IMG/VR virus record: IMGVR_UViG_3300044730_001415 | Location: 1 to 56,479 of that record | Length of the DNA: 56,479 nucleotides | Reading direction: 5' to 3' (one strand) | DNA from: a virus | Lineage: Duplodnaviria; Caudoviricetes | Part shown: in pieces, positions 1 through 56,479 of the stretch | Layout of the letters: each line of letters opens with the position of its first letter | Position numbering within the stretch: position 1 is the stretch's first letter | Position numbers and translations under genes: made by a program | The notes under the pieces: model-generated | Told to the model about the DNA's origin: nothing | Seen by the model: only the letters and a program-made list of their open reading frames with translations | Databases searched by the model: none

Positions 1-2
1 TT

Positions 3-197
3 GTCCCACAAAGAGGAGAAGCCAAAAAAGTAAAGTTAGCAAAGTCAATATGCAAAGACTGTTTGGTTAAGCAGGAATGCCTTGAGTTTGCTGTGAGTAA
101 CGAGATAGTCGACGGCATTTGGGGCGGCTTATCCGGAAGAGAAATGCGAAGGCATAAACGAAAGCTAAAACTGACCACCTCGATCGAAGGAGACTAA
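3..197 (+). CDS. whiB: WhiB-family transcription factor (5' truncated by window edge)
   Basis: Frame 3 reads VPQRGEAKKVKLAKSICKDCLVKQECLEFAVSNEIVDGIWGGLSGREMRR: CxxC...C plus the GIWGG WhiB signature. Confidence 0.85.
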   Translation, partial: VPQRGEAKKVKLAKSICKDCLVKQECLEFAVSNEIVDGIWGGLSGREMRRHKRKLKLTTSIEGD

Positions 198-198
198 A

Positions 199-771
199 AT
201 GATAAGACCGATTTTACTGTTAGATATGGATGGCCCAATCGCCGACTTTGACTTAGCTTTTTGGGAGTATTGTCAAGAGCAGGGGTTCGAGTTAAATATT
301 ACCGGACTTGATGATCCAAATCGAAAGCGATTCATGACCGAGAATTTCATTCATGATGATGAGCGCAAAGAGGCTCGTCGGCAGATCGATAAAACTCGAT
401 GGTTTCTTGATTTGCCGGTGACGAAAGGCGCAGCCGAAGGCGTGCCTGAATTGATGAAAATATTTGACGTTTGGGTTTGCACTAAGCCGCTTGAAGTCAA
501 CCCGTACTGTCGAGACGACAAAGGCGCTTGGCTAAAAAGGCATTTCCCATATCTTGAGCATAAGATGATCCTCGCCCCAAAGAAGTCGTTAGTTTTGGGC
601 GATCTTCTTCTTGACGATGCCCCAGATCCAAATTGCATTCCTTACGCAGCATGGAAGCCTGTGGTGTTCCCAAGCGTGTTTAATCAGCACCCCGATTCGC
701 ATTGGTCAAGTTTACCCGCTTGGGAATGGGGCGATGACCCGGAAACGCTTTGGGATTTGGGACCACAATGA
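199..771 (+). CDS. 5'(3')-deoxyribonucleotidase (NT5C-like HAD phosphatase)
   Basis: HAD motif I LLDMDGPIADF, then K..WL..HFP and GDLLLDD. Confidence 0.8.
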   Translation: MIRPILLLDMDGPIADFDLAFWEYCQEQGFELNITGLDDPNRKRFMTENFIHDDERKEARRQIDKTRWFLDLPVTKGAAEGVPELMKIFDVWVCTKPLEVNPYCRDDKGAWLKRHFPYLEHKMILAPKKSLVLGDLLLDDAPDPNCIPYAAWKPVVFPSVFNQHPDSHWSSLPAWEWGDDPETLWDLGPQ

Positions 772-1022
772 CGACGCAACTTGAGATAGACCCAGTAGTA
801 GATCCCAATGACAATGGGCAAGAATTCACACACATTATCGACCGTGGCGATGACTTGCGGCCGGCCCGCATTATCGTGTTAGAAGCGATGCTGGCACAAA
901 CGCCAATAACAGCGCTATGCGGGTACACCTGGGTTCCTAGCAAAAACCCAGAAGAATTTCCTTTGTGTCCAAAATGCTTTGAGATCTTTGAGTTTGCAAA
1001 AGACTTTAGAGGTGTGGCATGA
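768..1022 (+). CDS. DUF3039-like actinobacterial Zn-binding protein
   Basis: FTH...TPITALCGYTWVPSKNPEEFPLCPKC pattern; ATG overlaps the upstream stop. Confidence 0.7.
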   Translation: MTTQLEIDPVVDPNDNGQEFTHIIDRGDDLRPARIIVLEAMLAQTPITALCGYTWVPSKNPEEFPLCPKCFEIFEFAKDFRGVA

Positions 1023-1095
1023 TGGATTATATTTGGATGGGCTTGTATCTTTTGTGGGATTTCGTTGAGAAGTTGTTTAAACGAAAAAAATAAAA

Positions 1096-1317
1096 GTGAA
1101 ACAGCAAGTCGAAATCACTTGGACTTTTAAAGGCAAGTTCAAAAAAGAAGTCTGTTACATACGAAGCTACGATGATGTGGTATTAGATGTTAACGGTGAA
1201 CCAGTCGTCGACGACTTTTCTGATTTTTTAAAACTAGAAGGTTTTGTCGTTTTTGAAGATGAGCATGGGTGTTTTCTCATGCAGGCCTCACAGATTGTTG
1301 ACATCAAACAACTTTAA
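1096..1317 (+). CDS. hypothetical protein
   Basis: 73-aa ORF in co-directional gene run. Confidence 0.6.
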   Translation: MKQQVEITWTFKGKFKKEVCYIRSYDDVVLDVNGEPVVDDFSDFLKLEGFVVFEDEHGCFLMQASQIVDIKQL

Positions 1318-1329
1318 CGAAAGGGTAAC

Positions 1330-1551
1330 ATGAAAGGCATTTACATCACCAAAGAGAATCAAACAAAACTAGCTGTTCAATACGGAATTGACATCGATGA
1401 CGCCGATGATCTTGTTCCAGTAGACTATATCCTGGTTGCGGATTTTGGTGCCGAGTACATGAGTGGCGTACTTACGCAATCTGGATTCGACAGTCTTTTT
1501 GTTAAAGGTCAGGCGCTGGAAAACGACTACTTTGTCGTTAACTTGAAGTAA
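1330..1551 (+). CDS. hypothetical protein
   Basis: 73-aa ORF preceded by AAGGG RBS-like sequence. Confidence 0.65.
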   Translation: MKGIYITKENQTKLAVQYGIDIDDADDLVPVDYILVADFGAEYMSGVLTQSGFDSLFVKGQALENDYFVVNLK

Positions 1552-1559
1552 GATCGTAG

Positions 1560-1586
1560 ACACCTGGGTAGGTGTATAAACTGCCC
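1560..1586 (+). other. 27-nt H-type pseudoknot motif, covariant copy
   Basis: ACAC-CTGGGTAG-GTGT-ATAAAC-TGCCC; same 4-8-4-6-5 layout as copies at 52913, 53173 and 53555. Confidence 0.65.
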
Positions 1587-1610
1587 GCTTTTCACACTGG
1601 GTATTGTTTT

Positions 1611-1635
1611 TCGCATAAATAACATGGGGTATAAT
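1611..1635 (+). promoter_or_regulatory. phage promoter motif TCGCA-N6-ACA-N5-TATAAT
   Basis: TCGCATAAATAACATGGGGTATAAT; one of about 14 copies with identical spacing. Confidence 0.8.
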
Positions 1636-1660
1636 AGCAACACAACCGAAAGGACATCTA

Positions 1661-1906
1661 ATGAACAAGAAGTACATCCTCGGATTGTTGGTCACCGGAT
1701 TGGTGGCTGAAAGGATCACTCTGATTCGAGCGCACAAGCACTACTCCAGCGAGATCAACGACCTCAAGAAGGAGAACGAGGCCGCCATGATCGTCATTGA
1801 CGAGTTGTGCAACGTGCTCAACGACGACGACACCATCACCCACCCCGACGCGACCAACAGGTTCAAGGACCGTGTCAAGTTCAGGTGCATGACCACCAAC
1901 TGGTGA
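1661..1906 (+). CDS. cassette small protein with N-terminal hydrophobic segment
   Basis: AAGGA RBS; lies between promoter motif and terminator repeat; codons mostly end in G/C. Confidence 0.75.
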   Translation: MNKKYILGLLVTGLVAERITLIRAHKHYSSEINDLKKENEAAMIVIDELCNVLNDDDTITHPDATNRFKDRVKFRCMTTNW

Positions 1907-1912
1907 TGCCAC

Positions 1913-1950
1913 AAAGCCCGAAGCGCCCTAAACAAGCGCTAAGGGTTTTT
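1913..1950 (+). terminator. repeated terminator-like hairpin
   Basis: AAAGCCC..AGCGC-CCTAAACAA-GCGCT..GGGTTTTT. Confidence 0.75.
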
Positions 1951-1953
1951 GTC

Positions 1954-1978
1954 TCGTATAAATAACATGGGGTATAAT
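1954..1978 (+). promoter_or_regulatory. phage promoter motif
   Basis: TCGTATAAATAACATGGGGTATAAT. Confidence 0.75.
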
Positions 1979-2003
1979 GACAACTACTACGAGAGGAATT
2001 TTA

Positions 2004-2240
2004 ATGCCCCGAGCAACAACAGCAGTTTTCACAAACGAAATCGGAAACAGAATCTTGATGCATGTCGAGAAAGACTCCCGCAAAGGAATCACGATATCTG
2101 CAGTTGGCCCAACCAGCACTGTAGAACATACGTGGACCCCAAAGGAAGTCTCAGTACTCATCAAACTTCTTTCCGATGTTGGAGTGAAGCAATGCGATTT
2201 GATGACTCAGAAGCGGAAGAAATTTCGATTCAAGAAGTGA
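2004..2240 (+). CDS. cassette small protein
   Basis: GAGG RBS before ATG 2004; stop codon immediately before terminator repeat. Confidence 0.7.
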   Translation: MPRATTAVFTNEIGNRILMHVEKDSRKGITISAVGPTSTVEHTWTPKEVSVLIKLLSDVGVKQCDLMTQKRKKFRFKK

Positions 2241-2245
2241 TCCAC

Positions 2246-2283
2246 AAAGCCCGAAGCACCCTAAACAAGTGCTAAGGGTTTTT
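2246..2283 (+). terminator. repeated terminator-like hairpin
   Basis: AAAGCCCGAAGCACCCTAAACAAGTGCTAAGGGTTTTT. Confidence 0.75.
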
Positions 2284-2286
2284 GCC

Positions 2287-2311
2287 TCGCAAAAATAACA
2301 TGGGGTATAAC
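2287..2311 (+). promoter_or_regulatory. phage promoter motif
   Basis: TCGCAAAAATAACATGGGGTATAAC. Confidence 0.75.
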
Positions 2312-2335
2312 GACCCGCTACACAGGAGGAATCAA

Positions 2336-2485
2336 GTGAAAACATTCAGAAAAGCAGGCGAAATCGTGGTAGAGAACATGACCACCGAGGAGAGTACAAA
2401 GCTGTACGTCCTTGGTGCCGTGGTCTACACCCTCGCGCTCGCCGGGCTGATCATGATCGTGAAGAAGATCATCCGCCGCAAGTAG
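2336..2485 (+). CDS. cassette small membrane protein
   Basis: AGGAGG RBS, GTG start; single TM segment LYVLGAVVYTLALAGLIMIV followed by a basic tail. Confidence 0.7.
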   Translation: MKTFRKAGEIVVENMTTEESTKLYVLGAVVYTLALAGLIMIVKKIIRRK

Positions 2486-2492
2486 TACCCAC

Positions 2493-2530
2493 AAAGCCCG
2501 AGGCACCGTAAACAAGTGCTAAGGGTTTTT
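2493..2530 (+). terminator. repeated terminator-like hairpin
   Basis: AAAGCCCGAGGCACCGTAAACAAGTGCTAAGGGTTTTT. Confidence 0.75.
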
Positions 2531-2533
2531 GCT

Positions 2534-2558
2534 TCGCAGGAATCACATGGGGTATAAT
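2534..2558 (+). promoter_or_regulatory. phage promoter motif
   Basis: TCGCAGGAATCACATGGGGTATAAT. Confidence 0.75.
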
Positions 2559-2583
2559 AGACCCCACAGAAAGGATGTCCCCA

Positions 2584-2748
2584 ATGGACATTGTACTGAA
2601 CCTCATCGAAGCATCGGTCCTCAACCCGACCACGACAACAGGCCAGACCTTCCTCGTCGCACTATTTGCGATGTGGATGGGAAGCTGCATCAACGTGAAC
2701 AGGAGGGCGACCGCCCGCCGAAAGAGCCAGAGCAACACCCCCAAGTAA
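2584..2748 (+). CDS. cassette small membrane protein (54 aa, not in ORF track)
   Basis: AAGGA RBS; MDIVLNLIEASVLNPTTTTGQTFLVALFAMWMGSCINVNRRATARRKSQSNTPK. Confidence 0.65.
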   Translation: MDIVLNLIEASVLNPTTTTGQTFLVALFAMWMGSCINVNRRATARRKSQSNTPK

Positions 2749-2801
2749 TCCCTCTCAGAGTCAAAACAACGCCCCGCGATAATATCAAAGGGTATTGTTT
2801 T

Positions 2802-2826
2802 TCGCAGGAAATACATGGAGTATAAT
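2802..2826 (+). promoter_or_regulatory. phage promoter motif
   Basis: TCGCAGGAAATACATGGAGTATAAT, preceded by a different hairpin (AAAACAACGCCC/GGGTATTGTTTT). Confidence 0.75.
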
Positions 2827-2855
2827 GAAGTAAACCCAACAGATAAGGACCCACC

Positions 2856-3122
2856 ATGGATCATTATATCGACGACTTTACCGCCCGTTACCATGTAACA
2901 CAACTCAAGAAGGATGAGCTAGCCGCTCTTCAACGCAAGTTGGATCCCGCTAACTTCGACGGAGCAGATACACATCTCTCAATCGAAGACAAATACAAGA
3001 TTCGAACCATGCTGCAGAAGACCCTGGCCGACCTCGCGCTTCTCGAGAGTGAGCTCATGGAGCCCACGGGCGACAAGAAGCCGAAGAAGATCATTTGGAG
3101 GTTCTACTATCGAAAGAAGTAG
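2856..3122 (+). CDS. cassette small protein (helical)
   Basis: AAGGA RBS; bounded by promoter and terminator repeats. Confidence 0.75.
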   Translation: MDHYIDDFTARYHVTQLKKDELAALQRKLDPANFDGADTHLSIEDKYKIRTMLQKTLADLALLESELMEPTGDKKPKKIIWRFYYRKK

Positions 3123-3130
3123 ATCTTCAA

Positions 3131-3168
3131 AAAGCCCGAAGCGCCCTAAACAAGTGCTAAGGGTTTTT
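3131..3168 (+). terminator. repeated terminator-like hairpin
   Basis: AAAGCCCGAAGCGCCCTAAACAAGTGCTAAGGGTTTTT. Confidence 0.75.
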
Positions 3169-3171
3169 GCC

Positions 3172-3196
3172 TCGCATAAATAACATGGGGTATAAT
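3172..3196 (+). promoter_or_regulatory. phage promoter motif
   Basis: TCGCATAAATAACATGGGGTATAAT. Confidence 0.8.
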
Positions 3197-3231
3197 GAAG
3201 TAGTAATCTCAATCAAACAAAGGAGAATGCC

Positions 3232-3429
3232 ATGCAGAACGACGTCACCGAGACCGTCGCTGATACCTTCATCGAGATCACCCCCAAAGGCGCGATCGCC
3301 ACTGCCCTCATGGGTGTCGGCGCGTACGTCGTGGGGAGGACCTTGGTGCGTGGTATCCGCGCTCGGAAGCCGAAGACCTCGCCCCTGCCCCCGCCCGCTC
3401 CAGTGATCATCGAGACCACTGCCCGATAG
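3232..3429 (+). CDS. cassette small membrane protein
   Basis: AAGGAG RBS; hydrophobic AIATALMGVGAYVVG followed by basic, Pro-rich tail. Confidence 0.7.
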   Translation: MQNDVTETVADTFIEITPKGAIATALMGVGAYVVGRTLVRGIRARKPKTSPLPPPAPVIIETTAR

Positions 3430-3440
3430 ACCGAAAGGTC

Positions 3441-3476
3441 AAGCCCGAAGCACCGTAACAAGTGCTAAGGGTTTTT
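3441..3476 (+). terminator. repeated terminator-like hairpin
   Basis: AAGCCCGAAGCACCGTAACAAGTGCTAAGGGTTTTT. Confidence 0.75.
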
Positions 3477-3479
3477 GCC

Positions 3480-3504
3480 TCGCATAAATAACATGGGTTA
3501 TAAT
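3480..3504 (+). promoter_or_regulatory. phage promoter motif
   Basis: TCGCATAAATAACATGGGTTATAAT. Confidence 0.78.
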
Positions 3505-3535
3505 GAAGCCCCATCTAACCCAATAAGGAGACCCC

Positions 3536-3688
3536 ATGCTCAAGAAGAAGACCGCAGACCTCACCGTCGGTGAGTCACTGGTGTTCGGAGTCGTGACAAC
3601 CATCGTCATGACCGCGATCACCGTTGGCCCGCTCATGGTGACCGGATACCTGGTCGACCGCAAGCAGAAGAAGTCCAAGAAGGCGTGA
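3536..3688 (+). CDS. cassette small membrane protein (50 aa, not in ORF track)
   Basis: AAGGAG RBS; MLKKKTADLTVGESLVFGVVTTIVMTAITVGPLMVTGYLVDRKQKKSKKA. Confidence 0.7.
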   Translation: MLKKKTADLTVGESLVFGVVTTIVMTAITVGPLMVTGYLVDRKQKKSKKA

Positions 3689-3698
3689 CCCGCTTCAC

Positions 3699-3736
3699 AA
3701 AGCCCTCGGCACCGTAACAAGTGCTAAGGGTTTTTT
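3699..3736 (+). terminator. repeated terminator-like hairpin
   Basis: AAAGCCCTCGGCACCGTAACAAGTGCTAAGGGTTTTTT; a degenerate promoter copy follows at 3739. Confidence 0.75.
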
Positions 3737-3775
3737 CGTCGCACCCGTAACTAGTACTATATTTTTTGGAGATAC

Positions 3776-4114
3776 ATGAGGCCCACAAAAATAAACCCGC
3801 CCCGCCTACACCCAATTGAACAAACATTAGTTGTCTTGATGAGCAGACCAAACAAATGGATTGTCGTTGATGTGTGGGAACACAAACCGCTCGCTGCCCC
3901 GTCAAATCGCCACGCGTATGTCTCTTTAACGGCGTTAGTTGCTGCTCTACGTCGACGAGGCGCCGAGACCCGAGTAAAGCGATTTGGTAGCGTGATCGTC
4001 GCTAAAGCTCGATGGACTCATCCGGTTCCAGTAGACGTTCCGGAGTTTGAAGGCCTTCGACCAAAAGATTCCACAATTGACGAATGGCTTGAGGAGGACG
4101 GACGCCTTGAATAG
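3776..4114 (+). CDS. hypothetical protein
   Basis: GGAG RBS, 112 aa. Confidence 0.65.
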   Translation: MRPTKINPPRLHPIEQTLVVLMSRPNKWIVVDVWEHKPLAAPSNRHAYVSLTALVAALRRRGAETRVKRFGSVIVAKARWTHPVPVDVPEFEGLRPKDSTIDEWLEEDGRLE

Positions 4115-4130
4115 TGGAAAAGGAGATCTT

Positions 4131-4328
4131 GTGGCAGAAAGTCTTTGTCCCTGGGATGTCTATCACAAAGAGCAATGCGAGAACGATGGCTCGCCAGAGT
4201 GTTATCAGCAATGTCTAAACGAGCGCACTCTTCGTAACGAACTAGAGAAAAATGAATTAAGACAGAAAATCGTCCTATCAACCTATAACTACGAGAAGGA
4301 TATTTATGGACTCAATAGTCGTCTGTAG
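4131..4328 (+). CDS. hypothetical Cys-containing protein
   Basis: AGGAG RBS before GTG 4131. Confidence 0.55.
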   Translation: MAESLCPWDVYHKEQCENDGSPECYQQCLNERTLRNELEKNELRQKIVLSTYNYEKDIYGLNSRL

Positions 4329-4593
4329 AGAAGAACCAGACTTCTTCACAAACCAAATAAACTTTTATGCTTACGGTGACTTTTTTGATGAAGCCCAGTT
4401 ACCAGAAACCTTTTATAAAATAGAAAAAGCTGCTTATGAATACGGAGCAGACCCGACACAAATCGAATGGGAGTGTATCGAATACTTCTACACAAGTAAT
4501 CTTAAGCATTACCGTTTGATGAGTCGGTGGAATGTGTCAAGGGACTCTGGGTACGTTGGTCGACGAGATGAGCGAATTGGGCTGTTTCGATAA
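4306..4593 (+). CDS. hypothetical protein
   Basis: AAGGA RBS; stop overlaps the helicase start. Confidence 0.6.
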   Translation: MDSIVVCREEPDFFTNQINFYAYGDFFDEAQLPETFYKIEKAAYEYGADPTQIEWECIEYFYTSNLKHYRLMSRWNVSRDSGYVGRRDERIGLFR

Positions 4594-5783
4594 TGATCGA
4601 ACTTCTCCCGCACCAAAAAAGAGCATTAGACCAAATCCGTAATCGAACCATTTTGTACGGCGGTGTTGGTACCGGCAAGTCGATTACCATTTTGTCTTAC
4701 TATTTAAAAGAGGAGGCACCCAAAGACATCTACGTCATTACAACAGCGAAGAAGCGGGACTCTCTTGAGTGGGAGAAGGACGCCGCTCAGCTCGGGATAT
4801 CAAGGTTAAGAGAATGCACGCCAAAGCACATTGGAGTCCTAACTGTTGACTCTTGGAACAATATTGGAAAGTACATTAACATCGAAGATGCTTTCTTTAT
4901 TTTTGACGAGCAAAGACTTGTTGGTACTGGAGCCTGGGTTAAGTCGTTTCAAAAGATCGCTCGAAACAATAACTGGGTTTTGCTTACGGCAACGCCTGGG
5001 GACACTTGGATGGACTACGTTCCCATTTTTGTGGCGAACGGCTTTTATAAAAACGCAAGTCAATTTAAACGAGAGCATGTCTTGTATGCGCCCTACTCTA
5101 AGTTCCCCAAGATAGTAAGATACCTCGGGATTAAGACGTTGGAGAAATACAGGAACATCGTCTTGGTCGAGATGCCATACCACAAGCATACGGAACGAAC
5201 ATTGGAAGAAGTTCCAGTTTGTTATGATCCGGTGTTGTTTAAGAAAGTTACTGTGGATCGTTGGCATATATTTGAAGACCGACCGATACGAGACGTATCA
5301 GAAATGTTTTCGTTAATGCGAAAAGTTGTCAATGGTGATCCAAGTCGAATTCAGGTTTTGCGTGAGCTGTTACATAAGCATCCGAAAATGATCGTCTATT
5401 ACAACTTTAATTACGAACTCGAAGCTCTTCGTACGTTGTCGGATGAGTTTGTGGTTGCTGAATGGAATGGCCATAGAAAACAACCAATTCCTGATACCGA
5501 TTCGTGGGTGTATCTGGTTCAGTATGTTAGTGGAGCAGAGGGTTGGAATTGCATACAAACTGATACAATGGCGTTCTACTCTCTAACTTACTCATACAAA
5601 AACTTCGAGCAAGCACAGGGTAGAATTGATCGTTTGAATAGTCCATTCACTCAATTACACTATTACATTCTACTCTCCAGCTCGCCAATCGACTATGCGG
5701 TACGCCAATCACTATCTAAAAAACAGCTGTTTAACGAGAAAAAATGGGCTGCGGAATCACTTGGAATTGATGTTGAGTTTTGA
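4593..5783 (+). CDS. SF2 (SNF2/DEAD-like) DNA helicase
   Basis: Q motif LLPHQ, Walker A GGVGTGKS, FDEQ, LTATP, QAQGRIDR. Confidence 0.88.
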   Translation: MIELLPHQKRALDQIRNRTILYGGVGTGKSITILSYYLKEEAPKDIYVITTAKKRDSLEWEKDAAQLGISRLRECTPKHIGVLTVDSWNNIGKYINIEDAFFIFDEQRLVGTGAWVKSFQKIARNNNWVLLTATPGDTWMDYVPIFVANGFYKNASQFKREHVLYAPYSKFPKIVRYLGIKTLEKYRNIVLVEMPYHKHTERTLEEVPVCYDPVLFKKVTVDRWHIFEDRPIRDVSEMFSLMRKVVNGDPSRIQVLRELLHKHPKMIVYYNFNYELEALRTLSDEFVVAEWNGHRKQPIPDTDSWVYLVQYVSGAEGWNCIQTDTMAFYSLTYSYKNFEQAQGRIDRLNSPFTQLHYYILLSSSPIDYAVRQSLSKKQLFNEKKWAAESLGIDVEF

Positions 5784-5790
5784 TAAACAC

Positions 5791-6256
5791 CCGTCAAATT
5801 TGCCAAGATTTTTTAGCGGCTTTATTTTTTGCTGATTTTTGGAGATGGTTTTTCGTTAGAAATTGGCAGTTTTCTGGGGTTAAAAGCCGGTCGAGACGGC
5901 TCTGTTTTGCTGGGAAAAACTTAACTTTTTGACTGGTATTTTCAAGTGTTTTTAAAAAGGTTAAAAAATCTTGGCAGATTTGGCGGCTTTGTTTTCAAAT
6001 CAAATCAAAAACTACAAATAAAAAAATAGCCATCTACCAGGTGTTTTGTGGTATTTTGCTTGCTCCGAGGCTGTTTGCTCTAAAGTGAGTATTAATGCCA
6101 AAATTTTTTCTCAACTCGTATAGAAATTTTAAAAGATAATACTCACTTACGCGCGAGATAGAGATAATACTCACTCGTGAAATTTAAAAGTGAGTATTAT
6201 CTTTCATTTTTTCCATACGAGTTTGAAAAAAATTTTGGCATTAATACTCACTTTAG
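5791..6256. repeat. AT-rich noncoding region with two long inverted repeats and GTGAGTATTA iteron-like sites; putative replication origin
   Basis: Imperfect IR 5791-5817/5960-5986; perfect 30-bp IR 6080-6109/6227-6256; five copies of the 10-mer inside. Confidence 0.6.
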
Positions 6257-6302
6257 GGCGACAACCTTGGTTTTTGTTTTTACTTCCACCAAGGGGGCGG
6301 AA

Positions 6303-6851
6303 ATGGACGAAGAATGGGTGACCATCTTCGAGTTCCCCATGTATCAAGTAAGTAGCTTAGGGAACGTTATTAATCGCAATACTGGAAGGCGCGTATCGAC
6401 AAGCCTAACCAGACAAAAAATAGTAAAGGTGGCGTTAATCAACGAAAGAGGTAGATACACAAGATCGGTGGCGCTTCTTGTAGCAAACATATTTGTGTAT
6501 GGTCGCACAGATATACTAAACACGCCAATTCATCTTGACGGTGATTTACAAAACTGTGAGGCAACAAATTTAGCATGGCGACCGCGTTGGTTTGCTTATA
6601 ACTACCATCGACAATTTCTAAAAAACAAAGACTCAACGATAGACTACATTTCTGAACTCGGTCCAGTTTATGAAACCAACACAAACATGCATTATAAAAA
6701 CATTGCAGAAGCGGCTATGCTGAATGGTTTACTTATAAAAGAAATATTCCAAAGCTCAAATAATACTGGTAGTAAACGAGTTTGGCCTACTGGACAGATT
6801 TTTGAATTTGAGGATCAAAGGTTGACCGTAAAAACACTAAGTGAGTATTAA
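6303..6851 (+). CDS. NUMOD4/HNH homing-endonuclease-like protein
   Basis: EEWVTI.EFPMYQVSSLGNV (NUMOD4-like); HLDGDLQNC..TNLAW (HNH-like). Confidence 0.7.
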   Translation: MDEEWVTIFEFPMYQVSSLGNVINRNTGRRVSTSLTRQKIVKVALINERGRYTRSVALLVANIFVYGRTDILNTPIHLDGDLQNCEATNLAWRPRWFAYNYHRQFLKNKDSTIDYISELGPVYETNTNMHYKNIAEAAMLNGLLIKEIFQSSNNTGSKRVWPTGQIFEFEDQRLTVKTLSEY

Positions 6852-6852
6852 G

Positions 6853-6877
6853 TTGCAAGAATAACACTGGGTATAAT
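6853..6877 (+). promoter_or_regulatory. phage promoter motif (variant)
   Basis: TTGCAAGAATAACACTGGGTATAAT, upstream of the nuclease-RNAP operon. Confidence 0.65.
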
Positions 6878-6929
6878 AGGAGAGATAGAGTAACTCTAAC
6901 ACATGCTATGTTTTTTTTTGGAGAAATGC

Positions 6930-7226
6930 ATGAAAGAAAATGATTACCAAGCTAAGTTGATCAAAAAACTTAGATTATTGTTTCCGGATTGCGTCATCCA
7001 GAAAAATGATTCGTCTTACATTCAAGGATATCCGGATATTACTATTTTTTACTATGATCGTTGGGCCGCCTTAGAAGTAAAGCGAGACGCTAATGCTTCT
7101 GAGCGCCCGAATCAACAGTATTGGGTTGACACGTTAAATCAGATGTCTTACGCATCTGTGATCTATCCGGAAAACGAAACAAGGGTGCTAAATGAACTTC
7201 AACACGCACTCCGCACTTCGAGGTAA
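6930..7226 (+). CDS. VRR-NUC / PD-(D/E)xK nuclease (possible Holliday junction resolvase)
   Basis: E..YQ...GYPDI...ALEVK...PNQQYW. Confidence 0.75.
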   Translation: MKENDYQAKLIKKLRLLFPDCVIQKNDSSYIQGYPDITIFYYDRWAALEVKRDANASERPNQQYWVDTLNQMSYASVIYPENETRVLNELQHALRTSR

Positions 7227-7755
7227 ACATGCCCTTTTGAGCCCAAGCAGTTATCACTGGATTAATTATAACGAACAAAAGCTAACGGCTCGTTACTATT
7301 CGGCGGCACAAGCAGCACGCGGCGTTGCTTTACACGAATATGCGCAAACTGCGATAAAGCTAGGAATAAAACAACCAAGAAGCAGTAAGACACTGTATGC
7401 TTACATCAATGATGCAATAAATTATAAGATGAAACCAGAACAAGCGCTCTATTACTCAGACAACTGCTTTGGTACCGCAGATGCAATAAGCTTCCGTAAT
7501 GGTAAGCTTAGAATTCACGATTTAAAAACAGGAATATCAAAAACATCCGAACATCAACTTGAGATCTATGCGGCGTTGTTTTGTCTTGAATATGGCGTGT
7601 CTCCGTTTGAGATAGACATAGAACTTCGCATCTATCAAAACAATGACGTATCTATATTTGTTGCAGACCCCGAAGAAATTCTAACAATCATGAATACGAT
7701 TATTGATTTCGATCGTCACGTTGAATACTTAAAGGAGAACGACCTTGATTATTGA
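7192..7755 (+). CDS. Cas4/RecB-like PD-(D/E)xK exonuclease
   Basis: HALLSPS, G..LH, FGTADAI, IHDLKTG, QLEIYA. Confidence 0.78.
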   Translation: MNFNTHSALRGKHALLSPSSYHWINYNEQKLTARYYSAAQAARGVALHEYAQTAIKLGIKQPRSSKTLYAYINDAINYKMKPEQALYYSDNCFGTADAISFRNGKLRIHDLKTGISKTSEHQLEIYAALFCLEYGVSPFEIDIELRIYQNNDVSIFVADPEEILTIMNTIIDFDRHVEYLKENDLDY

Positions 7756-10489
7756 TGAGGATGAATACAAAGACTATTTGGCTCACTACGGGATTTTGCG
7801 TAAGTCTGGACGTTACCCTTGGGGTTCTGGCGGAGAAGAAATACACTATACAGAGTTTCTCAGCACTGTTGATTCTTTAAAGAAACAAGGGCTTTCGGAG
7901 ACTGCTATTGCGGCAGGCCTTGGTATGAACACGTCCGAGCTTCGAGCTCGAAAGTCAATTGCTAAGAACGAACAAAAACAAGCACGTATCGATCAGGCTT
8001 GGGGCTTAAAAGATAAGGGCGTAAGCACGTCTGAAATCGGTAGGATTATGGGTATTCCAGAATCTACTGTTCGAACGTTACTCGTCCCCGGCGAGAAAGA
8101 CAAGTTGGACCGACTTCAGTCAGTTACCAACATGTTGAAAAAAGAGGTCGATCAAAAAAAGTATCTCGACGTAGGCGATAACACTTGGTTGCATCAAGGC
8201 GTATCAGAAACAACCTGGCGCAATGCGGTTGCCTTGGCTAGAGAAGAAGGCTACACAAAACATTACGTTCGAGTGCTTCAGCTTGGTACCGGAAAAGAAA
8301 CTACAGTTAAAGTGTTAGCCGGCCCTGGAGTGAAAACGTCAGAAGTCAGAAAAAATCAAGACCTCATTCGACAAGTTCAGAATTTCTCTGATGACGGCGG
8401 TAGATCTTTCTTTGGGTTGCTGCCTCCGCTCAAAATAGATCCAAAACGAGTGGACGTAGTTTATAAAGAACAAGGCGGAGATAAACTTGACGGCGTAATA
8501 TATGTGCGCCAAGGCGTTAAAGATGTTTCTCTGGGCGATGCTCGCTACGCACAAGTTCGAATCGCGGTTGGTGATGGGCATTATATGAAGGGTATGGCTA
8601 TGTATAAAGAGGATCTGCCCAAGGGCATTGATCTTCAATTCAACACAAATAAAAGCGATACCGGAAATAAACTTGATGCACTTAAACCAGTAAAGCGTAC
8701 GGGAGAAGGCGACGTTGATGAGGCTAACCCGTTCGGTTCTATAGTTCGACAAATCGTGGCTAGAGAATCAGATGGTAAGCAGTATTTAACTGGATATGGC
8801 AAGAACCTGACTGATGGTACAGAAAAAGTGATCTCTGCCATGAACATTGTGCATGAAGAAGGAAACTGGTCGAACTGGTCAGACACCCTGTCTAAACAAG
8901 TACTATCTAAGCAAAGCACAAAATTAGCAAAAACACAGTTGGACATGACGTATGAGAGTAAGGAAGCAGAATTCAAAGAAATCGCTAAGCTTACTAACCC
9001 GGCCGTTCGAAAGCTACTTTTAGAAAAGCTAGCTGATGATGTTGATTCTTCAGCAGTACATTTGAAGGCCGCTGCGTTAAAGGGTCAAGGGACTCACGTC
9101 ATTCTTCCGATTGGCTCTATGCCCCCGAGTCAAGTTTATGCGCCGAATTACCTTGATGGAACAAAAGTCGTGTTAATTCGATTCCCGCATGGTGGCACTT
9201 TTGAGATTCCAGAATTGACGGTGAACAACAAGCAACCCGAAGCAAAGCGATTGCTGAAGGACGCACGAGATGCGATTGGCATTCATCACTCCGTTGCCGA
9301 AAGGTTGTCTGGCGCAGACTTCGATGGCGACACGGTACTCGTAATACCAAATGACGGCCCTGTTTCTAAAAGAATAGATACAACACGAGCACTGGAAGAC
9401 TTACAAGGGTTTGACCCAAGAAGTTCTTATCGTCGTTATGAGGGCATGAAAGTTATGACCGCACGCGAAAAAGGACTCGAGATGGGTCTCGTGTCAAACT
9501 TAATTACTGACATGACTTTACGAGGCGCGTCTAGAAGCGAACTAGCTAGAGCAATTAAACACTCAATGGTAGTCATTGATGCTGAGAAACACGAACTAAA
9601 CTATAAGCAATCGGCGATAGACAATGGCATTCCCGCATTAAAAGCTAAGTATCAAGGTGGACCAACCGCCGGTGCATCCACTCTAATCTCGTTATCAAAC
9701 CAACAGCTTAGAGTCCCCGACCTCAAACCAAGGCGGGCGCAAGATGGTGGACCAATAGACAAAGCTACGGGCAAAAGGGTATTTGATCCGGCATCTGCTG
9801 AAACTTTTGTTAATAGCAAAGGAAAACAAAACGTAAGAACAAGGCAGTCGGTTAGGCTCGCGGAGACCGACGATGCGTTTACTTTAATTAAAAATACCCC
9901 CACCCAAATTGAAAAGGTATACGCTGAGCATTCTAACAAACTAAAGAACCTTGCTAATGAAATCAGATTAGAGCAAATCAATACCCCCAATGTGGTGAGG
10001 TCGCCATCTGCAGCCAAAGTTTATAAGAAAGAAGTAGATTCCCTGACAGCTAAGCTTCGCATAGCTGAAAGAAACGCCCCCCTTGAAAGGCAGGCTCAGA
10101 TCTTTGCTAATGCTATTGTTCGTATGCGTCAAGCAGCCAATCCTGATATGGACAAAGAAACATTAAAGAAGGTTAAAACCCAGGCCCTAAATCAAGCCCG
10201 TACCCGAACAGGTGCAGGCAAGGATAAAATAGTCATCACTCCAGACGAGTGGAATGCCATTCAACAGGGTGCCGTGTCCAACACAAAACTCAATGAGATT
10301 CTAAGACAATCTGACATTGACGTAGTGCGACAGTTTGCTACACCAGTAAACAAAAAGATTATGACTTCTAATAAAGTTGTAAGAGCCAAGCAAATGTTGG
10401 CCAGTGGCTACACAAGAGCCGAAGTCGCAGCAAAGTTTGGTATCTCTTTAACAACACTAGACACTGCAGTAAACGAGTCCGAGGCTTAG
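7745..10489 (+). CDS. putative single-subunit double-psi-beta-barrel RNA polymerase with HTH domains
   Basis: LSGADFDGDT catalytic-type motif (nt 9317-9331), RFP, QVRI...KG, GLVSNL, HSMVVIDAEKH; HTH-like segments near both termini. Confidence 0.72.
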   Translation: MIIDEDEYKDYLAHYGILRKSGRYPWGSGGEEIHYTEFLSTVDSLKKQGLSETAIAAGLGMNTSELRARKSIAKNEQKQARIDQAWGLKDKGVSTSEIGRIMGIPESTVRTLLVPGEKDKLDRLQSVTNMLKKEVDQKKYLDVGDNTWLHQGVSETTWRNAVALAREEGYTKHYVRVLQLGTGKETTVKVLAGPGVKTSEVRKNQDLIRQVQNFSDDGGRSFFGLLPPLKIDPKRVDVVYKEQGGDKLDGVIYVRQGVKDVSLGDARYAQVRIAVGDGHYMKGMAMYKEDLPKGIDLQFNTNKSDTGNKLDALKPVKRTGEGDVDEANPFGSIVRQIVARESDGKQYLTGYGKNLTDGTEKVISAMNIVHEEGNWSNWSDTLSKQVLSKQSTKLAKTQLDMTYESKEAEFKEIAKLTNPAVRKLLLEKLADDVDSSAVHLKAAALKGQGTHVILPIGSMPPSQVYAPNYLDGTKVVLIRFPHGGTFEIPELTVNNKQPEAKRLLKDARDAIGIHHSVAERLSGADFDGDTVLVIPNDGPVSKRIDTTRALEDLQGFDPRSSYRRYEGMKVMTAREKGLEMGLVSNLITDMTLRGASRSELARAIKHSMVVIDAEKHELNYKQSAIDNGIPALKAKYQGGPTAGASTLISLSNQQLRVPDLKPRRAQDGGPIDKATGKRVFDPASAETFVNSKGKQNVRTRQSVRLAETDDAFTLIKNTPTQIEKVYAEHSNKLKNLANEIRLEQINTPNVVRSPSAAKVYKKEVDSLTAKLRIAERNAPLERQAQIFANAIVRMRQAANPDMDKETLKKVKTQALNQARTRTGAGKDKIVITPDEWNAIQQGAVSNTKLNEILRQSDIDVVRQFATPVNKKIMTSNKVVRAKQMLASGYTRAEVAAKFGISLTTLDTAVNESEA

Positions 10490-10502
10490 GAAGGAGGAAA
10501 GC

Positions 10503-10808
10503 ATGAGCGACATAACTAATTCAAACAACACTAAGTTAAACGATACTAATGCGAAACAATACGAGTCTATGCTTACTACTGTTGACAATCCATTTGATCC
10601 GTTTACTCAATTCAAGCCTTGGTTTTCTTTTGATATAGCCTCCGGGTACCACACACTGGCCTTGCTAGCTAGAATCATCAATACATCCAATGAAATGTCA
10701 GACGCCGACCAACTAGCTGCCAACGAACTAGCCATCGATGAAATACTTATGGAAAACGTTAGTGGTATGCATAGACGAGTCATGCGAGAAGTAGATAGTA
10801 ACGTCTAG
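10503..10808 (+). CDS. conserved phage protein
   Basis: MLTTVDNPFDPFTQF..W motif; AGGAGG RBS. Confidence 0.7.
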   Translation: MSDITNSNNTKLNDTNAKQYESMLTTVDNPFDPFTQFKPWFSFDIASGYHTLALLARIINTSNEMSDADQLAANELAIDEILMENVSGMHRRVMREVDSNV

Positions 10809-10824
10809 TTGCGGTAAAGCTCTA

Positions 10825-10896
10825 CCCGGGGGAGGGGGTCTTCAAAAATACCCCCCCCTTGTTTATCGCCGGTGTCCTCTATATTTCCCCGGGGGA
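10825..10896. other. putative cos / genome-end region (candidate overhang CGCCGGTGT, 10867-10875)
   Basis: G/C-run inverted repeats (GGGGGAGGGGGT/ACCCCCCCC, CCCCGGGG) flank CGCCGGTGT just upstream of the packaging genes; resembles CGCCG-starting overhangs recalled for related phages. Confidence 0.5.
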
Positions 10897-10944
10897 GCAT
10901 TTACCATGATCAATTTACGATTCGACTATCAATTGAGGACTTAG

Positions 10945-11241
10945 ATGAGTGACGAGATTAACTTTAATGTGTCAACCCCGTTCACAAACGTGGTAAGTCG
11001 CGGCGGTAAATTTGATGACGCTTCTTTTTATGCCGGATTCGAAATGGGAAATCTTGACTTCAAGTTATTTCAAATGAATGCGATCCAAGCGGACTCCCTT
11101 TGTGTCGTAATTCTTAGCGATAACCTGCATCAAGCCGATATCATCGCAATGAAACATGGTTTAGTTTTGACGGAAAAGACATTTAATGACACAGGCAACC
11201 TGTGTAGTTGTCGGTTCGCAAAAGCTAATCATGTGCTCTAA
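10945..11241 (+). CDS. hypothetical protein
   Basis: GAGG RBS, 98 aa. Confidence 0.6.
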   Translation: MSDEINFNVSTPFTNVVSRGGKFDDASFYAGFEMGNLDFKLFQMNAIQADSLCVVILSDNLHQADIIAMKHGLVLTEKTFNDTGNLCSCRFAKANHVL

Positions 11242-11262
11242 CCCCTATAGGGAGTACGTGCA

Positions 11263-11538
11263 ATGAATGAGTTTGAAAAGCTCCAACATAAAAAACTTAT
11301 TGAGCAACGACAAAAAAAATGTGTGACCTGTTCTGGTGTACTTAGTTTACCAAAAACAAAAATTAAACAGTTTTACGAAGCGCTATTAGATCACAGTATA
11401 AGTGCTCCAGTCATTTGTGAGGTTTTAAATGATTGGGGAATAGCTTCAAGCACCAGCACAATCTTAAACCACAGACACGGGCGCGACAGCTATGCGGCAC
11501 ATATGGCCGTAATAAAAAAGGCGGCAGGAATTGAATAA
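11263..11538 (+). CDS. small Cys/His protein (possible Zn/DNA binding)
   Basis: CVTC...I...L..WG...S.STI.NHR. Confidence 0.6.
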   Translation: MNEFEKLQHKKLIEQRQKKCVTCSGVLSLPKTKIKQFYEALLDHSISAPVICEVLNDWGIASSTSTILNHRHGRDSYAAHMAVIKKAAGIE

Positions 11539-12652
11539 GTCAAAAACAGATGATTTCTCCAAGGCGCAAAACGAATCCGATCTTTATCTTGCTCGACTTA
11601 AAGCAGATAAGCTTGAACGAACCTTAAAAACCACAACGCTTAATTTAGCAGAAAGCGCTAAACGCGTCGAAGAGCTTGAACGTTCATTAAAAATTTTTGA
11701 AAAGATTGACAAGTTCAATCCAAATCCGGATTGGCTGGTTAAACAACCCGCATCAAGTTCAAAGAAACATCACGGAACTTGGACCGTTATGCTCAGTGAT
11801 CTTCACCTTGATGAAGTCGTCAATGTGCATGAAGTTATGGGTATGAACAAGCTTGATCGCCAAATTTCCGAAATGCGTTTAAAGAAAATTTTTAACGGAA
11901 TAGTTAAAATTGCAGACGATTGGCATAGTGGTATTTCTGTGGACGGTCTTGTTCTACAGCTCGGCGGTGACCTTTTTGCCGGAGTCATTCATGATGAACT
12001 TCGCAGAACGAACTCGGCCCCAATTCTTGACACGCTTGATTATTGGATCGATCCCTTTGTACAAGGCATCGAAATGTTAGCGAAGCATTTTGGTAAAATT
12101 TACATTCCGGTCGTGGTTGGTAATCATGGGCGATACGATCGTAAACCAATTGCCAAACTCAGAGCTCGCGAAAACTATGACTGGTACTTCAGTAAAGTGG
12201 TGGCGCGAGTAGTGGCTGAGCGTAAAATAAAAGGCGTCGACTTTCATATTTCAGACAGCGCAGATGTCACATACATGACTTATGGTTATCGCAAAATGCT
12301 TACACATGGCGATCAAGCTAGTGGCGGTTCTGGTTGGGGCGGCATTATGTCACCCATTATGCGCATGGATGATAAGAAACAAAAGCGACAATCTGCGGTC
12401 GGTCTCTCGTACGACTACATGGACATTGGGCACTGGCATCAACTTATTTGGCTCCCACGAGGAATGATTAACGGGTGCATGTCCGGTTACGATGAGTACG
12501 CCTTCCTCAATAACTTTGGGTTCGAAGAGCCACAGCAAGGCATGTATCTTATGACCCCAGAACACGGAAGAACGTTTACCGCACCTATATTTTGTCAAGA
12601 TAGTGTTGCCGAAGGCTGGGGCGACAAGAGTGTACAGTCGCTTAGAAATTAG
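11531..12652 (+). CDS. calcineurin-like metallophosphoesterase with N-terminal coiled coil
   Basis: SDLH, GGDLF, GNHG, THGD, GHWH motifs. Confidence 0.85.
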   Translation: MNKSKTDDFSKAQNESDLYLARLKADKLERTLKTTTLNLAESAKRVEELERSLKIFEKIDKFNPNPDWLVKQPASSSKKHHGTWTVMLSDLHLDEVVNVHEVMGMNKLDRQISEMRLKKIFNGIVKIADDWHSGISVDGLVLQLGGDLFAGVIHDELRRTNSAPILDTLDYWIDPFVQGIEMLAKHFGKIYIPVVVGNHGRYDRKPIAKLRARENYDWYFSKVVARVVAERKIKGVDFHISDSADVTYMTYGYRKMLTHGDQASGGSGWGGIMSPIMRMDDKKQKRQSAVGLSYDYMDIGHWHQLIWLPRGMINGCMSGYDEYAFLNNFGFEEPQQGMYLMTPEHGRTFTAPIFCQDSVAEGWGDKSVQSLRN

Positions 12653-12664
12653 AAAGGAGAGTAT

Positions 12665-13015
12665 ATGGTTGCTCGCAATGCTTCATCGGGAAAACAAAAA
12701 TTAGAACGCAAAATAAAACCGGCAACCACTCCGGAAGGTCAAGAAACGTTAATGATCTCTAGAGCTATGCAGCTTGCCGAAAAACAGATAGAAGAGGGCA
12801 CTGCATCCGCGCAAGTCATAACGCATTTTTTGAAACTAGGCACTACAAGAGAGCGCCTAGAACAGCAGCGGCTTCAGCACGAAAACGAGCTTCTTAAAAA
12901 GAAAACAGAAGCAATGGAGTCGGCTAAGGAAGTCGAAGCATTGTATCGAGAGGCACTTAACGCGATGCGAAGCTACAACGGAGAAGAAACAGATTTAGAT
13001 GGCCAAGAAGATTAG
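12665..13015 (+). CDS. conserved packaging-region protein (possible terminase small subunit)
   Basis: PATTPE...LAEKQ..EGTASAQVITHFLKLG plus coiled coil; sits before the HNH gene. Confidence 0.5.
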   Translation: MVARNASSGKQKLERKIKPATTPEGQETLMISRAMQLAEKQIEEGTASAQVITHFLKLGTTRERLEQQRLQHENELLKKKTEAMESAKEVEALYREALNAMRSYNGEETDLDGQED

Positions 13016-13415
13016 AACTTATTCTGAGCTAAAGCAATTTGATAGCTTTGAGGATAGGTACGCTTATTTACGTCTTGGTGGTGAAGTTGGAGCTTCAACG
13101 TTTGGGTTTGATCGCTACATCAACCAGGCTTTTTATACTTCTACCGAGTGGAAAAGAGCGCGACGCATTGCTATCGCTCGCGATTCTGGTTGTGACTTAG
13201 GCGTTTTAGGTATGTATATTCATGCAAATTTGCTGGTGCATCACATGAACCCAGTTGAGCTTGATGATTTATTGGATCATGAAGAGTGGGTTCTCGACCC
13301 AGAATATCTAATCACGACTTCTCAAAACACGCATAATGCCATTCACTATGGGGACGTAAGTCTTTTACCGCAAAAAATAGTGGATCGATCGCCTGGTGAC
13401 ACAAAACTTTGGTAG
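12999..13415 (+). CDS. HNH endonuclease (packaging-associated)
   Basis: FY.S.EW...R.....RD..C, VHHMNP, YLIT....THNAIH. Confidence 0.82.
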   Translation: MAKKIRTYSELKQFDSFEDRYAYLRLGGEVGASTFGFDRYINQAFYTSTEWKRARRIAIARDSGCDLGVLGMYIHANLLVHHMNPVELDDLLDHEEWVLDPEYLITTSQNTHNAIHYGDVSLLPQKIVDRSPGDTKLW

Positions 13416-13426
13416 AAAGGAATCAA

Positions 13427-14239
13427 ATGTCTAAAGTTTTATATCCTTTTGGTTATGGTACACGGCTAGTAGATTTAGAAACAATTAAAGAATATTTACG
13501 TTTTCGCATGCATCCGGAAGCTTTCAGACGAACTATTAATTTTATTATACACCAAGGCGGGAAGTTTGGACCTGGCGGAGCAAGGAGAGCGCGAGGGGGA
13601 CAACCTAACAAACCGGGTTTTGCCCTTGAAGGTCAGTCCTTTCATCAAGACCAAAATTTTCCGTCAGGACTATACTACACGGCAGTGGACTGGGTTGTTG
13701 TAAATCCTGGACACAAACATCGCGCCCCAAACTGGGATGAAGTTCCAAAACAAGGATCTTTAGCGGCAATTCAGTATGGTTATCATATGAATGTTGGTGG
13801 GCCTGGTGAAAAAGGCGCCGAGTCATGGCATGGTCAACCAATTGAGTTAGATGGATGGAACACTTGGGTCGCTGCCGGCCGTCCAGACCTTGATTACTCT
13901 TATCAATTAGCCGAAGTCACACCTCGCCAGCAACCTCCACAACCTCCTGTCCCATCAACGCAACCATCAACTTCGGGAGTCATCGTGCAAATTAAGTCTC
14001 GTTATCTAAAAGAAGGCGCTGTCGGGAATGACGTAAAGTTCTTTCAGCGACAGCTAAACGAAATAGCCGGTCAAAGTCTTCTTATTGATGGGTATTACGG
14101 ATCAAAAACAAAAGATTCAGTAAGAAACTGGCAGGCGTTTTTTAAGAAAACAAGTGACGGGATTGTTCTCCCGCTTCATGGTGAGCTTGACAGTCTTACA
14201 CAAAAGTCGATCATTGAAGTCTCTCTTCTGACGGCATAA
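13427..14239 (+). CDS. endolysin: Zn-peptidase (M15-like) domain plus peptidoglycan-binding domain
   Basis: SFH...AVD...ESWH; Pro-rich linker; L..GA.GNDV..FQRQL......DGYYG.KT...VRNWQ. Confidence 0.75.
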   Translation: MSKVLYPFGYGTRLVDLETIKEYLRFRMHPEAFRRTINFIIHQGGKFGPGGARRARGGQPNKPGFALEGQSFHQDQNFPSGLYYTAVDWVVVNPGHKHRAPNWDEVPKQGSLAAIQYGYHMNVGGPGEKGAESWHGQPIELDGWNTWVAAGRPDLDYSYQLAEVTPRQQPPQPPVPSTQPSTSGVIVQIKSRYLKEGAVGNDVKFFQRQLNEIAGQSLLIDGYYGSKTKDSVRNWQAFFKKTSDGIVLPLHGELDSLTQKSIIEVSLLTA

Positions 14240-14348
14240 TACTTATTTGTCTCCCTTTAAATCGACAGAGACATAAAAATGAGTAATATTAAAAACTTTT
14301 CCATCTATAGTGCCGCCTAAAATTTAACGGCAAGAAAAGAGAATTAAA

Positions 14349-16400
14349 ATGAGCGCTATTTTAAAATCAACAACCGTTTCTACACCACCAATTAATACTA
14401 TTCCGGGTAACATCACCACAAAGTTTCGAGAGGCGTTTGAGAGTTACACGCCCGATGAGATCTGGGACGAGAACAAAGCGTCTGGTGACATTATTCAACT
14501 CGACGGTAATGCCGCCGCAGCTTCGTACCTCGTCATTTCTAAAGATCCGCATCAGGCCGGTACTGAGAGCAGTATTGAAACCACTCTGACGTTCACTCTC
14601 CCCGTAGAGATGGCGTTCGGTGTTTCAATGTCACAGCGCACGGTCGGGCAAGAGTTCGCTGTTGAAATCGTGGACACTGGTGCGCCGCTGGCCAATATCT
14701 CCGACATCGAAATCTCTAGCATCTCGCAGACCACGACAGTGCTGACCGTCAACACGACCACCAACCACGGCCTCAGTATTGGCAAGAGTGTCGGCGTCCG
14801 TGGGTGCTCCAACCAGTTGGCAAACTACCCGTCGTTAGTAGTTGCGTCAGTACCCGCCCCAAACCAGTTCACCTGTACGGTCGCGACAGGCACCATCACG
14901 AACCCTACTGGGGCTAAGGGCTTCGTGTATTTCCGTGAGCGTTTGGGTCGTGCTCAGAACGGCGTCTCGCAGATCTTTGAGACAGCCTCTGCTACACAGT
15001 CAAACCTGTACGTCCGGAGCGAGTCGGGCGATGCTCTCCCCTCGGGTGTAATCGCTGGTAGCCACGCCATCACGGTCGGTACGACCAACCCAGTCGCTCT
15101 TGCCTCGAGCCCGTACACCTACGCCTGGTCCCCGACGACCGAGTACCGCATTGTCTCGCAGGCTGACCGTGTGCAGTGGTCTGACGCCCCAGTGGACACG
15201 GTCACCCAGGCGTCGAACCGCGCCCTCCGCACCCAGGTGTGTCCCGACCCAAGCGCCACCTACAAGCTGCGGATTCGTGCTGTAAATAATAAGTCGTTAA
15301 CCGTTCCAAACGCAAAAGTCGTCTCGGTCGTGAAGTCTGGTACGACAACGGCTACGTTCACAACGGATGTGGACCATGGCTACACCACTGGCGATTTAGT
15401 AGTTTACTACGGCTCTAACGACCAGGGGGCCGCAAACTTCCCGAACCTTTTGACTGCGACGGCGATCACGGTGACGACGGCCAACACCTTCACTGCCGTG
15501 ATCGGTACTGGCACCACGGGCACTGGCTTTGGTGGCTACGTTGCCAAGGTCAATGGCGGCAACCTGATGTCGTCGCTCGGCGCAATCGCTATTACGGCGA
15601 TCAACGCGACTCTATCCACTCTTAGTGATGGCACCCGTCAGTTAGTGCTCACGGGAAGCGGCAACTGGTCTGGTGTAGCTATCGGCGACTACGTGAACGT
15701 GGTCGGTTGTCGCACTCTTGCGGCAAACCTCGGCGTGGACGGCGCATGGAAGGTTGCCAACTTTGCCACTACGACACTGACGCTGGTTCCTGCTACGAGT
15801 ACAATGGTGCCGTCGCTTCCCGCCGACTTCGGTCTCACCGTGTGCGGTGGCGGTGTCATCCGACGCACGTCGATGTTCCTTTCGTTCGTGCGAATCTTCG
15901 ACTACGAGCGAGAGCGAGTGGAAGTCATGGCTCGTCCCGCTGGTGATTTGTCCGGTTCGTTGCCGGTCGTCCTTCAGGGTGGCACCACCGCCGTTACGGG
16001 TACCTTAACGGGTGTCACCACGGTTTCGGCTGTGACAACCGCAAACGTCGTCCCTCAGGCGCCGGCTACTCAGTATTCCGTGAGCTCACTTGCAACAACT
16101 AACGCCGCTCTTATTTTAACGGGATCTTCTGGTCTTGGGGCCTTCTATGCGTCTAACACTGGCGCTACAGATGCTTTCGTTAAGTTGTACAACAAAGCGA
16201 CAGCACCGACGGTCGGAACTGATGTTCCGCTTATGGTTATCAGGGTCCCTGCGACGGGACAAGTGGAGTTAACTCCGGGTTTTACTGGATACCGCTTCCC
16301 GCTTGGACTCGGTATCGCCATCACAGGCGCCGCCGCCGATTCCGATACAACTGCCGTTGCTCTTAATCAGGTTAAGGTTCAGTTAAGTAGGACTGCATGA
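14349..16400 (+). CDS. Thr/Gly-rich beta-rich virion accessory or fiber-like protein
   Basis: Repeated T....HG...G..V units; visibly more GC-rich than flanking genes. Confidence 0.55.
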   Translation: MSAILKSTTVSTPPINTIPGNITTKFREAFESYTPDEIWDENKASGDIIQLDGNAAAASYLVISKDPHQAGTESSIETTLTFTLPVEMAFGVSMSQRTVGQEFAVEIVDTGAPLANISDIEISSISQTTTVLTVNTTTNHGLSIGKSVGVRGCSNQLANYPSLVVASVPAPNQFTCTVATGTITNPTGAKGFVYFRERLGRAQNGVSQIFETASATQSNLYVRSESGDALPSGVIAGSHAITVGTTNPVALASSPYTYAWSPTTEYRIVSQADRVQWSDAPVDTVTQASNRALRTQVCPDPSATYKLRIRAVNNKSLTVPNAKVVSVVKSGTTTATFTTDVDHGYTTGDLVVYYGSNDQGAANFPNLLTATAITVTTANTFTAVIGTGTTGTGFGGYVAKVNGGNLMSSLGAIAITAINATLSTLSDGTRQLVLTGSGNWSGVAIGDYVNVVGCRTLAANLGVDGAWKVANFATTTLTLVPATSTMVPSLPADFGLTVCGGGVIRRTSMFLSFVRIFDYERERVEVMARPAGDLSGSLPVVLQGGTTAVTGTLTGVTTVSAVTTANVVPQAPATQYSVSSLATTNAALILTGSSGLGAFYASNTGATDAFVKLYNKATAPTVGTDVPLMVIRVPATGQVELTPGFTGYRFPLGLGIAITGAAADSDTTAVALNQVKVQLSRTA

Positions 16401-16448
16401 CCAAGCTTAAACATTGCAACATCAAAGCACAGATCTAGGAGATGCCGC

Positions 16449-16613
16449 ATGTCTATTGAAGAAATCATCGAAATTACTAATAATAAACTTAAACACCTAC
16501 AAGCTAATCGAGTCTTAGCATTTAGTCGAGGCGATCTTGAAGTCGTCGAAAATCTTGATGCTAGTATTTTATTAACAGAAGATACTTTAAGACGGCTTCA
16601 AACTTTACTTTAA
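16449..16613 (+). CDS. small helical protein (54 aa, not in ORF track)
   Basis: AGGAG upstream; MSIEEIIEITNNKLKHLQANRVLAFSRGDLEVVENLDASILLTEDTLRRLQTLL. Confidence 0.5.
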   Translation: MSIEEIIEITNNKLKHLQANRVLAFSRGDLEVVENLDASILLTEDTLRRLQTLL

Positions 16614-16644
16614 CTTTTAACTTCTAAACGGAGGGTATGCCCTT

Positions 16645-16992
16645 ATGGAAACAAGTATTTTAACTAGTACAAAAAAGATTTTGGGCGTTGCCTCGGATTA
16701 TACAGCATTTGATTTGGACATAATAACTCATATCAATTCTGCTTTTGCAACAATTACTCAGCTTGGCATTGGGTCTTCTTCTGGATTTGCAATTGAAGAC
16801 GATGACTCAAAATGGGAGGACTTTATTGCAAATAATACAAAACTTGTGAGTATGTGTAAAACTTATGTTTATTTAAAAGTTCGTTATTTGTTTGATCCTC
16901 CCGTCACTTCCTTTCATCTAAACGCCATGAAAGAACAAATTGCCGAGCATGAGTGGCGTTTAAATCAATTTCGAGAAGAGTCAATAGTATGA
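16645..16992 (+). CDS. head-tail connector/adaptor-like protein
   Basis: SILTSTKKILG...FDLDIITHINSAF..I.QLG...YVYLKVR.LFDPP. Confidence 0.6.
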   Translation: METSILTSTKKILGVASDYTAFDLDIITHINSAFATITQLGIGSSSGFAIEDDDSKWEDFIANNTKLVSMCKTYVYLKVRYLFDPPVTSFHLNAMKEQIAEHEWRLNQFREESIV

Positions 16993-17720
16993 GCGCAAAA
17001 GATTCTTATGAACCACCGCAAGAAGTTCGCGATGAAGCCAAACGAGCATTAAAGTGGATTTCAGAAGGATTCGCAGGTTCTGGTTTTACTGGGGTAGGCC
17101 GAGCACGAGCGCGTGATCTCGCGTCAGGTCGTTCGATATCTGTAGACACAATGCGACGGATGTCGTCCTACTTCGCAAGACATGAGGTAGATAAACAAGG
17201 TAAGGGATGGGGACCCGACGAAAAAGGTTATCCTTCTGCCGGTCGTGTTGCATGGGCGGCATGGGGTGGAGATCCAGGGAGAAAGTGGGTAAGTAAAATG
17301 CTTTCCAATATTTCTGAAGTAAAGCATGATATAACAAAAGAACAAATAGACGAATATTTAGCCCATTACGGCGTTAAAGGTCAGCAGTGGGGTGTTCGAC
17401 GCACGCAAAAACAACTTGCCTTAGGTCGATCGGTTAAAAACAACAAGGGTAAAACCAAATTTAAAGAAAAAGGAAATCGTCTAACTGACGAGGAACTTAG
17501 CGCTCGAATTAAAAGGTTAGAAACCGAAAAACGATACAATGAACTGAATAAACGTCAAGTAAGTTCCGGCGTAAAACACATAAACGATGTTCTTGTGAAA
17601 ATCGGCAAAAATTCAGCAGAGACCGTTGGCACTAAAGCTACCGTATTTGCTGTGAAAAAGCTAATTGAAAAGAAGTATAACAAGCAGGTGGTTGCCGATA
17701 TGTTTCCGAAAAAGGGTTAA
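16989..17720 (+). CDS. head-associated protein with LAHYG..G..WG.RR motif
   Basis: N-terminal G.ARARDLA...RM.SYF.RH...AW..WGG domain, then YLAHYGVKGQQWGVRR and a basic tail. Confidence 0.6.
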   Translation: MSAKDSYEPPQEVRDEAKRALKWISEGFAGSGFTGVGRARARDLASGRSISVDTMRRMSSYFARHEVDKQGKGWGPDEKGYPSAGRVAWAAWGGDPGRKWVSKMLSNISEVKHDITKEQIDEYLAHYGVKGQQWGVRRTQKQLALGRSVKNNKGKTKFKEKGNRLTDEELSARIKRLETEKRYNELNKRQVSSGVKHINDVLVKIGKNSAETVGTKATVFAVKKLIEKKYNKQVVADMFPKKG

Positions 17721-17778
17721 CAAGGTAAAAAACGTTTGCAAAAGCTTCCAAAAAATAATTCGGAGGGAGGTTGCCACC

Positions 17779-19524
17779 TTGGAAATGTCAAACACCGCGG
17801 TACCAAAATATTACTTTGAGTTTCGACAAAAAGTTTTATCGGGAGAAATTCCGGTAAACCGCGAAGTTTCTTTGGAAATGAATCGCATTGACGATCTCAT
17901 TGCCAACCCAAACATATATTATGACGGCACAATTGTCGAGGGGTTCGTTCGATACTGCGAAAAAGAACTTACCTTAACGGATGGTAGCAACCTTCTCCTT
18001 TTGGATTCATTTAAACTTTGGGCAGAACAGCTTTTAGGCTGGTATTACTACGTTGAGAGAAGCGTATATACTCCCGGACCAGACGGTCGTCGAGGTTCTT
18101 ACGTGAAAAAGTACGTAAAGACCAGGCTAACAAAAAAGCAATACCTGATTGTTGCGCGAGGTGCCGCAAAGTCTATGTATGCAATGTGTGTACAAAGCTA
18201 CTTTTTAAATGTAGTCACAGCGACAACGCACCAAATAACGACTGCCCCAACAATGAAACAGGCAGATGAAGTAATGTCTCCGTTTAGGACTGCAATAACT
18301 AGGTCTCGAGGACCTTTATTTAAGTTTCTAACAGAAGGGTCACTTCAGAATACCACGGGATCAAGAGCAGATCGAACCAAATTAGCGGCAACAAAAAAGG
18401 GCATTGAAAACTTTTTAACTGGTTCGTTATTAGAAGTTCGACCAATGGCAATTACAAAACTTCAAGGCCTTCGACCAAGAGTCTCCACAATTGACGAATG
18501 GCTTTCTGGGGATATTCGAGAGGATGTCGTTGGTGCAATAGAACAAGGCGCCTCAAAACTTGACGACTACGTGATTGTTGCCATTAGTTCAGAAGGAACC
18601 GTTCGAAATGGTTCCGGAGACACAATCAAAATGGAGCTTGCCACTATCTTAAAAGGCGATTATCAAGCGCCACATATTTCAATTTGGCACTACAAGTTGG
18701 ATGATGTGGAAGAGGTAGCGAATCCAGAGATGTGGATTAAAGCTCAGCCAAATATTGGTCAAACCGTCAGTTATGAGACATATCAACTTGATGTTGAGAG
18801 AGCTGAAAAAGCACCAGCTTCTAGAAATGATATTTTGGCTAAGCGATTTGGTATTCCGATGGAAGGGTATACATATTTCTTTACTTACGAAGAAACAATA
18901 CCCCACCGAATGCGTGAGTTTTGGAGACTTCCATGTTCTCTTGGCGCAGACCTTTCACAAGGGGACGATTTCTGTGCGTTCACATTTTTATTTCCTCTTT
19001 CTGATGGAAGCTTCGGTATAAAAACTCGAAGTTATATTTCTTCTTTAACGCTAATGCAACTGCAAGCAGCAATGCGAGCAAAATACGAAACTTTCATTGC
19101 AGAAGATAGTCTTCATGTACTTGACGGTACCGTGTTAGACATGATGCAAGTATACGACGACCTCGACATGTTTATTCAAAGATGCGAGTATGACGTAAGG
19201 TGCTTTGGTTTCGATCCGTACAACGCAAAAGAGTTCGTTACTCGATGGGAAGCAGAAAATGGCCCATATGGGATCGAAAAAGTAATTCAAGGCGCAAAAA
19301 CAGAATCAGTACCTCTCGGTGAATTAAAAATTTTAAGCGAACAAAGAATGCTTATATTTGATCAAGAGTTAATGGGCTTTGCTATGGGTAATGCCGTAAC
19401 TCTCGAGGACACAAATGGTAATCGCAAATTATTTAAAAAAAGAAAAGAAGAAAAGATCGACAATGTATCCGCATTAATGGATGCTTACGTCGCATACAAA
19501 GCAAACAAAGAAGCATTTGATTGA
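17779..19524 (+). CDS. terL: terminase large subunit
   Basis: VARGAAKS Walker A variant, TIDEW Walker B, nuclease motifs GADLS, FDPYNA, KIDNVSALMDA; GGAGG before TTG 17779. Confidence 0.9.
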   Translation: MEMSNTAVPKYYFEFRQKVLSGEIPVNREVSLEMNRIDDLIANPNIYYDGTIVEGFVRYCEKELTLTDGSNLLLLDSFKLWAEQLLGWYYYVERSVYTPGPDGRRGSYVKKYVKTRLTKKQYLIVARGAAKSMYAMCVQSYFLNVVTATTHQITTAPTMKQADEVMSPFRTAITRSRGPLFKFLTEGSLQNTTGSRADRTKLAATKKGIENFLTGSLLEVRPMAITKLQGLRPRVSTIDEWLSGDIREDVVGAIEQGASKLDDYVIVAISSEGTVRNGSGDTIKMELATILKGDYQAPHISIWHYKLDDVEEVANPEMWIKAQPNIGQTVSYETYQLDVERAEKAPASRNDILAKRFGIPMEGYTYFFTYEETIPHRMREFWRLPCSLGADLSQGDDFCAFTFLFPLSDGSFGIKTRSYISSLTLMQLQAAMRAKYETFIAEDSLHVLDGTVLDMMQVYDDLDMFIQRCEYDVRCFGFDPYNAKEFVTRWEAENGPYGIEKVIQGAKTESVPLGELKILSEQRMLIFDQELMGFAMGNAVTLEDTNGNRKLFKKRKEEKIDNVSALMDAYVAYKANKEAFD

Positions 19525-19548
19525 TGCCAATTTTGAAAGGATACGAAA

Positions 19549-19938
19549 ATGGCTGGAAACAAAGTTACAAAACAGATTATTGTTACGGGTCAGAAAAACC
19601 TCGACTCGAATTTAATTGCCGAAGACTGCGCATTTTTCACGCCATCTGGCCAGCAGCTAACACTTGGTGTTATTACCGCGACAACTGCAACTGCAGCAGC
19701 AACGGCCGCTAAAACCACGTCCACTCCTGCGCCCCCTGCAAACTCGTTGATTGCAGTCAGTTTTACGTCGGGTAATACGGTGGCGTCGCCGACTATTAAC
19801 TTTAACGGTGCTGGTGCAGTAAACATCCTTCTTGGAGGGGCTGCCCCTGCCTCGGCAGAGATCACGCTTTCTGCCAATGGTGTGGCAATGTTCTTCTACG
19901 ACGGAACAAACTTGCATCAAATCGGTGTATATTCCTGA
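19549..19938 (+). CDS. small structural-type protein
   Basis: Ala/Thr-rich 129 aa; AAGGA RBS. Confidence 0.6.
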   Translation: MAGNKVTKQIIVTGQKNLDSNLIAEDCAFFTPSGQQLTLGVITATTATAAATAAKTTSTPAPPANSLIAVSFTSGNTVASPTINFNGAGAVNILLGGAAPASAEITLSANGVAMFFYDGTNLHQIGVYS

Positions 19939-19965
19939 TTTTAAACTTTAGAACAGGAGAACGTT

Positions 19966-20394
19966 ATGGACCTTAACGCAGTTGGGGTTTACCTTGAGGC
20001 ACAGGGACTAAACGATAACGAAATTGATGAATTTTTTAAACATCATAATATCGAAGGTATAAGCTGGGCTGACTATAAACTGGATGATCCGGTTGATAAA
20101 GTTCTTGCACATTTTGGTGTTCCCGGCATGAAGTGGGGGCGACGAAAAGCCTCTGGGCCCCCGTCGAGAGCCGAACGAAAAAAGCAGCTATATGATGTTA
20201 CAGCAAGAAACAACCGAGTTCAAAGGCGTGTTGCCACCGGCGCCGCATTCATCGCTACAAATATCATAGCAAGTGGCGTTGCAAAAAAAGCAGGCTTAAA
20301 TAAAAAGTTTGTCGTTAGCGCTGTTGTGCTTGGTACTGCTTCAGTTAACAGTGCATTGAAAGTTCATGGGGCTAAAAAGCTTGCCGACATCTAA
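19966..20394 (+). CDS. LAHFG..GMKWG.RK-motif protein
   Basis: VLAHFGVPGMKWGRRK, acidic N-terminus, basic/hydrophobic C-terminus. Confidence 0.65.
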   Translation: MDLNAVGVYLEAQGLNDNEIDEFFKHHNIEGISWADYKLDDPVDKVLAHFGVPGMKWGRRKASGPPSRAERKKQLYDVTARNNRVQRRVATGAAFIATNIIASGVAKKAGLNKKFVVSAVVLGTASVNSALKVHGAKKLADI

Positions 20395-20427
20395 AGTCAA
20401 AGCTAACAAATAGAAAGGAGGTATATT

Positions 20428-21642
20428 TTGCCGATTAAAACACGTTTATTAAACGCACTAAACGCATTTATAAAATACGAACAAGATGGGGCTGATCAGT
20501 TTCCCAACCTAGGCCCAAGCTCGTATGTTCGACCGGATAAGCCGCGTTTGATGTTGTACAACGACAGATCGCTAATTTCCTCTATATATACTAGGCTAAG
20601 TATTGATGTCGCGGGCGTTGATATTCGTCATGTTGTAGTTGATGGTTTTAAGCGATATTCAAACGAGGCAGAATCTTCGCTAAATGATTGTTTAACATTT
20701 GAACCAAATATCGACCAAGGTCCAAGACAGTTTATTCAAGACGCGGCGTTAACCTTATTCGACAAAGGCGTCATGGCAATCGTCCCGATCGAAACAAGCG
20801 AAGATCCAAGTTTATCGAAAAGTTATGATGTTTTTCAGCTGCGAATTGGTCACATTGTGGACTGGTATCCGCAGCATGTTAAAGTAAGTATTTATAACGA
20901 GATCAAAGGCGTTCGTCAAGAAATAATTCTAGCAAAAAGAGCAGTTGCTGTAGTCGAGAATCCGTTTTACTCAGTAATGAATGAGACTAACTCTACTCTT
21001 CAGCGACTTGTCCGAAAGCTTGCGCTTCTTGATTCGGTAGACGAAGCAACTGGATCAGGCAAACTTGATTTGATCATTCAGCTCCCTTACGTCATCAAGT
21101 CTGAGGCCCGTCAGCAGCAAGCCGAAAAGAGACGACAAGAAATTGAGTTTCAGTTGCGTGGAAGTCAATACGGTATTGCCTACACAGACGGAACCGAGAA
21201 GATTACCCAACTTAATCGACCTGCAGAAAACAATCTGCTTAAACAAATTGAGTATTTAACAAATCAGTTGTTTAGTCAATTAGGGTTAACGCCGGAAGTT
21301 ATGAATGGAACCGCCGACGAAAAAGTAATGGTCGCCTACTTTAATCGCACTATTGAGCCAATTTTAGATGCAATTACACAAGCAGTGCAACGATCATTTA
21401 TTGGCATTGAACGGGTTAAAAAGGGAGAAAGAATCAAATACTTCCGAGATCCGTTTAAGCTTGTTCCTGTTTCTGATCTTGCGGAAATCGCAGACAAATT
21501 CTCTCGAAATGAAATCTTAACAAGTAATGAAATTCGAGGGTTCCTTGGGTTTATGCCACACAATGATCCAAAAGCAGATAAACTTCTTAATAGCAACATG
21601 CCTCAGCCAACTTCAAATGAATTGGCGCAACCGACTCAGTAA
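20428..21642 (+). CDS. portal protein
   Basis: 404 aa between terL and capsid gene; HK97-portal-like L..EPN...F and C-terminal TSNEIR..LG..P. Confidence 0.85.
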   Translation: MPIKTRLLNALNAFIKYEQDGADQFPNLGPSSYVRPDKPRLMLYNDRSLISSIYTRLSIDVAGVDIRHVVVDGFKRYSNEAESSLNDCLTFEPNIDQGPRQFIQDAALTLFDKGVMAIVPIETSEDPSLSKSYDVFQLRIGHIVDWYPQHVKVSIYNEIKGVRQEIILAKRAVAVVENPFYSVMNETNSTLQRLVRKLALLDSVDEATGSGKLDLIIQLPYVIKSEARQQQAEKRRQEIEFQLRGSQYGIAYTDGTEKITQLNRPAENNLLKQIEYLTNQLFSQLGLTPEVMNGTADEKVMVAYFNRTIEPILDAITQAVQRSFIGIERVKKGERIKYFRDPFKLVPVSDLAEIADKFSRNEILTSNEIRGFLGFMPHNDPKADKLLNSNMPQPTSNELAQPTQ

Positions 21643-21682
21643 TTCTTTTGACTAAAACTAGATTTAAGAAAGGAAGGTCAAA

Positions 21683-23656
21683 ATGGAAGCAGATTTTGGT
21701 GGATACGCAACAAAAGCGGGATTGAAGTGCAGCGACGGCAGAACGATTATGCCGGATGCATTCAAACATCAAGACCGAGTTACAGTCCCTCTGGTGTGGC
21801 AGCATGGTCACAACACTCCGAGCAACGTCTTGGGCCATGCGGTTTTAGAAAACCGTGAAGATGGTGTATATGCTTACGCATATTTTAACGACACTCAGCC
21901 CGCTGATCATGCCAAAAAATTAGTTCACCATCGCGACATTAAAGCGCTCTCGATATGGGCTAACCAGTTAATTGAACGTGGCGGTCGAGTTCTTCACGGG
22001 ATGATTCGTGAAGTCAGTTTAGTGTTTTCGGGCGCAAATCCCGGCGCACTCATCGACACTATTAACATTCGGCATAGCGATGGTAGTAATGACATCGTCG
22101 AAGACGAAGCAATTATTTACACAGGGCTTGACATTGAGCTCTTTCATTCAGAAGATACAATGAACAAAGGCGATTCTAAAATGACCGATACAAATAACGA
22201 TCTTACGGTTCAGGATGTCTATGAATCGATGACGCAGGAGCAGAAAGACGTCGTCGCTTACATGGTGCAGACGGCTCTTGAAGACGCATCCACAATGGCG
22301 CAGAGCGCAATTAATACTGAAGAAATTAAAGCAACACTTAACGAAATTAAGGAAGGAATCACAATGTCCCACAACGTCTTCGATCAGAGCGAAAGCACAA
22401 ACAAGCACGTGGTCAGTCACGCGGACGTTAAGAGCGTTCTTGATGACGCCAAGAAGCGCGGTTCGTTCAAAGAGGCAATTTACGATTACGGCTTGGTGCA
22501 CGGCATCACTGACGTGGATGTCCTTTTCCCGGACGCTAAGAACGTTCTTAGCCAGCCTGAATGGAACAAGCGTCGCACTGAGTGGGTGACAAACTTCCTG
22601 AACGGCACCAACAAGACGCCGTTTAGCCGGATTCGCACGCTGTCGGCAGATCTCACCTTTGATCAGGCTCGCGCCAAGGGCTACATCAAGTCCAGCTTCA
22701 AGAAGGAAGAGTTCTTCTCGATCGGTAAGCGCGTTACCACCCCTACCACAATCTATAAGAAGCAGAAGCTTGAGCGCGACGATATGATCGAGATCACAGA
22801 TTTCGACGTCGTTGCTTGGCTGAAGGCCGAGATGCGCATCATGCTTGACGAGGAGATCGCCCGTGCGGCGCTTGTTGGTGACGGTCGCGATGTGGCTGAC
22901 AGCGACAAGATCAGCGAGACGAACATTCGTCCGATCGCCAAAGATAGCGAATTGTTCACGACCACGGTCAACGTCAACATCGATGACTCTGCTTCGTCGA
23001 TGTCGGAAGTTGTGGATGCAATTATTTCGGCTCGTCGCTTCTACAAGGGCACTGGCCTCCCCAATGCCTATATGAGCGAAACCTACATCTCGCGGTTCTT
23101 GCTGCTCAAGGACACAACCGGCCGTCGTATCTACGCCGACATCAACCAGCTGGCTGCTGAGCTTCGCGTCTCGGCAATCATTGGTTGCGAGATCCTTGAG
23201 GACGACGCGTCGATCGTTGCGATCATCGTCAACCCGGTGGACTACACCATGGGCGCAACTCGCGGTGGCGAAGTTAGCATGTTCGAGGACTTCGACATTG
23301 ACTACAACCAGCAGAAGTACCTCATTGAGACTCGCATGTGCGGTGCACTGACAAAGCTCAAGTCGGCTCTCGTCGTCAAGAAGGTTGCCGCTTCGGTTAC
23401 TCTGGTCAGCCCGACCAAGCCGACGTTCAATGCTTCGACTGGTGTTGTTACCATCCCGACGGTCACTGGCGTCACGTACAAAGCCGCAACGTACAACTCG
23501 GTTGATGGCGTGGTTACCGCGGGTGCAACTTTGTCGGCTGGCGCACAGACAGCGATTGCCGCTGGCGCTACAACTTACGTGGTTGCAGTCCCGTCGAGCG
23601 CCTCGTTTGAGTTCAACACCTCGGCTGAGGACTTCTGGGCATTCACTCGTAACTGA
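21683..23656 (+). CDS. prohead protease - major capsid protein fusion with C-terminal Ig-like extension
   Basis: FGGYA...PDAF...VPLVWQH...LSI...EVSLV..GANPGA protease domain, acidic linker, then capsid domain. Confidence 0.88.
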   Translation: MEADFGGYATKAGLKCSDGRTIMPDAFKHQDRVTVPLVWQHGHNTPSNVLGHAVLENREDGVYAYAYFNDTQPADHAKKLVHHRDIKALSIWANQLIERGGRVLHGMIREVSLVFSGANPGALIDTINIRHSDGSNDIVEDEAIIYTGLDIELFHSEDTMNKGDSKMTDTNNDLTVQDVYESMTQEQKDVVAYMVQTALEDASTMAQSAINTEEIKATLNEIKEGITMSHNVFDQSESTNKHVVSHADVKSVLDDAKKRGSFKEAIYDYGLVHGITDVDVLFPDAKNVLSQPEWNKRRTEWVTNFLNGTNKTPFSRIRTLSADLTFDQARAKGYIKSSFKKEEFFSIGKRVTTPTTIYKKQKLERDDMIEITDFDVVAWLKAEMRIMLDEEIARAALVGDGRDVADSDKISETNIRPIAKDSELFTTTVNVNIDDSASSMSEVVDAIISARRFYKGTGLPNAYMSETYISRFLLLKDTTGRRIYADINQLAAELRVSAIIGCEILEDDASIVAIIVNPVDYTMGATRGGEVSMFEDFDIDYNQQKYLIETRMCGALTKLKSALVVKKVAASVTLVSPTKPTFNASTGVVTIPTVTGVTYKAATYNSVDGVVTAGATLSAGAQTAIAAGATTYVVAVPSSASFEFNTSAEDFWAFTRN

Positions 23657-23674
23657 TAAGCACAAGGAGTTTTT

Positions 23675-24022
23675 ATGGCAAGATTTTATGGTGCAGTTGG
23701 TTATGGCGAAACCATAGAAAGTCCAGCAAACTCCGGAATATGGGTAGACGTCATCACAGAGTATTTATATTTTGGTGACGTTACCCGTGCTTCGCGTAAA
23801 AGTGGCGACAACGAACATCTTAATTCGGACATAACAGTAAGTAACACAATAAGCATTCTTGTCGATCAGCACGCTGCAAAACACTTTTCTAAAATAAAGT
23901 ATGTCGTATGGAATGACGTTAAATGGACTGTAGACAATGTTGAAGTTCAGCCACCTCGTCTTATACTTCGGTTAGGAAGCGTTTATAATGGCCCAACGTA
24001 CATCCCTCCAAGCCCTGCTTAA
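23675..24022 (+). CDS. head closure / stopper protein
   Basis: Follows capsid gene; YVVWNDVKWTV..VEVQPPRL. Confidence 0.6.
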   Translation: MARFYGAVGYGETIESPANSGIWVDVITEYLYFGDVTRASRKSGDNEHLNSDITVSNTISILVDQHAAKHFSKIKYVVWNDVKWTVDNVEVQPPRLILRLGSVYNGPTYIPPSPA

Positions 24023-24293
24023 AACTATTCTGGGGTCAAATAATGTATATTTCCAACCACCCCCAAGTATACAAATGCAATACCCTGCAATAGTCTATCG
24101 TCGAGATGATGACGATTTGACGCATGCTGGAAATAAACCGTATAATCGTCGAATTCGGTATCAAGTAACTGTGATTGATTCAAATCCGGACAGTTTGATT
24201 CCAGAAAAAATAGCATCGCTTCCGCTTTGCTCTTATGATCGATTTTATACGGCAGATAAATTAAACCATGACGTGTTCAATCTTTTCTTCTAA
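23988..24293 (+). CDS. tail terminator-like protein
   Basis: NVYFQPP....MQYPAIVY...YQVTVI. Confidence 0.65.
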   Translation: MAQRTSLQALLKTILGSNNVYFQPPPSIQMQYPAIVYRRDDDDLTHAGNKPYNRRIRYQVTVIDSNPDSLIPEKIASLPLCSYDRFYTADKLNHDVFNLFF

Positions 24294-24304
24294 GGAGAAA
24301 TAAA

Positions 24305-25228
24305 ATGCCAATACTTACTTGGGACAATGTCGGCGAACGTTTCTACGAAACAGGTGTCGATCAGGGCGTCCTTTACATCCCTGATGCTAATGGTAACTAT
24401 AACATTACCCCCGGAGTTCCTTGGAACGGTCTCGTTTCCGTTACCGAGTCGCCTAGTGGTGCAGAAGCAAATGCGCAGTATGCCGACAACATTAAGTACC
24501 TGAACCTGTATTCGGTCGAGGAGTTTAGCGCATCGCTGGAAGCCTATACCTACCCCGACGAGTTCAACCAGTTCGACGGAATCGTCACACAGAACTCTGG
24601 AGTTCAGATCGGCCAGCAGCCGCGCAAAACTTTCGGTCTTTCGTATCGAACCAAGCTTGGTAACGACATCAATGACGATTTAGCGTATAAGTATCACCTT
24701 GTCTACGGCCTTAAGGCCAGCCCGACAGAAAAGGCGTACAGCACCGTCAGCGATTCGCCGGAGCCGATTACATTTAGCTGGGAGCTCATGTCGACTCCGG
24801 TTAGCGTCACCGGTCAGAAGCCGACATCGATCATCACTATCGATTCTCGCAGGGTTAGCGCCGCAAACCTGCTAGCTCTGACAAATGCGCTGTATGGCAC
24901 TTCTAGCTCCACCGCGTATCTTCCGCTCCCGGATCAGGTCGTGTCGATGTTTGCTGGCAGCGCTCCAACCGTCATTACGCCTGCGCAGCTTCAGGCTGCA
25001 GCCCCGACCTTTGTTGCGGGAACTGGTATTGCCACTATTACCAACCTTACCGGCGTTACTTGGAAGCTTACAAATGCTGCCGTCAGCAACGTTACTGTTA
25101 CCGCAGGACCTACCTCGGGTGCTCAGATTCCACTCGCTTCGTCACCCGTTCTCATTCAGGCAGTGCCGCAGGCGGGGTACATCTTTGGGACGTTTGCTCA
25201 GACGTCTTGGACGTTCAACCGTACCTGA
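24305..25228 (+). CDS. major tail protein with C-terminal Ig-like extension
   Basis: ETGVDQGVLY, WNGL.SV.ESP, YADNIKY, FGLSYRT, H.VYG..A.P, FSWE. Confidence 0.85.
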   Translation: MPILTWDNVGERFYETGVDQGVLYIPDANGNYNITPGVPWNGLVSVTESPSGAEANAQYADNIKYLNLYSVEEFSASLEAYTYPDEFNQFDGIVTQNSGVQIGQQPRKTFGLSYRTKLGNDINDDLAYKYHLVYGLKASPTEKAYSTVSDSPEPITFSWELMSTPVSVTGQKPTSIITIDSRRVSAANLLALTNALYGTSSSTAYLPLPDQVVSMFAGSAPTVITPAQLQAAAPTFVAGTGIATITNLTGVTWKLTNAAVSNVTVTAGPTSGAQIPLASSPVLIQAVPQAGYIFGTFAQTSWTFNRT

Positions 25229-25257
25229 TTCTAAATTAGACAGAAAGAGACCAGAGA

Positions 25258-25806
25258 ATGCTAAAACTTGTTATCGAAGGTCAAGAACTGTGGGACGAAT
25301 CCACAGAATCTTTTAAAAGAGATGATAATGAAACTGTAATCTTAAACTTAGAGCATTCTCTGGTCTCTCTGTCAAAATGGGAGTCAAAATTTGAGAAATC
25401 TTTTTTGGGGAAGCAAGATAAAAGCGTCGCTGAAATAGTTGCATATATTGAAGCAATGATTGTCGACGAAAACTACCCCATTGGAGTCTTAGAAAAACTT
25501 ACGCAAGCGCACATCTCCGAAATAAACAACTACATCGATTCAAAACAATCGGCTACTTTCTTTTCGGAAATAAAAAGGCAAGGCGGACGTAGTGAGGTAA
25601 TTACATCAGAGCTTATTTACTATTGGATGATTGCCTTTAACATACCATTTGAATGTCAGACGTGGCATCTTAATCGACTTTTTGCATTAATTAGGATTTG
25701 CAACATGAAGAATGCAAAACCAGACAAAATGTCAAAACACGCCGTTGCGCAAAGAAATCGCGAGCTTAATGAATCTCGCAAAAAACAACTCGGAACTTCT
25801 GGATAG
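25258..25806 (+). CDS. tail assembly chaperone-like protein
   Basis: LEHSLVSLSKWES...ITSELIYYWM...WHLNRL; follows the major tail gene. Confidence 0.6.
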   Translation: MLKLVIEGQELWDESTESFKRDDNETVILNLEHSLVSLSKWESKFEKSFLGKQDKSVAEIVAYIEAMIVDENYPIGVLEKLTQAHISEINNYIDSKQSATFFSEIKRQGGRSEVITSELIYYWMIAFNIPFECQTWHLNRLFALIRICNMKNAKPDKMSKHAVAQRNRELNESRKKQLGTSG

Positions 25807-25815
25807 GGGGTAGAA

Positions 25816-26592
25816 ATGCCAATTCTTTCATGGAATAATGCGGGCACGCGAAGATTTGAAACCGGTCTTGATCGTGGCGTTTTGTATTTAGATACTTCTT
25901 TAGGTGTCGCTTGGAATGGGCTTCTTTCCGTAAGTGAAGAAAAAGTAGGCCAAGAAGTAATAGGTTTATACTACGACGGTCTTAAACATTATGACTACGT
26001 TACCCCAAAGGAGTATGCGGCAACGCTCACAGCCTATACGTATCCTGATCAATTTTTAGAATACGAGGGTGTCGCAACTATCGACAATAACATCCGAATT
26101 GACAACCAACGACACAAGCGATTTGGATTAAGTTATAGGACACAAATAGGCAACGATATAAATGAAGATCTTGGTTACAAAATTCATATATTGTATGATT
26201 TGACCGCCGTTCCCTCAGATGTTACTTACGGCTCGAGAACTGACTCGCCTGAAATAATAGAGTTTGAATGGCAGATCACGTCCCGCCCAAAAAACGTAAC
26301 GGGATATAGACCAACTTCGCACCTAACTATAGACTCAACAAAAACGCCGCCTGATGTGGTAGCCGCTATAGAAAACATACTCTATGGTACTTTGAGTTCA
26401 AACCCACAACTACCCTCAATATCTTCCTTACGAACTTTAATGACAATGCTAAGCATTATCGATAATGGCGATGGAACTTGGACGGCAATTGGGTCGGATT
26501 CTGTAGTTTATATGATAGACGCAAACACGTTTGAAATTAACAGTCCATCTGTCAGCATGATCAATGCGACAACGTTTCAGGTTTCTAGCTAA
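25816..26592 (+). CDS. second major-tail-protein paralog
   Basis: ETGLDRGVLY, WNGLLSV, AYTYPD, FGLSYRT shared with 24305-25228. Confidence 0.8.
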   Translation: MPILSWNNAGTRRFETGLDRGVLYLDTSLGVAWNGLLSVSEEKVGQEVIGLYYDGLKHYDYVTPKEYAATLTAYTYPDQFLEYEGVATIDNNIRIDNQRHKRFGLSYRTQIGNDINEDLGYKIHILYDLTAVPSDVTYGSRTDSPEIIEFEWQITSRPKNVTGYRPTSHLTIDSTKTPPDVVAAIENILYGTLSSNPQLPSISSLRTLMTMLSIIDNGDGTWTAIGSDSVVYMIDANTFEINSPSVSMINATTFQVSS

Positions 26593-26607
26593 TAGTAAGG
26601 AAAAACT

Positions 26608-28404
26608 ATGGCGACAGTTCAATCACTCACAAAAGCGGCGTCAGAACTTGCGTATTCATCTGCTACCCTATCTAGCGGGATTTTAACTTTAAATAGAATA
26701 AGCGGTCAAAACCCAACAACTTTAAATATTGGTAGTGGCACGGGCAGCGGCGCAACTTGGATAACTGGAGCTTCGGATCCAGTAGCAGGCACAACACGAT
26801 CTGACGGAAGCGCCAGCATTGTAGGTGACCTATATCTCAACACAACCTCAGGTAAAGTTCTTCAAAGAACATCTTCAACTGTATGGACTACGTTAATTAA
26901 TTCTATTGTTGGTGCTACCGGCGCAACAGGCCCCCAAGGCCCCCAAGGCCCCCAAGGCCCCCAAGGCCCCCAAGGTCCTAGCGGTAGTGGATCCGCTTCC
27001 GGCAACTACGTTCCCAGTGACCAGTTTCCAGTCACGTTCGGCGTGCAACTCACAGGTAGCTCGTCAACAACTGCTTCGTCTACCGTTCCCGTAACTACGA
27101 TTAGATCACCGTTTGCGTTTACATTGACCGAACTACGGGCTTGGGCATCAGCATCGGACGGTACCGCTATTCTTGTCGATATTGAGTCAACGATTGGTGG
27201 AACGCCGCAGTCCCTCTTGGGTAACCGGATTCAGATCGATGCAAGCGAACTAAGCTCGCTCGATGCTACGACGCAACCGACAATTGTTAACGCAAACATC
27301 GCATCCGACCAAGAGTTGCGGTTCTTCGTCGATCAGATCGGCGCTGGGGCGCGAAACCTAATGGTATGGCTGCTGGGTCGACGCACCATCACCGTTGCGC
27401 CGGGAGTTCCAAACGCGCCCGCATGGGCCCCCACCAGCTTCACCCTTGGTTCGACAACTGCGACCGTATATTGGGCTGCGCCTGGCGATAACGGAAGTCC
27501 AATTACGTCTTACGAAGTTCAATACAAGCGGTCAATCGACTCAAGTTGGGTTTCTTACAATGGGATAATTGGGTCAACTACTATAAACTTTATCCCCTAC
27601 AGGTCTGCGGCGATCACGGGTCTGACTGCAAGTACGACGTATGACGTGCGTGTTCGTGCTATAAACACCGTCGGACCCAGCCCTTGGTCAGAGACGCAGT
27701 TCACAACGAGTGGCACTCCCACTGTTCCCGGTGCACCGACGTTGTTGGGATCTGGGGGTAGTCCTACAGCAACATCAGTGGCGTTGTCGTGGCAAGCTCC
27801 GGCTTCAAACGGTGGAGCTAATATCACCGACTACGTTATTGAGTATAAACTGTCAACCTCTGATTCGTGGTTAATTTTCGGCGATGGTTCGTCGACTACA
27901 CCGTCTGCAACGGTCACTGGTCTTTCGGCTTCTACATCATATAATTTCCGCGTTTCGGCAACCAACAGCGTTGGTACCGGTAGTCCTTCGTCGACGTACA
28001 CGGCGTCAACGACGGCGGCATCCGGTACGCCACCAAACGCCCCGACTAACTTGAGGATGAACGGTGACGTATCTGGCGGAATCTTCTATGATAGTTCTGG
28101 AACGCTGACATGGACGGCACCGTCTGGTGGCGGAGTTACCGACTATGTCGTGGAAGTGAAGTTAACTTCTGAAACAGATTCGTCTCCCAACCAATGGCGA
28201 CGCTATGCGACTCGGCCATCTACGACATCGTTGAATGTTGTTTTCGAAGTGGGTAACCCTCAATTCGCTTACGGCGGAACACCTAACTCTAGTTTCGGCA
28301 ACGGCGGTGGTCTTTCTTATAGTTTCCGGGTTGCTGCGTCTAACGCCAGCGGTCTAAGCGGGTGGTTGTCTGGTACGTGGAATAACCAAGATGGCGGCGG
28401 GTGA
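26608..28404 (+). CDS. tail fiber / adhesin with collagen repeat and three fibronectin type III domains
   Basis: (GPQ)5; FN3 units W.AP..NG..IT.Y...YK...GL.AST.Y..RV.A.N.VG. Confidence 0.8.
   Translation: MATVQSLTKAASELAYSSATLSSGILTLNRISGQNPTTLNIGSGTGSGATWITGASDPVAGTTRSDGSASIVGDLYLNTTSGKVLQRTSSTVWTTLINSIVGATGATGPQGPQGPQGPQGPQGPSGSGSASGNYVPSDQFPVTFGVQLTGSSSTTASSTVPVTTIRSPFAFTLTELRAWASASDGTAILVDIESTIGGTPQSLLGNRIQIDASELSSLDATTQPTIVNANIASDQELRFFVDQIGAGARNLMVWLLGRRTITVAPGVPNAPAWAPTSFTLGSTTATVYWAAPGDNGSPITSYEVQYKRSIDSSWVSYNGIIGSTTINFIPYRSAAITGLTASTTYDVRVRAINTVGPSPWSETQFTTSGTPTVPGAPTLLGSGGSPTATSVALSWQAPASNGGANITDYVIEYKLSTSDSWLIFGDGSSTTPSATVTGLSASTSYNFRVSATNSVGTGSPSSTYTASTTAASGTPPNAPTNLRMNGDVSGGIFYDSSGTLTWTAPSGGGVTDYVVEVKLTSETDSSPNQWRRYATRPSTTSLNVVFEVGNPQFAYGGTPNSSFGNGGGLSYSFRVAASNASGLSGWLSGTWNNQDGGG
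26929..26973 (+). repeat. perfect tandem repeat (GGCCCCCAA)x5
   Basis: Five identical 9-mers encoding GPQ. Confidence 0.95.
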
Positions 28405-28410
28405 TTCACG

Positions 28411-30348
28411 ATGCCGCTCTATCCAGTTGAACAGGTTTGGGGGCAGGATCTGGGATTTATCTCCTCACAGTTGCTGCCGAATGGTAAGATCCTGGCATGG
28501 GATTTTGCTTTGGGGCAATGTTGGCTGATCGAACCTGATGAATACGGTTCATATCGTTCGGCGCGTGTTCGCCGGGTCCAAGACCTTCCCGCGACTCAGT
28601 TGTACGGTCCCGTGTCAATCGCCAATAATGGCAACGTCGTTGTCCACGCAGGCGAATACGGGTCGTCCATTTTTGGGATCACACAGATGTTTGATCCCGA
28701 GACAGAACGTTGGACAAGCTTCACGTCTTACTTGGCGAAACATTCACCCGGGATTATGTCAACAAACGGAACGGTTTGGGGCATGAAACGGCTTGAGCCA
28801 AACGCGTTGCCAACAGCTGCACAACCCTTCTCCATTACTTCTCCGCAAGGATATCAGGGACTTGAGTTGTCGGAAACGTCACAATACAGTCAAGAATCGT
28901 CGTTTGTTATTCTACCGGAAGGGAACGCAGTCATTGTCGAAAGGCATAACCCACGAGAACCGGCTTTTGTAGGGGAGATCGTGTTCAACAGCCCAACGAC
29001 AGGGAATATGACTTGGCGGCGGTTTGACATGACAAATAGGTTGCGGAGTTTGAGCCCAACACATTTTCGTGAACAGGCCGCCGATTTTCAAGACACTGGA
29101 CGTTGGTGTTCTAGCGGAGACACCAGCCTTGGTGTAAAGTACGAACCTGGAGTGTTGACCTACATGGCAAAACTTAGCAAGGTCGTACTGGTTGCAGGTA
29201 ACGGCTGTTTGTACACGTGGAGCCTGGACAGCAACGGCAATCTTCAACCAAACTCTTTGGCTCGTCCTGCTTCTTTGCCAAACACGCCTCTTTGGAACAT
29301 CAGCAACAGCAACTTTATTGTTGACGATAAAATTTCGCTGACAACTTACTGTGGAGTGGTTTCCGGTACTTCGGTCGGAAAATCTGGAAGTCAACTTGTT
29401 ACTGCGGGTTCACTCCAGTTTACCGCAAGAAATGAACTCGAAGCCGCAAGTACTGTAAGTGCTCTTCAGGGTCGTCTCAATTCGTCAAATGATATTGCGG
29501 CCGTGTTTGTGCGGGTCAATGAAAATACAGAGTGGGTAAAGTTTCTTTATACAGGCGTATCATATACACCATCAAACTCAACAATAAATGTAACTGTAAC
29601 GGGATTGTCACTTGCAGTATGGCCTGGTCAAATAAACTGGATGACAACAACCACGGACCAAGTTTGTATTGGTCGTCCTTCTTATGATTCTCGTGATGGT
29701 TGCGCTACATTTCTACCTAACGGCGACATGCTGATCCTTGCCGGAGCCAACACTACGGGCGCTGAAGGCTTTAATAACACATCTCGTCTTTTGAAATGGG
29801 ACGGCATATCTAGTAAAGCCGTCGAAGTTCATCAAGATAGAACCTCAACATTTAGAGGCGGAGAATACACAGGGTCGTTGTTTCCACTTCCTGACGGCTC
29901 AATCTGGTGTGGCTTTGGGTTTGAGACAAGAGTGTATGTGCCAACAACTGCTGAAGCGACGCCCTTGACTAATTCCGTTCCAGTCATCACATCTGCACCA
30001 ACGTCATTTGCTGCTGGTGGCCAATTCAGTATTGCTGGGACCGGATTAACGGGCACTCATGAAGGTGGATATTTCTCGGAAGACCGTTCGCCTAGAACTA
30101 ATTTCCCAATTGTGAAACTACGAAACACCACTAATAACTACGTATACTATTGTATGACGCGTGATTTTACGTATCGGGGCATCAAACCGGGCCAGGCATC
30201 ATCATGTAACGTGCGCGTCCCATACACAGTCCCCGTGGGTTCTTATCAGATGTCGGTTGTTGTCAATGGCGTGCCGTCAAGTGAAATGACGGTAACGGTT
30301 GATGGGCAGTCTGGTGGCGAACCGATGTTTTTAAATAGAAAGATATAA
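28411..30348 (+). CDS. kelch/galactose-oxidase-like beta-propeller protein with C-terminal Ig/IPT domain (putative receptor-binding protein)
   Basis: Repeated LLPNGKIL/ILPEGN/FLPNGDML/PLPDGSI blades; C-terminal PVITSAP...GSYQMSVVVNGVPS. Confidence 0.6.
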   Translation: MPLYPVEQVWGQDLGFISSQLLPNGKILAWDFALGQCWLIEPDEYGSYRSARVRRVQDLPATQLYGPVSIANNGNVVVHAGEYGSSIFGITQMFDPETERWTSFTSYLAKHSPGIMSTNGTVWGMKRLEPNALPTAAQPFSITSPQGYQGLELSETSQYSQESSFVILPEGNAVIVERHNPREPAFVGEIVFNSPTTGNMTWRRFDMTNRLRSLSPTHFREQAADFQDTGRWCSSGDTSLGVKYEPGVLTYMAKLSKVVLVAGNGCLYTWSLDSNGNLQPNSLARPASLPNTPLWNISNSNFIVDDKISLTTYCGVVSGTSVGKSGSQLVTAGSLQFTARNELEAASTVSALQGRLNSSNDIAAVFVRVNENTEWVKFLYTGVSYTPSNSTINVTVTGLSLAVWPGQINWMTTTTDQVCIGRPSYDSRDGCATFLPNGDMLILAGANTTGAEGFNNTSRLLKWDGISSKAVEVHQDRTSTFRGGEYTGSLFPLPDGSIWCGFGFETRVYVPTTAEATPLTNSVPVITSAPTSFAAGGQFSIAGTGLTGTHEGGYFSEDRSPRTNFPIVKLRNTTNNYVYYCMTRDFTYRGIKPGQASSCNVRVPYTVPVGSYQMSVVVNGVPSSEMTVTVDGQSGGEPMFLNRKI

Positions 30349-30351
30349 AAA

Positions 30352-30552
30352 ATGGAATCAGCAATGCCTGACACAGTGGTGATAGAAAGAGCAGAATGGG
30401 ATCGCATTCGTAGCGAAATCACCGCTCTCGTTGACCTTCATAACATGGTGCGCAAGTTGTGCGATGTGGTTTTGCGTCACGAAACGGCCACCGATGAAGA
30501 ATGGTCGATGGTTATTATGGAAGTTCAACACTTCTTGCGACACTACGGCTGA
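30352..30552 (+). CDS. hypothetical protein
   Basis: 66-aa ORF within the tail module. Confidence 0.5.
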   Translation: MESAMPDTVVIERAEWDRIRSEITALVDLHNMVRKLCDVVLRHETATDEEWSMVIMEVQHFLRHYG

Positions 30553-30591
30553 GTAAAACCACAATCACAAAAGACTTTCGGAGGTAAGATA

Positions 30592-30969
30592 ATGATTAAT
30601 GTTAACGCCTCCGGGTCTTTTAACAAAACTGAAAAATTTTTAAAAAAGATAAAATCCAATGAAATATTTTCTTCGCTAGATAGACTCGGTCAAAAAGGAG
30701 TCGATGCGTTATCCAGCGCAAGTCCAGTTGAAACCGGCCTACTTTCAACTTCTTGGGATTATTATATAATTAATAAGGTCGGTAAAAAAGGTATTGTTTG
30801 GACTAACACAAACGTAGAAAATAACATACCCGTGGCTATTTTAGTTCAATATGGTCATGCAACAAAGGATGGTGGGTTAGTGGAAGGCTTAGATTACATT
30901 AATCCAGCAATACAACCTATATTTGACGAAATAGCAACAACGGTGTGGAGGGAGGTAAACCGTGCCTAG
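30592..30969 (+). CDS. tail completion protein (HK97 gp10-like)
   Basis: SPVETG.L..SW...A..VQYGH.T..GG...G..YINPA. Confidence 0.65.
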   Translation: MINVNASGSFNKTEKFLKKIKSNEIFSSLDRLGQKGVDALSSASPVETGLLSTSWDYYIINKVGKKGIVWTNTNVENNIPVAILVQYGHATKDGGLVEGLDYINPAIQPIFDEIATTVWREVNRA

Positions 30970-33900
30970 TATTGACAACCGCGTAGTGTCAATGACGTTT
31001 GATAATTCTGAATTTGAACGAAAAATAAAGACGACTATTGACAGTCTAGATAAACTCAAGATGAGTTTAAATTTTGGGGACACTTCAAAGAGCATACAGG
31101 ATATATCTACTAGCTTAAAAAACTTCAATCTGGATAGCTTGTCGACGGCCGCCGACAATGTAAGCTCAAAATTCTCTGCCATGGGAGCAGCCGCGTTCGC
31201 TGCTGTATCCAACATCACGAACCGTGCTGTAGACGCAGGAATTGCGCTTACAAAATCCCTTACGATCACGCCAACATTAACCGGTTATAAAGAGTATGAA
31301 ACAAACATCAGCTCTATTCAAACTATCCTTGCTAACACGTCGAGCAAAGGCTCTACGCTTGAAGATGTCAATAACGCTTTAGATGAGTTAAACACATATT
31401 CCGATCAAACCATTTATAACTTTAGCCAAATGGCTAAAAACATTGGTACTTTCTCGGCGGCTGGCGTTGACTTAGATACCTCGGTGAAATCAATCAAGGG
31501 TATTGCAAACATCGCTGCGATCTCGGGATCAAACTCCGAGCAAGCGTCAAACGCCATGTATCAGCTTTCGCAGGCACTGGCCTCTGGTTCGCTTAAATTA
31601 ATGGACTGGAACTCGGTTGTTAATGCGGGCATGGGTGGTGAAGTATTCCAAACGGCGTTGTTCGAGACCGGTAAAGCTTTAAACAAGCTAGAGGGCGTTG
31701 GTCTTGATACAACGTTCGAAGAATGGAAAAACGCAGGAAACTCCTTCCGAGGCTCATTAGAAACTGGATGGCTTACTGCTGATGTTCTAACTAACACCTT
31801 ACAAGCGTTCACTGGTGACTTAACCGAGGCGCAGTTGACCGCTATGGGTTACACCAAAGAGCAAGCAAAAGAGATGCTTCGTCTTGGAGCTCTTGGTAAA
31901 GAGTCGGCGACCTCAGTAAAAACACTAACTCAGCTTTTGGGAACAGTCAAAGAGTCGGTCGCTTCTGGGTGGTCTGCATCGTTCCGAACTATATTTGGTG
32001 ACTTTGAGCAAGCCAAAAAATTGTTCACAATGTTAAACCAAGCAATCGGGACGGTAGTATCTACTACGGCAGATGCAAGAAATAAAATTCTTGGCGATTG
32101 GGCCGCTCTTGGCGGAAGAACCGACATTATTGACGGTATCATACACTTATTCGCGGCCTTGGGTCATATCAAAAACTCGGTTAAAGACGCCTTTCGAGAA
32201 GTGTTCCCACGAAAAACTGGCGAAGACTTAGCGCGCTTAAGTAAAAGCTTTTTGCTCTTCATGCAGTACTTAGAGCCAAGCCCGAAAACCCTTGACACAG
32301 TTAAACGAGTATTTAAAGGCGTTTTTGCTGCTTTAGAAATTGGGTTTACAATAGTCAAAGCCGTAGCCAGAGTGTTTCAAAGGTTGTTTCAATCATTTAA
32401 CTCAGTTGCCGGATCAGGAATAACTGGCGTAGTACTTAAAGTTGCTGACGCATTTGTTGCTTTAAATGAGAAATTAGTTTCGGGTCAGGGTATAGAGAGG
32501 TTTGTTCAGACCGTATTTGGTTTGATATCCAAAGTAACCGGCTACGTTGGTCTATTTGTTGAACTTTTTAAAACGGGTTTTAGCAAAGCGGCAAATGGAC
32601 TTGCTCAAGCAGCTGGCAAAATGGGAGCGATTTTTTTCAGTGTTGGCGAAGGACTTTCTAAACTTTTTGACGTAATTAAAACTGGTGCATCTAAATTAGG
32701 TTCTGGTGTGGTTTGGGTATTTAAACAAATAGGGTCTTTGATTGGTTCTGTCGTTGAGCGGTTTGATCCGAAAATCTTTACCACTATAGGCAGAGGGATC
32801 TTGACTTTCTTTAAAGCCATTGGGTCAATAGCGAGTACGGTTGGCAGCGCATTTGTTTTTGTGTTGGGTGGAATTGCTAACGGAATATTAAGCCTTGGTA
32901 CAGCGATCGTTAAGTTTGCGGGTAGTGGCATTAATAAACTTACCGGTTTCTTTTCGGAAGCCTCAGTCAGTCTTGAGAAATTTGACAACAACTTCAAAAA
33001 AATAAGTGGTGGAGGGGGCAAGGGGAGGTTTGTACAATTTAAAACCGCCTTAGATGACACTGGGAAAAGTGTTACTGAGTTCCGAAACAAACTTTCGAGT
33101 GGTTCCAATGGCGTAGCGTCCGAAATAGACGCAGTTGGAACAAGCGTTAACAGATCTTCTTTTGGTTTATTAGCTTATAAAGATATTTTTGAGAAAGTTT
33201 TTAATGTTTTAAAACCTATTGGCGATAAAATTGCAGATTTGTTTTCCAAACTATCGCTTAATGATATTTTGAAGATAGCCGGTACGGTAAGCATCGTTAA
33301 ACTACTAAAAGGTATTCGAACTGCTTTTGAAGATTTTGGTGGTGTTTTTAGAAGTTTTAGTAGCATTTTTGGGCAAGTTTCGGGTGTCATTTTTAAAGCC
33401 GGTGAAGTTTTTACAGGCATCAAAGATGTGTTGGCCGCATTCGCACTCGAAGTAAAAGCACAAGCTTTGCAAAAAATAGCAATCGCCGTCGCGATACTCG
33501 CCGTGTCGCTTATAGCTTTGGCAATGGTCGACCATAAGGCACTTGGTATTGCCCTTAGTGTTGCCGCTGGAGGATTCAGTTTGCTTGTTGGGTCTTTAGC
33601 TGTATTAGCAAAACTCACAGGCGGTGGCGATGCCAAAACGGGCCCGGCCAACTTGCTTGCCCTTACCGCTGCACTTTCTTTGATCGCAGTGGCTGTTTTG
33701 CTAATGACTGCCTCTTTGAAATTGCTTGCGAATGAAGACCCGGAAAGGTTGACATATGCGGCAGCAGCCCTTCTTCCTATTACTACAGCATTCATTGCCA
33801 TTCTAGAATCATTTAAAAAGTTTGAAAATATAGACTTTAAGTCCGTGGCCAAAGGTGCTTTGGGTATCCTTGCTATTGGTGGCGCAGTCAAATCCATTTC

Positions 33901-36133
33901 AAAGTCGGTTGAGAGACTGGCGAAATTGGACCCCAAGGCTCTTGGTTTCGGGCTTGCTGGCGTTACTACAATCCTTGGCGGTCTTGTCATTGCGATGAAA
34001 AACATGCCTCAGGACACGGATAAAGTCAAGGGCATGATTGGTATTTCCATTGCGCTTTACATCATAAGTAAAGCAATCGGTCTTCTTGGTGACATGAAGC
34101 CCGAGGAACTAGCGGCTGGCTTGGGCGCAATGGCTGCACTAATGACAATGTTGACGGGGGTTCTTGTCTCTCTAGACAAGGTAGACACTGCTGGTGTCGG
34201 CGTTGCATTATTGGGATTTGCCGTCGCTATTGGGGCGGTGACTGCCGCGCTCGTAATCATCTCGATGCTTAGTCTAGAAAGCCTGGCTAAAGGAATTGGC
34301 GCCCTTGCGGTTGTTTTATATTCTCTGGCTTTGGCACTTGTCGTCATGAATGGAAGTGTTACTGGCGCATTAGCGCTTGGTGTTGCGGCTTTAGGTCTTA
34401 CCCTCTTAGCAATTGCAATGGACAAATTCTCCGAAGTAGGCTGGGGAGAAATCGTAAAAGGCCTGTTAGGTATAGCGGCCGTCATTGCAATAATTGCTGT
34501 CGCAGGCGCGCTTGTCGCTCCAATTCTAGTTCCAATGTTAGGTCTTGCTGCCGTGCTCTTATTAGTTGGCGCTGGGTTTGCTTTGATTGGCATAGGCGCA
34601 AAAGGTATAGCAGAAGCATTTAGTATTGTTTCTAAAGCAGGCGACAAGGGTATAGCCGTGTTTAAAGAGCTGCTTAAAGCCATTGGTGGTGCCATCCCAA
34701 CTTTTATTGCTGGGTTTGCGCTGGGTATCGTTGAGCTTGTTGAGACAGTATTAAAACTTGCCCCAACTCTTGTTAAAGGATTAATAAGCGTAATTATTCA
34801 GGCTCTAAAAGGCATGCGAGAGGTCCTACCAGAGCTTATCTTAACTGTTGCCGATCTTATCGACGCGTTGGTTACTCTTATTTTAGATAAAAAAGAGGAT
34901 ATGATCAGCGCCGGCTTTGCTCTGCTTATTAGTTTCCTTAGCGGCTTGAAGGACAACATTCGCGAGATTACTACTCTGGTTGTGGACTTAATAGAGGAGT
35001 TTTTGACAGTCCTCGCCAAAGAAGCTGGCAGATTAACTAGTATGGGTTTGTTGGTCCTTACTGAATTCTTAAAGGGGATTACTGATAACATCCAGCAGGT
35101 TATTGACGCCGGCGCTGATCTTGTTGTGAAGATTATGGAAGGTCTTACCAATAACGTGAGCGAAGTCACAGAGTCAATTGGGACATTCCTTACTACCTTT
35201 ATAACAGAGTTTGGGAAACAGGTTCTTCGCGTTGGTTCTTCTGGTCTTGCCGTTTTAACTGCCATTCTTGACGCGATGATTAATGGTACAGTGATTATTG
35301 GCCGAAAGATAGGCGAGTTTTTAGTAGCACTTGGTGACGCCATTGTTGATAACATCAACCTCGCAAAAGAACAAGGCGTTAGAATTGCAAAGACAATTTT
35401 GAATGCATTAGCTACTGCAGTACCCGAGCTTGCTGACGCGGTGGGTTTGTTTGCGATTAATTTACTAAATGGTTTGGCAGACGTAATTAGGAATAGAGGC
35501 AAAGGCATTCGTGATGCCGCATTAAATCTTGGCGATGCTATTCTTGATGCAGTTAGTTTTGGGATGTTTGATAAAATGAAAGCTGGCGGTAACTTCTTAT
35601 TGTCGCCGTTCAAAAAAATGGGCGGTTACGCAACAGACGCATGGAAATGGGCTTTTGATAGTAACTCCCCGTCTAAATTATTTATAAAACTTGCCGGGGA
35701 AATTCCTGCGGGCATTGTTGCGGGTTTAAACAAAGACAAAACTGCCGTGTCAAGCGTCACCGGTCTTTCCGAACGTATTGTCAATGCGGCCTCAAAGAGC
35801 TTTGGGGCCATTCCTGCCTTTGATGCTATAGGCGATATCAATCCTGTTATCAGTCCGGTTCTTGACCTAACCAACGTGCAGCAAGGCGCAAGGAACATTA
35901 ATGGGATGTTTTCGGAAAGTCAAATTGGCGCATCCGTTTCACTTAACCAGGCTCGGGCGTTGTCAATTGCTACGTTGGGTAATAATTCTACCTCGACAGA
36001 AAATTCAGCCCCAGTCGTAAAAGAAGTTAAGTTCGAGCAGATCATCAACTCGCCGACAACACTGTCAAACGCTGAAATATACCGGCAAACCAGATCGCAG
36101 ATTCAAATGGCCAAGGAGGAATTGTTTAAATAA
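30962..36133 (+). CDS. tape measure protein
   Basis: 1723 aa, Ala/Gly/Leu-rich helical repeats; tape-measure N-domain (YSDQTIYNF...AMYQLSQALASG). Confidence 0.93.
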   Translation: MPSIDNRVVSMTFDNSEFERKIKTTIDSLDKLKMSLNFGDTSKSIQDISTSLKNFNLDSLSTAADNVSSKFSAMGAAAFAAVSNITNRAVDAGIALTKSLTITPTLTGYKEYETNISSIQTILANTSSKGSTLEDVNNALDELNTYSDQTIYNFSQMAKNIGTFSAAGVDLDTSVKSIKGIANIAAISGSNSEQASNAMYQLSQALASGSLKLMDWNSVVNAGMGGEVFQTALFETGKALNKLEGVGLDTTFEEWKNAGNSFRGSLETGWLTADVLTNTLQAFTGDLTEAQLTAMGYTKEQAKEMLRLGALGKESATSVKTLTQLLGTVKESVASGWSASFRTIFGDFEQAKKLFTMLNQAIGTVVSTTADARNKILGDWAALGGRTDIIDGIIHLFAALGHIKNSVKDAFREVFPRKTGEDLARLSKSFLLFMQYLEPSPKTLDTVKRVFKGVFAALEIGFTIVKAVARVFQRLFQSFNSVAGSGITGVVLKVADAFVALNEKLVSGQGIERFVQTVFGLISKVTGYVGLFVELFKTGFSKAANGLAQAAGKMGAIFFSVGEGLSKLFDVIKTGASKLGSGVVWVFKQIGSLIGSVVERFDPKIFTTIGRGILTFFKAIGSIASTVGSAFVFVLGGIANGILSLGTAIVKFAGSGINKLTGFFSEASVSLEKFDNNFKKISGGGGKGRFVQFKTALDDTGKSVTEFRNKLSSGSNGVASEIDAVGTSVNRSSFGLLAYKDIFEKVFNVLKPIGDKIADLFSKLSLNDILKIAGTVSIVKLLKGIRTAFEDFGGVFRSFSSIFGQVSGVIFKAGEVFTGIKDVLAAFALEVKAQALQKIAIAVAILAVSLIALAMVDHKALGIALSVAAGGFSLLVGSLAVLAKLTGGGDAKTGPANLLALTAALSLIAVAVLLMTASLKLLANEDPERLTYAAAALLPITTAFIAILESFKKFENIDFKSVAKGALGILAIGGAVKSISKSVERLAKLDPKALGFGLAGVTTILGGLVIAMKNMPQDTDKVKGMIGISIALYIISKAIGLLGDMKPEELAAGLGAMAALMTMLTGVLVSLDKVDTAGVGVALLGFAVAIGAVTAALVIISMLSLESLAKGIGALAVVLYSLALALVVMNGSVTGALALGVAALGLTLLAIAMDKFSEVGWGEIVKGLLGIAAVIAIIAVAGALVAPILVPMLGLAAVLLLVGAGFALIGIGAKGIAEAFSIVSKAGDKGIAVFKELLKAIGGAIPTFIAGFALGIVELVETVLKLAPTLVKGLISVIIQALKGMREVLPELILTVADLIDALVTLILDKKEDMISAGFALLISFLSGLKDNIREITTLVVDLIEEFLTVLAKEAGRLTSMGLLVLTEFLKGITDNIQQVIDAGADLVVKIMEGLTNNVSEVTESIGTFLTTFITEFGKQVLRVGSSGLAVLTAILDAMINGTVIIGRKIGEFLVALGDAIVDNINLAKEQGVRIAKTILNALATAVPELADAVGLFAINLLNGLADVIRNRGKGIRDAALNLGDAILDAVSFGMFDKMKAGGNFLLSPFKKMGGYATDAWKWAFDSNSPSKLFIKLAGEIPAGIVAGLNKDKTAVSSVTGLSERIVNAASKSFGAIPAFDAIGDINPVISPVLDLTNVQQGARNINGMFSESQIGASVSLNQARALSIATLGNNSTSTENSAPVVKEVKFEQIINSPTTLSNAEIYRQTRSQIQMAKEELFK

Positions 36134-36981
36134 TGGATATAGATTCGATTGTTCTTTTAAGGTCGTTAGATGGCGTTTATTCCGACTTTGCAGAGTTTAC
36201 TTTGCGAGATACCACAGGCATAAGCCCCTACATTATTCGTAATATAACGGGGGTTGATGCCGACGAAATAGTACCTAGATTTTCTGGGGTAGGTGGTTCT
36301 TCCGGTAATAAATTCTTTAATATGCGGTTAAAGTCAAGGCAAATTGCTATTAGCTTGATACTAAACCCAAATTATTCTATCGGTAATACGCCTTCGACTC
36401 TTAGGGATAGAATATACAGTCTTATAAGCTCGTACAAAACCTCAAAAATAGGTCTTGCGTTTCATAAAGACGACGCAGAAGTTTCCAGAATATATGGGTT
36501 TATTACTAAAATTGAGTCCGATTTAAATACGCTTATGCCGGAAGTAAAGATTACCGTTTATTGCGAAGACCCTTATTTTAGAAGTCCTCAGCGTTTTGAT
36601 GTGAACCTGCAGAATATGAGTAAAACCGCCCCGGTGATAGGGGACTACGCATCAAGTGCCCCGCACGGTTTTAGAATGGCGATTACCGCGACTGGATCCT
36701 TTGGTCAGTTTCGAATTAGAAAAACAGGAAATTTTGATTGGAACTTTACTATCAATTTTGGTTTTGATACTGGTGATAGTTTATTTATCTCGTCAGAGGA
36801 AAACGATAGATACGTACAGGTAAATAGACCCTCGCTTGGAGTTACATATAACCTGATTTCAGCTATTGCAGTTGGGTCTGAATGGCCAATCATTTTTCCC
36901 GGAGAAAATGCGTTTAACATTAATACCTCGTCGTACAATTATCAGTACGTCGACTATTACCAAACGTATTGGGGGCTGTGA
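36133..36981 (+). CDS. distal tail (Dit-like) protein
   Basis: Directly after tape measure; C.DPYF, W..I.PGEN. Confidence 0.7.
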   Translation: MDIDSIVLLRSLDGVYSDFAEFTLRDTTGISPYIIRNITGVDADEIVPRFSGVGGSSGNKFFNMRLKSRQIAISLILNPNYSIGNTPSTLRDRIYSLISSYKTSKIGLAFHKDDAEVSRIYGFITKIESDLNTLMPEVKITVYCEDPYFRSPQRFDVNLQNMSKTAPVIGDYASSAPHGFRMAITATGSFGQFRIRKTGNFDWNFTINFGFDTGDSLFISSEENDRYVQVNRPSLGVTYNLISAIAVGSEWPIIFPGENAFNINTSSYNYQYVDYYQTYWGL

Positions 36982-38084
36982 TGGATATCTTAGTTCTTAG
37001 CGATCAAACATATGCCGCTACAAGCCTGGTTCAGAATGTAAAAAGTATCGAGTGGATAGAGCGTTATCAAGAGCCTGGTGAGTTTACAATAACAACGGAT
37101 GCAACAGACGCAATGCGCAATCAGTTATATTTGGGCGCTTTGATTACGCATTCGGAGACTTTCGATATTATGATGATCGAGAACCATCAGATAGACGAAA
37201 GCGTTAACGAAGATCCGGTATTGACAGTTACGGGTAGAAGTTTGTTTGCTTTTCTTGAGAACAGAATGGCGACCGGAAACAACTTCCCCCAGAAAAATCC
37301 AGTTACCGATGAAATATTTTTGTACGACTTTCCGAAAGACACGACGATTAACAACACAAAGAAGTTGTTAAGCGAGCATATCGGAACCGCAAATACATTC
37401 GGGGCTACAGTAAATGCAATAACCGCAGCAGATACGCTACCAAATGTTGTTGTTACTGCCACTTTTACTGGCTCGGATTCTACTAGAGAAATGGTAGTAA
37501 AGCGAGGCCAGCTATATCGCGAAGTAGCTCGTCTTCTTGAAGAGATGGGGGCAGGTTTAAAAATAATAAGACCGGCGCCCGGCACGTCGGGTAGGTGCAC
37601 TTGGCAGCTACACAAAGGAACAGACGTCAGTTCTTTAGTTATATTTTCAGCTGATTATGGCGATCTTGATAGCACAAAATATTTTTGGTCGATTAAGAAA
37701 AAGAAGAACGCTGCTCTAGTGACGGGTGCCTATACGCAAACGGTTATGCGATCGCTCGGTGGAACTGGCTTTAACATGCGAGTATTATATGTTGACGCCG
37801 GCGATTACGATTTTAAACCGGTATCTCCCAGCGAAATAGACGCCGCGACAAATATACTTATTCGAAGAGGTAATGAAGAACTCGCTAATTATCCTGAAAC
37901 CACCTTACTGGAAACAAAAATAGTCGCAAATACCAGATACACATATCGAAAAGACTACGATATTGGAGATATTGTTTGGGTTCGAGGAAACTATGGAATT
38001 TCCCAAAAAATGCGTGTAGTTGAGTTTGCGGAATTTGAAGATGAGTTTGGTAGAACTGGAATCCCCACGTTAAGGGCCGTTTAA
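36981..38084 (+). CDS. minor tail / baseplate hub protein (ReqiPepy6 Gp37-like)
   Basis: SIEWIERY..PGEF, VTGRSL..FL..R, Y.YRKDYDIGD.V. Confidence 0.75.
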   Translation: MDILVLSDQTYAATSLVQNVKSIEWIERYQEPGEFTITTDATDAMRNQLYLGALITHSETFDIMMIENHQIDESVNEDPVLTVTGRSLFAFLENRMATGNNFPQKNPVTDEIFLYDFPKDTTINNTKKLLSEHIGTANTFGATVNAITAADTLPNVVVTATFTGSDSTREMVVKRGQLYREVARLLEEMGAGLKIIRPAPGTSGRCTWQLHKGTDVSSLVIFSADYGDLDSTKYFWSIKKKKNAALVTGAYTQTVMRSLGGTGFNMRVLYVDAGDYDFKPVSPSEIDAATNILIRRGNEELANYPETTLLETKIVANTRYTYRKDYDIGDIVWVRGNYGISQKMRVVEFAEFEDEFGRTGIPTLRAV

Positions 38085-38095
38085 AAAGGTTAAGT

Positions 38096-38437
38096 ATGTT
38101 TGGACTAGAAAATAGCACTACTGAATTTATGCTGACGTTGATATGCGCATTTTTAGCATCAGGTGGTTTTTGGGCTTATTTGACAAAGCGCCAAGATAGA
38201 AACAGCGACACGACAAAGCTACTTATGGGGTTAGCTCACGATCTTATCTTAACTCGTGGGACGACTTATATGAGTCGAGGATATATAACAAACGAAGAGT
38301 TCAATGATCTCGACGTCTATCTAATTCGCCCATATTTGGGTTTGGGCGGAAATGGAATGGCCGAAAGAATATTGAACGAGATAAAGAAACTACCGATTCA
38401 CGATCCGGATTTTGCACAAGGAGCAAAAAATGACTAA
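38096..38437 (+). CDS. membrane protein of lysis cassette
   Basis: N-terminal TM (AFLASGGFWAYL); Y..LGGNG...I..E..KLP. Confidence 0.6.
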   Translation: MFGLENSTTEFMLTLICAFLASGGFWAYLTKRQDRNSDTTKLLMGLAHDLILTRGTTYMSRGYITNEEFNDLDVYLIRPYLGLGGNGMAERILNEIKKLPIHDPDFAQGAKND

Positions 38438-38771
38438 TGGTTCTCCCATTCTAAAAGATAATGTCTACAACTTCCTCAAGAACTTGGTGCAGATCGTTCT
38501 GCCTGCGGCAGCGACTTTATATTTGTCGATGGCTGGCATTTGGGGTCTTCCTGGTGCAGAACAGGTGGCTGGAAGCATGGCCGCTATCGCAACATTTATC
38601 GGCGTATTGTTACGGATATCCACAAAAGCATACAACGCTTCCGACCTTTCATTCGATGGGAATATGGTTGTTAGCGAGAGCGAGGATGGAGTGACTTTAT
38701 ATTCGCTCGAGCTTAATGGCGATCCGGAAGCGTTGCTCACTAAAAAGTCGGTTAGTTTTAAAGTTAACTGA
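38430..38771 (+). CDS. holin (Dp-1 type)
   Basis: YNFLK.LVQIVLPAAATLY...AGIWGLP..EQV.G...AI.TF.GVLL.IS..AY. Confidence 0.78.
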   Translation: MTNGSPILKDNVYNFLKNLVQIVLPAAATLYLSMAGIWGLPGAEQVAGSMAAIATFIGVLLRISTKAYNASDLSFDGNMVVSESEDGVTLYSLELNGDPEALLTKKSVSFKVN

Positions 38772-38773
38772 CG

Positions 38774-38798
38774 TCGCAATATAAACATGGGCTATAAT
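38774..38798 (+). promoter_or_regulatory. phage promoter motif
   Basis: TCGCAATATAAACATGGGCTATAAT. Confidence 0.78.
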
Positions 38799-38819
38799 GA
38801 CACATAACGAAAGGAATCC

Positions 38820-39071
38820 ATGTTTAACCGACAACAGAACACGAAGATACTGCGGGAGCAAGTATTCGAATCAATGAGGGGCATGACCCCGACCGATCCC
38901 CGTTACGCCGAACTGGCCGAGCTTCTGGTGCTACTTGACAAGAACAAAGTATCACCGGACACGAAGCTGCTCGTCGCGGCGGGGTTGGCCCAGGTCTTGC
39001 TCATCCTGACATTCGAGCACGCCCACCCTGTAATGTCCAAGGCGTTCAATTTCGTCTTGAAGCCGAGATAA
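38820..39071 (+). CDS. cassette small membrane protein
   Basis: AAGGA RBS; VSPDT.LLVAA.LA..LLIL.FEH. Confidence 0.7.
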   Translation: MFNRQQNTKILREQVFESMRGMTPTDPRYAELAELLVLLDKNKVSPDTKLLVAAGLAQVLLILTFEHAHPVMSKAFNFVLKPR

Positions 39072-39079
39072 TTCGTAAG

Positions 39080-39135
39080 TGCAAAACGTAAGCCCCCAGG
39101 CATCCGCAAGATGTTCTGGGGGTTTTACGTTTCGC
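39080..39135 (+). terminator. long hairpin / terminator
   Basis: AAACGTAAG-CCCCCAG-GCATC-CGCAA-GATGT-T-CTGGGGG-TTTTACGTTT; overlaps a degenerate promoter copy at 39132. Confidence 0.65.
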
Positions 39136-39200
39136 ATTTTTAACAAGGGCTATATATTTTTTTCTAAAAAATTCCCCGGGTGAGAATTTTGAAAAAGAGT

Positions 39201-39225
39201 TCGCAAAAAACACATGGGGTATAAT
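39201..39225 (+). promoter_or_regulatory. phage promoter motif
   Basis: TCGCAAAAAACACATGGGGTATAAT. Confidence 0.78.
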
Positions 39226-39259
39226 GAAGTTAAACCCAACCCCAACAAAGGAGCCCCTC

Positions 39260-39382
39260 GTGAAGAGGAATCGTCCATATGAATTCAAGAACTTTCTCGT
39301 CGATGTCATCGGAATGGCATTGACGGGTTGCCTCTGGATCATCTGGGTGGTAATCCGCGAAGCCCAGGCTTGGCGTAAGTAA
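39260..39382 (+). CDS. cassette small membrane protein (40 aa, not in ORF track)
   Basis: AAGGAG RBS; MKRNRPYEFKNFLVDVIGMALTGCLWIIWVVIREAQAWRK. Confidence 0.7.
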   Translation: MKRNRPYEFKNFLVDVIGMALTGCLWIIWVVIREAQAWRK

Positions 39383-39392
39383 CAACTACCCC

Positions 39393-39429
39393 AAAGCCCT
39401 CGGCACTGTAACAAGTGCTAAGGGTTTTT
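39393..39429 (+). terminator. repeated terminator-like hairpin
   Basis: AAAGCCCTCGGCACTGTAACAAGTGCTAAGGGTTTTT. Confidence 0.75.
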
Positions 39430-39432
39430 ACC

Positions 39433-39457
39433 TCGCAAAAATTACACGGCCTATAGT
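39433..39457 (+). promoter_or_regulatory. phage promoter motif (variant)
   Basis: TCGCAAAAATTACACGGCCTATAGT. Confidence 0.7.
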
Positions 39458-39580
39458 GAGAAAAAGACAAGACACGAAGCGTAGGTGAAAGACCTACCTG
39501 TCTGGCGCGGAAGCTAAGCCGCTAATTACGAGTTTTCGTTGGACCGTAAGCCCGAGTTTTCTCACGTCTTATTTTTTTTT
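39456..39580 (+). ncRNA. candidate small structured RNA
   Basis: Promoter, multi-stem fold (GTAGGT/ACCTAC, GCGG/CCGC, TTACG/CGTAA, GTGAGAAAA/TTTTCTCAC), T9 run; no RBS-led ORF. Confidence 0.5.
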
Positions 39581-39604
39581 CGCAAACAAACAACCAGGAG
39601 AATA

Positions 39605-40339
39605 ATGAATGCCCTCGTTGATAACATCAACAAAGTTGAACGGTTAATTAGAAATAACTCTTCGTCCATTCTTACCGCACTTGGTGTGTCCGGTACCATT
39701 AGCACGGCATATTTAACCGGAAAAGCCGCTTATAAAGCGCGAGATGTTATTAAGGAAGAAGAGGTTAAATTAGACCGCAAACTAGATCAAAAAGAAGCAG
39801 TCAAGATTGTCTGGAGATTGTATATTCCGGCTAGTATTTCCGGGGCAGTAACAATAACCTGCATTCTTGGCGCAAACACAATAAGTGCTAAAAGAACAGC
39901 TGCAATCACTGCAGCATATTCTCTTGGCGAAAAAGCATTTACCGAGTACAAAGACAAGGTAGTAGAAACTCTCGGTCAAAAAGAAGAGCAAAAAATAAGA
40001 GACGAAGTTGCCGCAAGTAAAGTCAACTCTCAACCCCCGCCGCAAAGCTTAATTGTTTCTGGTGGGGATGTTTTGTGCTGTGAGATGTGGACGGGGCGAT
40101 ATTTTCAAAGTAATATGGAAGCCCTCCGACAAGCGCAAAACACAATCAATGAAAAACTCATTGGACAAAACGAAGCTACTTTAAGTGACTTCTATTATAT
40201 TTTAGGAATACCGCAAACGTCTTCGTCTGGGTATTCTGGTTGGACATCAACCAAGATGTTGAAACTTTCGTTTTCAACTCAGTTAGCAGATGGTAAGCCC
40301 TGTCTTACCTTTGAGTATAATTACGTTCACACGTTCTAA
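39605..40339 (+). CDS. DUF6353-like protein (N-terminal TM, coiled coil)
   Basis: SSILTALGVSG...TAYL; LSDFY.ILG...GW; paralog of 42392-43246. Confidence 0.65.
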   Translation: MNALVDNINKVERLIRNNSSSILTALGVSGTISTAYLTGKAAYKARDVIKEEEVKLDRKLDQKEAVKIVWRLYIPASISGAVTITCILGANTISAKRTAAITAAYSLGEKAFTEYKDKVVETLGQKEEQKIRDEVAASKVNSQPPPQSLIVSGGDVLCCEMWTGRYFQSNMEALRQAQNTINEKLIGQNEATLSDFYYILGIPQTSSSGYSGWTSTKMLKLSFSTQLADGKPCLTFEYNYVHTF

Positions 40340-40353
40340 CAAAGGAAAAAACC

Positions 40354-40539
40354 ATGGAAGAGATTACAGAAGTTGCCGAGATTGTTGCGCCTATCGTTAC
40401 GACGACCACAACGACCAAGCCGAATGTTATGATTTACGTTGCATCAGCGGTCGTTGGATATTTGGTTGGGAGCGGCGTTGTGTATTTGATTAAGCACAAA
40501 AAGGACCAGAAGGACAATAACCAGAAAATTGAGGGCTGA
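40354..40539 (+). CDS. small membrane protein
   Basis: TM segment VMIYVASAVVGYLVGSGVVYLI. Confidence 0.65.
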   Translation: MEEITEVAEIVAPIVTTTTTTKPNVMIYVASAVVGYLVGSGVVYLIKHKKDQKDNNQKIEG

Positions 40540-40934
40540 TGAATCACTACGAATTCGATAAGGTTTTTGAGCATCAAGTAGACTTGTGTAAAAATACACT
40601 AATAGTCAAAGGTGCTGAGTATTCGCCGGAAGAGCGTTTTTCTAACTTCAGAAAAGCGGCAGCCTTTCAAAACACAACCATAAAAAAGGCTCTCGGCGGC
40701 ATGCTAGCCAAGCACATCGTGTCAATTTACGACATGATTGACGATGAATCGGCCGACTATCCGATTGATATTTGGGAAGAAAAAATAGGAGATGCCCTTA
40801 ACTACCTATTTTTATTAAAGGGTATCGTCATCGAAGAGTATGGACAAGTGCAGCCAATGCCGCCGGCTAATGAGTATGCGTGGCCTGAGTTTGCACCCGT
40901 AAAAGAAAACTACAAAAAGGAAAAGTATGCTTAA
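40539..40934 (+). CDS. MazG/DUF1599-like nucleotide-modification-associated protein
   Basis: KGAEY...RFSNF...GMLAKH..SI...EKIGDALNYL. Confidence 0.55.
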   Translation: MNHYEFDKVFEHQVDLCKNTLIVKGAEYSPEERFSNFRKAAAFQNTTIKKALGGMLAKHIVSIYDMIDDESADYPIDIWEEKIGDALNYLFLLKGIVIEEYGQVQPMPPANEYAWPEFAPVKENYKKEKYA

Positions 40935-41430
40935 GCGAACAATTCAGTACGAAGATTTTAACGGTAACAACATCATCGAAGATTTCTACTTTAACCTCTC
41001 CAAGTCGGAGTTAATCGAGCTTGAGGTGGAATACGATGGCGGTCTTGGTCAGGCTTTGCAGCGCATCGTTGCCAACAACGACCTCAAAAACCTCATCGCT
41101 GAGATGAAGAAGATTGTTCTTTTGTCTTACGGTAAGAAGTCCGAAGACGGGAAGCGATTCATCAAGACCGAAGAGTTGCGAGCCGAGTTTGCACAAACCC
41201 CGGCGTATGATACTTTGTTCATGGAGCTTGCCACAAACGACAACGCAGCGTCAGCATTCATCCAGGGTATCATCCCTAAGGATATGGGCGACGCAGTCCT
41301 CAAAGCTCAGAACGAACAGATTAAAGCTGTTGCCGTTCAAGCCATTCAAGGTCCAAATCTGATGGTCGATCACGCTGTTGCGCAAGCAGCCGCAACCTTT
41401 GCACCGCCGTCTACGTCTATTGACGTCTGA
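40927..41430 (+). CDS. conserved phage protein
   Basis: I.YEDFNG....EDFYFNLSKSEL...SYG.KSEDGKRFIK. Confidence 0.7.
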   Translation: MLKRTIQYEDFNGNNIIEDFYFNLSKSELIELEVEYDGGLGQALQRIVANNDLKNLIAEMKKIVLLSYGKKSEDGKRFIKTEELRAEFAQTPAYDTLFMELATNDNAASAFIQGIIPKDMGDAVLKAQNEQIKAVAVQAIQGPNLMVDHAVAQAAATFAPPSTSIDV

Positions 41431-41431
41431 C

Positions 41432-41456
41432 TCGCAGTAAAAACACGCTGTATAAT
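41432..41456 (+). promoter_or_regulatory. phage promoter motif (variant)
   Basis: TCGCAGTAAAAACACGCTGTATAAT. Confidence 0.72.
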
Positions 41457-41479
41457 AGACCCCATCGAAAGGAATTTTT

Positions 41480-41737
41480 ATGAGTGTTTTAAATTTAGCC
41501 AAATCAACAACGTCGTTTGTCGTCGGTCTTGGTGCCGACCAAATCGTAAAAAAAGTTATCGATAATAACGTTGTCGCGACCAATACGCTTGGTAAAGTTT
41601 TACTTTACGCCGGTCGTTTCGGTATTAGTACAGCTGTTGCTGCGATCGTTACTCGTGAAGTCGAGAAGCAATTTGATGAGGTGGTCGATATCTTTAAAAA
41701 AAGCACACCCAAACCCGAACCTACAGATACTAAATAA
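41480..41737 (+). CDS. small protein with hydrophobic helices
   Basis: AAGGA RBS, downstream of promoter motif. Confidence 0.7.
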   Translation: MSVLNLAKSTTSFVVGLGADQIVKKVIDNNVVATNTLGKVLLYAGRFGISTAVAAIVTREVEKQFDEVVDIFKKSTPKPEPTDTK

Positions 41738-41745
41738 AGGGAGTC

Positions 41746-42384
41746 ATGGAATCATTCCCCAGTAATAGCCACAAATCTAAAGAACAAAAGAAATCAACCG
41801 AGCCAAAAAATATATCCAAAGTTACTACCGGCGAAGTAACATTGAAAAAGCGATCACTAACCGATCGTTTTAAAAATGTATTTTTTGGTGCTGACTTCAA
41901 AGGCGTAGCTCGATATGTGGCAGCAGATGTTATGTTGCCCGCGCTAAAGAATCTTGCGGTTGACACCATAGAGCAAGGCGCAAAAAGAGCTATTTACGGT
42001 GATTCCCCCGGACCATCGAGACGAAGGTTCATGGACCCCACTCGTCCTCGGATATCTTACAACACGCCAGTTGACCGCACCTACAACCCAAGAAGCACAA
42101 TGCTTCCGCATCAACCGCCGTTTAGTAACGCCCCAAGACAGCGGCTTCAGAATTTCCACGACATCATCTTGTCGAGTAAAAATGATGCCGACATTGTTCT
42201 TACTGGCCTAAAAGATATTCTCGATGCGTACGATAGCGTGTCTGTTGCTGATTTGTATGAGCTTATTGGGCAGCCAGCAGCGCATACGGATCATATGTGG
42301 GGTTGGATCGATCTTCCCTACATAAGCGTACGTCAGATTCGAGAAGGTTATATTATTGATTTACCTCCGGCACAACCTCTTTAG
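41746..42384 (+). CDS. conserved phage protein
   Basis: PSNSHKSK...SVADLYELIG......D..WGW..L....VRQ.R.GY.IDLP. Confidence 0.7.
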   Translation: MESFPSNSHKSKEQKKSTEPKNISKVTTGEVTLKKRSLTDRFKNVFFGADFKGVARYVAADVMLPALKNLAVDTIEQGAKRAIYGDSPGPSRRRFMDPTRPRISYNTPVDRTYNPRSTMLPHQPPFSNAPRQRLQNFHDIILSSKNDADIVLTGLKDILDAYDSVSVADLYELIGQPAAHTDHMWGWIDLPYISVRQIREGYIIDLPPAQPL

Positions 42385-42391
42385 GAGAAAA

Positions 42392-43246
42392 ATGAAACTC
42401 ATTCCAAACTCAGTTACTCAAAATTTTGGGCGTCAGATTCTGATTGCACAAAAGCATGCGCCTACCGCGATGTTTGCTGCCGGCATTGCCGGTTTTGTTG
42501 GAACAGTGGTTCTGGCTTCTCGAGCCACACTTAAGCTTTCTCCGGTATTGGAGGAGATTGAGGACGAGATCCAAGCAGTTAAAACTGATCTCAAAGACAG
42601 TGACGGATACCACAAAGATCTGGCTTACGTGTATGCAAAAGGCACTATGCGTGTCACTAAACTTTATGCACCATCGGTTATTGTTGGCACAACGTCGATC
42701 GGTTTGTTGACTGGCTCACATGTAACCCTGACCAAGCGCAATGGGGCAATTACTGCTGCCTATGCGACTCTTTCAACGGCGTATGATAATTATCGAAACC
42801 GAGTTCGCAGTGAGCTTGGGGAGGAAAAGGAACATGACCTTTATCGTGGTGTTGTTGTTGAAAAGACTGTTGTTGACGGAAAACAGAAGAAGGTTGCTGT
42901 TGTGGATCCAAATACTTGGTCGCCATACGCTCGTTTCTTTGACGAGGGCTCAATACAGTTTAAGAAAAATGCAGAGCTGAACTTACTCTATATTCGTGCT
43001 CAGCAGACTTACTTAAACGATATTCTTCGAGCTCGAGGTCACGTATTCCTGAACGAAGCGTACGACGCATTGGGTCTTGACCGCTCGAAGGAGGGTGCCG
43101 TGGTCGGTTGGATTCTAAGCGAATCTGGAGACAATTTCATCGACTTCGGCCTTTACTCTCACAATAGCGCTCCGTTTATCAACGGTTACGAACCGCGTGT
43201 TCTACTTGACTTTAACGTCGATGGCGTTATATTTGACAAGATTTAG
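42392..43246 (+). CDS. DUF6353-like protein
   Basis: N-terminal TM; SPYARFFDE, GHVFLNEAYDALG, LLDFNVDG. Confidence 0.7.
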   Translation: MKLIPNSVTQNFGRQILIAQKHAPTAMFAAGIAGFVGTVVLASRATLKLSPVLEEIEDEIQAVKTDLKDSDGYHKDLAYVYAKGTMRVTKLYAPSVIVGTTSIGLLTGSHVTLTKRNGAITAAYATLSTAYDNYRNRVRSELGEEKEHDLYRGVVVEKTVVDGKQKKVAVVDPNTWSPYARFFDEGSIQFKKNAELNLLYIRAQQTYLNDILRARGHVFLNEAYDALGLDRSKEGAVVGWILSESGDNFIDFGLYSHNSAPFINGYEPRVLLDFNVDGVIFDKI

Positions 43247-43254
43247 GGGGATGA

Positions 43255-43893
43255 GTGAAAACGCTAAACAAAAATTCTGCCCCTATCTTAGTTGGTCTTC
43301 TGTCTTTTGCGGGTAGAATTGGTTACGAATATGCAAAAACGTTATTTAACGGTTCGGTCGTTGCGGTCATTCCGGCAGAACCAAAAGGTAATGAAATGAA
43401 CAGTGAAACAGAAGACATGGTAATCAATGACGAATCGCTTGATTTGTCTGCGGAAGATCACGAGCACCTAGTGCTGGTTGAGGATGTAAAAGAACATCTA
43501 GTTAACATATTTTCCACGCCATCACAATGGAACGAAGAGCACGAGCTAGCGCATCGAACTTCTGAAAACCCGTATGTGATAACAGTAGACGAATACGTTA
43601 ACAACGATTTTGATTACAAGCAGTCTACTGTCACGTACTACGAAGAAGACGATATTTTATCGGATATAAACGACGTTCCAGTCTACAATTGGCCGTCTCT
43701 GCTCGGCGATTTAAAGTGGGGGCATGGGTCAAACAACAAAGACGTCGTTTATATTCGCAACGAAAAGCATAAAGAAGAGTGGGAAGTACTACTTCATCAT
43801 GGCTCGTACGAGGTTGAGGTGCAAGGACTCCACGAAGAAGATGGTGAACTTAAACACGCTCAAAATCGCGTTCTGAAGTTTAGAGAATACTGA
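43255..43893 (+). CDS. conserved acidic protein
   Basis: PYVIT..EY...TYY.EDD.L.D...VVYIRNE. Confidence 0.65.
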   Translation: MKTLNKNSAPILVGLLSFAGRIGYEYAKTLFNGSVVAVIPAEPKGNEMNSETEDMVINDESLDLSAEDHEHLVLVEDVKEHLVNIFSTPSQWNEEHELAHRTSENPYVITVDEYVNNDFDYKQSTVTYYEEDDILSDINDVPVYNWPSLLGDLKWGHGSNNKDVVYIRNEKHKEEWEVLLHHGSYEVEVQGLHEEDGELKHAQNRVLKFREY

Positions 43894-44426
43894 TGAACGA
43901 CGAGCCGATTGAAGAGGTATATTTCAACTGGCTCTACAATAAAGTTGCTTTTGTTCGGCACCCAACTCCGTCCCTGACGTTCTATTGTTTATTAAGAGAG
44001 CTACATCGCACTGAATTTGTGTGGTTTGTTTCTGGCGATGACAATAGAGCTCAGGACGGGTTGGATGTTCGATACGAATTTTTATCGGGTTCCTTTCTTG
44101 CGAAAGAGTCATATTGGTTAGATATAGGATGTTCGGTTTTTGAAGTGTTTTACGCACTTGCACAAAGAGCGGAATTTCATACCAGTTTGACAAAAAAACA
44201 ATGGTTTTGGATTTTTCTAGAAAACTTAAACCTTGCCGAATTGTCTGACGCAAAAAAAGAAATCAAATATAACGTATCTCATGTTATGGAATCGTTTATC
44301 TGGCGAACTTATGAACCAAACGGCCAAGGGGGCTTGTTTCCACTTAAATACCCGACAGAAGATCAACGAAAAGTAGAGATTTGGTACCAGTTCTTCGCGT
44401 ACCTAAATGAAAATAATATATCGTAA
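43893..44426 (+). CDS. conserved phage protein
   Basis: YFNWL...DDNRA.DGL..R...GQGGLFPL....DQRKVEIWYQ. Confidence 0.7.
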   Translation: MNDEPIEEVYFNWLYNKVAFVRHPTPSLTFYCLLRELHRTEFVWFVSGDDNRAQDGLDVRYEFLSGSFLAKESYWLDIGCSVFEVFYALAQRAEFHTSLTKKQWFWIFLENLNLAELSDAKKEIKYNVSHVMESFIWRTYEPNGQGGLFPLKYPTEDQRKVEIWYQFFAYLNENNIS

Positions 44427-44435
44427 GGAGGGCGC

Positions 44436-47400
44436 TTGGATTTTTATCAAATTAGTTGGACGGAACCAAAAACTGGACCTCCTAAATTATTTCCTGATTG
44501 GGTGGTGGGACGCTCAAAGGACCTGATGGTTCGAGGCAGATCTTTTTACGCCATTTGGGACGAAAAGAAAAGTTTATGGTCGACTGACGAATACGACGTA
44601 CAGCGTTTGGTCGACGAAGAATTACAAGAGTATGCACGCAAAGTACAACAAGAACGTGGCGGCGAACTCCCAATAGCAATGAACTTACGTTCCTTTAACA
44701 CGAAGATTTGGAGTACGTTTCGGGCGTACATGCAAAATATCAGCGATAATAGTCACCCGCTTGATGAGAATTTAACCTTTGCAAATACCGTTACGAAAAA
44801 AAGTGACTACGCAAGTAGAAAGTTACCGTACCCGCTTGAGGAAGGAACTACTAGCGCTTGGGACGAACTTATGGCAGTTTTGTACACCGAGGAAGAGCTG
44901 GCAAAAATTGAGTGGGCCATTGGTGCTGTTGTATCCGGGGACTCAAAAAAGATTCAAAAGTTCTTGGTCTTTTATGGCCCTGCCGGAACGGGTAAGTCAA
45001 CAGTCCTAAACATAATTCAAAATCTCTTTTCGGGCTACGTTTCGACATTTGACGCCAAAGCTCTTGGTAGTAATAACAACAGTTTTGCTACCGAGGTGTT
45101 TCGTAACAACCCACTTGTTGCGATTCAGCATGACGGCGACTTGTCAAAAATCGACGACAACACAAAACTGAACTCAATTATATCTCACGAAGAGATGACC
45201 ATAAACGAAAAGTTTAAACCAAGTTATACAACTAAAATCAATGCTTTTTTATTTATGGGGACCAATCAGCCAGTCAAGATATCTGATGCAAAAAGTGGAA
45301 TTATTAGAAGACTGATAGACGTGCACCCAAGTGGCGTTAAAGTTGAGCCAGAACGCTACAATATACTGATGAAGCAGATTGACTTTGAGCTCGGCGCAAT
45401 TGCCTATAAATGTCTTAAAAAATATCAAGCGATGGGCAAGAACTACTACAACACCTATCGCCCGCTTGAGATGATGCTTCAAACTGACGTGTTTTATAAC
45501 TATGTTGAAGCAAACTTTGACCTGTTCAAGAAGCAAAATGGCGTTTCCTTAAAGCAGGCGTACGAACTATACAAAGAGTATTGCTCAGAGACCGGAATCG
45601 ATCGGCTTCTTCCGCAGTATAAGTTCCGGGAAGAGCTTCGAAACTACTTCGTAAAGTTTCACGACCGAATTGAGAAGGACGGCGTATCAATACGTAGTTA
45701 CTATTCAGAGTTCAAAGACCTAAACCCGCCGACGTCACTCAAACCACACGAATCATATTTGATTGATCTTGGTGAAAATACGTCCGCATTTAATAATGCG
45801 TATGGCTCACAGCCCGCTCAATACGGCAAAGCAAGTGGTGCTCCTGGGCGAAAGTGGAATCAGATATCGACAACTCTTTCAGATATCGATACGTCAAAAC
45901 TGCATTTTGTAAAGATACCAACGAATCATATTGTTATTGATTTTGATTTAGTTGATGAAAATGGAAACAAAGATCTTAATCTAAACTTGCAAGCAGCTTC
46001 GCTTTGGCCGCCGACATATTCGGAAGTTAGTCAGTCCGGACATGGTTTACATTTGCATTATATTTATACTGGAGATGTACAACAGCTGTCGAATGTCTAT
46101 GATGTTGGTATTGAGATCAAAACATTACTCGGTGATAGCTCACTTCGACGAAGACTTACAAAATGCAACAATCTTGGCATTTCTACATTATCCAGCGGCC
46201 TACCAAAGAAGGAAAAAAACGTGATAGATAATCAAAGCATAAAGAGCGAAAAGAATCTGCGAGCGTTAATTGAGCGAAACCTTCGAAAAGAAATTCATCC
46301 GGGCACAAAACCGTCGATAGACTTTATTCAAAAAATACTCGAAGATGCCTACGAAGGCGGGTTAAGTTACGACGTTCGTGATATGCGAGGACGGATACTG
46401 TCTTTTGCAGCGGCAAGTACTAACCAGTCGTCCGCTTGCATAAAGATTGTGCAGCAAATGAAATTCGCAAGCGAAAGCTCCATGGTCGAACCAAGCGATA
46501 TTGATGAAAATCAACCTTTGGTCTTTTATGACGTTGAGGTATATCCTAATTTGTTTGTTGTTTGTTGGAAATACGAAAATGACCCGGTAATCGTGAAGAT
46601 GATAAACCCGTCCCCAGAGCAGATCGAGCCGTTATTTAAACTTCGACTCGTCGGGTTTAACAACCGTAGATACGACAATCATATTTTGTACGGTCGATTT
46701 CTAGGTGAGTCACTTGACGAGCTGTATGCTCGCTCTCAAAAAATAATCTCAACGCCGAACGATGGGTTATTCGGGGAAGCCTACAATTTGTCTTATGCCG
46801 ATATTTACGACTTTAGCTCAAAGAAGCAAGGTCTCAAAAAGTTTGAGATCGAGTTGGATATTCATCACATGGAACTCGACATTCCTTGGGACAAGCCAGT
46901 TTCGGAAGATCTTTGGCCTTTAATCGTAGAGTATTGTAGTAACGACGTTGCGGCCACAGAAGTGGTCTTCAAAGATCGCCATCAAGATTTTGTTGCGAGA
47001 CAGATTCTTGCTGATTTGTCCGGTCTTTCCGTAAACCACACCACGCAGCAGCATACTGCCAAAATTATATTTGGCGAAGAAAAGAACCCGCAACGAAGCT
47101 TCGTGTACACAAATCTTTGGGAGCAATTTGAGGGGTATTTGTTTGACGGTAAGGTTTCATCGTACCGTGGAGAAATTGTTGGCGAAGGAGGTTACGTTTA
47201 TGCGGAACCAGGCATGTATGATAACGTTGCGGTACTAGACGTTGCCAGCATGCATCCTACGTCAATTGAGGTATTAAACTTGTTTGGGCCGTATACCGAA
47301 AGATATTCTGAGCTAAAAGAGGCTCGTCTTGCGATTAAACGCAAAGAATATGACAAGGCTGCGGGTCTTCTTAACGGAAAGCTTGCTAAATATCTGAATG

Positions 47401-48164
47401 GCAACGACGCTGCAGCTAAAGAACTGTCTTACGCTCTTAAGATTGTCATCAACATTGTCTATGGACTTACCAGTGCCAAATTTAGTAACGCCTTCCGAGA
47501 CCCAAAGAACATAGACAATATCGTTGCAAAACGTGGCGCGTTGTTTATGATCGACTTGAAGAATGCCGTTCAAGATAAAGGTTATACTGTCGTTCACATC
47601 AAAACGGATTCAATTAAGATCCCAGACGCAACCCCAGAAATAATCGACTTTGTCACGGAATTTGGTAAGTCGTATGGGTATGAGTTTGAGCATGAGTGCA
47701 CGTACGATAAATTCTGTCTGGTCAACGATGCGGTTTATATTGCTCGTGAGAAAGCAGAATGGACTGCAGTTGGCGCTCAGTTCCAACACCCGTATGTATT
47801 TAAATCTTTGTTCAGTGGCGAAGAGATTATATTTGCCGATTTCTGCGAGACAAAAAGTGTTACGCAAGGCGCAATGTACCTCGACTTTGGTGATGATGTT
47901 GACAATCACGACATTAACACTATGCGACATGTTGGTAGAACTGGTAGCTTTGTTCCGGTTTTATCTAATGGCGCATATTTGTGGCGCATTAAAGATGGTA
48001 AGAAATATGCAGTTGCCGGAACAAAAGGCTATCGATGGGTCGAGCGAAATGTCGCTGGTAGCAGAGACGTACTCGATATCGACATGTGCTATTTCGATGC
48101 GCTAAAAGAAGAAGCATATTCCGCTGTTGACTACTATGGATCGTTTGATCGTTTCGTATCGTAA
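44436..48164 (+). CDS. SF3 helicase - primase (AEP-like) - 3'-5' exonuclease - family B-like DNA polymerase fusion
   Basis: GPAGTGKST; IVIDFD...SQSGHGLHLHY; FYDVEV, GFNN..YD, YCSNDV; DVASMHP, KIVINIVYG, IKTDS. Confidence 0.88.
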   Translation: MDFYQISWTEPKTGPPKLFPDWVVGRSKDLMVRGRSFYAIWDEKKSLWSTDEYDVQRLVDEELQEYARKVQQERGGELPIAMNLRSFNTKIWSTFRAYMQNISDNSHPLDENLTFANTVTKKSDYASRKLPYPLEEGTTSAWDELMAVLYTEEELAKIEWAIGAVVSGDSKKIQKFLVFYGPAGTGKSTVLNIIQNLFSGYVSTFDAKALGSNNNSFATEVFRNNPLVAIQHDGDLSKIDDNTKLNSIISHEEMTINEKFKPSYTTKINAFLFMGTNQPVKISDAKSGIIRRLIDVHPSGVKVEPERYNILMKQIDFELGAIAYKCLKKYQAMGKNYYNTYRPLEMMLQTDVFYNYVEANFDLFKKQNGVSLKQAYELYKEYCSETGIDRLLPQYKFREELRNYFVKFHDRIEKDGVSIRSYYSEFKDLNPPTSLKPHESYLIDLGENTSAFNNAYGSQPAQYGKASGAPGRKWNQISTTLSDIDTSKLHFVKIPTNHIVIDFDLVDENGNKDLNLNLQAASLWPPTYSEVSQSGHGLHLHYIYTGDVQQLSNVYDVGIEIKTLLGDSSLRRRLTKCNNLGISTLSSGLPKKEKNVIDNQSIKSEKNLRALIERNLRKEIHPGTKPSIDFIQKILEDAYEGGLSYDVRDMRGRILSFAAASTNQSSACIKIVQQMKFASESSMVEPSDIDENQPLVFYDVEVYPNLFVVCWKYENDPVIVKMINPSPEQIEPLFKLRLVGFNNRRYDNHILYGRFLGESLDELYARSQKIISTPNDGLFGEAYNLSYADIYDFSSKKQGLKKFEIELDIHHMELDIPWDKPVSEDLWPLIVEYCSNDVAATEVVFKDRHQDFVARQILADLSGLSVNHTTQQHTAKIIFGEEKNPQRSFVYTNLWEQFEGYLFDGKVSSYRGEIVGEGGYVYAEPGMYDNVAVLDVASMHPTSIEVLNLFGPYTERYSELKEARLAIKRKEYDKAAGLLNGKLAKYLNGNDAAAKELSYALKIVINIVYGLTSAKFSNAFRDPKNIDNIVAKRGALFMIDLKNAVQDKGYTVVHIKTDSIKIPDATPEIIDFVTEFGKSYGYEFEHECTYDKFCLVNDAVYIAREKAEWTAVGAQFQHPYVFKSLFSGEEIIFADFCETKSVTQGAMYLDFGDDVDNHDINTMRHVGRTGSFVPVLSNGAYLWRIKDGKKYAVAGTKGYRWVERNVAGSRDVLDIDMCYFDALKEEAYSAVDYYGSFDRFVS

Positions 48165-48179
48165 GGAAGGATCTTATAC

Positions 48180-48470
48180 GTGAAATACCCAGTGGTTTAT
48201 GTGGTTTGGAAAGACCATGCCGAAGCAAACACTGAAGCCTGGGCGCAGATATCAAACCTACCATCAAACAAGCTTGTTGATGCGGTAACAATTGGATTTC
48301 TGGTTCACGAAGACGAAGAAGCCATTCAAATCTCATCGACGTACGTTAGTGAATACGGGATTTGTGGCCGACCCGATATTATTGCGAAAGCGCTAATTGT
48401 CTATCGGGTCGAGCTACAAGTAGCAGAATATAAACCAACAAAGAAAAGGGTAAGGAAAAATAATGACTAA
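48180..48470 (+). CDS. hypothetical protein
   Basis: VYVVWKDH...W...TIGFLVHEDEE. Confidence 0.6.
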   Translation: MKYPVVYVVWKDHAEANTEAWAQISNLPSNKLVDAVTIGFLVHEDEEAIQISSTYVSEYGICGRPDIIAKALIVYRVELQVAEYKPTKKRVRKNND

Positions 48471-48927
48471 CCAACGCCAATCCGTAACTATTGAAAATGC
48501 AACTATCCCTTTTAGGAACTTTTCAGGAAAAGAGGGTCCTTATAATGTCGCTGGCGACCGAGAGTTTACGGTTTTTCTAGATGAAGACAGCGCAGCAATT
48601 CTAGAGAGGGATGGCTGGAACGTAAAGTATTTAAAGCCGCGAGAAGGCGACGAAGAGCACGAGCCGAAGCCATATTTGCCGGTTAAAGTGAACTTCAAGG
48701 TTCGTCCGCCGACAGTGGTGATGATCACAAGCAACGCTCGTACTCGGTTGGACGAGGACTCCATCGGCGCTCTTGACTGGGCGGATTTTAAGCATGTGGA
48801 CCTTATTGTCACACCATATAACTGGACGTATGGCGCAAAGACAGGCACCAAAGCCTATCTCAAGTCTATGTATGTGACCATCGAAGAAGACGACCTGGCT
48901 CTTAAGTACGCGGAAGAAGGCGAATGA
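48463..48927 (+). CDS. single-stranded DNA-binding protein (phage type)
   Basis: FRNFSG....YN..G.R.F; PYNW...KAYLKSMYV; acidic C-terminus; near the polymerase gene. Confidence 0.65.
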   Translation: MTNQRQSVTIENATIPFRNFSGKEGPYNVAGDREFTVFLDEDSAAILERDGWNVKYLKPREGDEEHEPKPYLPVKVNFKVRPPTVVMITSNARTRLDEDSIGALDWADFKHVDLIVTPYNWTYGAKTGTKAYLKSMYVTIEEDDLALKYAEEGE

Positions 48928-49005
48928 CATGGGTCTTTTATATTTTGTGTCGGGATGGCTTCTGGCCGTTTTGACTTTAGAAATCGGAAGGTCGGGCAGT
49001 AAACG

Positions 49006-49386
49006 ATGAGTTTGATAAGTCATGCTCGAGAAGAACTGACTCGAATCAAAGAAGACCCCGATATGATCGAGGGATATTTGGATATTATCCAGTCGTTCGC
49101 AGATCTTAGGCTTAGTGGCTCTCAAGCAGAGCACATGATTCCTATTTTGTTTAAACTGTTGAACTTTCAGCCTTTATCTCCTCTAACCAACGATCCGGCT
49201 GAATGGACGCTAGTTACGGATGATCTCTGGCAGAGTAAACGAAATCCAGAAGCGTTCTCAAAGAATGGTGGCGGAAGCTACTATATTCTATCAGAACGCG
49301 ATATTGACCCAACAGCATTTCACGTTTCACAGCCGACCTACCTCACTATGGTCGACTTGCGGACCAATCAAGTTGTGGATTTGTGA
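49006..49386 (+). CDS. conserved phage protein
   Basis: HAREEL...SGS...PLSPLT.DP.EW...WQSKRNPEAFS. Confidence 0.65.
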   Translation: MSLISHAREELTRIKEDPDMIEGYLDIIQSFADLRLSGSQAEHMIPILFKLLNFQPLSPLTNDPAEWTLVTDDLWQSKRNPEAFSKNGGGSYYILSERDIDPTAFHVSQPTYLTMVDLRTNQVVDL

Positions 49387-49387
49387 C

Positions 49388-49693
49388 ATGGCAAAAGACT
49401 ATCAGCTTGAGGCCCGCCAGCGGGTTGTTAACTTTTTTAACGACTTCCGCTTAGAGACTGTCCCTGAGATAACGCTCGACAGCGTCTACATAGTGTGGTT
49501 TTGCAAAACACTAAAAAACTGGAAGGCGCTTGTTTCGACAATAATTCCCGATGAAATTTACTATGAAGTAACTTATAACGGGGAGACCAAAGAAACATAT
49601 TTAGACGTTTACTCAAAACAGTATAACTTTACCATTTCTGAAGACTCTGAGTCAGAAATTAATCAGGGTAGTTTAGATTTAATGTGGGAATAA
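49388..49693 (+). CDS. DUF6275-like protein
   Basis: VYIVWFCKTLKNWKALVST...YYEVTYNG...ETYLDVY. Confidence 0.7.
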   Translation: MAKDYQLEARQRVVNFFNDFRLETVPEITLDSVYIVWFCKTLKNWKALVSTIIPDEIYYEVTYNGETKETYLDVYSKQYNFTISEDSESEINQGSLDLMWE

Positions 49694-49694
49694 T

Positions 49695-49964
49695 ATGGAT
49701 ATATATCCATTGAATAAAAGTGAGAATCGCGTATTAAGCGAACATGACATTTTCGAGCGATTCAACTACAAAAAGATAGCTAGCGAAGGCACATTTTCTT
49801 ATGAGCAATTAAAGTTAGTCTACCGATTATCTTACTCGTTCAACGAAATTGCTCGCGAAGTTGATCACCTGTGTCCAAACACAGAGGCCAAAATGCTTGC
49901 TTTTAACAAACTTGAGGAAGCAATTAGCCTCGCTATTTCATCAATAAAAGAATCAAACACGTAA
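49695..49964 (+). CDS. Acb2/Tad1-like helical hairpin protein (divergent)
   Basis: RFNY...IAREVDHLCPN.EAK.LA..KLEEA...A..SI. Confidence 0.45.
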   Translation: MDIYPLNKSENRVLSEHDIFERFNYKKIASEGTFSYEQLKLVYRLSYSFNEIAREVDHLCPNTEAKMLAFNKLEEAISLAISSIKESNT

Positions 49965-49973
49965 AGGAAAATT

Positions 49974-50291
49974 ATGGAAACCGACGACAATATCTTTACT
50001 AATTTTGTGCGCAAGCCTTTCTGCGTTCAAGCGGTTCAGATTACTGCTGAAAACATTGCTGCGTTAGCGCCCCACCTTGGTGAGCTTAAGGAAAAGGACG
50101 GCGAGCTTTCGATTTTAATCGATCGTCGAATCGTCCCGAACATCAAAAAGGCATACATCAACTGGTGGGTAACAAAGCTTGACGACAACCTTCGGTGTTA
50201 TTCTCCCAAAGTGTTTGAAAAGGAGTTCACCACTTACGATGAGGCTTGGGATGGTTATTTCAACGCGCTAGGCGACCAGTTCGCTGACTAA
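49974..50291 (+). CDS. hypothetical protein; divergent paralog of 55986-56327
   Basis: FVRKPFCVQAVQ.T.EN...WWVTK...RCYSPKVFEKEF. Confidence 0.6.
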   Translation: METDDNIFTNFVRKPFCVQAVQITAENIAALAPHLGELKEKDGELSILIDRRIVPNIKKAYINWWVTKLDDNLRCYSPKVFEKEFTTYDEAWDGYFNALGDQFAD

Positions 50292-50292
50292 C

Positions 50293-50317
50293 TCGCAGAA
50301 ATTACACGGCCTATAAT
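50293..50317 (+). promoter_or_regulatory. phage promoter motif (variant)
   Basis: TCGCAGAAATTACACGGCCTATAAT. Confidence 0.75.
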
Positions 50318-50319
50318 GA

Positions 50320-50385
50320 AGGAGACGGACTGTACGTAAGTCGATACAAATTAATTTGTATTGCAGTACAGTCCGTCTCTTTTTT
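50320..50385 (+). ncRNA. candidate hairpin small RNA / attenuator
   Basis: GGAGACGGACTGTAC...GTACAGTCCGTCTCT 15-bp stem, inner ATACAAAT/ATTTGTAT stem, then T run; directly after the promoter. Confidence 0.55.
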
Positions 50386-50408
50386 ATTTCCACGACCAAA
50401 GGAGTGTT

Positions 50409-50630
50409 ATGATTTGCGTTTTCCCTGAGTGCAATTCGAATACAGACACTGACAACTGGTGCCTCAAGCATTGGGGCCTTTTCCCGCATCCTTGCGAGCG
50501 TGAGGGCTGCGAGAGTAGGTGCATCTATGACGACGAGCCGTTTTGTTTCACGCACTCTCCGGACAGCGGATCTTCCATCAAAGGATATTCCGCCTACAAG
50601 AAGTTCCGTGCTTCGCAGGAGTTGAAATGA
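50409..50630 (+). CDS. small Cys/His-rich protein
   Basis: C..PEC...WC..H...C..EGC...FC..H; AAGGAG RBS. Confidence 0.65.
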   Translation: MICVFPECNSNTDTDNWCLKHWGLFPHPCEREGCESRCIYDDEPFCFTHSPDSGSSIKGYSAYKKFRASQELK

Positions 50631-50860
50631 GAAAAGCTCTTTTTTCTCTGATGTGCCTTCTCAGTTTCACTGCCTGTGCACCAACCGACTTCAAGCCCTC
50701 TGTTGACATTAACGAGGGCGATCCGTATCCATCAGACGGCCCTATAGTTATCCGCGTGCACCTTCGACTCGGTGGTGCACCAGGTGACCGCTGTGATGCG
50801 ATGATGGGCTCTTACCAAGAGGCAAACCGAGTTTGCGTAGTCATATATCCTGGTGAGTAA
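50627..50860 (+). CDS. putative lipoprotein
   Basis: MRKALFSLMCLLSFTA|C signal peptide with lipobox-like site. Confidence 0.55.
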   Translation: MRKALFSLMCLLSFTACAPTDFKPSVDINEGDPYPSDGPIVIRVHLRLGGAPGDRCDAMMGSYQEANRVCVVIYPGE

Positions 50861-50899
50861 CAGGGTATAAAAGTTCCAACCACAGTAATAAGGAGAATA

Positions 50900-51397
50900 A
50901 TGAACAGACAAGTGTTTGTAATCCCACACGATCAATTCGAAGAAGTTGATCACCCCGAAGAAGTCACAGAGCAATCGCTTCTTTCAGTTGTTCGATGCCT
51001 CGTTGCAGAAAGTCCTGAAAAAAAGCGAATTAGCTACCCGGCCTTCTACGCAATTCCGCTGGACATCGATCAGAAACCGATCGGCGAAACGCATAGCATC
51101 TATCCCGGCGACGTGGATGACCGCTATAAAACATTCATGGAAGTGCTCGACAACGCCTGCTACATCAGTGGCTTGTTCAAAAGAATGTACGGGTTCGGCG
51201 AGGATAACGACCCTGTGATCGACAGCTTTGTCTACGTCGTTTCCACGCAGTACGGTTTTGATATTCACGACATGCGAGCTCTGAGTTTGGCGCTAACGTG
51301 TATGAATGCGATTCCGGATAACGTCCACATCTCGGCGTTTGTTGTATCGACGGACATTGATTTCTACATCATCCCGTCATTTACGTCGTTGACGTAG
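50900..51397 (+). CDS. hypothetical protein
   Basis: AAGGAG RBS, 165 aa. Confidence 0.65.
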   Translation: MNRQVFVIPHDQFEEVDHPEEVTEQSLLSVVRCLVAESPEKKRISYPAFYAIPLDIDQKPIGETHSIYPGDVDDRYKTFMEVLDNACYISGLFKRMYGFGEDNDPVIDSFVYVVSTQYGFDIHDMRALSLALTCMNAIPDNVHISAFVVSTDIDFYIIPSFTSLT

Positions 51398-51406
51398 TAA
51401 TGGTTC

Positions 51407-51490
51407 GGAAGCTAGCATGGTGCCAGATGTGACAAACCACTTGAGTTGTCAAAGAACAACATCTGATGGGTTCGATTCCCTAAGCTTCCA
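51407..51490 (+). ncRNA. tRNA-like element (non-canonical)
   Basis: Acceptor GGAAGCT/AGCTTCC-A, GGG-TTCGATT-CCC T-arm, minimal D-arm, elongated CAGATGT/ACATCTG stem in place of an anticodon arm. Confidence 0.6.
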
Positions 51491-51500
51491 CTGAAATCTA

Positions 51501-51595
51501 GTTGGTCAAGTGTCGGTAAAGGTCATATTCCGCTTACGAACTACGTAGCGCACGACGTAGGAGTGATGGCACTATATAGGGTATGACTACCAACA
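51501..51595 (+). ncRNA. candidate pseudoknotted RNA
   Basis: GTTGGT/ACCAAC; AGTGTCG/TGGCACT crossing GTCATATTC/GGGTATGAC; inner CTACGT/ACGTAG. Confidence 0.45.
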
Positions 51596-51623
51596 CATTT
51601 TCAAAACTAATCAAAGGAGAAGC

Positions 51624-51836
51624 ATGAAGCAAATTGTCCAAGACACGCTGGTGTACATCGTTGAGTTTGAGCAGCTTCCAAAACTCCCGATCGCCGCCAA
51701 TGATGAAAGTGAAGTTCCGTACGCAATGGCTCTTCAAAACGCCATTGAAGTTGGCATCATAACCAAGGGTGGAAAGTACGGAATTCACATAAACCCAAAC
51801 TCGATGAGTTACATGGTTTATGCAATCGTCGACTGA
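51624..51836 (+). CDS. hypothetical protein
   Basis: AAGGAG RBS; its stop codon lies inside the P1 loop of pistol 1. Confidence 0.65.
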   Translation: MKQIVQDTLVYIVEFEQLPKLPIAANDESEVPYAMALQNAIEVGIITKGGKYGIHINPNSMSYMVYAIVD

Positions 51837-52046
51837 GCGACGTTAAATAGGCCTTTAGGCTCAGAGCGGTATCCCAGGAAGCTGTTCCGTATGACAGCGG
51901 GTTTTTAAGACGTAAAATCTCAACATAGGCAGGACTCTTTGCGTACACGTCGCGAAATCAGCATGAGAGAAAGTAACCGAGAAACTGACTTAACTACGTA
52001 AATTTAGAGTGCGCACTCTTTAGACTCGTAGCTGGGATACATAGGT
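51827..52046 (+). ncRNA. pistol-type self-cleaving ribozyme 1 with ~154-nt insert in the P3 loop
   Basis: CGTCG-ACTGAG-CGACG-TTAAATAG-GCCT-TTAGG-CTCAGA-GCG-GTATCCCAG ... CTGGGATAC-AT-AGGT; same register as the env25 pistol as recalled. Confidence 0.8.
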
Positions 52047-52049
52047 AAC

Positions 52050-52231
52050 CGTCGACTGAGCGACGTTAAACAGGCCTTTAGGCTCAGAGCGGTGTGGGTT
52101 GTGTTCGTAGCACATAAAGCAGATAAGAGGACCGACAGGCGTTAGCAAACGCTTATGGTTTCCGGCATATCATCCTTGGTTTGATATGTACGAGGGATAC
52201 TACGAGTTACCCCTGCTTCCCACACATAGGC
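52050..52231 (+). ncRNA. pistol-type self-cleaving ribozyme 2 with ~120-nt insert in the P3 loop
   Basis: Same 42-nt core (one T>C change); P3 GTGTGGG/CCCACAC; AT; AGGC pairs with GCCT. Confidence 0.82.
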
Positions 52232-52612
52232 ATTCCGTATTCGTGTTGCAATGACGGTTGCAACAAATATGGTAAGATATTCTAGGTGTCCCTGGTATAG
52301 CGCCTAGAATCAAAGCCTTTATTATACCAGTAGGTGTCCAATACGCCTAAACCAAGCCGATCGCGACGGCAATTGGAACCGCGATACTCAGGCGGTATAG
52401 CTTACGGCGTTTCCCGTAAGACACCACTTTGGTGAAATGTAGAGCGGCGTCGACGGTACGCGGCAGCAGAAAACCGGAAGGGAGCCCCAGTCCCCTTATA
52501 CCGAAGCCTTTATGGCAACTGGCGGATCTGTTGAAAAACAGACAGAGTATTGAGCGCGCTGACAGATGATTTACCTCCTTTAATCGTCTGTCGGCGCTGC
52601 TCTACTTTGTGT
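52232..52612 (+). ncRNA. large multi-pseudoknot noncoding RNA candidate
   Basis: ORF-free; consecutive hairpins, three loop-downstream pairings, and a terminal long hairpin with loop TACCTCCTTT. Confidence 0.62.
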
Positions 52613-52619
52613 ATTTTTC

Positions 52620-52692
52620 GCCTCTTTAGCTCAGTCGGTAGAGCAGTGGACTTTTAATCCATTGGTCGTGGGTTCGAACCCCACAGGAGGCA
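52620..52692 (+). tRNA. tRNA-Lys(UUU)
   Basis: GCCTCTT/AGGAGGC acceptor; GTGGA-CTTTTAA-TCCAT; GGTTCGAACC; no encoded CCA. Confidence 0.92.
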
Positions 52693-52723
52693 CTCACCAA
52701 CCACAACAGAAAGGAACGAACGC

Positions 52724-52906
52724 ATGGTTCGTTTTTACGCCCCGGCAAATCTTTGGATTTCCTCCAGAAATCGCGACGACCAGGGAATGCCATCCGGAAA
52801 TTTGGATGGGCATATCTGGGCGGACGTCTGTCAGTGCGTCGAATGTAAAGACGCATACGTTTCGTCCTCTGGAGTAAACATCCAAAATGTTCGAGACTTG
52901 AAATAG
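52724..52906 (+). CDS. small CxxC protein
   Basis: AAGGA upstream; VCQCVEC. Confidence 0.5.
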   Translation: MVRFYAPANLWISSRNRDDQGMPSGNLDGHIWADVCQCVECKDAYVSSSGVNIQNVRDLK

Positions 52907-52912
52907 TCTCGC

Positions 52913-52939
52913 AAACCTGAGCATGTTTTAAAACTGCTC
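52913..52939 (+). other. 27-nt H-type pseudoknot motif
   Basis: AAAC-CTGAGCAT-GTTT-TAAAAC-TGCTC. Confidence 0.7.
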
Positions 52940-52967
52940 ACTCACCAACCACAACCAAGGAGGAGTA

Positions 52968-53165
52968 ATGAAAGCCATCAACATCAACCGGACAACTCAG
53001 CGTTATATTGCTGAGATGTACAACGAAGGGGTTGTGCCTCAGATAGAAGTGGAACCAACGTACTATATCGTTGTTGATGACGGTCCAAATCTGATCGTCG
53101 ACAGACACGAGTACGTTCGCGTCTGGAAAGACAAAGTCGACGTGGACATCATCGCGGTTGTCTGA
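52968..53165 (+). CDS. hypothetical protein
   Basis: AGGAGG RBS. Confidence 0.7.
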   Translation: MKAININRTTQRYIAEMYNEGVVPQIEVEPTYYIVVDDGPNLIVDRHEYVRVWKDKVDVDIIAVV

Positions 53166-53172
53166 GGTTTTG

Positions 53173-53199
53173 GAACCTGAGCATGTTTTAAAACTGCTC
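53173..53199 (+). other. 27-nt H-type pseudoknot motif
   Basis: GAAC-CTGAGCAT-GTTT-TAAAAC-TGCTC. Confidence 0.7.
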
Positions 53200-53253
53200 T
53201 CTTTTTCTTGTTGCACTTAATACCTAATCAACCCAAACAGGAGGAAACACCCA

Positions 53254-53547
53254 ATGGCCATTCCCGAGAACTTCGTGTTCATGAAGAACCCGCCAACAAA
53301 TAAAAGAGGTACCAAGAGCAAGTACGAATCCATTGCGGACGCCTGCCGACGGCATCCCAACATGTGGACTGTCTTCAACACTGACGTCAGCTACGGAATG
53401 ACCACTGCCTTCAAAAAGCAGTTCCCCGGGTTCGAGTTCACGTCAAGAGCAAACCCGCCTGACGGCAACCGCACTACGGTGACCATCTACGGTCGATTTG
53501 TCGAAGAAGTCGACCTAGAACTGGAAGCGCTGCTGGACGAGGAATAA
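53254..53547 (+). CDS. hypothetical protein (possible DNA-binding)
   Basis: AGGAGG RBS; SKYESIA..C..HP..W...GFEFTSR...IYGRFV. Confidence 0.7.
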   Translation: MAIPENFVFMKNPPTNKRGTKSKYESIADACRRHPNMWTVFNTDVSYGMTTAFKKQFPGFEFTSRANPPDGNRTTVTIYGRFVEEVDLELEALLDEE

Positions 53548-53554
53548 ATCTCGA

Positions 53555-53581
53555 AAACCTGAGCATGTTTTAAAACTGCTC
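53555..53581 (+). other. 27-nt H-type pseudoknot motif
   Basis: AAAC-CTGAGCAT-GTTT-TAAAAC-TGCTC, 4 nt before tRNA-Ile. Confidence 0.7.
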
Positions 53582-53585
53582 GCCC

Positions 53586-53659
53586 ATCCCCATAGCTCAG
53601 TTGGTTAGAGCAGCATCCTTATAAGATGCAGGTCACGGGTTCAAGCCCCGTTGGGGATA
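53586..53659 (+). tRNA. tRNA-Ile(UAU)
   Basis: ATCCCCA/TGGGGAT acceptor; GCATC-CTTATAA-GATGC; ACGGG-TTCAAGC-CCCGT. Confidence 0.88.
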
Positions 53660-53663
53660 CTGA

Positions 53664-53734
53664 AAGTAAAAATCGTGGGTGCTACGTCGACGAGACCGTA
53701 CAGTCTGGTAAAAAACAGTCAGGCCACCCACACA
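53664..53734 (+). repeat. 71-bp direct repeat copy 1 (three-way-junction RNA candidate)
   Basis: Two differences from 54198-54268; GTGGGTG/CACCCAC closing stem. Confidence 0.85.
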
Positions 53735-53752
53735 TTCAAAAAGGAGAAAACA

Positions 53753-54199
53753 ATGAAGCTTAACGTGTTCAAGTACATCAAAGAAGTTCTTGATGAGAAC
53801 CACGACGATGGTACCATCGTAGAAAACGTAGAAAAGCTCGAGAGTTCGGTAATTGGTCGCCGGATTGTTTCTGCAGAACGCCAACAGATCAAATCGCGGG
53901 GTTCTTACTGGAGAACAGGATCAACAGTCTTTGTGATCACTCTTGATAATGGCGATCAAGTGCAGTTATTTGATACAGCAGATTGCTGCGCATACACGAC
54001 TCTTGAAAACTTTCTTCTTCACCCGCAAAGCGTTGACCACGTCATTCTTGGTGTTGGTACGACCGAAAAGTACACGACTTGGCATATCTATGCTGATTTT
54101 GGTGACATTCTTGCGCTTGAGGTTGATTGGTCTTGCGGTAATCCGTTTTACTACGGTTACGGCTTTGACATCAACGTTGTGAGTACGTCGTTCAGTTAA
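53753..54199 (+). CDS. hypothetical protein
   Basis: AAGGAG RBS before ATG 53753; DCCA...NPFYYGYGF; flanked by the direct repeats. Confidence 0.75.
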   Translation: MKLNVFKYIKEVLDENHDDGTIVENVEKLESSVIGRRIVSAERQQIKSRGSYWRTGSTVFVITLDNGDQVQLFDTADCCAYTTLENFLLHPQSVDHVILGVGTTEKYTTWHIYADFGDILALEVDWSCGNPFYYGYGFDINVVSTSFS

Positions 54200-54268
54200 G
54201 TAAAGATCGTGGGTGCTACGTCGACGAGACCGTACAGTCTGGTAAAAAACAGTCAGACCACCCACACA
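54198..54268 (+). repeat. 71-bp direct repeat copy 2
   Basis: Matches 53664-53734 at 69 of 71 positions. Confidence 0.85.
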
Positions 54269-54349
54269 AATATGGGGACAGTCCAAGAACCGTTAACACG
54301 CTTGCCGCGGAGGTGAGGATTGGTAGATGTATATACCTAACCCATATTT

Positions 54350-54422
54350 GCCGGATTAGCTCAGTTGGTAGAGCACCGCACTTGTAATGCGGTTGTCGCA
54401 GGTTCAATTCCTGCATCCGGCT
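54350..54422 (+). tRNA. tRNA-Thr(UGU)
   Basis: GCCGGAT/ATCCGGC acceptor; CCGCA-CTTGTAA-TGCGG; GCAGG-TTCAATT-CCTGC. Confidence 0.93.
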
Positions 54423-54444
54423 CTCAATTAGTAAAAGGAGAAAG

Positions 54445-54738
54445 ATGACAGAAATTAATTACGAAGAATACAACACCCGACGCGATGAGTTCTTCCATAG
54501 ACTCGAGTCGCTTTTGGCGGAATACCCAGACGTGATGACAAAACCAACGGTTGGGGATCATGAATACGATTGCGAATGTGATTACAACCCAGACGCTCCC
54601 AAAATGATCAGTGGTATGGTGATGATTGTTACCACTCGTGATGCTAACGATTGGGAGCAATTGTTTTGGGAAAAACCAAGTGGGCAATCATATTTCCACA
54701 CAATCGGAATGGTTCGAGAAGTTCTCGATTCAATGTGA
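54445..54738 (+). CDS. hypothetical protein
   Basis: AAGGAG RBS, 97 aa. Confidence 0.7.
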   Translation: MTEINYEEYNTRRDEFFHRLESLLAEYPDVMTKPTVGDHEYDCECDYNPDAPKMISGMVMIVTTRDANDWEQLFWEKPSGQSYFHTIGMVREVLDSM

Positions 54739-54753
54739 CTAACAAGGAGAGCA

Positions 54754-54891
54754 ATGAGCGTTCAAAAAGAGCGTGAAGCTGTTTTAAAAATTGGTTTGTT
54801 TCCCAACCAATGGAAAGAAAAAGTCAACAAAATGCCAGACAACCAAGTCTTGGCTATTTACCTTCGACTGAAGAGTCAGGGTAAACTTTAG
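54754..54891 (+). CDS. small conserved phage protein (45 aa, not in ORF track)
   Basis: AAGGAG RBS; W.EKV.KMPDNQV.AIY.RL. Confidence 0.65.
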   Translation: MSVQKEREAVLKIGLFPNQWKEKVNKMPDNQVLAIYLRLKSQGKL

Positions 54892-54899
54892 CCAAAAAT

Positions 54900-55037
54900 C
54901 TTCCACATTAATGTTTTGCCAGAGGTCTTGGTGTGGAAGCAATAAAACTTCTGGAGCGTACTAGGTCAAATCCTGAACCCCCCTTTCAAGGATTCCTGGA
55001 AATGTACGTGAGCTAGGGGATAAACCTAAGCCCTAGC
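54900..55037 (+). ncRNA. candidate pseudoknotted RNA upstream of tRNA-Leu
   Basis: CTTCCACATTAA/TTGGTGTGGAAG with loop CCAGAGGT pairing ACTTCTGG; CGTAC/GTACG; AATCCT/AGGATT; GCTAGGG/CCCTAGC. Confidence 0.5.
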
Positions 55038-55046
55038 ACCACACAA

Positions 55047-55129
55047 GCCTGGCTGGCGAAATGGCAGACGCAGGGGACTTAAAATCCCTCGATCATGTGA
55101 TCATCCGGGTTCGAGTCCCGGGCTAGGCA
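55047..55129 (+). tRNA. tRNA-Leu(UAA)
   Basis: GCCTGGC/GCTAGGC acceptor; loop CTTAAAA; long variable arm GATCA/TGATC; CCGGG-TTCGAGT-CCCGG. Confidence 0.92.
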
Positions 55130-55153
55130 CTGGCACTAATCACAAGGAGAAAT

Positions 55154-55192
55154 AAAAGCCTCTAGCGCCTCAAACAAGTGCTATGCTTTTTT
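55154..55192 (+). terminator. variant of the repeated terminator hairpin
   Basis: AAAAGC..TAGCGC-CTCAAACAA-GTGCTA.GCTTTTTT. Confidence 0.6.
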
Positions 55193-55211
55193 CTATTTTA
55201 AAGGAGAGATA

Positions 55212-55433
55212 ATGACCAAAGAATACACAACCGTGGAGTCCGCGCCTTGCATGGCGTGTAAGAAAATTAGAAAATACACAGTCGAAACCAAACAGGCCGA
55301 CGCCTGGCGAAAGGGTAAACGACCCTCGTTCGCGTTTCCGCATTTAACCGCGATGGAGATCGAATCTTTGATAAGCGGCGTGTGTAGCGATAAGTGTTGG
55401 GATAGTTTGTTTAACGACGATCAAAAAGACTAA
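55212..55433 (+). CDS. small Zn-finger-like protein
   Basis: CMAC...AFPHL...E.E.LISGVC...CWD. Confidence 0.7.
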   Translation: MTKEYTTVESAPCMACKKIRKYTVETKQADAWRKGKRPSFAFPHLTAMEIESLISGVCSDKCWDSLFNDDQKD

Positions 55434-55441
55434 GGAGAATA

Positions 55442-55600
55442 ATGAACCAGATCAACCCAGACAAGCTTGACTATGAGGTGTATAGCGCAACAAACAAAAT
55501 ACGCGCAATGACCAATCAAGCACGTAGAAATTTGAACCTGCCAGAAAAGACATACCCACTTGTCCTCCTTGGAGTTCCTGAAACCGGGGAGACATACTAA
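55442..55600 (+). CDS. hypothetical protein (52 aa, not in ORF track)
   Basis: AAGGAG RBS; stop overlaps the next ATG. Confidence 0.55.
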   Translation: MNQINPDKLDYEVYSATNKIRAMTNQARRNLNLPEKTYPLVLLGVPETGETY

Positions 55601-55782
55601 TGCCTACGTATGTCATTTTCTCAACTGGTTATGGCAGAGAAACCCTAATACTAAAGCTTTCGCCAAACAAACAATACTACAACAAATTTGTTGTATGCGA
55701 TAATTTTGTTGACGCTTCGGGCGTCTTAAGGGCTCTACTTGAATTCGAAAATAAGGAGGAAGATAATGAAACGTCAGTGTAA
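55600..55782 (+). CDS. hypothetical protein
   Basis: Translationally coupled 60-aa ORF. Confidence 0.55.
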   Translation: MPTYVIFSTGYGRETLILKLSPNKQYYNKFVVCDNFVDASGVLRALLEFENKEEDNETSV

Positions 55783-55996
55783 TTCCTTCCAATGGATTGG
55801 GCAGCCGATCACTTCGTGCGATGGCTGCGGGAAGCCAGCATGGGACCACGACTACCGAGAGGTCGCCGTTGTTGACTCCGTGCGCGTCGATGCCCCGTGG
55901 GCTTATTGGGTCGTTGGTGATTGGCTGCAACATGGGGTTATCAACCAAAAGCGGGCCGTCTTCTTGGTGGAATTGAAGGTGCGCAGTGAGCAGTGA
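55766..55996 (+). CDS. small Cys/His protein
   Basis: AGGAGG RBS; C..FQW.GQ....CDGCG.PAW.H. Confidence 0.6.
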
Positions 55997-56327
55997 ACCA
56001 ATGAAGTTTCGCAAGAAGCCAGTCGTCATTGAGGCGATGCAGTGGACAGGCACCAACATGCCAGAACTCATTGAGTTCATCGGTGAGCATCCACCCACTG
56101 ATGTCCTTGGCTTTTTCATTCACACCCTGGAAGGGCAGATGTTTGCCAGCCCTGGCGACTGGATCATCAAGGGTGTGGCGGGCGAGTTCTACCCGTGCAA
56201 GCCCGACATCTTTGCGGCGACCTACGAGCGAGTTGGAGGCCTGTCGCGATTGGTTGAGACACCTGTCCCTGTCGTCAAACTCGATCCCGGATACCTTGAA
56301 GTAAGGGAGGCACGTCGTGAGCGGTGA
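55986..56327 (+). CDS. widespread small phage protein (KKPVVIEA...TLEG...YPCKPDIF family)
   Basis: [14 protein letters not shown]...[32 protein letters not shown]. Confidence 0.75.
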
Positions 56328-56479
56328 TCGTATGACATGCATGTTGTGCGGAAGATCCAAAGCATGGCCCGATGGCTACCCGAGCTTGGTTTATGCTGAG
56401 TGCTGGAAATGCTGTTGGGATCGACACAACCGCGAAGAACATCCACCAAAAAAGCGTTGGCGACTTCGTTCCCCAATCT

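Follow-up and report, generated by a model that had tools for sequence, protein, structure and literature searches.

Organisation of the locus

The stretch of DNA analysed here (56,479 nucleotides, hereafter the window) is a ~56-kb virus record of lake-water metagenome origin that is about 94% complete. The virus is a distant relative of the Gordonia phages grouped in the Deejayvirinae. Its DNA polymerase shares 62.6% amino-acid identity with that of phage Petito (the best match) and 61.9% with that of Gordonia phage Gravy, which by this protein is among its nearest isolated relatives. In the corresponding arm of the Gravy genome the ORFs are densely packed and no tRNAs are annotated.

Two pistol-type units lie head to tail in the window, separated by 3 nt, and every gene and tRNA that flanks them shares their strand (Table 1). 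The first abuts the stop codon of a 70-aa ORF, for which no Pfam family was matched and which is kept in the related contig L007 at 96% DNA identity. A tRNA-Lys gene lies downstream, 529 and 752 nt from the two pistols. The tandem is not a product of misassembly in a single sample, since 51802-52570 recurs with 0 differences as a 769-nt contig (X2) of a separate DNA run.

Table 1. Positions of the genes, ribozyme elements and inserts in the window
Feature	Position	Strand	Basis or remark
70-aa ORF	51624-51836	+	ORF list; TGA stop 51834-51836, inside the pistol 1 P1 loop
Pistol 1 catalytic core	51827-51868	+	Rfam RF02679, 41.4 bits; model R2 positions 1-42
Pistol 1 core order			P1 hairpin, linker UUAAAUAG, P2 5' strand GCCU, UUAG, pseudoknot strand GCUCAG, AGCG
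Pistol 1 equivalents of conserved positions	purine-32, G51858; G33, G51859; G40-C41-G42, 51866-51868	+	
Pistol 1 P3 5' strand GUAUCCCAG	51869-51877	+	9/9 pairs with 52032-52040
Insert 1, 154-nt P3 loop	51878-52031	+	Fold; AU-rich, multi-hairpin
Pistol 1 P3 3' strand CUGGGAUAC	52032-52040	+	Sequence, script, model R2
Pistol 1 junction A-U, predicted scissile phosphate	52041-52042	+	Aligns to the 'gU' junction of model R2
Pistol 1 P2 3' strand AGGU	52043-52046	+	Pairs with GCCU 51851-51854, one G-U pair
Pistol 2 catalytic core	52050-52091	+	Rfam RF02679, 44.7 bits; model R2, 69.3 bits
Pistol 2 equivalents of conserved positions	G32, 52081; G33, 52082; G40-C41-G42, 52089-52091	+	
Pistol 2 P3 5' strand GUGUGGG	52092-52098	+	7/7 pairs with 52219-52225
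Insert 2, 120-nt P3 loop	52099-52218	+	Fold; one hairpin, then AAGCAG/CUGCUU stem around three hairpins
Pistol 2 P3 3' strand CCCACAC	52219-52225	+	Sequence, script, model R2
Pistol 2 junction A-U, predicted scissile phosphate	52226-52227	+	Model R2
Pistol 2 P2 3' strand AGGC	52228-52231	+	Pairs with GCCU 52074-52077
Structured non-coding leader, pistol 2 to tRNA-Lys	52232-52619	+	MFE fold, conservation
tRNA-Lys(UUU), first of four same-strand tRNA genes	52620-52693	+	ARAGORN; Rfam tRNA, 75.9 bits

The leader between pistol 2 and the tRNA gene gave an MFE of -150.4 kcal/mol (z = -6.1), a stability equalled by 0/100 shuffles. It is 92-94% identical in the L007-type contigs, in which pairing is kept despite two-sided changes (CCUGGUAUA/UAUACCAG to ACCAGUAAU/AUUACUGG), and it had no Rfam match at E up to 5. 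A promoter-like match and, at 51881-51903, a terminator-like hairpin with a U5 run were both located inside insert 1; a promoter and terminator scan of the region returned no more sites than were found in shuffles.

Two Pistol-class motifs closed over long distances

An earlier note on this DNA had described a 42-nt core occurring twice, and on direct reading of the sequence all of its coordinates proved correct: the two cores are identical at 41/42 positions, the sole difference being T/C at 51848/52071. In both copies P1 reads CGTC(G)/(C)GACG, and the loop CUGAGC is complementary to GCUCAG (51859-51864; 52082-52087). The pseudoknot had been counted as 5 bp and listed as a deviation. Once the fifth P1 pair is assigned to the pseudoknot, as in the Rfam consensus, the canonical 6 bp (CUGAGC/GCUCAG) can form, which is the number given for pistols in the available text of PMC6154101. 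The P3 sequences of the two copies are unrelated, and each has its own perfect complement: GTATCCCAG with CTGGGATAC in copy 1 (9 Watson-Crick pairs, loop of 154 nt) and GTGTGGG with CCCACAC in copy 2 (7 Watson-Crick pairs, loop of 120 nt). The same P3 and P2 closures, already proposed in the note, were recovered independently by a script. In contig L007 the P2 3' strand of pistol 1 is AGGC, a one-sided change that keeps the pair.

The Rfam Pistol model (RF02679), run as had been suggested on the sequence with its inserts, scored 44.7 bits at 52050-52112 and 41.4 bits at 51827-51879 (model positions 1-68), against a gathering score of 34.5 bits; the pistol-type assignment is thereby upheld. The alignments place the 3' halves (P3) of both copies wrongly, in local positions. 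All upper-case consensus positions were matched in copy 2, and copy 1 differs at one lower-case linker position only. Like the class as a whole, both copies have P1 with a 6-bp pseudoknot, P3 directly after G42, closure of P2, a P3-P2 junction of exactly 2 nt, a purine at position 32, G33, G40, C41 and G42, and the A's of the AAA-containing linker. A feature in which they depart from it is the scissile dinucleotide, G-U in the class and A-U in both copies.

The G at position 32 had also been listed as a deviation, which it is not: the position is a conserved purine, one crystal structure carries G32, and the activity of an A32G variant equals that of the wild type (PMC6154101, available parts). 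As for the A-U dinucleotide, the observation itself stood, and it falls within the variation that has been published. The available text of Harris 2015 (PMC4604425) describes the P3-P2 junction length as strictly conserved and the scissile GU as 'modestly conserved', its identity varying somewhat, and A-U is found in 33/89 relatives.

We built two covariance models from relatives of the window. Model R1 (20 relatives) matched copy 2 end to end but closed copy 1 too early, on a decoy at 51923-51930. Model R2 was made from 24 relatives including some with longer inserts, the window, the near-identical L007-type contigs and contig L052 being left out. With filters off, it matched 51827-52046 end to end (63.4 bits, E 5e-15), with 9/9 P3 pairs standard, 4 P2 pairs and the 2-nt junction, and 52050-52231 end to end (69.3 bits, E 2e-16), with 7/9 model P3 pairs. 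Under default filters both models favoured the decoy ACAUAGGC (51923-51930) for copy 1, at 61.4 and 62.9 bits against 63.4 bits. Alignment of the junctions to R2 places the predicted scissile sites at A52041|U52042 and A52226|U52227, as the earlier note had them; the span between the two, 52042-52226, is 185 nt.

To compare the closures with chance, the 590 nt downstream were dinucleotide-shuffled 5000 times and scored for an R-T junction together with 4/4 P2 pairs and a contiguous P3 (G-U allowed). The 9 P3 pairs of copy 1 were reached in 0/5000 shuffles and the 7 P3 pairs of copy 2 in 43/5000. When each whole unit was given a nested MFE fold, both long-range P3 helices formed; whole unit 1 is no more stable than its shuffles (z -0.65). 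Taken together, the model matches and closures support the view that both units are Pistol-class motifs, each with a large insert that its own long-range P3 and P2 are predicted to enclose.

Relatives and covariation

The same core was found in 33 viral and 97 metagenomic stretches (about 130 contigs), and the architecture with a large P3 insert recurs in about a hundred related phage contigs, the P3 loops of the relatives being about 2 to about 170 nt long. A P3 of at least 7 bp with an R-U junction within 260 nt was present in 59/86 non-redundant cores, against 4.3/86 shuffled ones. Across 89 distinct model matches, 91.2% of the pair cells were standard against 62.4% in shuffles (a level reached in 0/500), and with the partners slid 32-54% were standard. 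Two-sided changes were observed at 4/4 P2 and 9/9 P3 pairs (13/13) in these 89 relatives, in an alignment that is model-fitted; the counts cover P2 and P3, the P1 loop and pseudoknot sequence having been fixed by the search pattern. These results show that the units belong to the Pistol class and close over long distances, that the helices covary in relatives, and that the architecture recurs.

The junction of the 89 relatives was GU in 50, AU in 33, GA in 3, CU in 2 and cut off in 1. Contigs L070 and L112 likewise carry directly tandem pistol pairs. In 29/92 non-redundant cores the P1-loop UGA terminates an open frame of at least 50 codons, the other two frames giving 16 and 7. A tRNA gene on the same strand lies within 3 kb downstream of 24/144 cores, a minority of the relatives. 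A conserved downstream motif of the relatives (CUGUGAAGG...CACAG and AAACAAAAAACCGC) is absent from the window with up to 2 mismatches allowed.

A predicted processing site between coding and structured RNA

We propose that the locus holds two functional Pistol-class ribozymes, that they belong to a phage-borne subclade whose P3 loop has grown into a large, lineage-specific structured domain, and that they process the boundary between coding and structured RNA; from the sequence data we put the probability of this reading at roughly 0.7. As members of this P3-expanded subclade, the two window copies are in our reading most likely active. Bimolecular pistols made without the P3 loop are active according to the available text of PMC4604425, and so an open or expanded distal end of P3 should be tolerated.

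Rightward transcription would run from the block of small genes on into the pistols. The core of each (P1, the 6-bp pseudoknot, the P2 5' strand, G33 and G40-C41-G42) would fold first, but the ribozyme could not be completed until, 154 or 120 nt later, the P3 3' strand, the A-U junction and the P2 3' strand had emerged. The 2'-OH of A52041 and that of A52226 would then attack in line and cut the transcript into an upstream mRNA that ends in ribozyme 1 and insert 1 with a 2',3'-cyclic phosphate, a free 185-nt RNA (52042-52226) that is essentially ribozyme 2 with insert 2, and a structured leader with the tRNA precursor starting at a 5'-OH on U52227. With cuts yielding these three products, coding RNA would be separated from structured RNA and tRNA without the help of a protein, and the pair would thus serve as a processing or insulating site. 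Cleavage and its exact ends are predictions of this model, and the processing role is one that we infer from position only.

The P3 inserts

The earlier note had described both P3 loops as structured. This held for insert 2, whose fold is more stable than that of shuffles (z = -3.1) and whose MFE structure contains the stems that had been named (AAGCAG/CTGCTT, AGGCGTT/AACGCTT and GCATATCA/TGATATGT), but less well for insert 1, whose fold on its own has no clear advantage in stability over shuffles (z = -1.7). In insert 2 a loop-loop pairing is also possible, between UUCGUAG at about 52104-52110 and CUACGAG at about 52200-52206. Insert 1 is 94% identical in contigs L007, L033, L091 and L111, and one of its hairpins keeps its pairing there through two-sided changes (UUUGCG..CGCGAAA to UUUGUA..UGCAAAA). 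Insert 2 has a partial homologue inside the P3 of the pistol of contig L052, with conserved ends GUGGGUUGUGUUCGUAGCAC and GAGGGAUACUACGAGUUACCC and an enclosing stem changed on both sides to AAAGG/CCUUU. This homologue surfaced only in the metagenome scan; the first 33 loci gave no BLAST match to insert 2, and viral_contigs none to an 18-nt pistol 2-specific pattern.

These observations open up the possibility that the pistols are regulated, the inserts serving as ligand, protein or RNA sensors that gate P3 closure, or as cargo small RNAs whose 3' ends are made by the ribozyme. Assembly of the active site does need P3 to close across strands 120-154 nt apart, and the fold of insert 2, its two conserved blocks and covarying stem shared with L052, and the two-sided changes in insert 1 are all in keeping with such a role. 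So are two recurring, conserved insert families (A and B), which sit inside the P3 of different contigs, and the company that A-U junctions keep with long loops (at least 40 nt in 31/33 A-U copies). However, the inserts vary widely in length (about 2 to 170 nt) and sequence, as would be expected of a permissive loop; compact copies with the same core exist, and the neighbouring genes point to no ligand or partner. From Rfam, only tRNA and Pistol were matched in 51500-56479 at E up to 5, besides below-gathering matches on or beside tRNA genes, and the inserts of 14 relatives contained no family at E up to 1; in neither search was a recognisable ligand-binding aptamer joined to the ribozyme. An aptamer of a new class could have escaped both. 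We regard regulation as unlikely, although it survives best among the alternatives.

Natural allosteric ribozymes have long been sought and have rarely been found. An extended version of the same proposal takes the inserts as functional domains that gate P3, making natural allosteric or folding-timed pistols, or as ribozyme-matured cargo, and has the tandem free a 185-nt RNA with 5'-OH and 2',3'-cyclic-phosphate ends that a host RtcB could circularise. This version seems to us a little more doubtful again.

RNA-library contigs and the question of activity

Contigs from three RNA libraries, derived from an L007-like relative, cover 51845-51972, 51907-52045 and 52265-52486, with none on copy 2, and hint that the region is transcribed. 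Being assembled contigs, they do not show RNA ends and speak neither for nor against cleavage. One of them (X24) runs from 51907 across site 1 and on into 71 letters of L007-like downstream sequence; as it crosses the site, either uncleaved RNA or contaminating DNA must be present.

This contig would fit a reading in which copies with A-U and an expanded P3 have lost cleavage and persist as dead relics or as purely structural RNA, for example a 3'-end stabiliser or a protein-binding site. The -1 nucleotide could be cited in the same sense: in a precatalytic crystal structure the N2 of G53 at -1 contacts O6 of G42 (PMC7027511, available parts), a contact that A lacks, and the window copies may be slower for this reason. 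The available parts of PMC4604425, PMC6154101 and PMC7027511 contain no biochemistry of A-U or long-insert pistols, and we found no pistol paper with the term G53A. Among the papers listed in our literature searches, none dealt with pistols that have large P3 inserts, an A-U junction or a tandem arrangement; P3 lengths and junction variants may be given with the original set of 449-500 sequences. Against loss of activity, all highly conserved Rfam positions are intact in both copies, and A-U accompanies many different P3s, the strict script set containing 14 distinct P3 heptamers. Moreover, P2 and P3 covary around the junction in the 89 distinct relatives and the junction is always 2 nt, and therefore selection has acted on the complete ribozyme fold and not on a hairpin alone. 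We consider inactivity distinctly improbable.

The extra unit in the window

The window has exactly one unit more than contigs L007, L033, L091 and L111, and the borders of this unit fall within a 7-nt repeat, ACATAGG, that spans the predicted cleavage site. Since the repeat includes that site, site-to-site insertion is one possible reading, and joining A52226 to U52042 would rebuild P3-AU-AGGU of pistol 2. It could then be imagined that the 185-nt module is excised and circularised, by a host RtcB-type enzyme or by reversal of the ribozyme, that it thereby regenerates a complete pistol 2, and that it entered the genome as such a module. However, DNA recombination, whether at the 7-nt microhomology or from one repeated core to another, would account for the indel equally well, and the pair is not a multimer of one replicon because the inserts of the two pistols differ. 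The virus record has no match to RtcB (PF01139) or RNA_ligase (PF09414), and no reverse transcriptase was detected among the 10/67 ORFs of at least 110 aa and 10 small ORFs scanned. No joints were seen among the contigs examined; the RNA-library contigs give zero cover of copy 2, so that this absence says nothing either way. Circularisation of the 185-nt product, which the earlier note had put forward, thus gained no support here, and we judge such a mobile circle very unlikely.

That the locus is a DNA-level repeat (a protein-binding site, promoter or recombination site) resembling a pistol by chance is hardly credible: the 42-bp near-perfect direct repeat and the promoter-like match in insert 1, of a kind rarer here than in shuffles (4 against a mean of 8.0), are outweighed by the scores of the Rfam model and of our own covariance models (E as low as 2e-16), by compensatory P2 and P3 changes across 89 relatives and by a strand consistent with transcription.

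Comparison with known systems

The pistol class of self-cleaving ribozymes was reportedly introduced by Weinberg et al. in 2015, with an original set of 449-500 sequences, and we know of no biological role so far assigned to it. The window represents this known class in a known habitat with an expanded architecture: its copies adjoin phage genes, phage being a known pistol habitat, and differ from the Rfam Pistol consensus, with a P3 loop of about 7 nt, in having 154- and 120-nt domains in that place and in the head-to-tail arrangement of two units. Also, the emphasis in 2015 was on Firmicutes, whereas the present habitat is that of actinophage-like freshwater viruses.

Theta ribozymes are said to abut the tRNA that they process. 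These HDV-like ribozymes have been found adjacent to tRNAs of gut phages and were proposed to act in RNA processing (Kienbeck et al. 2024, PMC10879173, available parts). The window pistols are comparable in that a small self-cleaving class, here a predicted one, is positioned in a phage near tRNA genes. Unlike theta ribozymes they belong to another class and abut an ORF stop codon, well upstream of the first tRNA and not directly adjoining it; no HDV-like fold was matched by Rfam.

Tandem units bounded by ribozymes are also known from viroid-like RNAs and retrozymes (PMC6765202; PMC7761336, available parts). As in those, two serial predicted cleavage sites would free a unit RNA with 5'-OH and 2',3'-cyclic-phosphate ends. 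The units of the window, in contrast, are not one repeated sequence, differ in their inserts, and lie in a dsDNA phage whose record lacks RtcB and RNA_ligase matches.

Together with its about 130 relatives, the window defines a subclade in which P3 carries structured, conserved domains of up to about 170 nt and the scissile dinucleotide is frequently A-U. The subclade has a regular genomic grammar: an ORF stop lies at or close to the start of the ribozyme, structured RNA follows, and the units sometimes precede tRNA clusters and sometimes form arrays. Transcript insulation, 3'-end protection, gated cleavage and release of a ribozyme-domain RNA are hypotheses that this arrangement offers. Since the Rfam alignment ends 50-60 nt in, routine annotation overlooks the predicted cleavage sites of such copies, which lie 150-200 nt downstream.

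A pistol is also present in Gordonia phage GTE7 (JN035618.1, 63,9xx-64,06x), in an unannotated intergenic region after Orf83. Its core is about 92% identical to those of the window, with the same pseudoknot sequence and a position directly after an ORF; in contrast to the window pair it is a single copy, with a P3 of 12-14 bp, a loop of 10-14 nt and the canonical G|U.

Tandem cores and their long-range closures

On direct reading of the sequence all coordinates of the earlier note proved correct, and its tandem pistol observation was confirmed: there are two cores, each with its own long-range P3 and P2 closure. The 42-nt cores are identical at 41 of 42 positions. Directly 3' of the terminal GCG lies GTATCCCAG in copy 1 versus GTGTGGG in copy 2; both strands have a perfect Watson-Crick complement downstream, after which AT precedes the AGGT or AGGC that pairs with GCCT of the core. 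A script given the core only recovered identical closures. When the downstream sequence was dinucleotide-shuffled 5000 times, the nine pairs of copy 1 were never reached and the seven of copy 2 were reached 43 times (G-U allowed). Nested minimum-free-energy folding of the complete units closed both long-range helices. Since a 769-nt contig of another DNA run matched 51802-52570 without a difference, the tandem is present in more than one data set.

Coordinates of the pistol units and associated features (window positions unless a contig is named)
Feature	Position	Detail
Pistol 1	51827-52046	core 51827-51868
Insert 1	51878-52031	154 nt
P3 3' strand, copy 1	52032-52040	CTGGGATAC
Predicted site 1	A52041|U52042
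Pistol 2	52050-52231	core 52050-52091
Insert 2	52099-52218	120 nt
P3 3' strand, copy 2	52219-52225	CCCACAC
Predicted site 2	A52226|U52227
Border repeats	52040-52046, 52225-52231; L007:2494-2500	ACATAGG
Alternative 3' alignment, copy 1	51923-51930	ACAUAGGC
Terminator-like hairpin	51881-51903	GCUGUUCCGUAUGACAGC then GGGUUUUU
Leader	52232-52619	388 nt, non-coding
Leader hairpin	about 52545-52597	~20 bp
phrog_4291 protein	7745-10489 (+)	914 aa
Tad3 match	49006-49386 (+)	126 aa
tRNA-like insert end	L109:3340-3468 (-) = L016	GUGGGGUUCGAUUCCCAC
Downstream motif, examples	L008:5700-5800, L009:7195-7300, L058, L100

Class membership and the wider family

The Rfam Pistol model (RF02679), the check that the note had named, scored both cores above gathering (44.7 and 41.4 vs 34.5 bits), and identification of both units as pistol ribozymes is supported; the Rfam scan of the window found no other ribozyme family. 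The Rfam alignments end 50-60 nt in, imposing a poor local P3, as happens also in Gordonia phage GTE7, where the sequence of the compact pistol makes its true 12-14-bp P3 and G|U junction evident. A covariance model, R2, was built on 24 relatives whose P3 loops measure about 35-170 nt, the window, near-identical contigs and L052 (a relative sharing part of insert 2) being excluded. With filters off, R2 matched pistol 1 at 63.4 bits (E 5e-15) and pistol 2 at 69.3 bits (E 2e-16), each over all 119 model positions with the long-range P3, the two-nucleotide junction and P2 in register. Standard annotation thus truncates P3-expanded pistol copies. For copy 1 an alternative 3' alignment within insert 1 scored nearly equally, with seven P3 pairs deleted. 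The stretch there, ACATAGGC, repeats the lineage's P3 3' end, junction and P2 strand, and could be left over from an earlier closure, could compete as a P2 partner, or could have arisen by chance.

A degenerate core pattern marked 33 stretches in viral contigs and 97 in metagenome contigs; 185,579 species genomes gave only two matches, both on MAG contigs. Rfam Pistol exceeded gathering in all 29 related loci scanned (15 + 14). Enough downstream sequence was available for 86 non-redundant cores, of which 59 had a P3 of at least seven contiguous pairs and an R-U junction within 260 nt, against 4.3 of 86 in shuffled sequence. In an alignment of 102 model hits (89 distinct), standard pairs filled 91.2% of pair cells (shuffles 62.4%, slid partners 32-54%), statistics somewhat favoured by the fitting of the alignment to the model; two-sided changes occurred at all P2 and P3 pairs. 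Across relatives the P3 loop measures anything from about 2 to about 170 nt, so the window's inserts are not unique but sit near the top of a continuous range. Directly tandem pistols with different inserts were seen in two further contigs, 10 nt apart in L070 and 34 nt apart in L112 (where the contig stops within the second copy), and looser arrays are common, e.g. four in 2.6 kb in L022. These pistols, P3-expanded, often A-U and sometimes tandem, are variants of an established ribozyme class found where the class is known to occur, and they offer a handle on pistol biology.

Three deviations from the class had been suggested. G at position 32 is in fact normal: according to PMC6154101 a purine is conserved there, G32 is seen in one crystal structure, and the A32G variant matches wild type in activity. 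The supposed 5-bp pseudoknot has the canonical six pairs (CUGAGC with GCUCAG), the fifth 'P1' pair being assigned per the Rfam consensus. The A-U junction is indeed present, but it is hardly a departure: PMC4604425 describes a 'modestly conserved GU' whose identity 'varies somewhat', junction length being strictly conserved, and 89 distinct relatives showed GU in 50, AU in 33, GA in 3 and CU in 2, with one cut off. A-U junctions accompany long loops (at least 40 nt in 31 of 33 copies). In the precatalytic crystal structure (PMC7027511), G53 N2 contacts G42 O6; an A at the junction would lack this contact, so a lower cleavage rate of A-U copies is possible.

The P3 inserts

Insert 1 shares 94% identity with four contigs that have no pistol 2 (L007, L033, L091 and L111), and one of its hairpins keeps its pairing against them through two-sided changes. 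Insert 2 has a partial homolog within P3 of the L052 pistol, with two blocks conserved, the enclosing stem AAGCAG/CUGCUU changed to AAAGG/CCUUU, and the middle replaced. At least two insert families recur in other contigs. Judged from this conservation, the pairing-preserving changes and the recurring families, the inserts are evolving, apparently structured modules; in the window and 14 relatives none matched an Rfam family. Since bimolecular pistols without a P3 loop are active (reported in PMC4604425), an expanded P3 is compatible with catalysis. The insert shared by L109 and L016 ends, just before the P3 3' strand, in a stretch resembling a tRNA T-arm plus acceptor stem, with no Rfam tRNA call at gathering.

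Predicted cleavage and module borders

We consider it probable (about 0.72), from the sequence evidence, that both units are active ribozymes that would cut a polycistronic transcript at the two predicted sites. Three products would be expected: the upstream mRNA, with ribozyme 1 and insert 1 kept as a structured 3' end bearing a cyclic phosphate; a free 185-nt RNA of ribozyme 2 and insert 2; and a tRNA precursor, preceded by the leader, that starts with a 5'-OH. An unlikely alternative is that the inserts serve in gating or as cargo. Slightly less likely again is that the units are dead relics, because the cores are intact and there is covariation around the junction.

Compared with four near-identical contigs, the window has exactly one more pistol unit. 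That this extra unit is bounded, in comparison with L007, by a 7-nt repeat holding the cleavage site would suit a circular or mobile RNA unit, but the virus record has no ligase, the two units do not repeat a single sequence and the indel is accounted for by simple DNA recombination, so that the circularisation of the excised RNA once proposed is unsupported and such a unit highly improbable. L007 also has two extra small ORFs upstream, inserted at a CGTCGACT repeat, so that both end in P1 sequence. The unit and ORF indels look like modular shuffling at ribozyme borders.

Most insert-bearing relatives (about 40 of 49 aligned, by eye) have a conserved motif 3' of the cleavage site, which is absent from the window: (A/G)U, 3-4 nt, a hairpin CUGUGAAGGAnnACACAG, a variable hairpin (loop like UUGAUCA), then GGGUAAACAAAAAACCGC UUCG. 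After cleavage, the 3' product would begin with this motif. Rfam searches of 15 loci at gathering and of 14 loci at E up to 1 gave no match to it.

Genome setting and transcription

The 56,479-bp record (estimated 94% complete, about 45% GC) encodes terminase, portal, protease and tail genes, and its primase-polymerase is 62% identical to that of Gordonia phages of Deejayvirinae; runs containing the stretch are mainly lake and freshwater metagenomes. The neighbouring genes and four tRNA genes are all on the plus strand. The start of pistol 1 lies within the last codons of a 70-aa ORF with its UGA stop in the P1 loop, as also in L007 (a different ORF) and 29 of 92 relatives. Pistol 2 is followed by the leader, whose predicted fold is much more stable than those of shuffles (z -6.1), conserved with compensatory changes against L007, and then by tRNA-Lys. 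The leader ends in a hairpin with a U-rich tail after it; its loop contains ACCUCCUUU, a sequence identical to the anti-Shine-Dalgarno end of 16S rRNA.

Pistol 1, insert 1 and the leader are each partly covered by RNA-library contigs, one of which spans site 1 in an L007-like relative; these contigs are a weak indication that the region is transcribed, and bear on transcription only, not on cleavage. A terminator-like hairpin lies just 3' of the pistol 1 P3 5' strand, where termination would give an incomplete ribozyme; such sites are no more numerous in the region than expected by chance, and an RNA-library contig reads through this one. The 914-aa protein, an end-to-end match to phrog_4291 (1230 bits; PHROGs annotation 'RNA-dependent RNA polymerase'), may be a phage-encoded RNA polymerase, which, if true, bears on which enzyme transcribes the ribozyme region. 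A 126-aa protein matches Pfam PF25185, the Type I Thoeris inhibitor Tad3 (E 1.8e-27).

Follow-up and report, generated by a model that had tools for sequence, protein, structure and literature searches.

A predicted structured RNA beside Pistol ribozymes in freshwater phages ends in a hairpin that keeps an anti-Shine–Dalgarno core in its loop

The locus and its relatives

The window analyzed here, 56,479 bases long, represents an entire IMG/VR virus record with an estimated completeness of 94%. It carries siphovirus-type large genes (terminase, protease, tape measure, and primase-polymerase). The primase-polymerase shares 62% identity with those of Gordonia phages and 51–57% with those of Arthrobacter, Curtobacterium, and Streptomyces phages. 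Judged by this protein sequence, the phage is of actinophage type. Long, near-identical pieces of the region are present in four public runs, which belong to three freshwater or lake studies. Elsewhere in the genome, a 914-aa protein (7745–10489) could be aligned from end to end with PHROG 4291, a group that carries the label RNA-dependent RNA polymerase. The gene at this position in the gene order of Gordonia phage Petito is annotated only as a helix-turn-helix DNA-binding protein.

Three recovered sequences, referred to as the window, L003, and L037 types, were compared. A fourth variant was partly seen and is known only from contigs of public runs. The L003 type comprises two IMG/VR and two JGI contigs (loci L002, L003, L006, L035, L036, L039, and L040), and the L037 type comprises two JGI contigs (L037 and L038). 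Both types were found by protein- and pattern-based scans. The L003 type is 93–94% identical to the window over 52257–52700, has one Pistol ribozyme instead of two, and lacks 52046–52256. The L037 type has the Pistol ribozyme and a 166-nt spacer in common with the window (96% identity). Its copy of the 5′ domain described below is 82% identical, and its middle part is divergent.

Two Pistol ribozymes are located on the + strand of the window, 223 nt apart. The first (51827–51879) scored 41.4 bits with Rfam RF02679, whose gathering score is 34.5, and is conserved in all relatives. The second (52050–52112, 44.7 bits) is found in the window type only; 52046–52256 is absent from the L003 and L037 types, and a joint of 52045 to 52257 was seen in contigs of the public runs. 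Each sequenced relative type has one copy (L003:2696–2748 and L037:1003–1058). The L037 copy scored 25.8 bits, below the gathering score of 34.5, and its first hairpin is altered. In both window copies, the 3′ part fits the Rfam model poorly, and the first copy has lost the cleavage-site linker. The stop codon of an upstream ORF (51624–51836) falls in the first hairpin of the first copy. The L003 type carries a 470-nt insert, containing two small ORFs, that is joined exactly within the first hairpin of the Pistol ribozyme; therefore, the Pistol copies mark mosaic junctions.

The spacer after the first ribozyme (51880–52045, + strand) has a mean column identity of 96% across four aligned sequences. 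It is more conserved than the RNA domain that follows, for which the identity of the window to L037 is 82%. The spacer holds a terminator-like hairpin with a T-run (51881–51898) and a sigma-70-like site (51891–51918) with 10 of 12 matches. A similar arrangement was seen in a phage whose primase-polymerase is 59% identical (L009:11505–11900, also L007). There, a Pistol-like match precedes an ORF-free stretch of about 330 nt and a G+C-rich hairpin with a T-run, and this stretch has no visible relation to the RNA of the window. A Pistol ribozyme followed by a noncoding RNA (ncRNA) may be a recurring layout.

The tRNA set of the phage (Lys-UUU, Ile-UAU, Thr-UGU, and Leu-UAA; 52620–55130) decodes A-ending codons throughout. 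The tRNA-Lys (UUU) gene, identified with Rfam at 52620–52693 on the + strand, starts 9 nt past a long hairpin (52542–52610). The hairpin is followed by tRNA-Lys in the window and L003 types and not in the L037 type. A consensus scan found no promoter-like site in the gap between the hairpin and tRNA-Lys; therefore, the tRNA transcript must read through the hairpin.

Several other elements were noticed around the tRNA genes. A tRNA-like element (51407–51489) combines an acceptor stem of 7 bp with GGGTTCGATTCCC, which resembles a T-arm, and its arm on the anticodon side is very long. It scored 23.5 bits with the tRNA-Sec model (threshold 47), was not called by ARAGORN, and is about 98% conserved in L003-type relatives. 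A 17-nt motif occurs in three exact copies (52917–52933, 53177–53193, and 53559–53575; 0.26 expected), each inside a 45-nt hairpin-forming repeat. The first two copies lie just upstream of ribosome-binding sites (RBSs); the third extends to the first base of tRNA-Ile. This motif may serve as a phage promoter or mark a processing site. A 71-nt direct repeat with 97% identity is located 4 nt past tRNA-Ile (53664–53734) and about 80 nt before tRNA-Thr (54198–54268). Its fold is unexceptional (z −1.6), and an Rfam scan at E up to 5 gave no match.

A predicted structured RNA upstream of tRNA-Lys

Comparison of the recovered sequences indicated that the hairpin closes a structured phage ncRNA that had not been described before and spans at least about 385 nt (52235–52619). 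The region 52100–52620 folds well below its shuffles (z −5.35). The conserved 5′ domain (52235–52402, + strand) begins with stem P1 (52235–41/52266–72), followed by two pseudoknot stems (52279–86/52303–10 and 52292–99/52323–30) and three hairpins (52331–49, 52352–76, and 52378–96), all on the + strand and all subjected to the covariation test. Across these six helices, which include the crossing pair and contain 39 pairs, all 111 of 111 cells were paired, and seven pairs were changed on both sides. None of 500 shuffles equalled this result, and slid controls paired in 25–39% of cells. Since only three sequences were available, the covariation is supportive and is not proof.

Two further elements lie between the 5′ domain and the hairpin, both on the + strand. 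The first (52436–52464) contains the invariant GAAAUGUAGAGCGGCGU and a local hairpin (52444–50/52458–64), whose pairs are kept in all three sequences and whose loop differs in L037. The second (52476–52497) contains the invariant GGAAGGGAG (52476–84), which resembles a Shine–Dalgarno (SD) sequence and is paired locally with CCCCUU (52492–97). A coding role for the region was considered and rejected. The sole ORFs, of 46 aa (window) and 63 aa (L037), differ in their starts, and indels between variants break the frames.

The region was searched against several collections. Rfam (4227 families, cmscan, E up to 10) returned only tRNA and Pistol matches for 51300–53000, and L037 950–1760 gave the same null result. 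In these two scans, the model of the 6C sRNA had no match, and no further similarity to rRNA was found in 51300–53000. A blastn search of 51500–52700 against 50,697 phage genomes returned 311 records, none of which covered at least 80% of the query. Among the matches listed (40 of 311), the similarity was to the Pistol part or the tRNA only. Pattern scans of IMG/VR recovered only the two L003-type contigs, and a pattern scan of GTDB genomes recovered none. A covariance model of the 5′ domain (R1, matching 52247–52402) was run on 33 sources totalling 692 kb and matched only its own sources (the window, L037, and L038). R1 was absent from 28 IMG/VR loci of phages with 49–59% identical primase-polymerases, from Gordonia phage Petito, and from Siphovirus contig89. 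As far as sequence similarity can tell, the ncRNA is narrowly distributed, occurring only in a freshwater phage lineage in the collections searched.

Contigs from two metatranscriptome runs of one study covered the central domain of two variants, with depth up to 16–20. They are compatible with expression of the ncRNA; DNA carry-over is possible. These contigs stop at 52477–52486 and none lies over 52522–52623, and contig tables of this kind cannot show absence or ends.

The terminal hairpin and the alternative pairing of its 3′ arm

The terminal hairpin (52542–52610, + strand) contains 28 pairs between the arms 52542–52571 and 52582–52610, including three G·U pairs. It consists of an 8-bp base stem, a UU internal loop (52550–51), a GAGC/GCUC step, a bulged U (U52598), and a 16-bp upper stem. 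Its minimum free energy (MFE) is −41.6 kcal/mol (z −7.45). None of 200 shuffles was as stable, and the hairpin ranked third among 14,100 86-nt windows on both strands of the whole window. The preliminary description of this locus had proposed an interrupted hairpin of about 28 bp, and the fold bore this out, coordinates included. Other very stable windows (3265–3350 and 3561–3646) lie inside small G+C-rich ORFs and are unrelated to the hairpin.

A hairpin of largely different sequence is located at the same place in L037 (L037:1555–1643) and in L038. It is predicted at −41.9 kcal/mol, with none of 200 shuffles as stable. The two hairpins have in common the UU internal loop on the 5′ side, the GAGC/GCUC step, and a single-nucleotide bulge on the 3′ side. 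Twelve hairpin pairs could be aligned. All 36 of 36 cells were paired, and both sides were changed in six of the 12 pairs, all within the 8-bp base stem; 2 of 500 shuffles equalled this result. The only stem substitution in close relatives, G52593A in the L003 type, converts a U·G pair of the hairpin to U–A. Judged from these changes, the long stem is maintained by compensatory change.

Compensatory change would also preserve an inverted repeat in DNA, and mosaic junctions lie nearby. The hairpin could be a DNA-level palindrome and not an RNA element, for example a site bound by a protein, a hairpin used in replication or recombination, or a cruciform. The strand comparison speaks against this explanation. 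In the window, the + strand folds at −41.6 kcal/mol vs −31.3 kcal/mol for the − strand; in L037, the values are −41.9 and −35.0 kcal/mol. The + strand is thus better by 7–10 kcal/mol in both lineages, a difference that favors an RNA read from the + strand over a DNA palindrome. The G·U pairs of the hairpin exist in the + sense only: the other strand has A·C mismatches in place of the G·T pairs, of which the window has three and L037 at least two. Furthermore, the conserved asymmetric UU loop, the bulge, and the loop sequence are unexpected for a palindrome that binds a dimer. We consider a DNA palindrome extremely unlikely.

The 3′ arm of the hairpin can also be paired elsewhere. An alternative helix between 52439–52456 and 52588–52605 has 18 contiguous pairs, three of them G·U, and a duplex energy of −33.2 kcal/mol. 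When the upstream 429 nt were dinucleotide-shuffled 500 times, no shuffle reached this energy (best −28.0 kcal/mol); therefore, the helix is beyond chance in the window genome. The preliminary description had presented this helix as mutually exclusive with the hairpin. Its existence was upheld; its competitiveness and its conservation were not. Forcing the helix cost 11.7 kcal/mol, and its pair probabilities did not exceed 4 × 10⁻⁵. The corresponding duplex weakened to −26.0 kcal/mol in the L003 type and to −11.8 kcal/mol in the L037 type, the latter falling short of the shuffle mean (−18.9 kcal/mol).

A two-state RNA had been proposed on this basis, in which the 3′ arm toggles between the hairpin and the 18-bp helix with 52439–52456 and so exposes or hides the loop. 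The strength of the helix relative to its shuffles is what speaks for such a switch. However, the forced fold and its pair probabilities leave the hairpin as the predominant prediction, and the relatives do not keep the helix. G52593A breaks a C–G pair of the helix (to C·A) while improving the hairpin, the fourth variant has a 1-nt deletion at 52452 within the 5′ strand of the helix, and in all three sequences this 5′ strand sits in the conserved local hairpin at 52444–50/52458–64. A switch would call for a competitive helix and for its conservation or covariation in homologs, and neither was found. The two-state proposal was therefore abandoned, and we assign it an almost negligible probability. 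The excess complementarity to the 3′ arm is real, yet specific to the lineage of the window. Because the 5′ strand of the alternative helix resembles the 5′ arm of the hairpin itself, an old partial duplication is a possible source.

The apical loop and its possible partners

The apical loop UACCUCCUUU (52572–52581, + strand) is unpaired in both the MFE and centroid folds. Its core CCUCCU (52574–52579) is kept in all variants seen. The apical loops of the window, L003, and L037 types all contain CCUCCU; the L037 loop, GCCCCCUCCUA, is 11 nt long and again presents it unpaired at the tip. Conservation of the loop in homologs was the check that the preliminary description had called for, and the core passed it in three recovered hairpins, including that of L037 with its rewritten stem. 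The fourth variant (run X3, record 24, depth 22) pointed the same way. It has seven substitutions and one insertion at 52562–52570 in the upper 5′ arm, and the loop-closing positions 52572 and 52581 are changed, so that its loop reads CACCU at 52572–52576. ACCUCCUU (52573–52580) is untouched among the substitutions listed and stays intact beside this altered stem. The contig carries eight further substitutions (of 20), which probably lie within 30 nt of its end; from these, the 3′ arm of the fourth variant would compensate the changes in the 5′ arm.

The chance of CCUCCU in a random 11-nt loop is about 0.0015 if equal base frequencies are assumed. Retention of CCUCCU over a rewritten adjoining stem is unlikely without selection, indicating that the apical loop is likely to have a function. 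As two of the three full variants have the same loop, the loop conservation amounts to about two, at most three, independent comparisons in a narrow lineage. The flanks of the core vary among variants (UA..UU, CA..UG, and CCC..A), which argues against one extended specific target. A scan of the loci for CCTCC in apical loops proved unreliable, since it over-counted pairs and missed the L037 hairpin; it gave minus-strand hits in L034 and L019.

The loop sequence resembles the anti-SD end of 16S rRNA, as had been pointed out in the preliminary description. ACCTCCTTT consists of nine consecutive letters of the 16S tail string quoted there, a string that may not be that of the host. TACCTCCTTT occurs once on the + strand of the window. 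AAGGAG is found 33 times on the + strand vs four times on the − strand; therefore, the genome uses AAGGAG-type RBSs, in agreement with what had been claimed, and the loop complements them. CCTCC is found 15 times on the + strand, so the pentamer by itself is not rare. Complementarity between the loop and the RBSs at 20414, 30951, and 7729 spans 9–10 nt, which is no more than SD bias predicts. The loop is thus accessible, single-stranded, C-rich, complementary to SD sequences, and conserved among the homologs.

Two roles in cis were considered and rejected. The loop is not an RBS of the minus strand, on which no ATG, GTG, or TTG lies 5–10 nt downstream. A hairpin that sequesters an SD sequence in cis, which would have to pair with the SD and start codon of an ORF downstream, was ruled out because no SD-led ORF follows. 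In the window, the next feature is tRNA-Lys. In L037, a 95-nt spacer without a strong SD sequence separates the hairpin from ORF 1738.

The hairpin may have a role in which the loop sequence takes no part. If it serves only in processing, stability, or termination, it may be a double-stranded site of the RNase III type, a block to 3′ exonucleases, or a leaky terminator ahead of the tRNA. A 28-bp stem is long enough for processing by double-strand-specific enzymes, and the hairpin offers the roughly two helical turns of double-stranded RNA associated with RNase III sites, with 28 pairs interrupted by one 2-nt internal loop and one bulge. In the window, a U5 run begins 3 nt past the stem, and an A-run ahead of the stem lengthens the helix. 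In both lineages, the conserved RNA ends with this hairpin, and no promoter-like site separates it from the tRNA. However, the hairpin was not listed by the consensus terminator scan, a U-run is missing from the 8 nt after the stem in L037, and tRNA-Lys, 9 nt on, needs read-through. In addition, CCUCCU is kept while the upper stem is rewritten, which is unexpected of a neutral loop of 10–11 nt. This explanation appears rather unlikely to us.

Instead, we favor a reading that joins the stem and the loop, while giving it somewhat less than even chances. The hairpin would be the 3′-terminal stem-loop of a new phage ncRNA with one stable conformer, and its C-rich loop would act as a seed that pairs with an SD-like sequence. 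The RNA would be transcribed from the + strand, downstream of a Pistol ribozyme and, in the window genome, directly upstream of tRNA-Lys. Its ends would be set by the Pistol ribozyme together with RNase P or termination. After RNase P cleavage at the tRNA, or after termination, the long stem would cap and protect the 3′ end. The C-rich loop would then pair as a seed with G-rich, SD-like sequences. On the model of the actinobacterial 6C sRNA, the likeliest targets would be the RBSs of mRNAs in trans, and SD-dependent translation would be dampened or timed during infection. Several points speak against this reading: the targets in trans are candidates proposed from complementarity, a generic SD sponge would need very high abundance, the three full variants come from a narrow lineage, and an intramolecular role through GGAAGGGAG is an equally good fit.

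That internal partner leads to another explanation. CCUCCU might pair with the invariant GGAAGGGAG as a loop-to-strand pseudoknot that compacts the ncRNA, in which case the anti-SD likeness would be incidental. In each of the three variants, GGAAGGGAG ranks among the strongest partners that the loop has within the RNA, and the RNA already has one covarying pseudoknot. The duplex with the loop was calculated at −7.9, −7.9, and −9.8 kcal/mol in the three variants; these energies are modest and typical for any purine-rich stretch. Moreover, the loop core and GGAAGGGAG are both invariant, so no covariation supports the contact, and in every variant the fold predicts a local pairing of GGAAGGGAG with CCCCUU. 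We rate a tertiary contact as possible, yet rather improbable.

Seed pairing of the loop in trans can be compared with known sRNAs. One study describes that the 6C sRNA binds G-rich regions of mRNAs via C-rich loops and needs no chaperone for this (PMC6486639). The phage hairpin resembles the 6C sRNA in having a single-stranded C-rich apical loop on a stable stem, and the phage type provides an actinobacterial link. Unlike the 6C sRNA, it has one C-rich loop, not two or more, and does not match the Rfam model. The 6C sRNA is short and stands alone, whereas the phage hairpin ends a structured RNA of at least about 385 nt. The phage loop is the exact anti-SD core instead of a C-run; the L037 loop has both.

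In Firmicutes, sRNAs with C-rich seeds (RsaE/RoxS and the RNAIII hairpins) mask the SD sequences of their targets with C-rich or UCCC loops. The C-rich loop is common to these sRNAs and the phage RNA; there is no sequence or model match, and context, size, and organism differ. By analogy, the phage loop works like that of a C-rich-loop sRNA only in being accessible and conserved.

Other known elements were also compared. Terminators, 3′ protective hairpins, and RNase III sites have a long stable stem at the 3′ end in common with the phage hairpin, and the window has a U-run. Unlike them, the phage stem is much longer than usual, has a 10–11-nt loop with a conserved sequence, and is followed by a tRNA 9 nt on. 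GOLLD and ROOL are large phage-associated structured ncRNAs beside tRNA genes. The RNA of the window is likewise phage-borne, several hundred nucleotides long, and adjacent to a tRNA; it is smaller, Pistol-linked, and confined to a narrow freshwater lineage.

The likeness to the 16S 3′ tail raises the question of mimicry. ACCUCCUUU corresponds to nine letters of the quoted tail string and complements the AAGGAG-type RBSs of the phage. Unlike the free 3′ end of 16S rRNA, the phage anti-SD core lies in a closed hairpin loop, and only CCUCCU is kept among the variants. In one form of mimicry, the loop would decoy a protein that recognizes the anti-SD region, either a ribosome-associated factor or a toxin that cuts this region, and would so protect translation. 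The nine-letter match and the actinophage type of the phage are consistent with such a decoy, and actinobacterial toxins that cut the 16S anti-SD region exist. A RelE is said to cut the region likewise. According to another study, one mycobacterial MazF cleaves single-stranded C^ACCU just ahead of the 16S anti-SD (PMC12274833). The loop of the fourth variant has CACCU. However, the loops share CCUCCU alone; the window reads UACCU, and ACCU is absent from the L037 loop. We therefore regard the decoy as very unlikely. The broader proposal, in which the tip of a dedicated phage RNA imitates the 16S anti-SD tail and either titrates SD sequences, thereby changing the set of mRNAs that is translated, or decoys host factors or abortive-infection toxins, seems quite doubtful as well.

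With the switch removed, the question narrows to the pairing of the loop with its target. Masking of SD sequences by C-rich loops is an established mode of Gram-positive sRNAs. A phage RNA of several hundred nucleotides with a predicted pseudoknot that ends in a kept anti-SD core is undescribed in Rfam 15, in the 50,697 phage genomes, and in the full-text literature searched. The finding is broader than the hairpin, since it concerns a putative structured ncRNA that is linked to Pistol ribozymes in freshwater phages and retains the anti-SD core in its terminal loop. To our knowledge, the biological roles of Pistol ribozymes are still largely unknown; freeing a downstream ncRNA would give them a possible job. 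If the imitation of the 16S tail were true, the tip would be an RNA-based imitation of a ribosome part in phage–host conflict. An RNA bounded by a self-cleaving ribozyme and a tRNA would offer a small, concrete object for the study of how uncultured lake phages may tune translation.

What the first reader, a model, noticed from the sequence alone, without database searches (positions are those of the whole stretch)
52232..52619. ~390-nt unknown multi-pseudoknot RNA bracketed by a ribozyme cut and a tRNA
Seen: the stretch has no ORF and is almost continuously pairable. It has a hairpin at 52235-52272. A hairpin ATTCTAGGTG/CGCCTAGAAT (52279-52310) has loop CTGGTATA complementary to TATACCAG (52323-30). 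A hairpin TAGGTGT/ACGCCTA has loop CCAAT complementary to ATTGG (52372). A hairpin GCCG/CGGC has loop ATCGCG complementary to CGCGAT (52380-85), giving interlocked pseudoknots. A multibranch domain is closed by CGGTATAG/TTATACCG (52393-52503). Inference: pistol 2 would make the 5' end and RNase P processing of tRNA-Lys (52620) the 3' end, releasing a discrete RNA. Knowledge: large tRNA-adjacent phage RNAs such as GOLLD and ROOL exist, but I cannot match this one to them by eye.
Basis: partly seen in the sequence, partly recalled or inferred. Interest (0 to 1): 0.82.

Follow-up and report, generated by a model that had tools for sequence, protein, structure and literature searches.

The report
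Structured phage RNA between ribozyme, tRNA
A freshwater phage carries a roughly 390-base, tightly folded non-coding RNA of no known family, set between a self-cleaving ribozyme and a tRNA gene; matching mutations in a relative preserve part of its fold, but its job is unknown.

Summary
The feature is real. Window 52227-52619 (+) lies between a pistol ribozyme and tRNA-Lys, both confirmed by Rfam and ARAGORN. It folds far better than shuffles (z -5.8) and matches no Rfam family at E<=10. Stored collections hold only one other sequence variant, identical on three contigs. Against it, 5 base pairs change on both sides and stay paired: 4 in the first pseudoknot and 1 in its hairpin. The other two proposed pseudoknots never vary, have competing folds, and remain unproven. 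Pistol 2 has a 120-nt insert in P3 and an A-U cut site. The close relatives lack pistol 2 and use pistol 1 instead. Related phages share the layout of replication genes, long-P3 pistol and long non-coding stretch, but hold unrelated RNA there. Best reading (0.5): a discrete, processed, structured phage RNA of a new family in a tRNA island. Processing, stability and function are inferred, not shown.

The parts
51827..52046 (+). Pistol ribozyme 1 with a 154-nt insert in P3. Core 51827-51868; P3 5' strand 51869-77; insert 51878-52031; P3 3' strand 52032-40; junction A52041|U52042 (predicted cut); P2 3' strand AGGU 52043-46. The stop codon of ORF 51624-51836 lies in the P1 loop.
   Evidence: Rfam RF02679, 41.4 bits, gathering 34.5. 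Long-range P3, 2-nt junction and P2 closure found by script. 95% identical in relatives.
52050..52231 (+). Pistol ribozyme 2 with a 120-nt insert in P3. Core 52050-52091; P3 5' strand 52092-98; insert 52099-52218; P3 3' strand 52219-25; junction A52226|U52227 (predicted cut); P2 3' strand AGGC 52228-31. This whole module is absent from the L032-type relatives.
   Evidence: Rfam 44.7 bits. In Rfam's own alignment of P3, four pairs are non-canonical. The long-range P3 gives 7/7 pairs and P2 4/4. Module absent in relatives. Run X3 has a contig spanning 52064-52381.
52227..52619 (+). The structured non-coding RNA as predicted after processing: 393 nt, 5'-OH at U52227, 3' end at C52619 next to tRNA-Lys.
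   Evidence: Fold statistics; no Rfam family; 92% identical in relatives from 52257 onward.
52235..52272 (+). H1: outer stem CCGUAUU/AAUAUGG enclosing an inner 9-bp hairpin. The inner hairpin is missing in L032.
   Evidence: L032 has CCAUAU/AUAUGG, read from the alignment. An RNA-library contig's loose end reads CCAUAAU..AUUAUGG. 52237 G>A turns G.U into A-U.
52279..52330 (+). H2 (52279-88 with 52301-10) plus pseudoknot PK1 (loop 52292-99 with 52323-30): an H-type pseudoknot with connecting loops of 3, 1 and 12 nt.
   Evidence: H2 has 1 pair and PK1 has 4 of 8 pairs changed on both sides and still paired. This segment is only 73% identical between the variants.
52331..52396 (+). Conserved core: H3 (52331-49), H4 (52356-70), candidate pairings CCAAU/AUUGG and AUCGCG/CGCGAU, and the competing hairpin ACCGC/GCGGU (52378-96). 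The H4 loop holds the 6-nt palindrome UCGCGA.
   Evidence: 97% identical between variants. RNA-library contigs align over only 52317-52399, with unlike flanks.
52393..52527 (+). Central multi-helix domain: possible closing helix 52393-52400/52496-52503, H5a 52401-20, H5b 52422-34, AAGGG/CCCUU 52478-97, GCC/GGC 52506-16.
   Evidence: One-sided changes keep pairing: 52419 A>G gives U.G, and a 3-nt insertion falls in the H5b loop. 52498 and 52500 A>G both lie opposite U. 52503 G>A breaks the end pair.
52528..52619 (+). 3' domain: small hairpin 52528-41; long hairpin H7 52542-52610 (28 pairs); 10-12-nt loop holding ACCUCCUUU (52573-81); tail GUAUUUUUC running up to the tRNA.
   Evidence: -40.7 kcal/mol, z -11.2. 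52593 G>A turns U.G into U-A. The 9-mer occurs twice in the window against 0.62 expected.
52620..52693 (+). tRNA-Lys (anticodon UUU), the first of four canonical tRNAs. Its 5' maturation by RNase P would set the 3' end of the RNA.
   Evidence: ARAGORN; Rfam tRNA, 75.9 bits.

Best explanation
Window 52227-52619 encodes a discrete, highly structured non-coding RNA of a previously undescribed family. It belongs to a freshwater phage whose host is probably an actinobacterium. The RNA is transcribed on the + strand together with the upstream genes and the downstream tRNA island.

Its 5' end would be made by self-cleavage of the pistol ribozyme just upstream: A52226|U52227 here, or the equivalent cut of pistol 1 in relatives. 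That leaves a 5'-hydroxyl. Its 3' end would be made when RNase P matures tRNA-Lys at G52620, possibly helped by partial termination at the long 3' hairpin.

The RNA has three parts. The first is a 5' hairpin plus a classical H-type pseudoknot that varies fast but keeps its pairing. The second is a nearly invariant core (52331-52400) and a multi-helix middle. The third is a 28-bp hairpin that displays an anti-Shine-Dalgarno-like loop.

Shown: the flanking elements, the thermodynamic signal, compensatory change in H1, H2 and PK1, the absence of any known family, and the presence of the sequence in RNA libraries. Inferred: cleavage, release, stability and any action in trans. My most likely mode of action, held weakly, is that it acts as a free folded RNA like other large RNAs of phage tRNA islands, and that the exposed C-rich loop pairs with Shine-Dalgarno regions or mimics the 16S rRNA 3' end.
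For: - Flanks: pistol at 44.7 and 41.4 bits (gathering 34.5), tRNA-Lys at 75.9 bits.
- Pistol geometry: P3 7/7, a 2-nt junction, P2 4/4. Harris et al. 2015 (PMC4604425, passages read) say the GU junction 'varies somewhat' while its length is strictly conserved, and that constructs with the P3 loop deleted cleave.
- Among 16 distinct pistols of this subtype, the script found junction AU in 7 and GU in 7. It picked a doubtful helix in 1 and none in 1. P3 inserts are 39-154 nt in 12 of the 15 resolved.
- Fold: z -5.83, 0 of 100 shuffles; z -3.13 without H7.
- Strand: the + strand folds better than the - strand. At least 8 G.U pairs in the proposed helices would be A.C mismatches on the other strand (read).
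- Covariation: 5 pairs changed on both sides and kept, against 0-2 in slid controls; 98.1% of 104 cells paired. 10 of the 20 mismatches in 52257-52330 sit in compensatory pairs.
- A third variant seen in runs X3 (DNA) and X22 (RNA library) has 7 substitutions in H1, H2 and the closing helix. Five keep pairing and 2 break terminal pairs.
- Contigs from RNA libraries of 3 runs in 2 studies contain 52265-52486, 52317-52399, 52330-52477, 51845-51972 and 51907-52045.
- No Rfam family at E<=10.
Against: - No transcript end, cleavage product or expression level was observed. The laid runs are contigs, and the tool warns that DNA can be present in RNA libraries.
- One RNA-library contig runs across the predicted pistol 1 cut site, 51907-52045 plus 71 further letters. 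So uncleaved RNA or DNA is present.
- Only two distinct sequences exist in the stored collections. The covariation therefore rests on one comparison, and the shuffle control cannot go below 25 of 500.
- From 52331 onward the two variants are 97.6% identical, so most helices there are untested.
- The family is narrow. A model of the core found nothing in 512 kb of related loci.
- Related phages carry unrelated sequence in the same place, followed by protein genes. That fits a leader or spacer role as well as a free RNA.
- The anti-Shine-Dalgarno loop is a post hoc observation. The 9-mer also occurs once elsewhere in the window.
Confidence: 0.5

Rival explanations
1. It is a cis-acting structured leader or spacer of the downstream operon (tRNA-Lys, small ORFs, further tRNAs) rather than an RNA with its own job. 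The pistol cut gives the downstream transcript a 5'-OH end buried in stable structure, which protects it from 5'-end-dependent decay. The piece is discarded once RNase P frees the tRNA.
For: - In syntenic relatives, the stretch after the long-P3 pistol is 300-650 nt of non-coding sequence that runs into a CA-rich leader, a strong ribosome-binding site and a protein gene.
- The sequence in that position is not conserved between lineages. That is expected if only generic properties matter.
- The same CA-rich leader follows tRNA-Lys here (CACTCACCAACCACAAC).
Against: - A simple 5' hairpin is enough for stabilisation in known cases (recalled).
- Here a pseudoknot is kept by four double changes, and a 70-nt core is 97% conserved beside a 73% segment. 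That points to a specific fold.
- RNase P would in any case cut the piece away from what it is meant to protect.
Confidence: 0.25
2. It is a riboswitch-like or attenuator element. The conserved pseudoknotted core (about 52317-52400) senses a ligand or factor. It then decides whether the long 3' hairpin plus U-run (52542-52619) terminates transcription before the tRNA island.
For: - A diverged variant keeps only 52317-52399 and has unlike flanks, which is the pattern of a conserved aptamer with a variable platform.
- H7 is followed by UAUUUUU.
- CGAUACUC (52382-89) can pair with GAGUAUUG (52545-52), the foot of H7. I read this from the sequence.
Against: - About 140 nt separate the core from H7.
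- The simple terminator scan did not call H7.
- The 8-bp alternative pairing is within chance for regions of this size (my estimate).
- No known riboswitch family matches.
- A tRNA gene 9 nt after a terminator, with no room for a promoter, argues for read-through as the normal state.
Confidence: 0.08
3. The signal works at the DNA level or has no function. It could be a replication or packaging element in single-stranded DNA next to the replication module, or simply a mosaic junction rich in hairpins.
For: - The stretch lies about 3.3 kb downstream of the SSB gene, which follows the primase-polymerase gene.
- It is a recombination boundary. Pistol 2 is present or absent, and the ORF after the tRNA is only 38.6% identical in relatives whose other genes are 92-99% identical.
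Against: - Non-nested compensatory changes (PK1) and many G.U pairs specific to the + strand fit a transcribed RNA.
- It is bracketed by two RNA-processing signals on the same strand.
- The sequence is found in RNA libraries.
Confidence: 0.07

Closest known systems
ROOL and GOLLD RNAs (large ornate RNAs of phages and prophages)
   Same: Large non-coding RNAs with many helices and pseudoknots, encoded by phages, 'often near tRNA islands', function unknown. The description comes from bioRxiv 10.1101/2024.12.08.627333, passages read.
   Different: - No match to either Rfam model at E<=10.
- Shorter: 393 nt, against more than 800 nt for many GOLLD RNAs. ROOL is about 580 nt as I recall.
- Preceded by a self-cleaving ribozyme.
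- Known so far from one phage lineage with two sequence variants.
- Multimer formation is untested.
Pistol self-cleaving ribozyme (Rfam RF02679), as the processing element
   Same: P1, the P1-loop pseudoknot, the conserved core, P2, P3 and a 2-nt junction are all present in both copies.
   Different: - P3 carries inserts of 154 and 120 nt, so Rfam's own alignment of the 3' half is wrong.
- The cut-site dinucleotide is A-U rather than G-U.
- The ribozyme is not the finding itself. It only sets the 5' end.
Theta (HDV-like) ribozymes next to phage tRNAs
   Same: A small self-cleaving ribozyme is used together with tRNA genes in phage genomes (Nat Commun 2024, PMC10879173; search listing and abstract only).
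   Different: - A different ribozyme class.
- Theta ribozymes sit adjacent to viral tRNAs (abstract of the 2023 bioRxiv version), whereas the pistol here is 393 nt upstream of the tRNA, with a structured RNA in between.
'Family F': the conserved RNA motif after long-P3 pistols in related phage contigs (L041-L046, L049, L051, L057)
   Same: Same genomic position: after the primase-polymerase, SSB and a homolog of ORF 49974-50291. It also sits directly behind a long-P3 pistol.
   Different: - No sequence or model similarity. Model R2 scores 51-76 bits on its 9 members and 1.1 bits on the window.
- Family F is followed by protein genes, not directly by a tRNA.
- Family F itself matches no Rfam family at gathering scores.
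Small stable RNAs co-transcribed with the phage T4 tRNA cluster; C-rich-loop regulatory RNAs of Gram-positive bacteria (RsaE/RoxS, 6C)
   Same: The T4 RNAs are of unknown function and are excised from a tRNA precursor. In the C-rich-loop RNAs, hairpin loops pair with Shine-Dalgarno regions. Both are recalled, not tested here.
   Different: Those RNAs are 100-200 nt and lack a ribozyme-made end. No homology was tested beyond the Rfam scan.

Membership tests
Pistol ribozyme (flanking element, copy 2) | Rfam covariance model score at or above the gathering score | tested here: met
   44.7 bits against 34.5; copy 1 scores 41.4.
Pistol ribozyme (flanking element, copy 2) | P3 helix, then a junction of exactly 2 nt, then the P2 3' strand pairing with the P2 5' strand | tested here: met
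   GUGUGGG/CCCACAC 7/7, junction AU, AGGC with GCCU 4/4, with a 120-nt insert in P3. The rule on junction length is from PMC4604425, passages read.
Pistol ribozyme (flanking element, copy 2) | G-U dinucleotide at the cut site | tested here: not met
   A-U in both copies. The papers call this dinucleotide only 'modestly conserved'. 7 of 16 distinct pistols of this subtype have A-U.
Pistol ribozyme (flanking element, copy 2) | Self-cleavage giving 2',3'-cyclic phosphate and 5'-OH ends | not testable with these tools
   Needs an in vitro cleavage assay.
GOLLD / ROOL | Match to the Rfam covariance model of the family | tested here: not met
   No hit at E<=10 with permissive filters on 5,080 nt and on 411 nt.
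GOLLD / ROOL | Phage-encoded, large, pseudoknotted, near a tRNA island | tested here: met
   Phage record; four tRNAs plus one tRNA-like element within 4 kb; PK1. This is a resemblance in kind, not membership.
tmRNA | tRNA-like domain with tag reading frame, as detected by ARAGORN or the Rfam tmRNA models | tested here: not met
   ARAGORN reports four tRNAs and no tmRNA. No tmRNA model hit at E<=10.
Other known structured RNAs in Rfam 15 (RNase P RNA, group I/II introns, riboswitches, 6S and so on) | Any Rfam model at E<=10 | tested here: not met
   Only hairpin-type chance hits on H7, at 15-20 bits against gathering scores of 45-67.
Family F (pistol-associated motif of related phages) | Match to model R2, built from its 9 members | tested here: not met
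   Best score on window 51800-52700 with filters off is 1.2 bits (E 2.4) on the minus strand. The + strand match inside the RNA (52441-52496) scores 1.1 bits, E 2.5. Members score 51-76 bits.

The most novel reading that the evidence does not exclude
Freshwater actinophages of this group keep a fixed 'ribozyme-launched RNA' position behind their replication genes. A pistol ribozyme with a giant P3 insert releases a large cargo RNA with a 5'-OH end, and different lineages have loaded this position with unrelated RNAs. The cargo here is a new class of pseudoknotted RNA. It is freed at its other end by RNase P and acts in trans. It could use its hairpin loop, which copies the 3' end of 16S rRNA, to pair with ribosome-binding sites or to decoy a host factor or nuclease that recognises that rRNA tail. 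It could also self-assemble through its palindromic loops, as ROOL and GOLLD do.
Probability: 0.15. Interest if true: 0.85.

Novelty: new variant of a known kind. Interest (0 to 1): 0.66.

Why it matters
Large structured RNAs of phage tRNA islands (ROOL, GOLLD) are among the least understood RNAs. This would add an unrelated, smaller class whose two ends are defined by known RNA-processing signals, so the mature molecule can be predicted to the base and made in vitro directly.

The work also shows that pistol ribozymes, whose biological role is still open, sit in a conserved genomic position in a group of lake phages. There they carry P3 inserts of 39-154 nt and often an A-U cut site, and they head long non-coding stretches. 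This gives a concrete setting in which to test what pistol ribozymes are for.

Tried and rejected
**Search for further homologs.**
- Three viral contigs pattern scans from the RNA returned only the two known relatives. One search also gave four GC-rich coding sequences that are not alike.
- One metagenome-contig scan returned two contigs with the same L032-type sequence.
- One genome-contig scan returned nothing.
- blastn and nhmmer against 29 loci around DUF7448 homologs found nothing. Ten of those 29 loci have no tRNA or pistol at all.
- Model R1 of the core (52273-52440) found only its own two training sequences in 50 sources, 511,857 bases, and nothing new in L060.

**Membership in family F.** Rejected. 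The resemblance of GGCAGCAGAAAACCGG (52462-77) to the family F A-rich motif is not significant.

**A decayed third pistol at 52496-52516.** Rejected. The local alignment score of 19 is reached by 226 of 500 shuffles.

**GOLLD, ROOL and tmRNA.** No match.

**Parts without cover in the RNA-library contigs** (51000-51809, 52053-52214, 52539-52619, 52701-53400). These cannot be read as absence of transcripts, and I do not use them as evidence.

**Runs with small shares.** Those I did not lay say nothing about habitat.

**Partner side of the H7 changes in the run X3 variant.** Eight of that contig's 20 differences were not listed, so compensation in H7 could not be checked.

**Promoter and terminator scan.** Nothing inside the RNA.

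**Papers.** Supplements were not available. The pistol alignments in the supplements of Weinberg et al. 2015 and Harris et al. 2015 may already contain long-P3 or A-U examples.

**Literature searches that found no description of this RNA or of pistols in actinophages.**; one search gave 0 papers.

Full report
**What the window is.** The window is a whole IMG/VR virus record of 56,479 bases, estimated 94% complete. Nearly all long ORFs lie on the + strand. The large terminase is 78-82% identical to those of Streptomyces, Gordonia and Rhodococcus phages. The only bacterial-genome contig carrying the same pistol subtype is a MAG labelled Marmoricola, phylum Actinomycetota. An actinobacterial host is therefore likely, though inferred. 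The two runs that hold at least half of the sampled words, and the four runs I laid, are lake or freshwater metagenomes.

**The brackets.**
- Rfam finds two pistol ribozymes (51827-51879 at 41.4 bits, 52050-52112 at 44.7 bits, gathering score 34.5) and four tRNAs. ARAGORN places tRNA-Lys(UUU) at 52620-52693.
- Rfam aligns only the 5' two-thirds of each pistol well. In copy 2, four of its P3 pairs are non-canonical.
- Reading on, the base after GAGCG opens a helix whose partner lies far downstream. That is GUAUCCCAG (51869-77) with CUGGGAUAC (52032-40) for copy 1, and GUGUGGG (52092-98) with CCCACAC (52219-25) for copy 2.
- Each helix is followed by exactly two bases (AU) and then by AGGU or AGGC, which pairs with the P2 5' strand GCCU.
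- This is the pistol architecture with P3 inserts of 154 and 120 nt. Harris et al. 2015 (PMC4604425, passages read) state that the cut lies in the GU junction between P3 and P2, that its identity 'varies somewhat' while its length is strictly conserved, and that constructs without the P3 loop cleave. The review PMC6154101 (passages) says the same of the junction.
- A scan of IMG/VR for this pistol core gave 20 loci, which with the two copies in the window make 16 distinct pistols. The script found junction GU in 7 and AU in 7. It chose a doubtful helix in one (L044) and none in one (L053). P3 inserts are 39-154 nt in 12 of the 15 resolved.
- The predicted cut of copy 2 is therefore A52226|U52227.

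**The observation.**
- The + strand of 52232-52619 folds to -148 kcal/mol against -110.5 +/- 6.4 for shuffles, z -5.83, 0 of 100.
- Without the 3' hairpin, z is -3.13, 0 of 100. The 3' hairpin alone gives z -11.2.
- The - strand is weaker, at -135.1 kcal/mol.
- Four mechanical ORFs of 33-46 aa overlap the stretch. I saw no ribosome-binding site before them.

**Relatives and covariation.**
- A protein 430 nt upstream (ORF 50900-51397) led to two IMG/VR contigs with 99% identical protein. A metagenome scan added a third contig.
- All carry one identical sequence over the 678 nt compared. So only two distinct variants exist in the stored collections.
- The relatives have pistol 1 and its insert (95% identical). 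They lack window 52046-52256, which is pistol 2 with its insert. They continue with the RNA at 92.4% identity over 369 nt.
- Divergence is very uneven: 73% identity in 52257-52330 (20 mismatches) and 97.6% in 52331-52619.
- In the variable part the pairing is kept. On a 172-column alignment with my structure (52 pairs, 8 helices), 98.1% of cells pair. Five pairs changed on both sides and stayed paired. Four are in the pseudoknot CUGGUAUA/UAUACCAG, which becomes CCAGUAAU/AUUACUGG, and one is in its hairpin.
- Structures slid by 1-3 columns give 0-2 such pairs and 30-42% pairing. With two sequences, the shuffle control cannot fall below 25 of 500.
- One-sided changes elsewhere keep pairing: G-C to G.U in H4, U-A to U.G in H5a, U.G to U-A in H7, and a 3-nt insertion in the H5b loop. 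One change (52503 G>A) breaks the end pair of the proposed closing helix.
- The outer stem of H1 reads CCGUAUU/AAUAUGG here and CCAUAU/AUAUGG in the relatives. A contig's loose end in run X23 reads CCAUAAU...AUUAUGG.
- A further variant seen in run X3 (DNA) and in part in X22 (RNA library) has seven substitutions in H1, H2 and the closing helix. Five keep pairing and two break terminal pairs.
- That variant also has six substitutions and one insertion on the 5' strand of H7. Eight of the contig's 20 differences were not listed, so compensation there cannot be judged.
- No difference is listed inside the loop core 52573-80.

**What is and is not established about the fold.**
- H1, H2 and PK1 are supported by compensatory change. 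With connecting loops of 3, 1 and 12 nt, H2 plus PK1 is a sterically ordinary H-type pseudoknot (inference).
- H3, H5a, H5b and H7 are consistently predicted in both variants and are not contradicted.
- The two further pseudoknots (CCAAU/AUUGG and AUCGCG/CGCGAU) never vary. They compete with CCAA/UUGG, with ACCGC/GCGGU and with a 13-bp long-range pairing. They would use nearly every base of 5- and 7-nt loops. They remain open.
- At least eight G.U pairs in the proposed helices would be A.C mismatches on the - strand (read). This fits an RNA made from the + strand.

**Presence in RNA libraries.** Contigs from three metatranscriptome runs of two studies contain 52265-52486, 52317-52399 (in two runs, depth 16-21, with flanks unlike the window), 52330-52477, and parts of the pistol 1 insert. 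The tool warns that contigs show presence only and that DNA may be in such libraries. One contig crosses the predicted pistol 1 cut. This is compatible with expression but shows neither the ends nor the level.

**Known families.** Nothing in Rfam 15 matches at E<=10, on 5,080 nt or on 411 nt with the most permissive filters. The only hits are hairpin-type chance matches on H7, at 15-20 bits against gathering scores of 45-67. ARAGORN finds no tmRNA.

**The genomic position in related phages.**
- Several of the pistol-bearing contigs are relatives with the same gene order. They have primase-polymerase (63-71% identical in L042, L043, L045, L051), SSB (43-57%), a homolog of ORF 49974-50291 (49-59% in seven loci), the long-P3 pistol, and then 300-650 nt without an ORF. 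L042 and L043 also have tRNAs 3 kb further on.
- In nine distinct contigs, that stretch begins with a conserved motif absent from Rfam at gathering scores. The motif is a 5-bp hairpin CUGUG-AAGGAYA-CACAG, then AAAC, a variable hairpin, and an A-rich strand AAACAAAAAAYCG.
- The first hairpin of the motif shows two compensatory pairs.
- A model of this 'family F' scores 51-76 bits on its members. On the window its best + strand match inside the RNA is 1.1 bits.
- The Marmoricola contig has yet another sequence after its pistol.
- So the position is conserved while the RNA in it is not. The family F stretches are not all strongly folded: z -0.38 for L043 and -3.28 for L042.

**How it most likely works.** I commit, at about 0.5, to a discrete processed RNA.
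- Transcription from upstream runs through the pistol.
- Self-cleavage leaves the ribozyme and its insert on the 3' end of the upstream message, and starts the RNA at U52227 with a 5'-OH.
- RNase P cutting at G52620 ends it.
- The kept pseudoknot and the near-invariant core argue for a specific three-dimensional fold with its own function.
- The long hairpin H7 shows ACCUCCUUU in its loop. As I recall, this is the sequence at the 3' end of 16S rRNA, so the loop could pair with ribosome-binding sites or imitate that rRNA tail.
- The H4 loop holds the palindrome UCGCGA, which could allow dimer contacts.
- These last points are leads, not findings. The 9-mer occurs once more in the window.

Rivals are a cis-acting protective leader or spacer (0.25), a riboswitch-like attenuator using H7 (0.08), and a DNA-level or non-functional mosaic (0.07).

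**Novelty and verdict.** The kind is known: a large structured phage RNA of unknown function in a tRNA island. This family, its ribozyme-plus-RNase P bracketing, and the conserved position headed by a long-P3 pistol are not in Rfam. I also did not find them in the papers searched. Supplements, which may list long-P3 pistols, could not be seen. The evidence base is thin (two sequences plus partial variants) and the distribution is narrow.

Noticed in passing
L041:1223-1310, L042:5705-5792, L043:7199-7290, L044:398-495, L045:5345-5428(-), L046:1520-1608(-), L049:8397-8485(-), L051:3484-3568(-), L057:3290-3385(-): A conserved, unnamed RNA motif lies directly after long-P3 pistol ribozymes in nine related phage contigs. 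It consists of a hairpin CUGUG-AAGGAYA-CACAG, then AAAC, a variable hairpin, and an A-rich strand AAACAAAAAAYCG. There is no Rfam family at gathering scores. Model R2 scores 51-76 bits on the members. L041 has a weak second copy at 1672-1750 (12.3 bits).
   Followed up: partly
window 51827-52046 and 52050-52231; loci: Pistol ribozymes of this subtype commonly carry P3 inserts of 39-154 nt. Half have A-U instead of G-U at the cut site. Rfam's model then misaligns their 3' half. Two tandem cuts in the window would release a 185-nt piece (52042-52226) with 5'-OH and cyclic-phosphate ends. The P3 insert of L046 contains a tRNA T-arm-like GGGGUUCGAUUCCCAC.
   Followed up: partly
window 51407-51489 (+): A tRNA-like cloverleaf not called by ARAGORN. 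It has a 7-bp acceptor stem GGAAGCU/AGCUUCC, a T-loop GGGUUCGAUUCCC, and an over-long anticodon arm with an extra hairpin. The Rfam tRNA-Sec model gives 23.5 bits, E 0.27, below gathering.
   Followed up: partly
window 53664-53734 and 54198-54268: A 71-nt direct repeat (97% identical) flanks the DUF7448 ORF. The first copy starts 4 nt after tRNA-Ile; the second lies 80 nt before tRNA-Thr. The fold is weak (z -1.6) and there is no Rfam match.
   Followed up: partly
window 52900-52944, 53160-53204, 53542-53586: Three copies of a 45-nt element with the small hairpin GAGCA-UGUUUUAAAAC-UGCUC lie between small ORFs and directly before tRNA-Ile. They may be processing or termination signals.
   Followed up: no
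window 52691-52707 and 52939-52955: An exact 17-nt repeat CACTCACCAACCACAAC overlaps the last bases of tRNA-Lys (from 52691) and recurs before the next ribosome-binding site. A contig in run X3 joins 52693 to 52951, so a variant may lack ORF 52724-52906. That ORF is only 38.6% identical in the close relatives.
   Followed up: no
L060:956-1560: A 50.6-kb contig of a Marmoricola MAG carries the same pistol subtype. About 500 nt of non-coding sequence follow, unlike both the window RNA and family F.
   Followed up: partly
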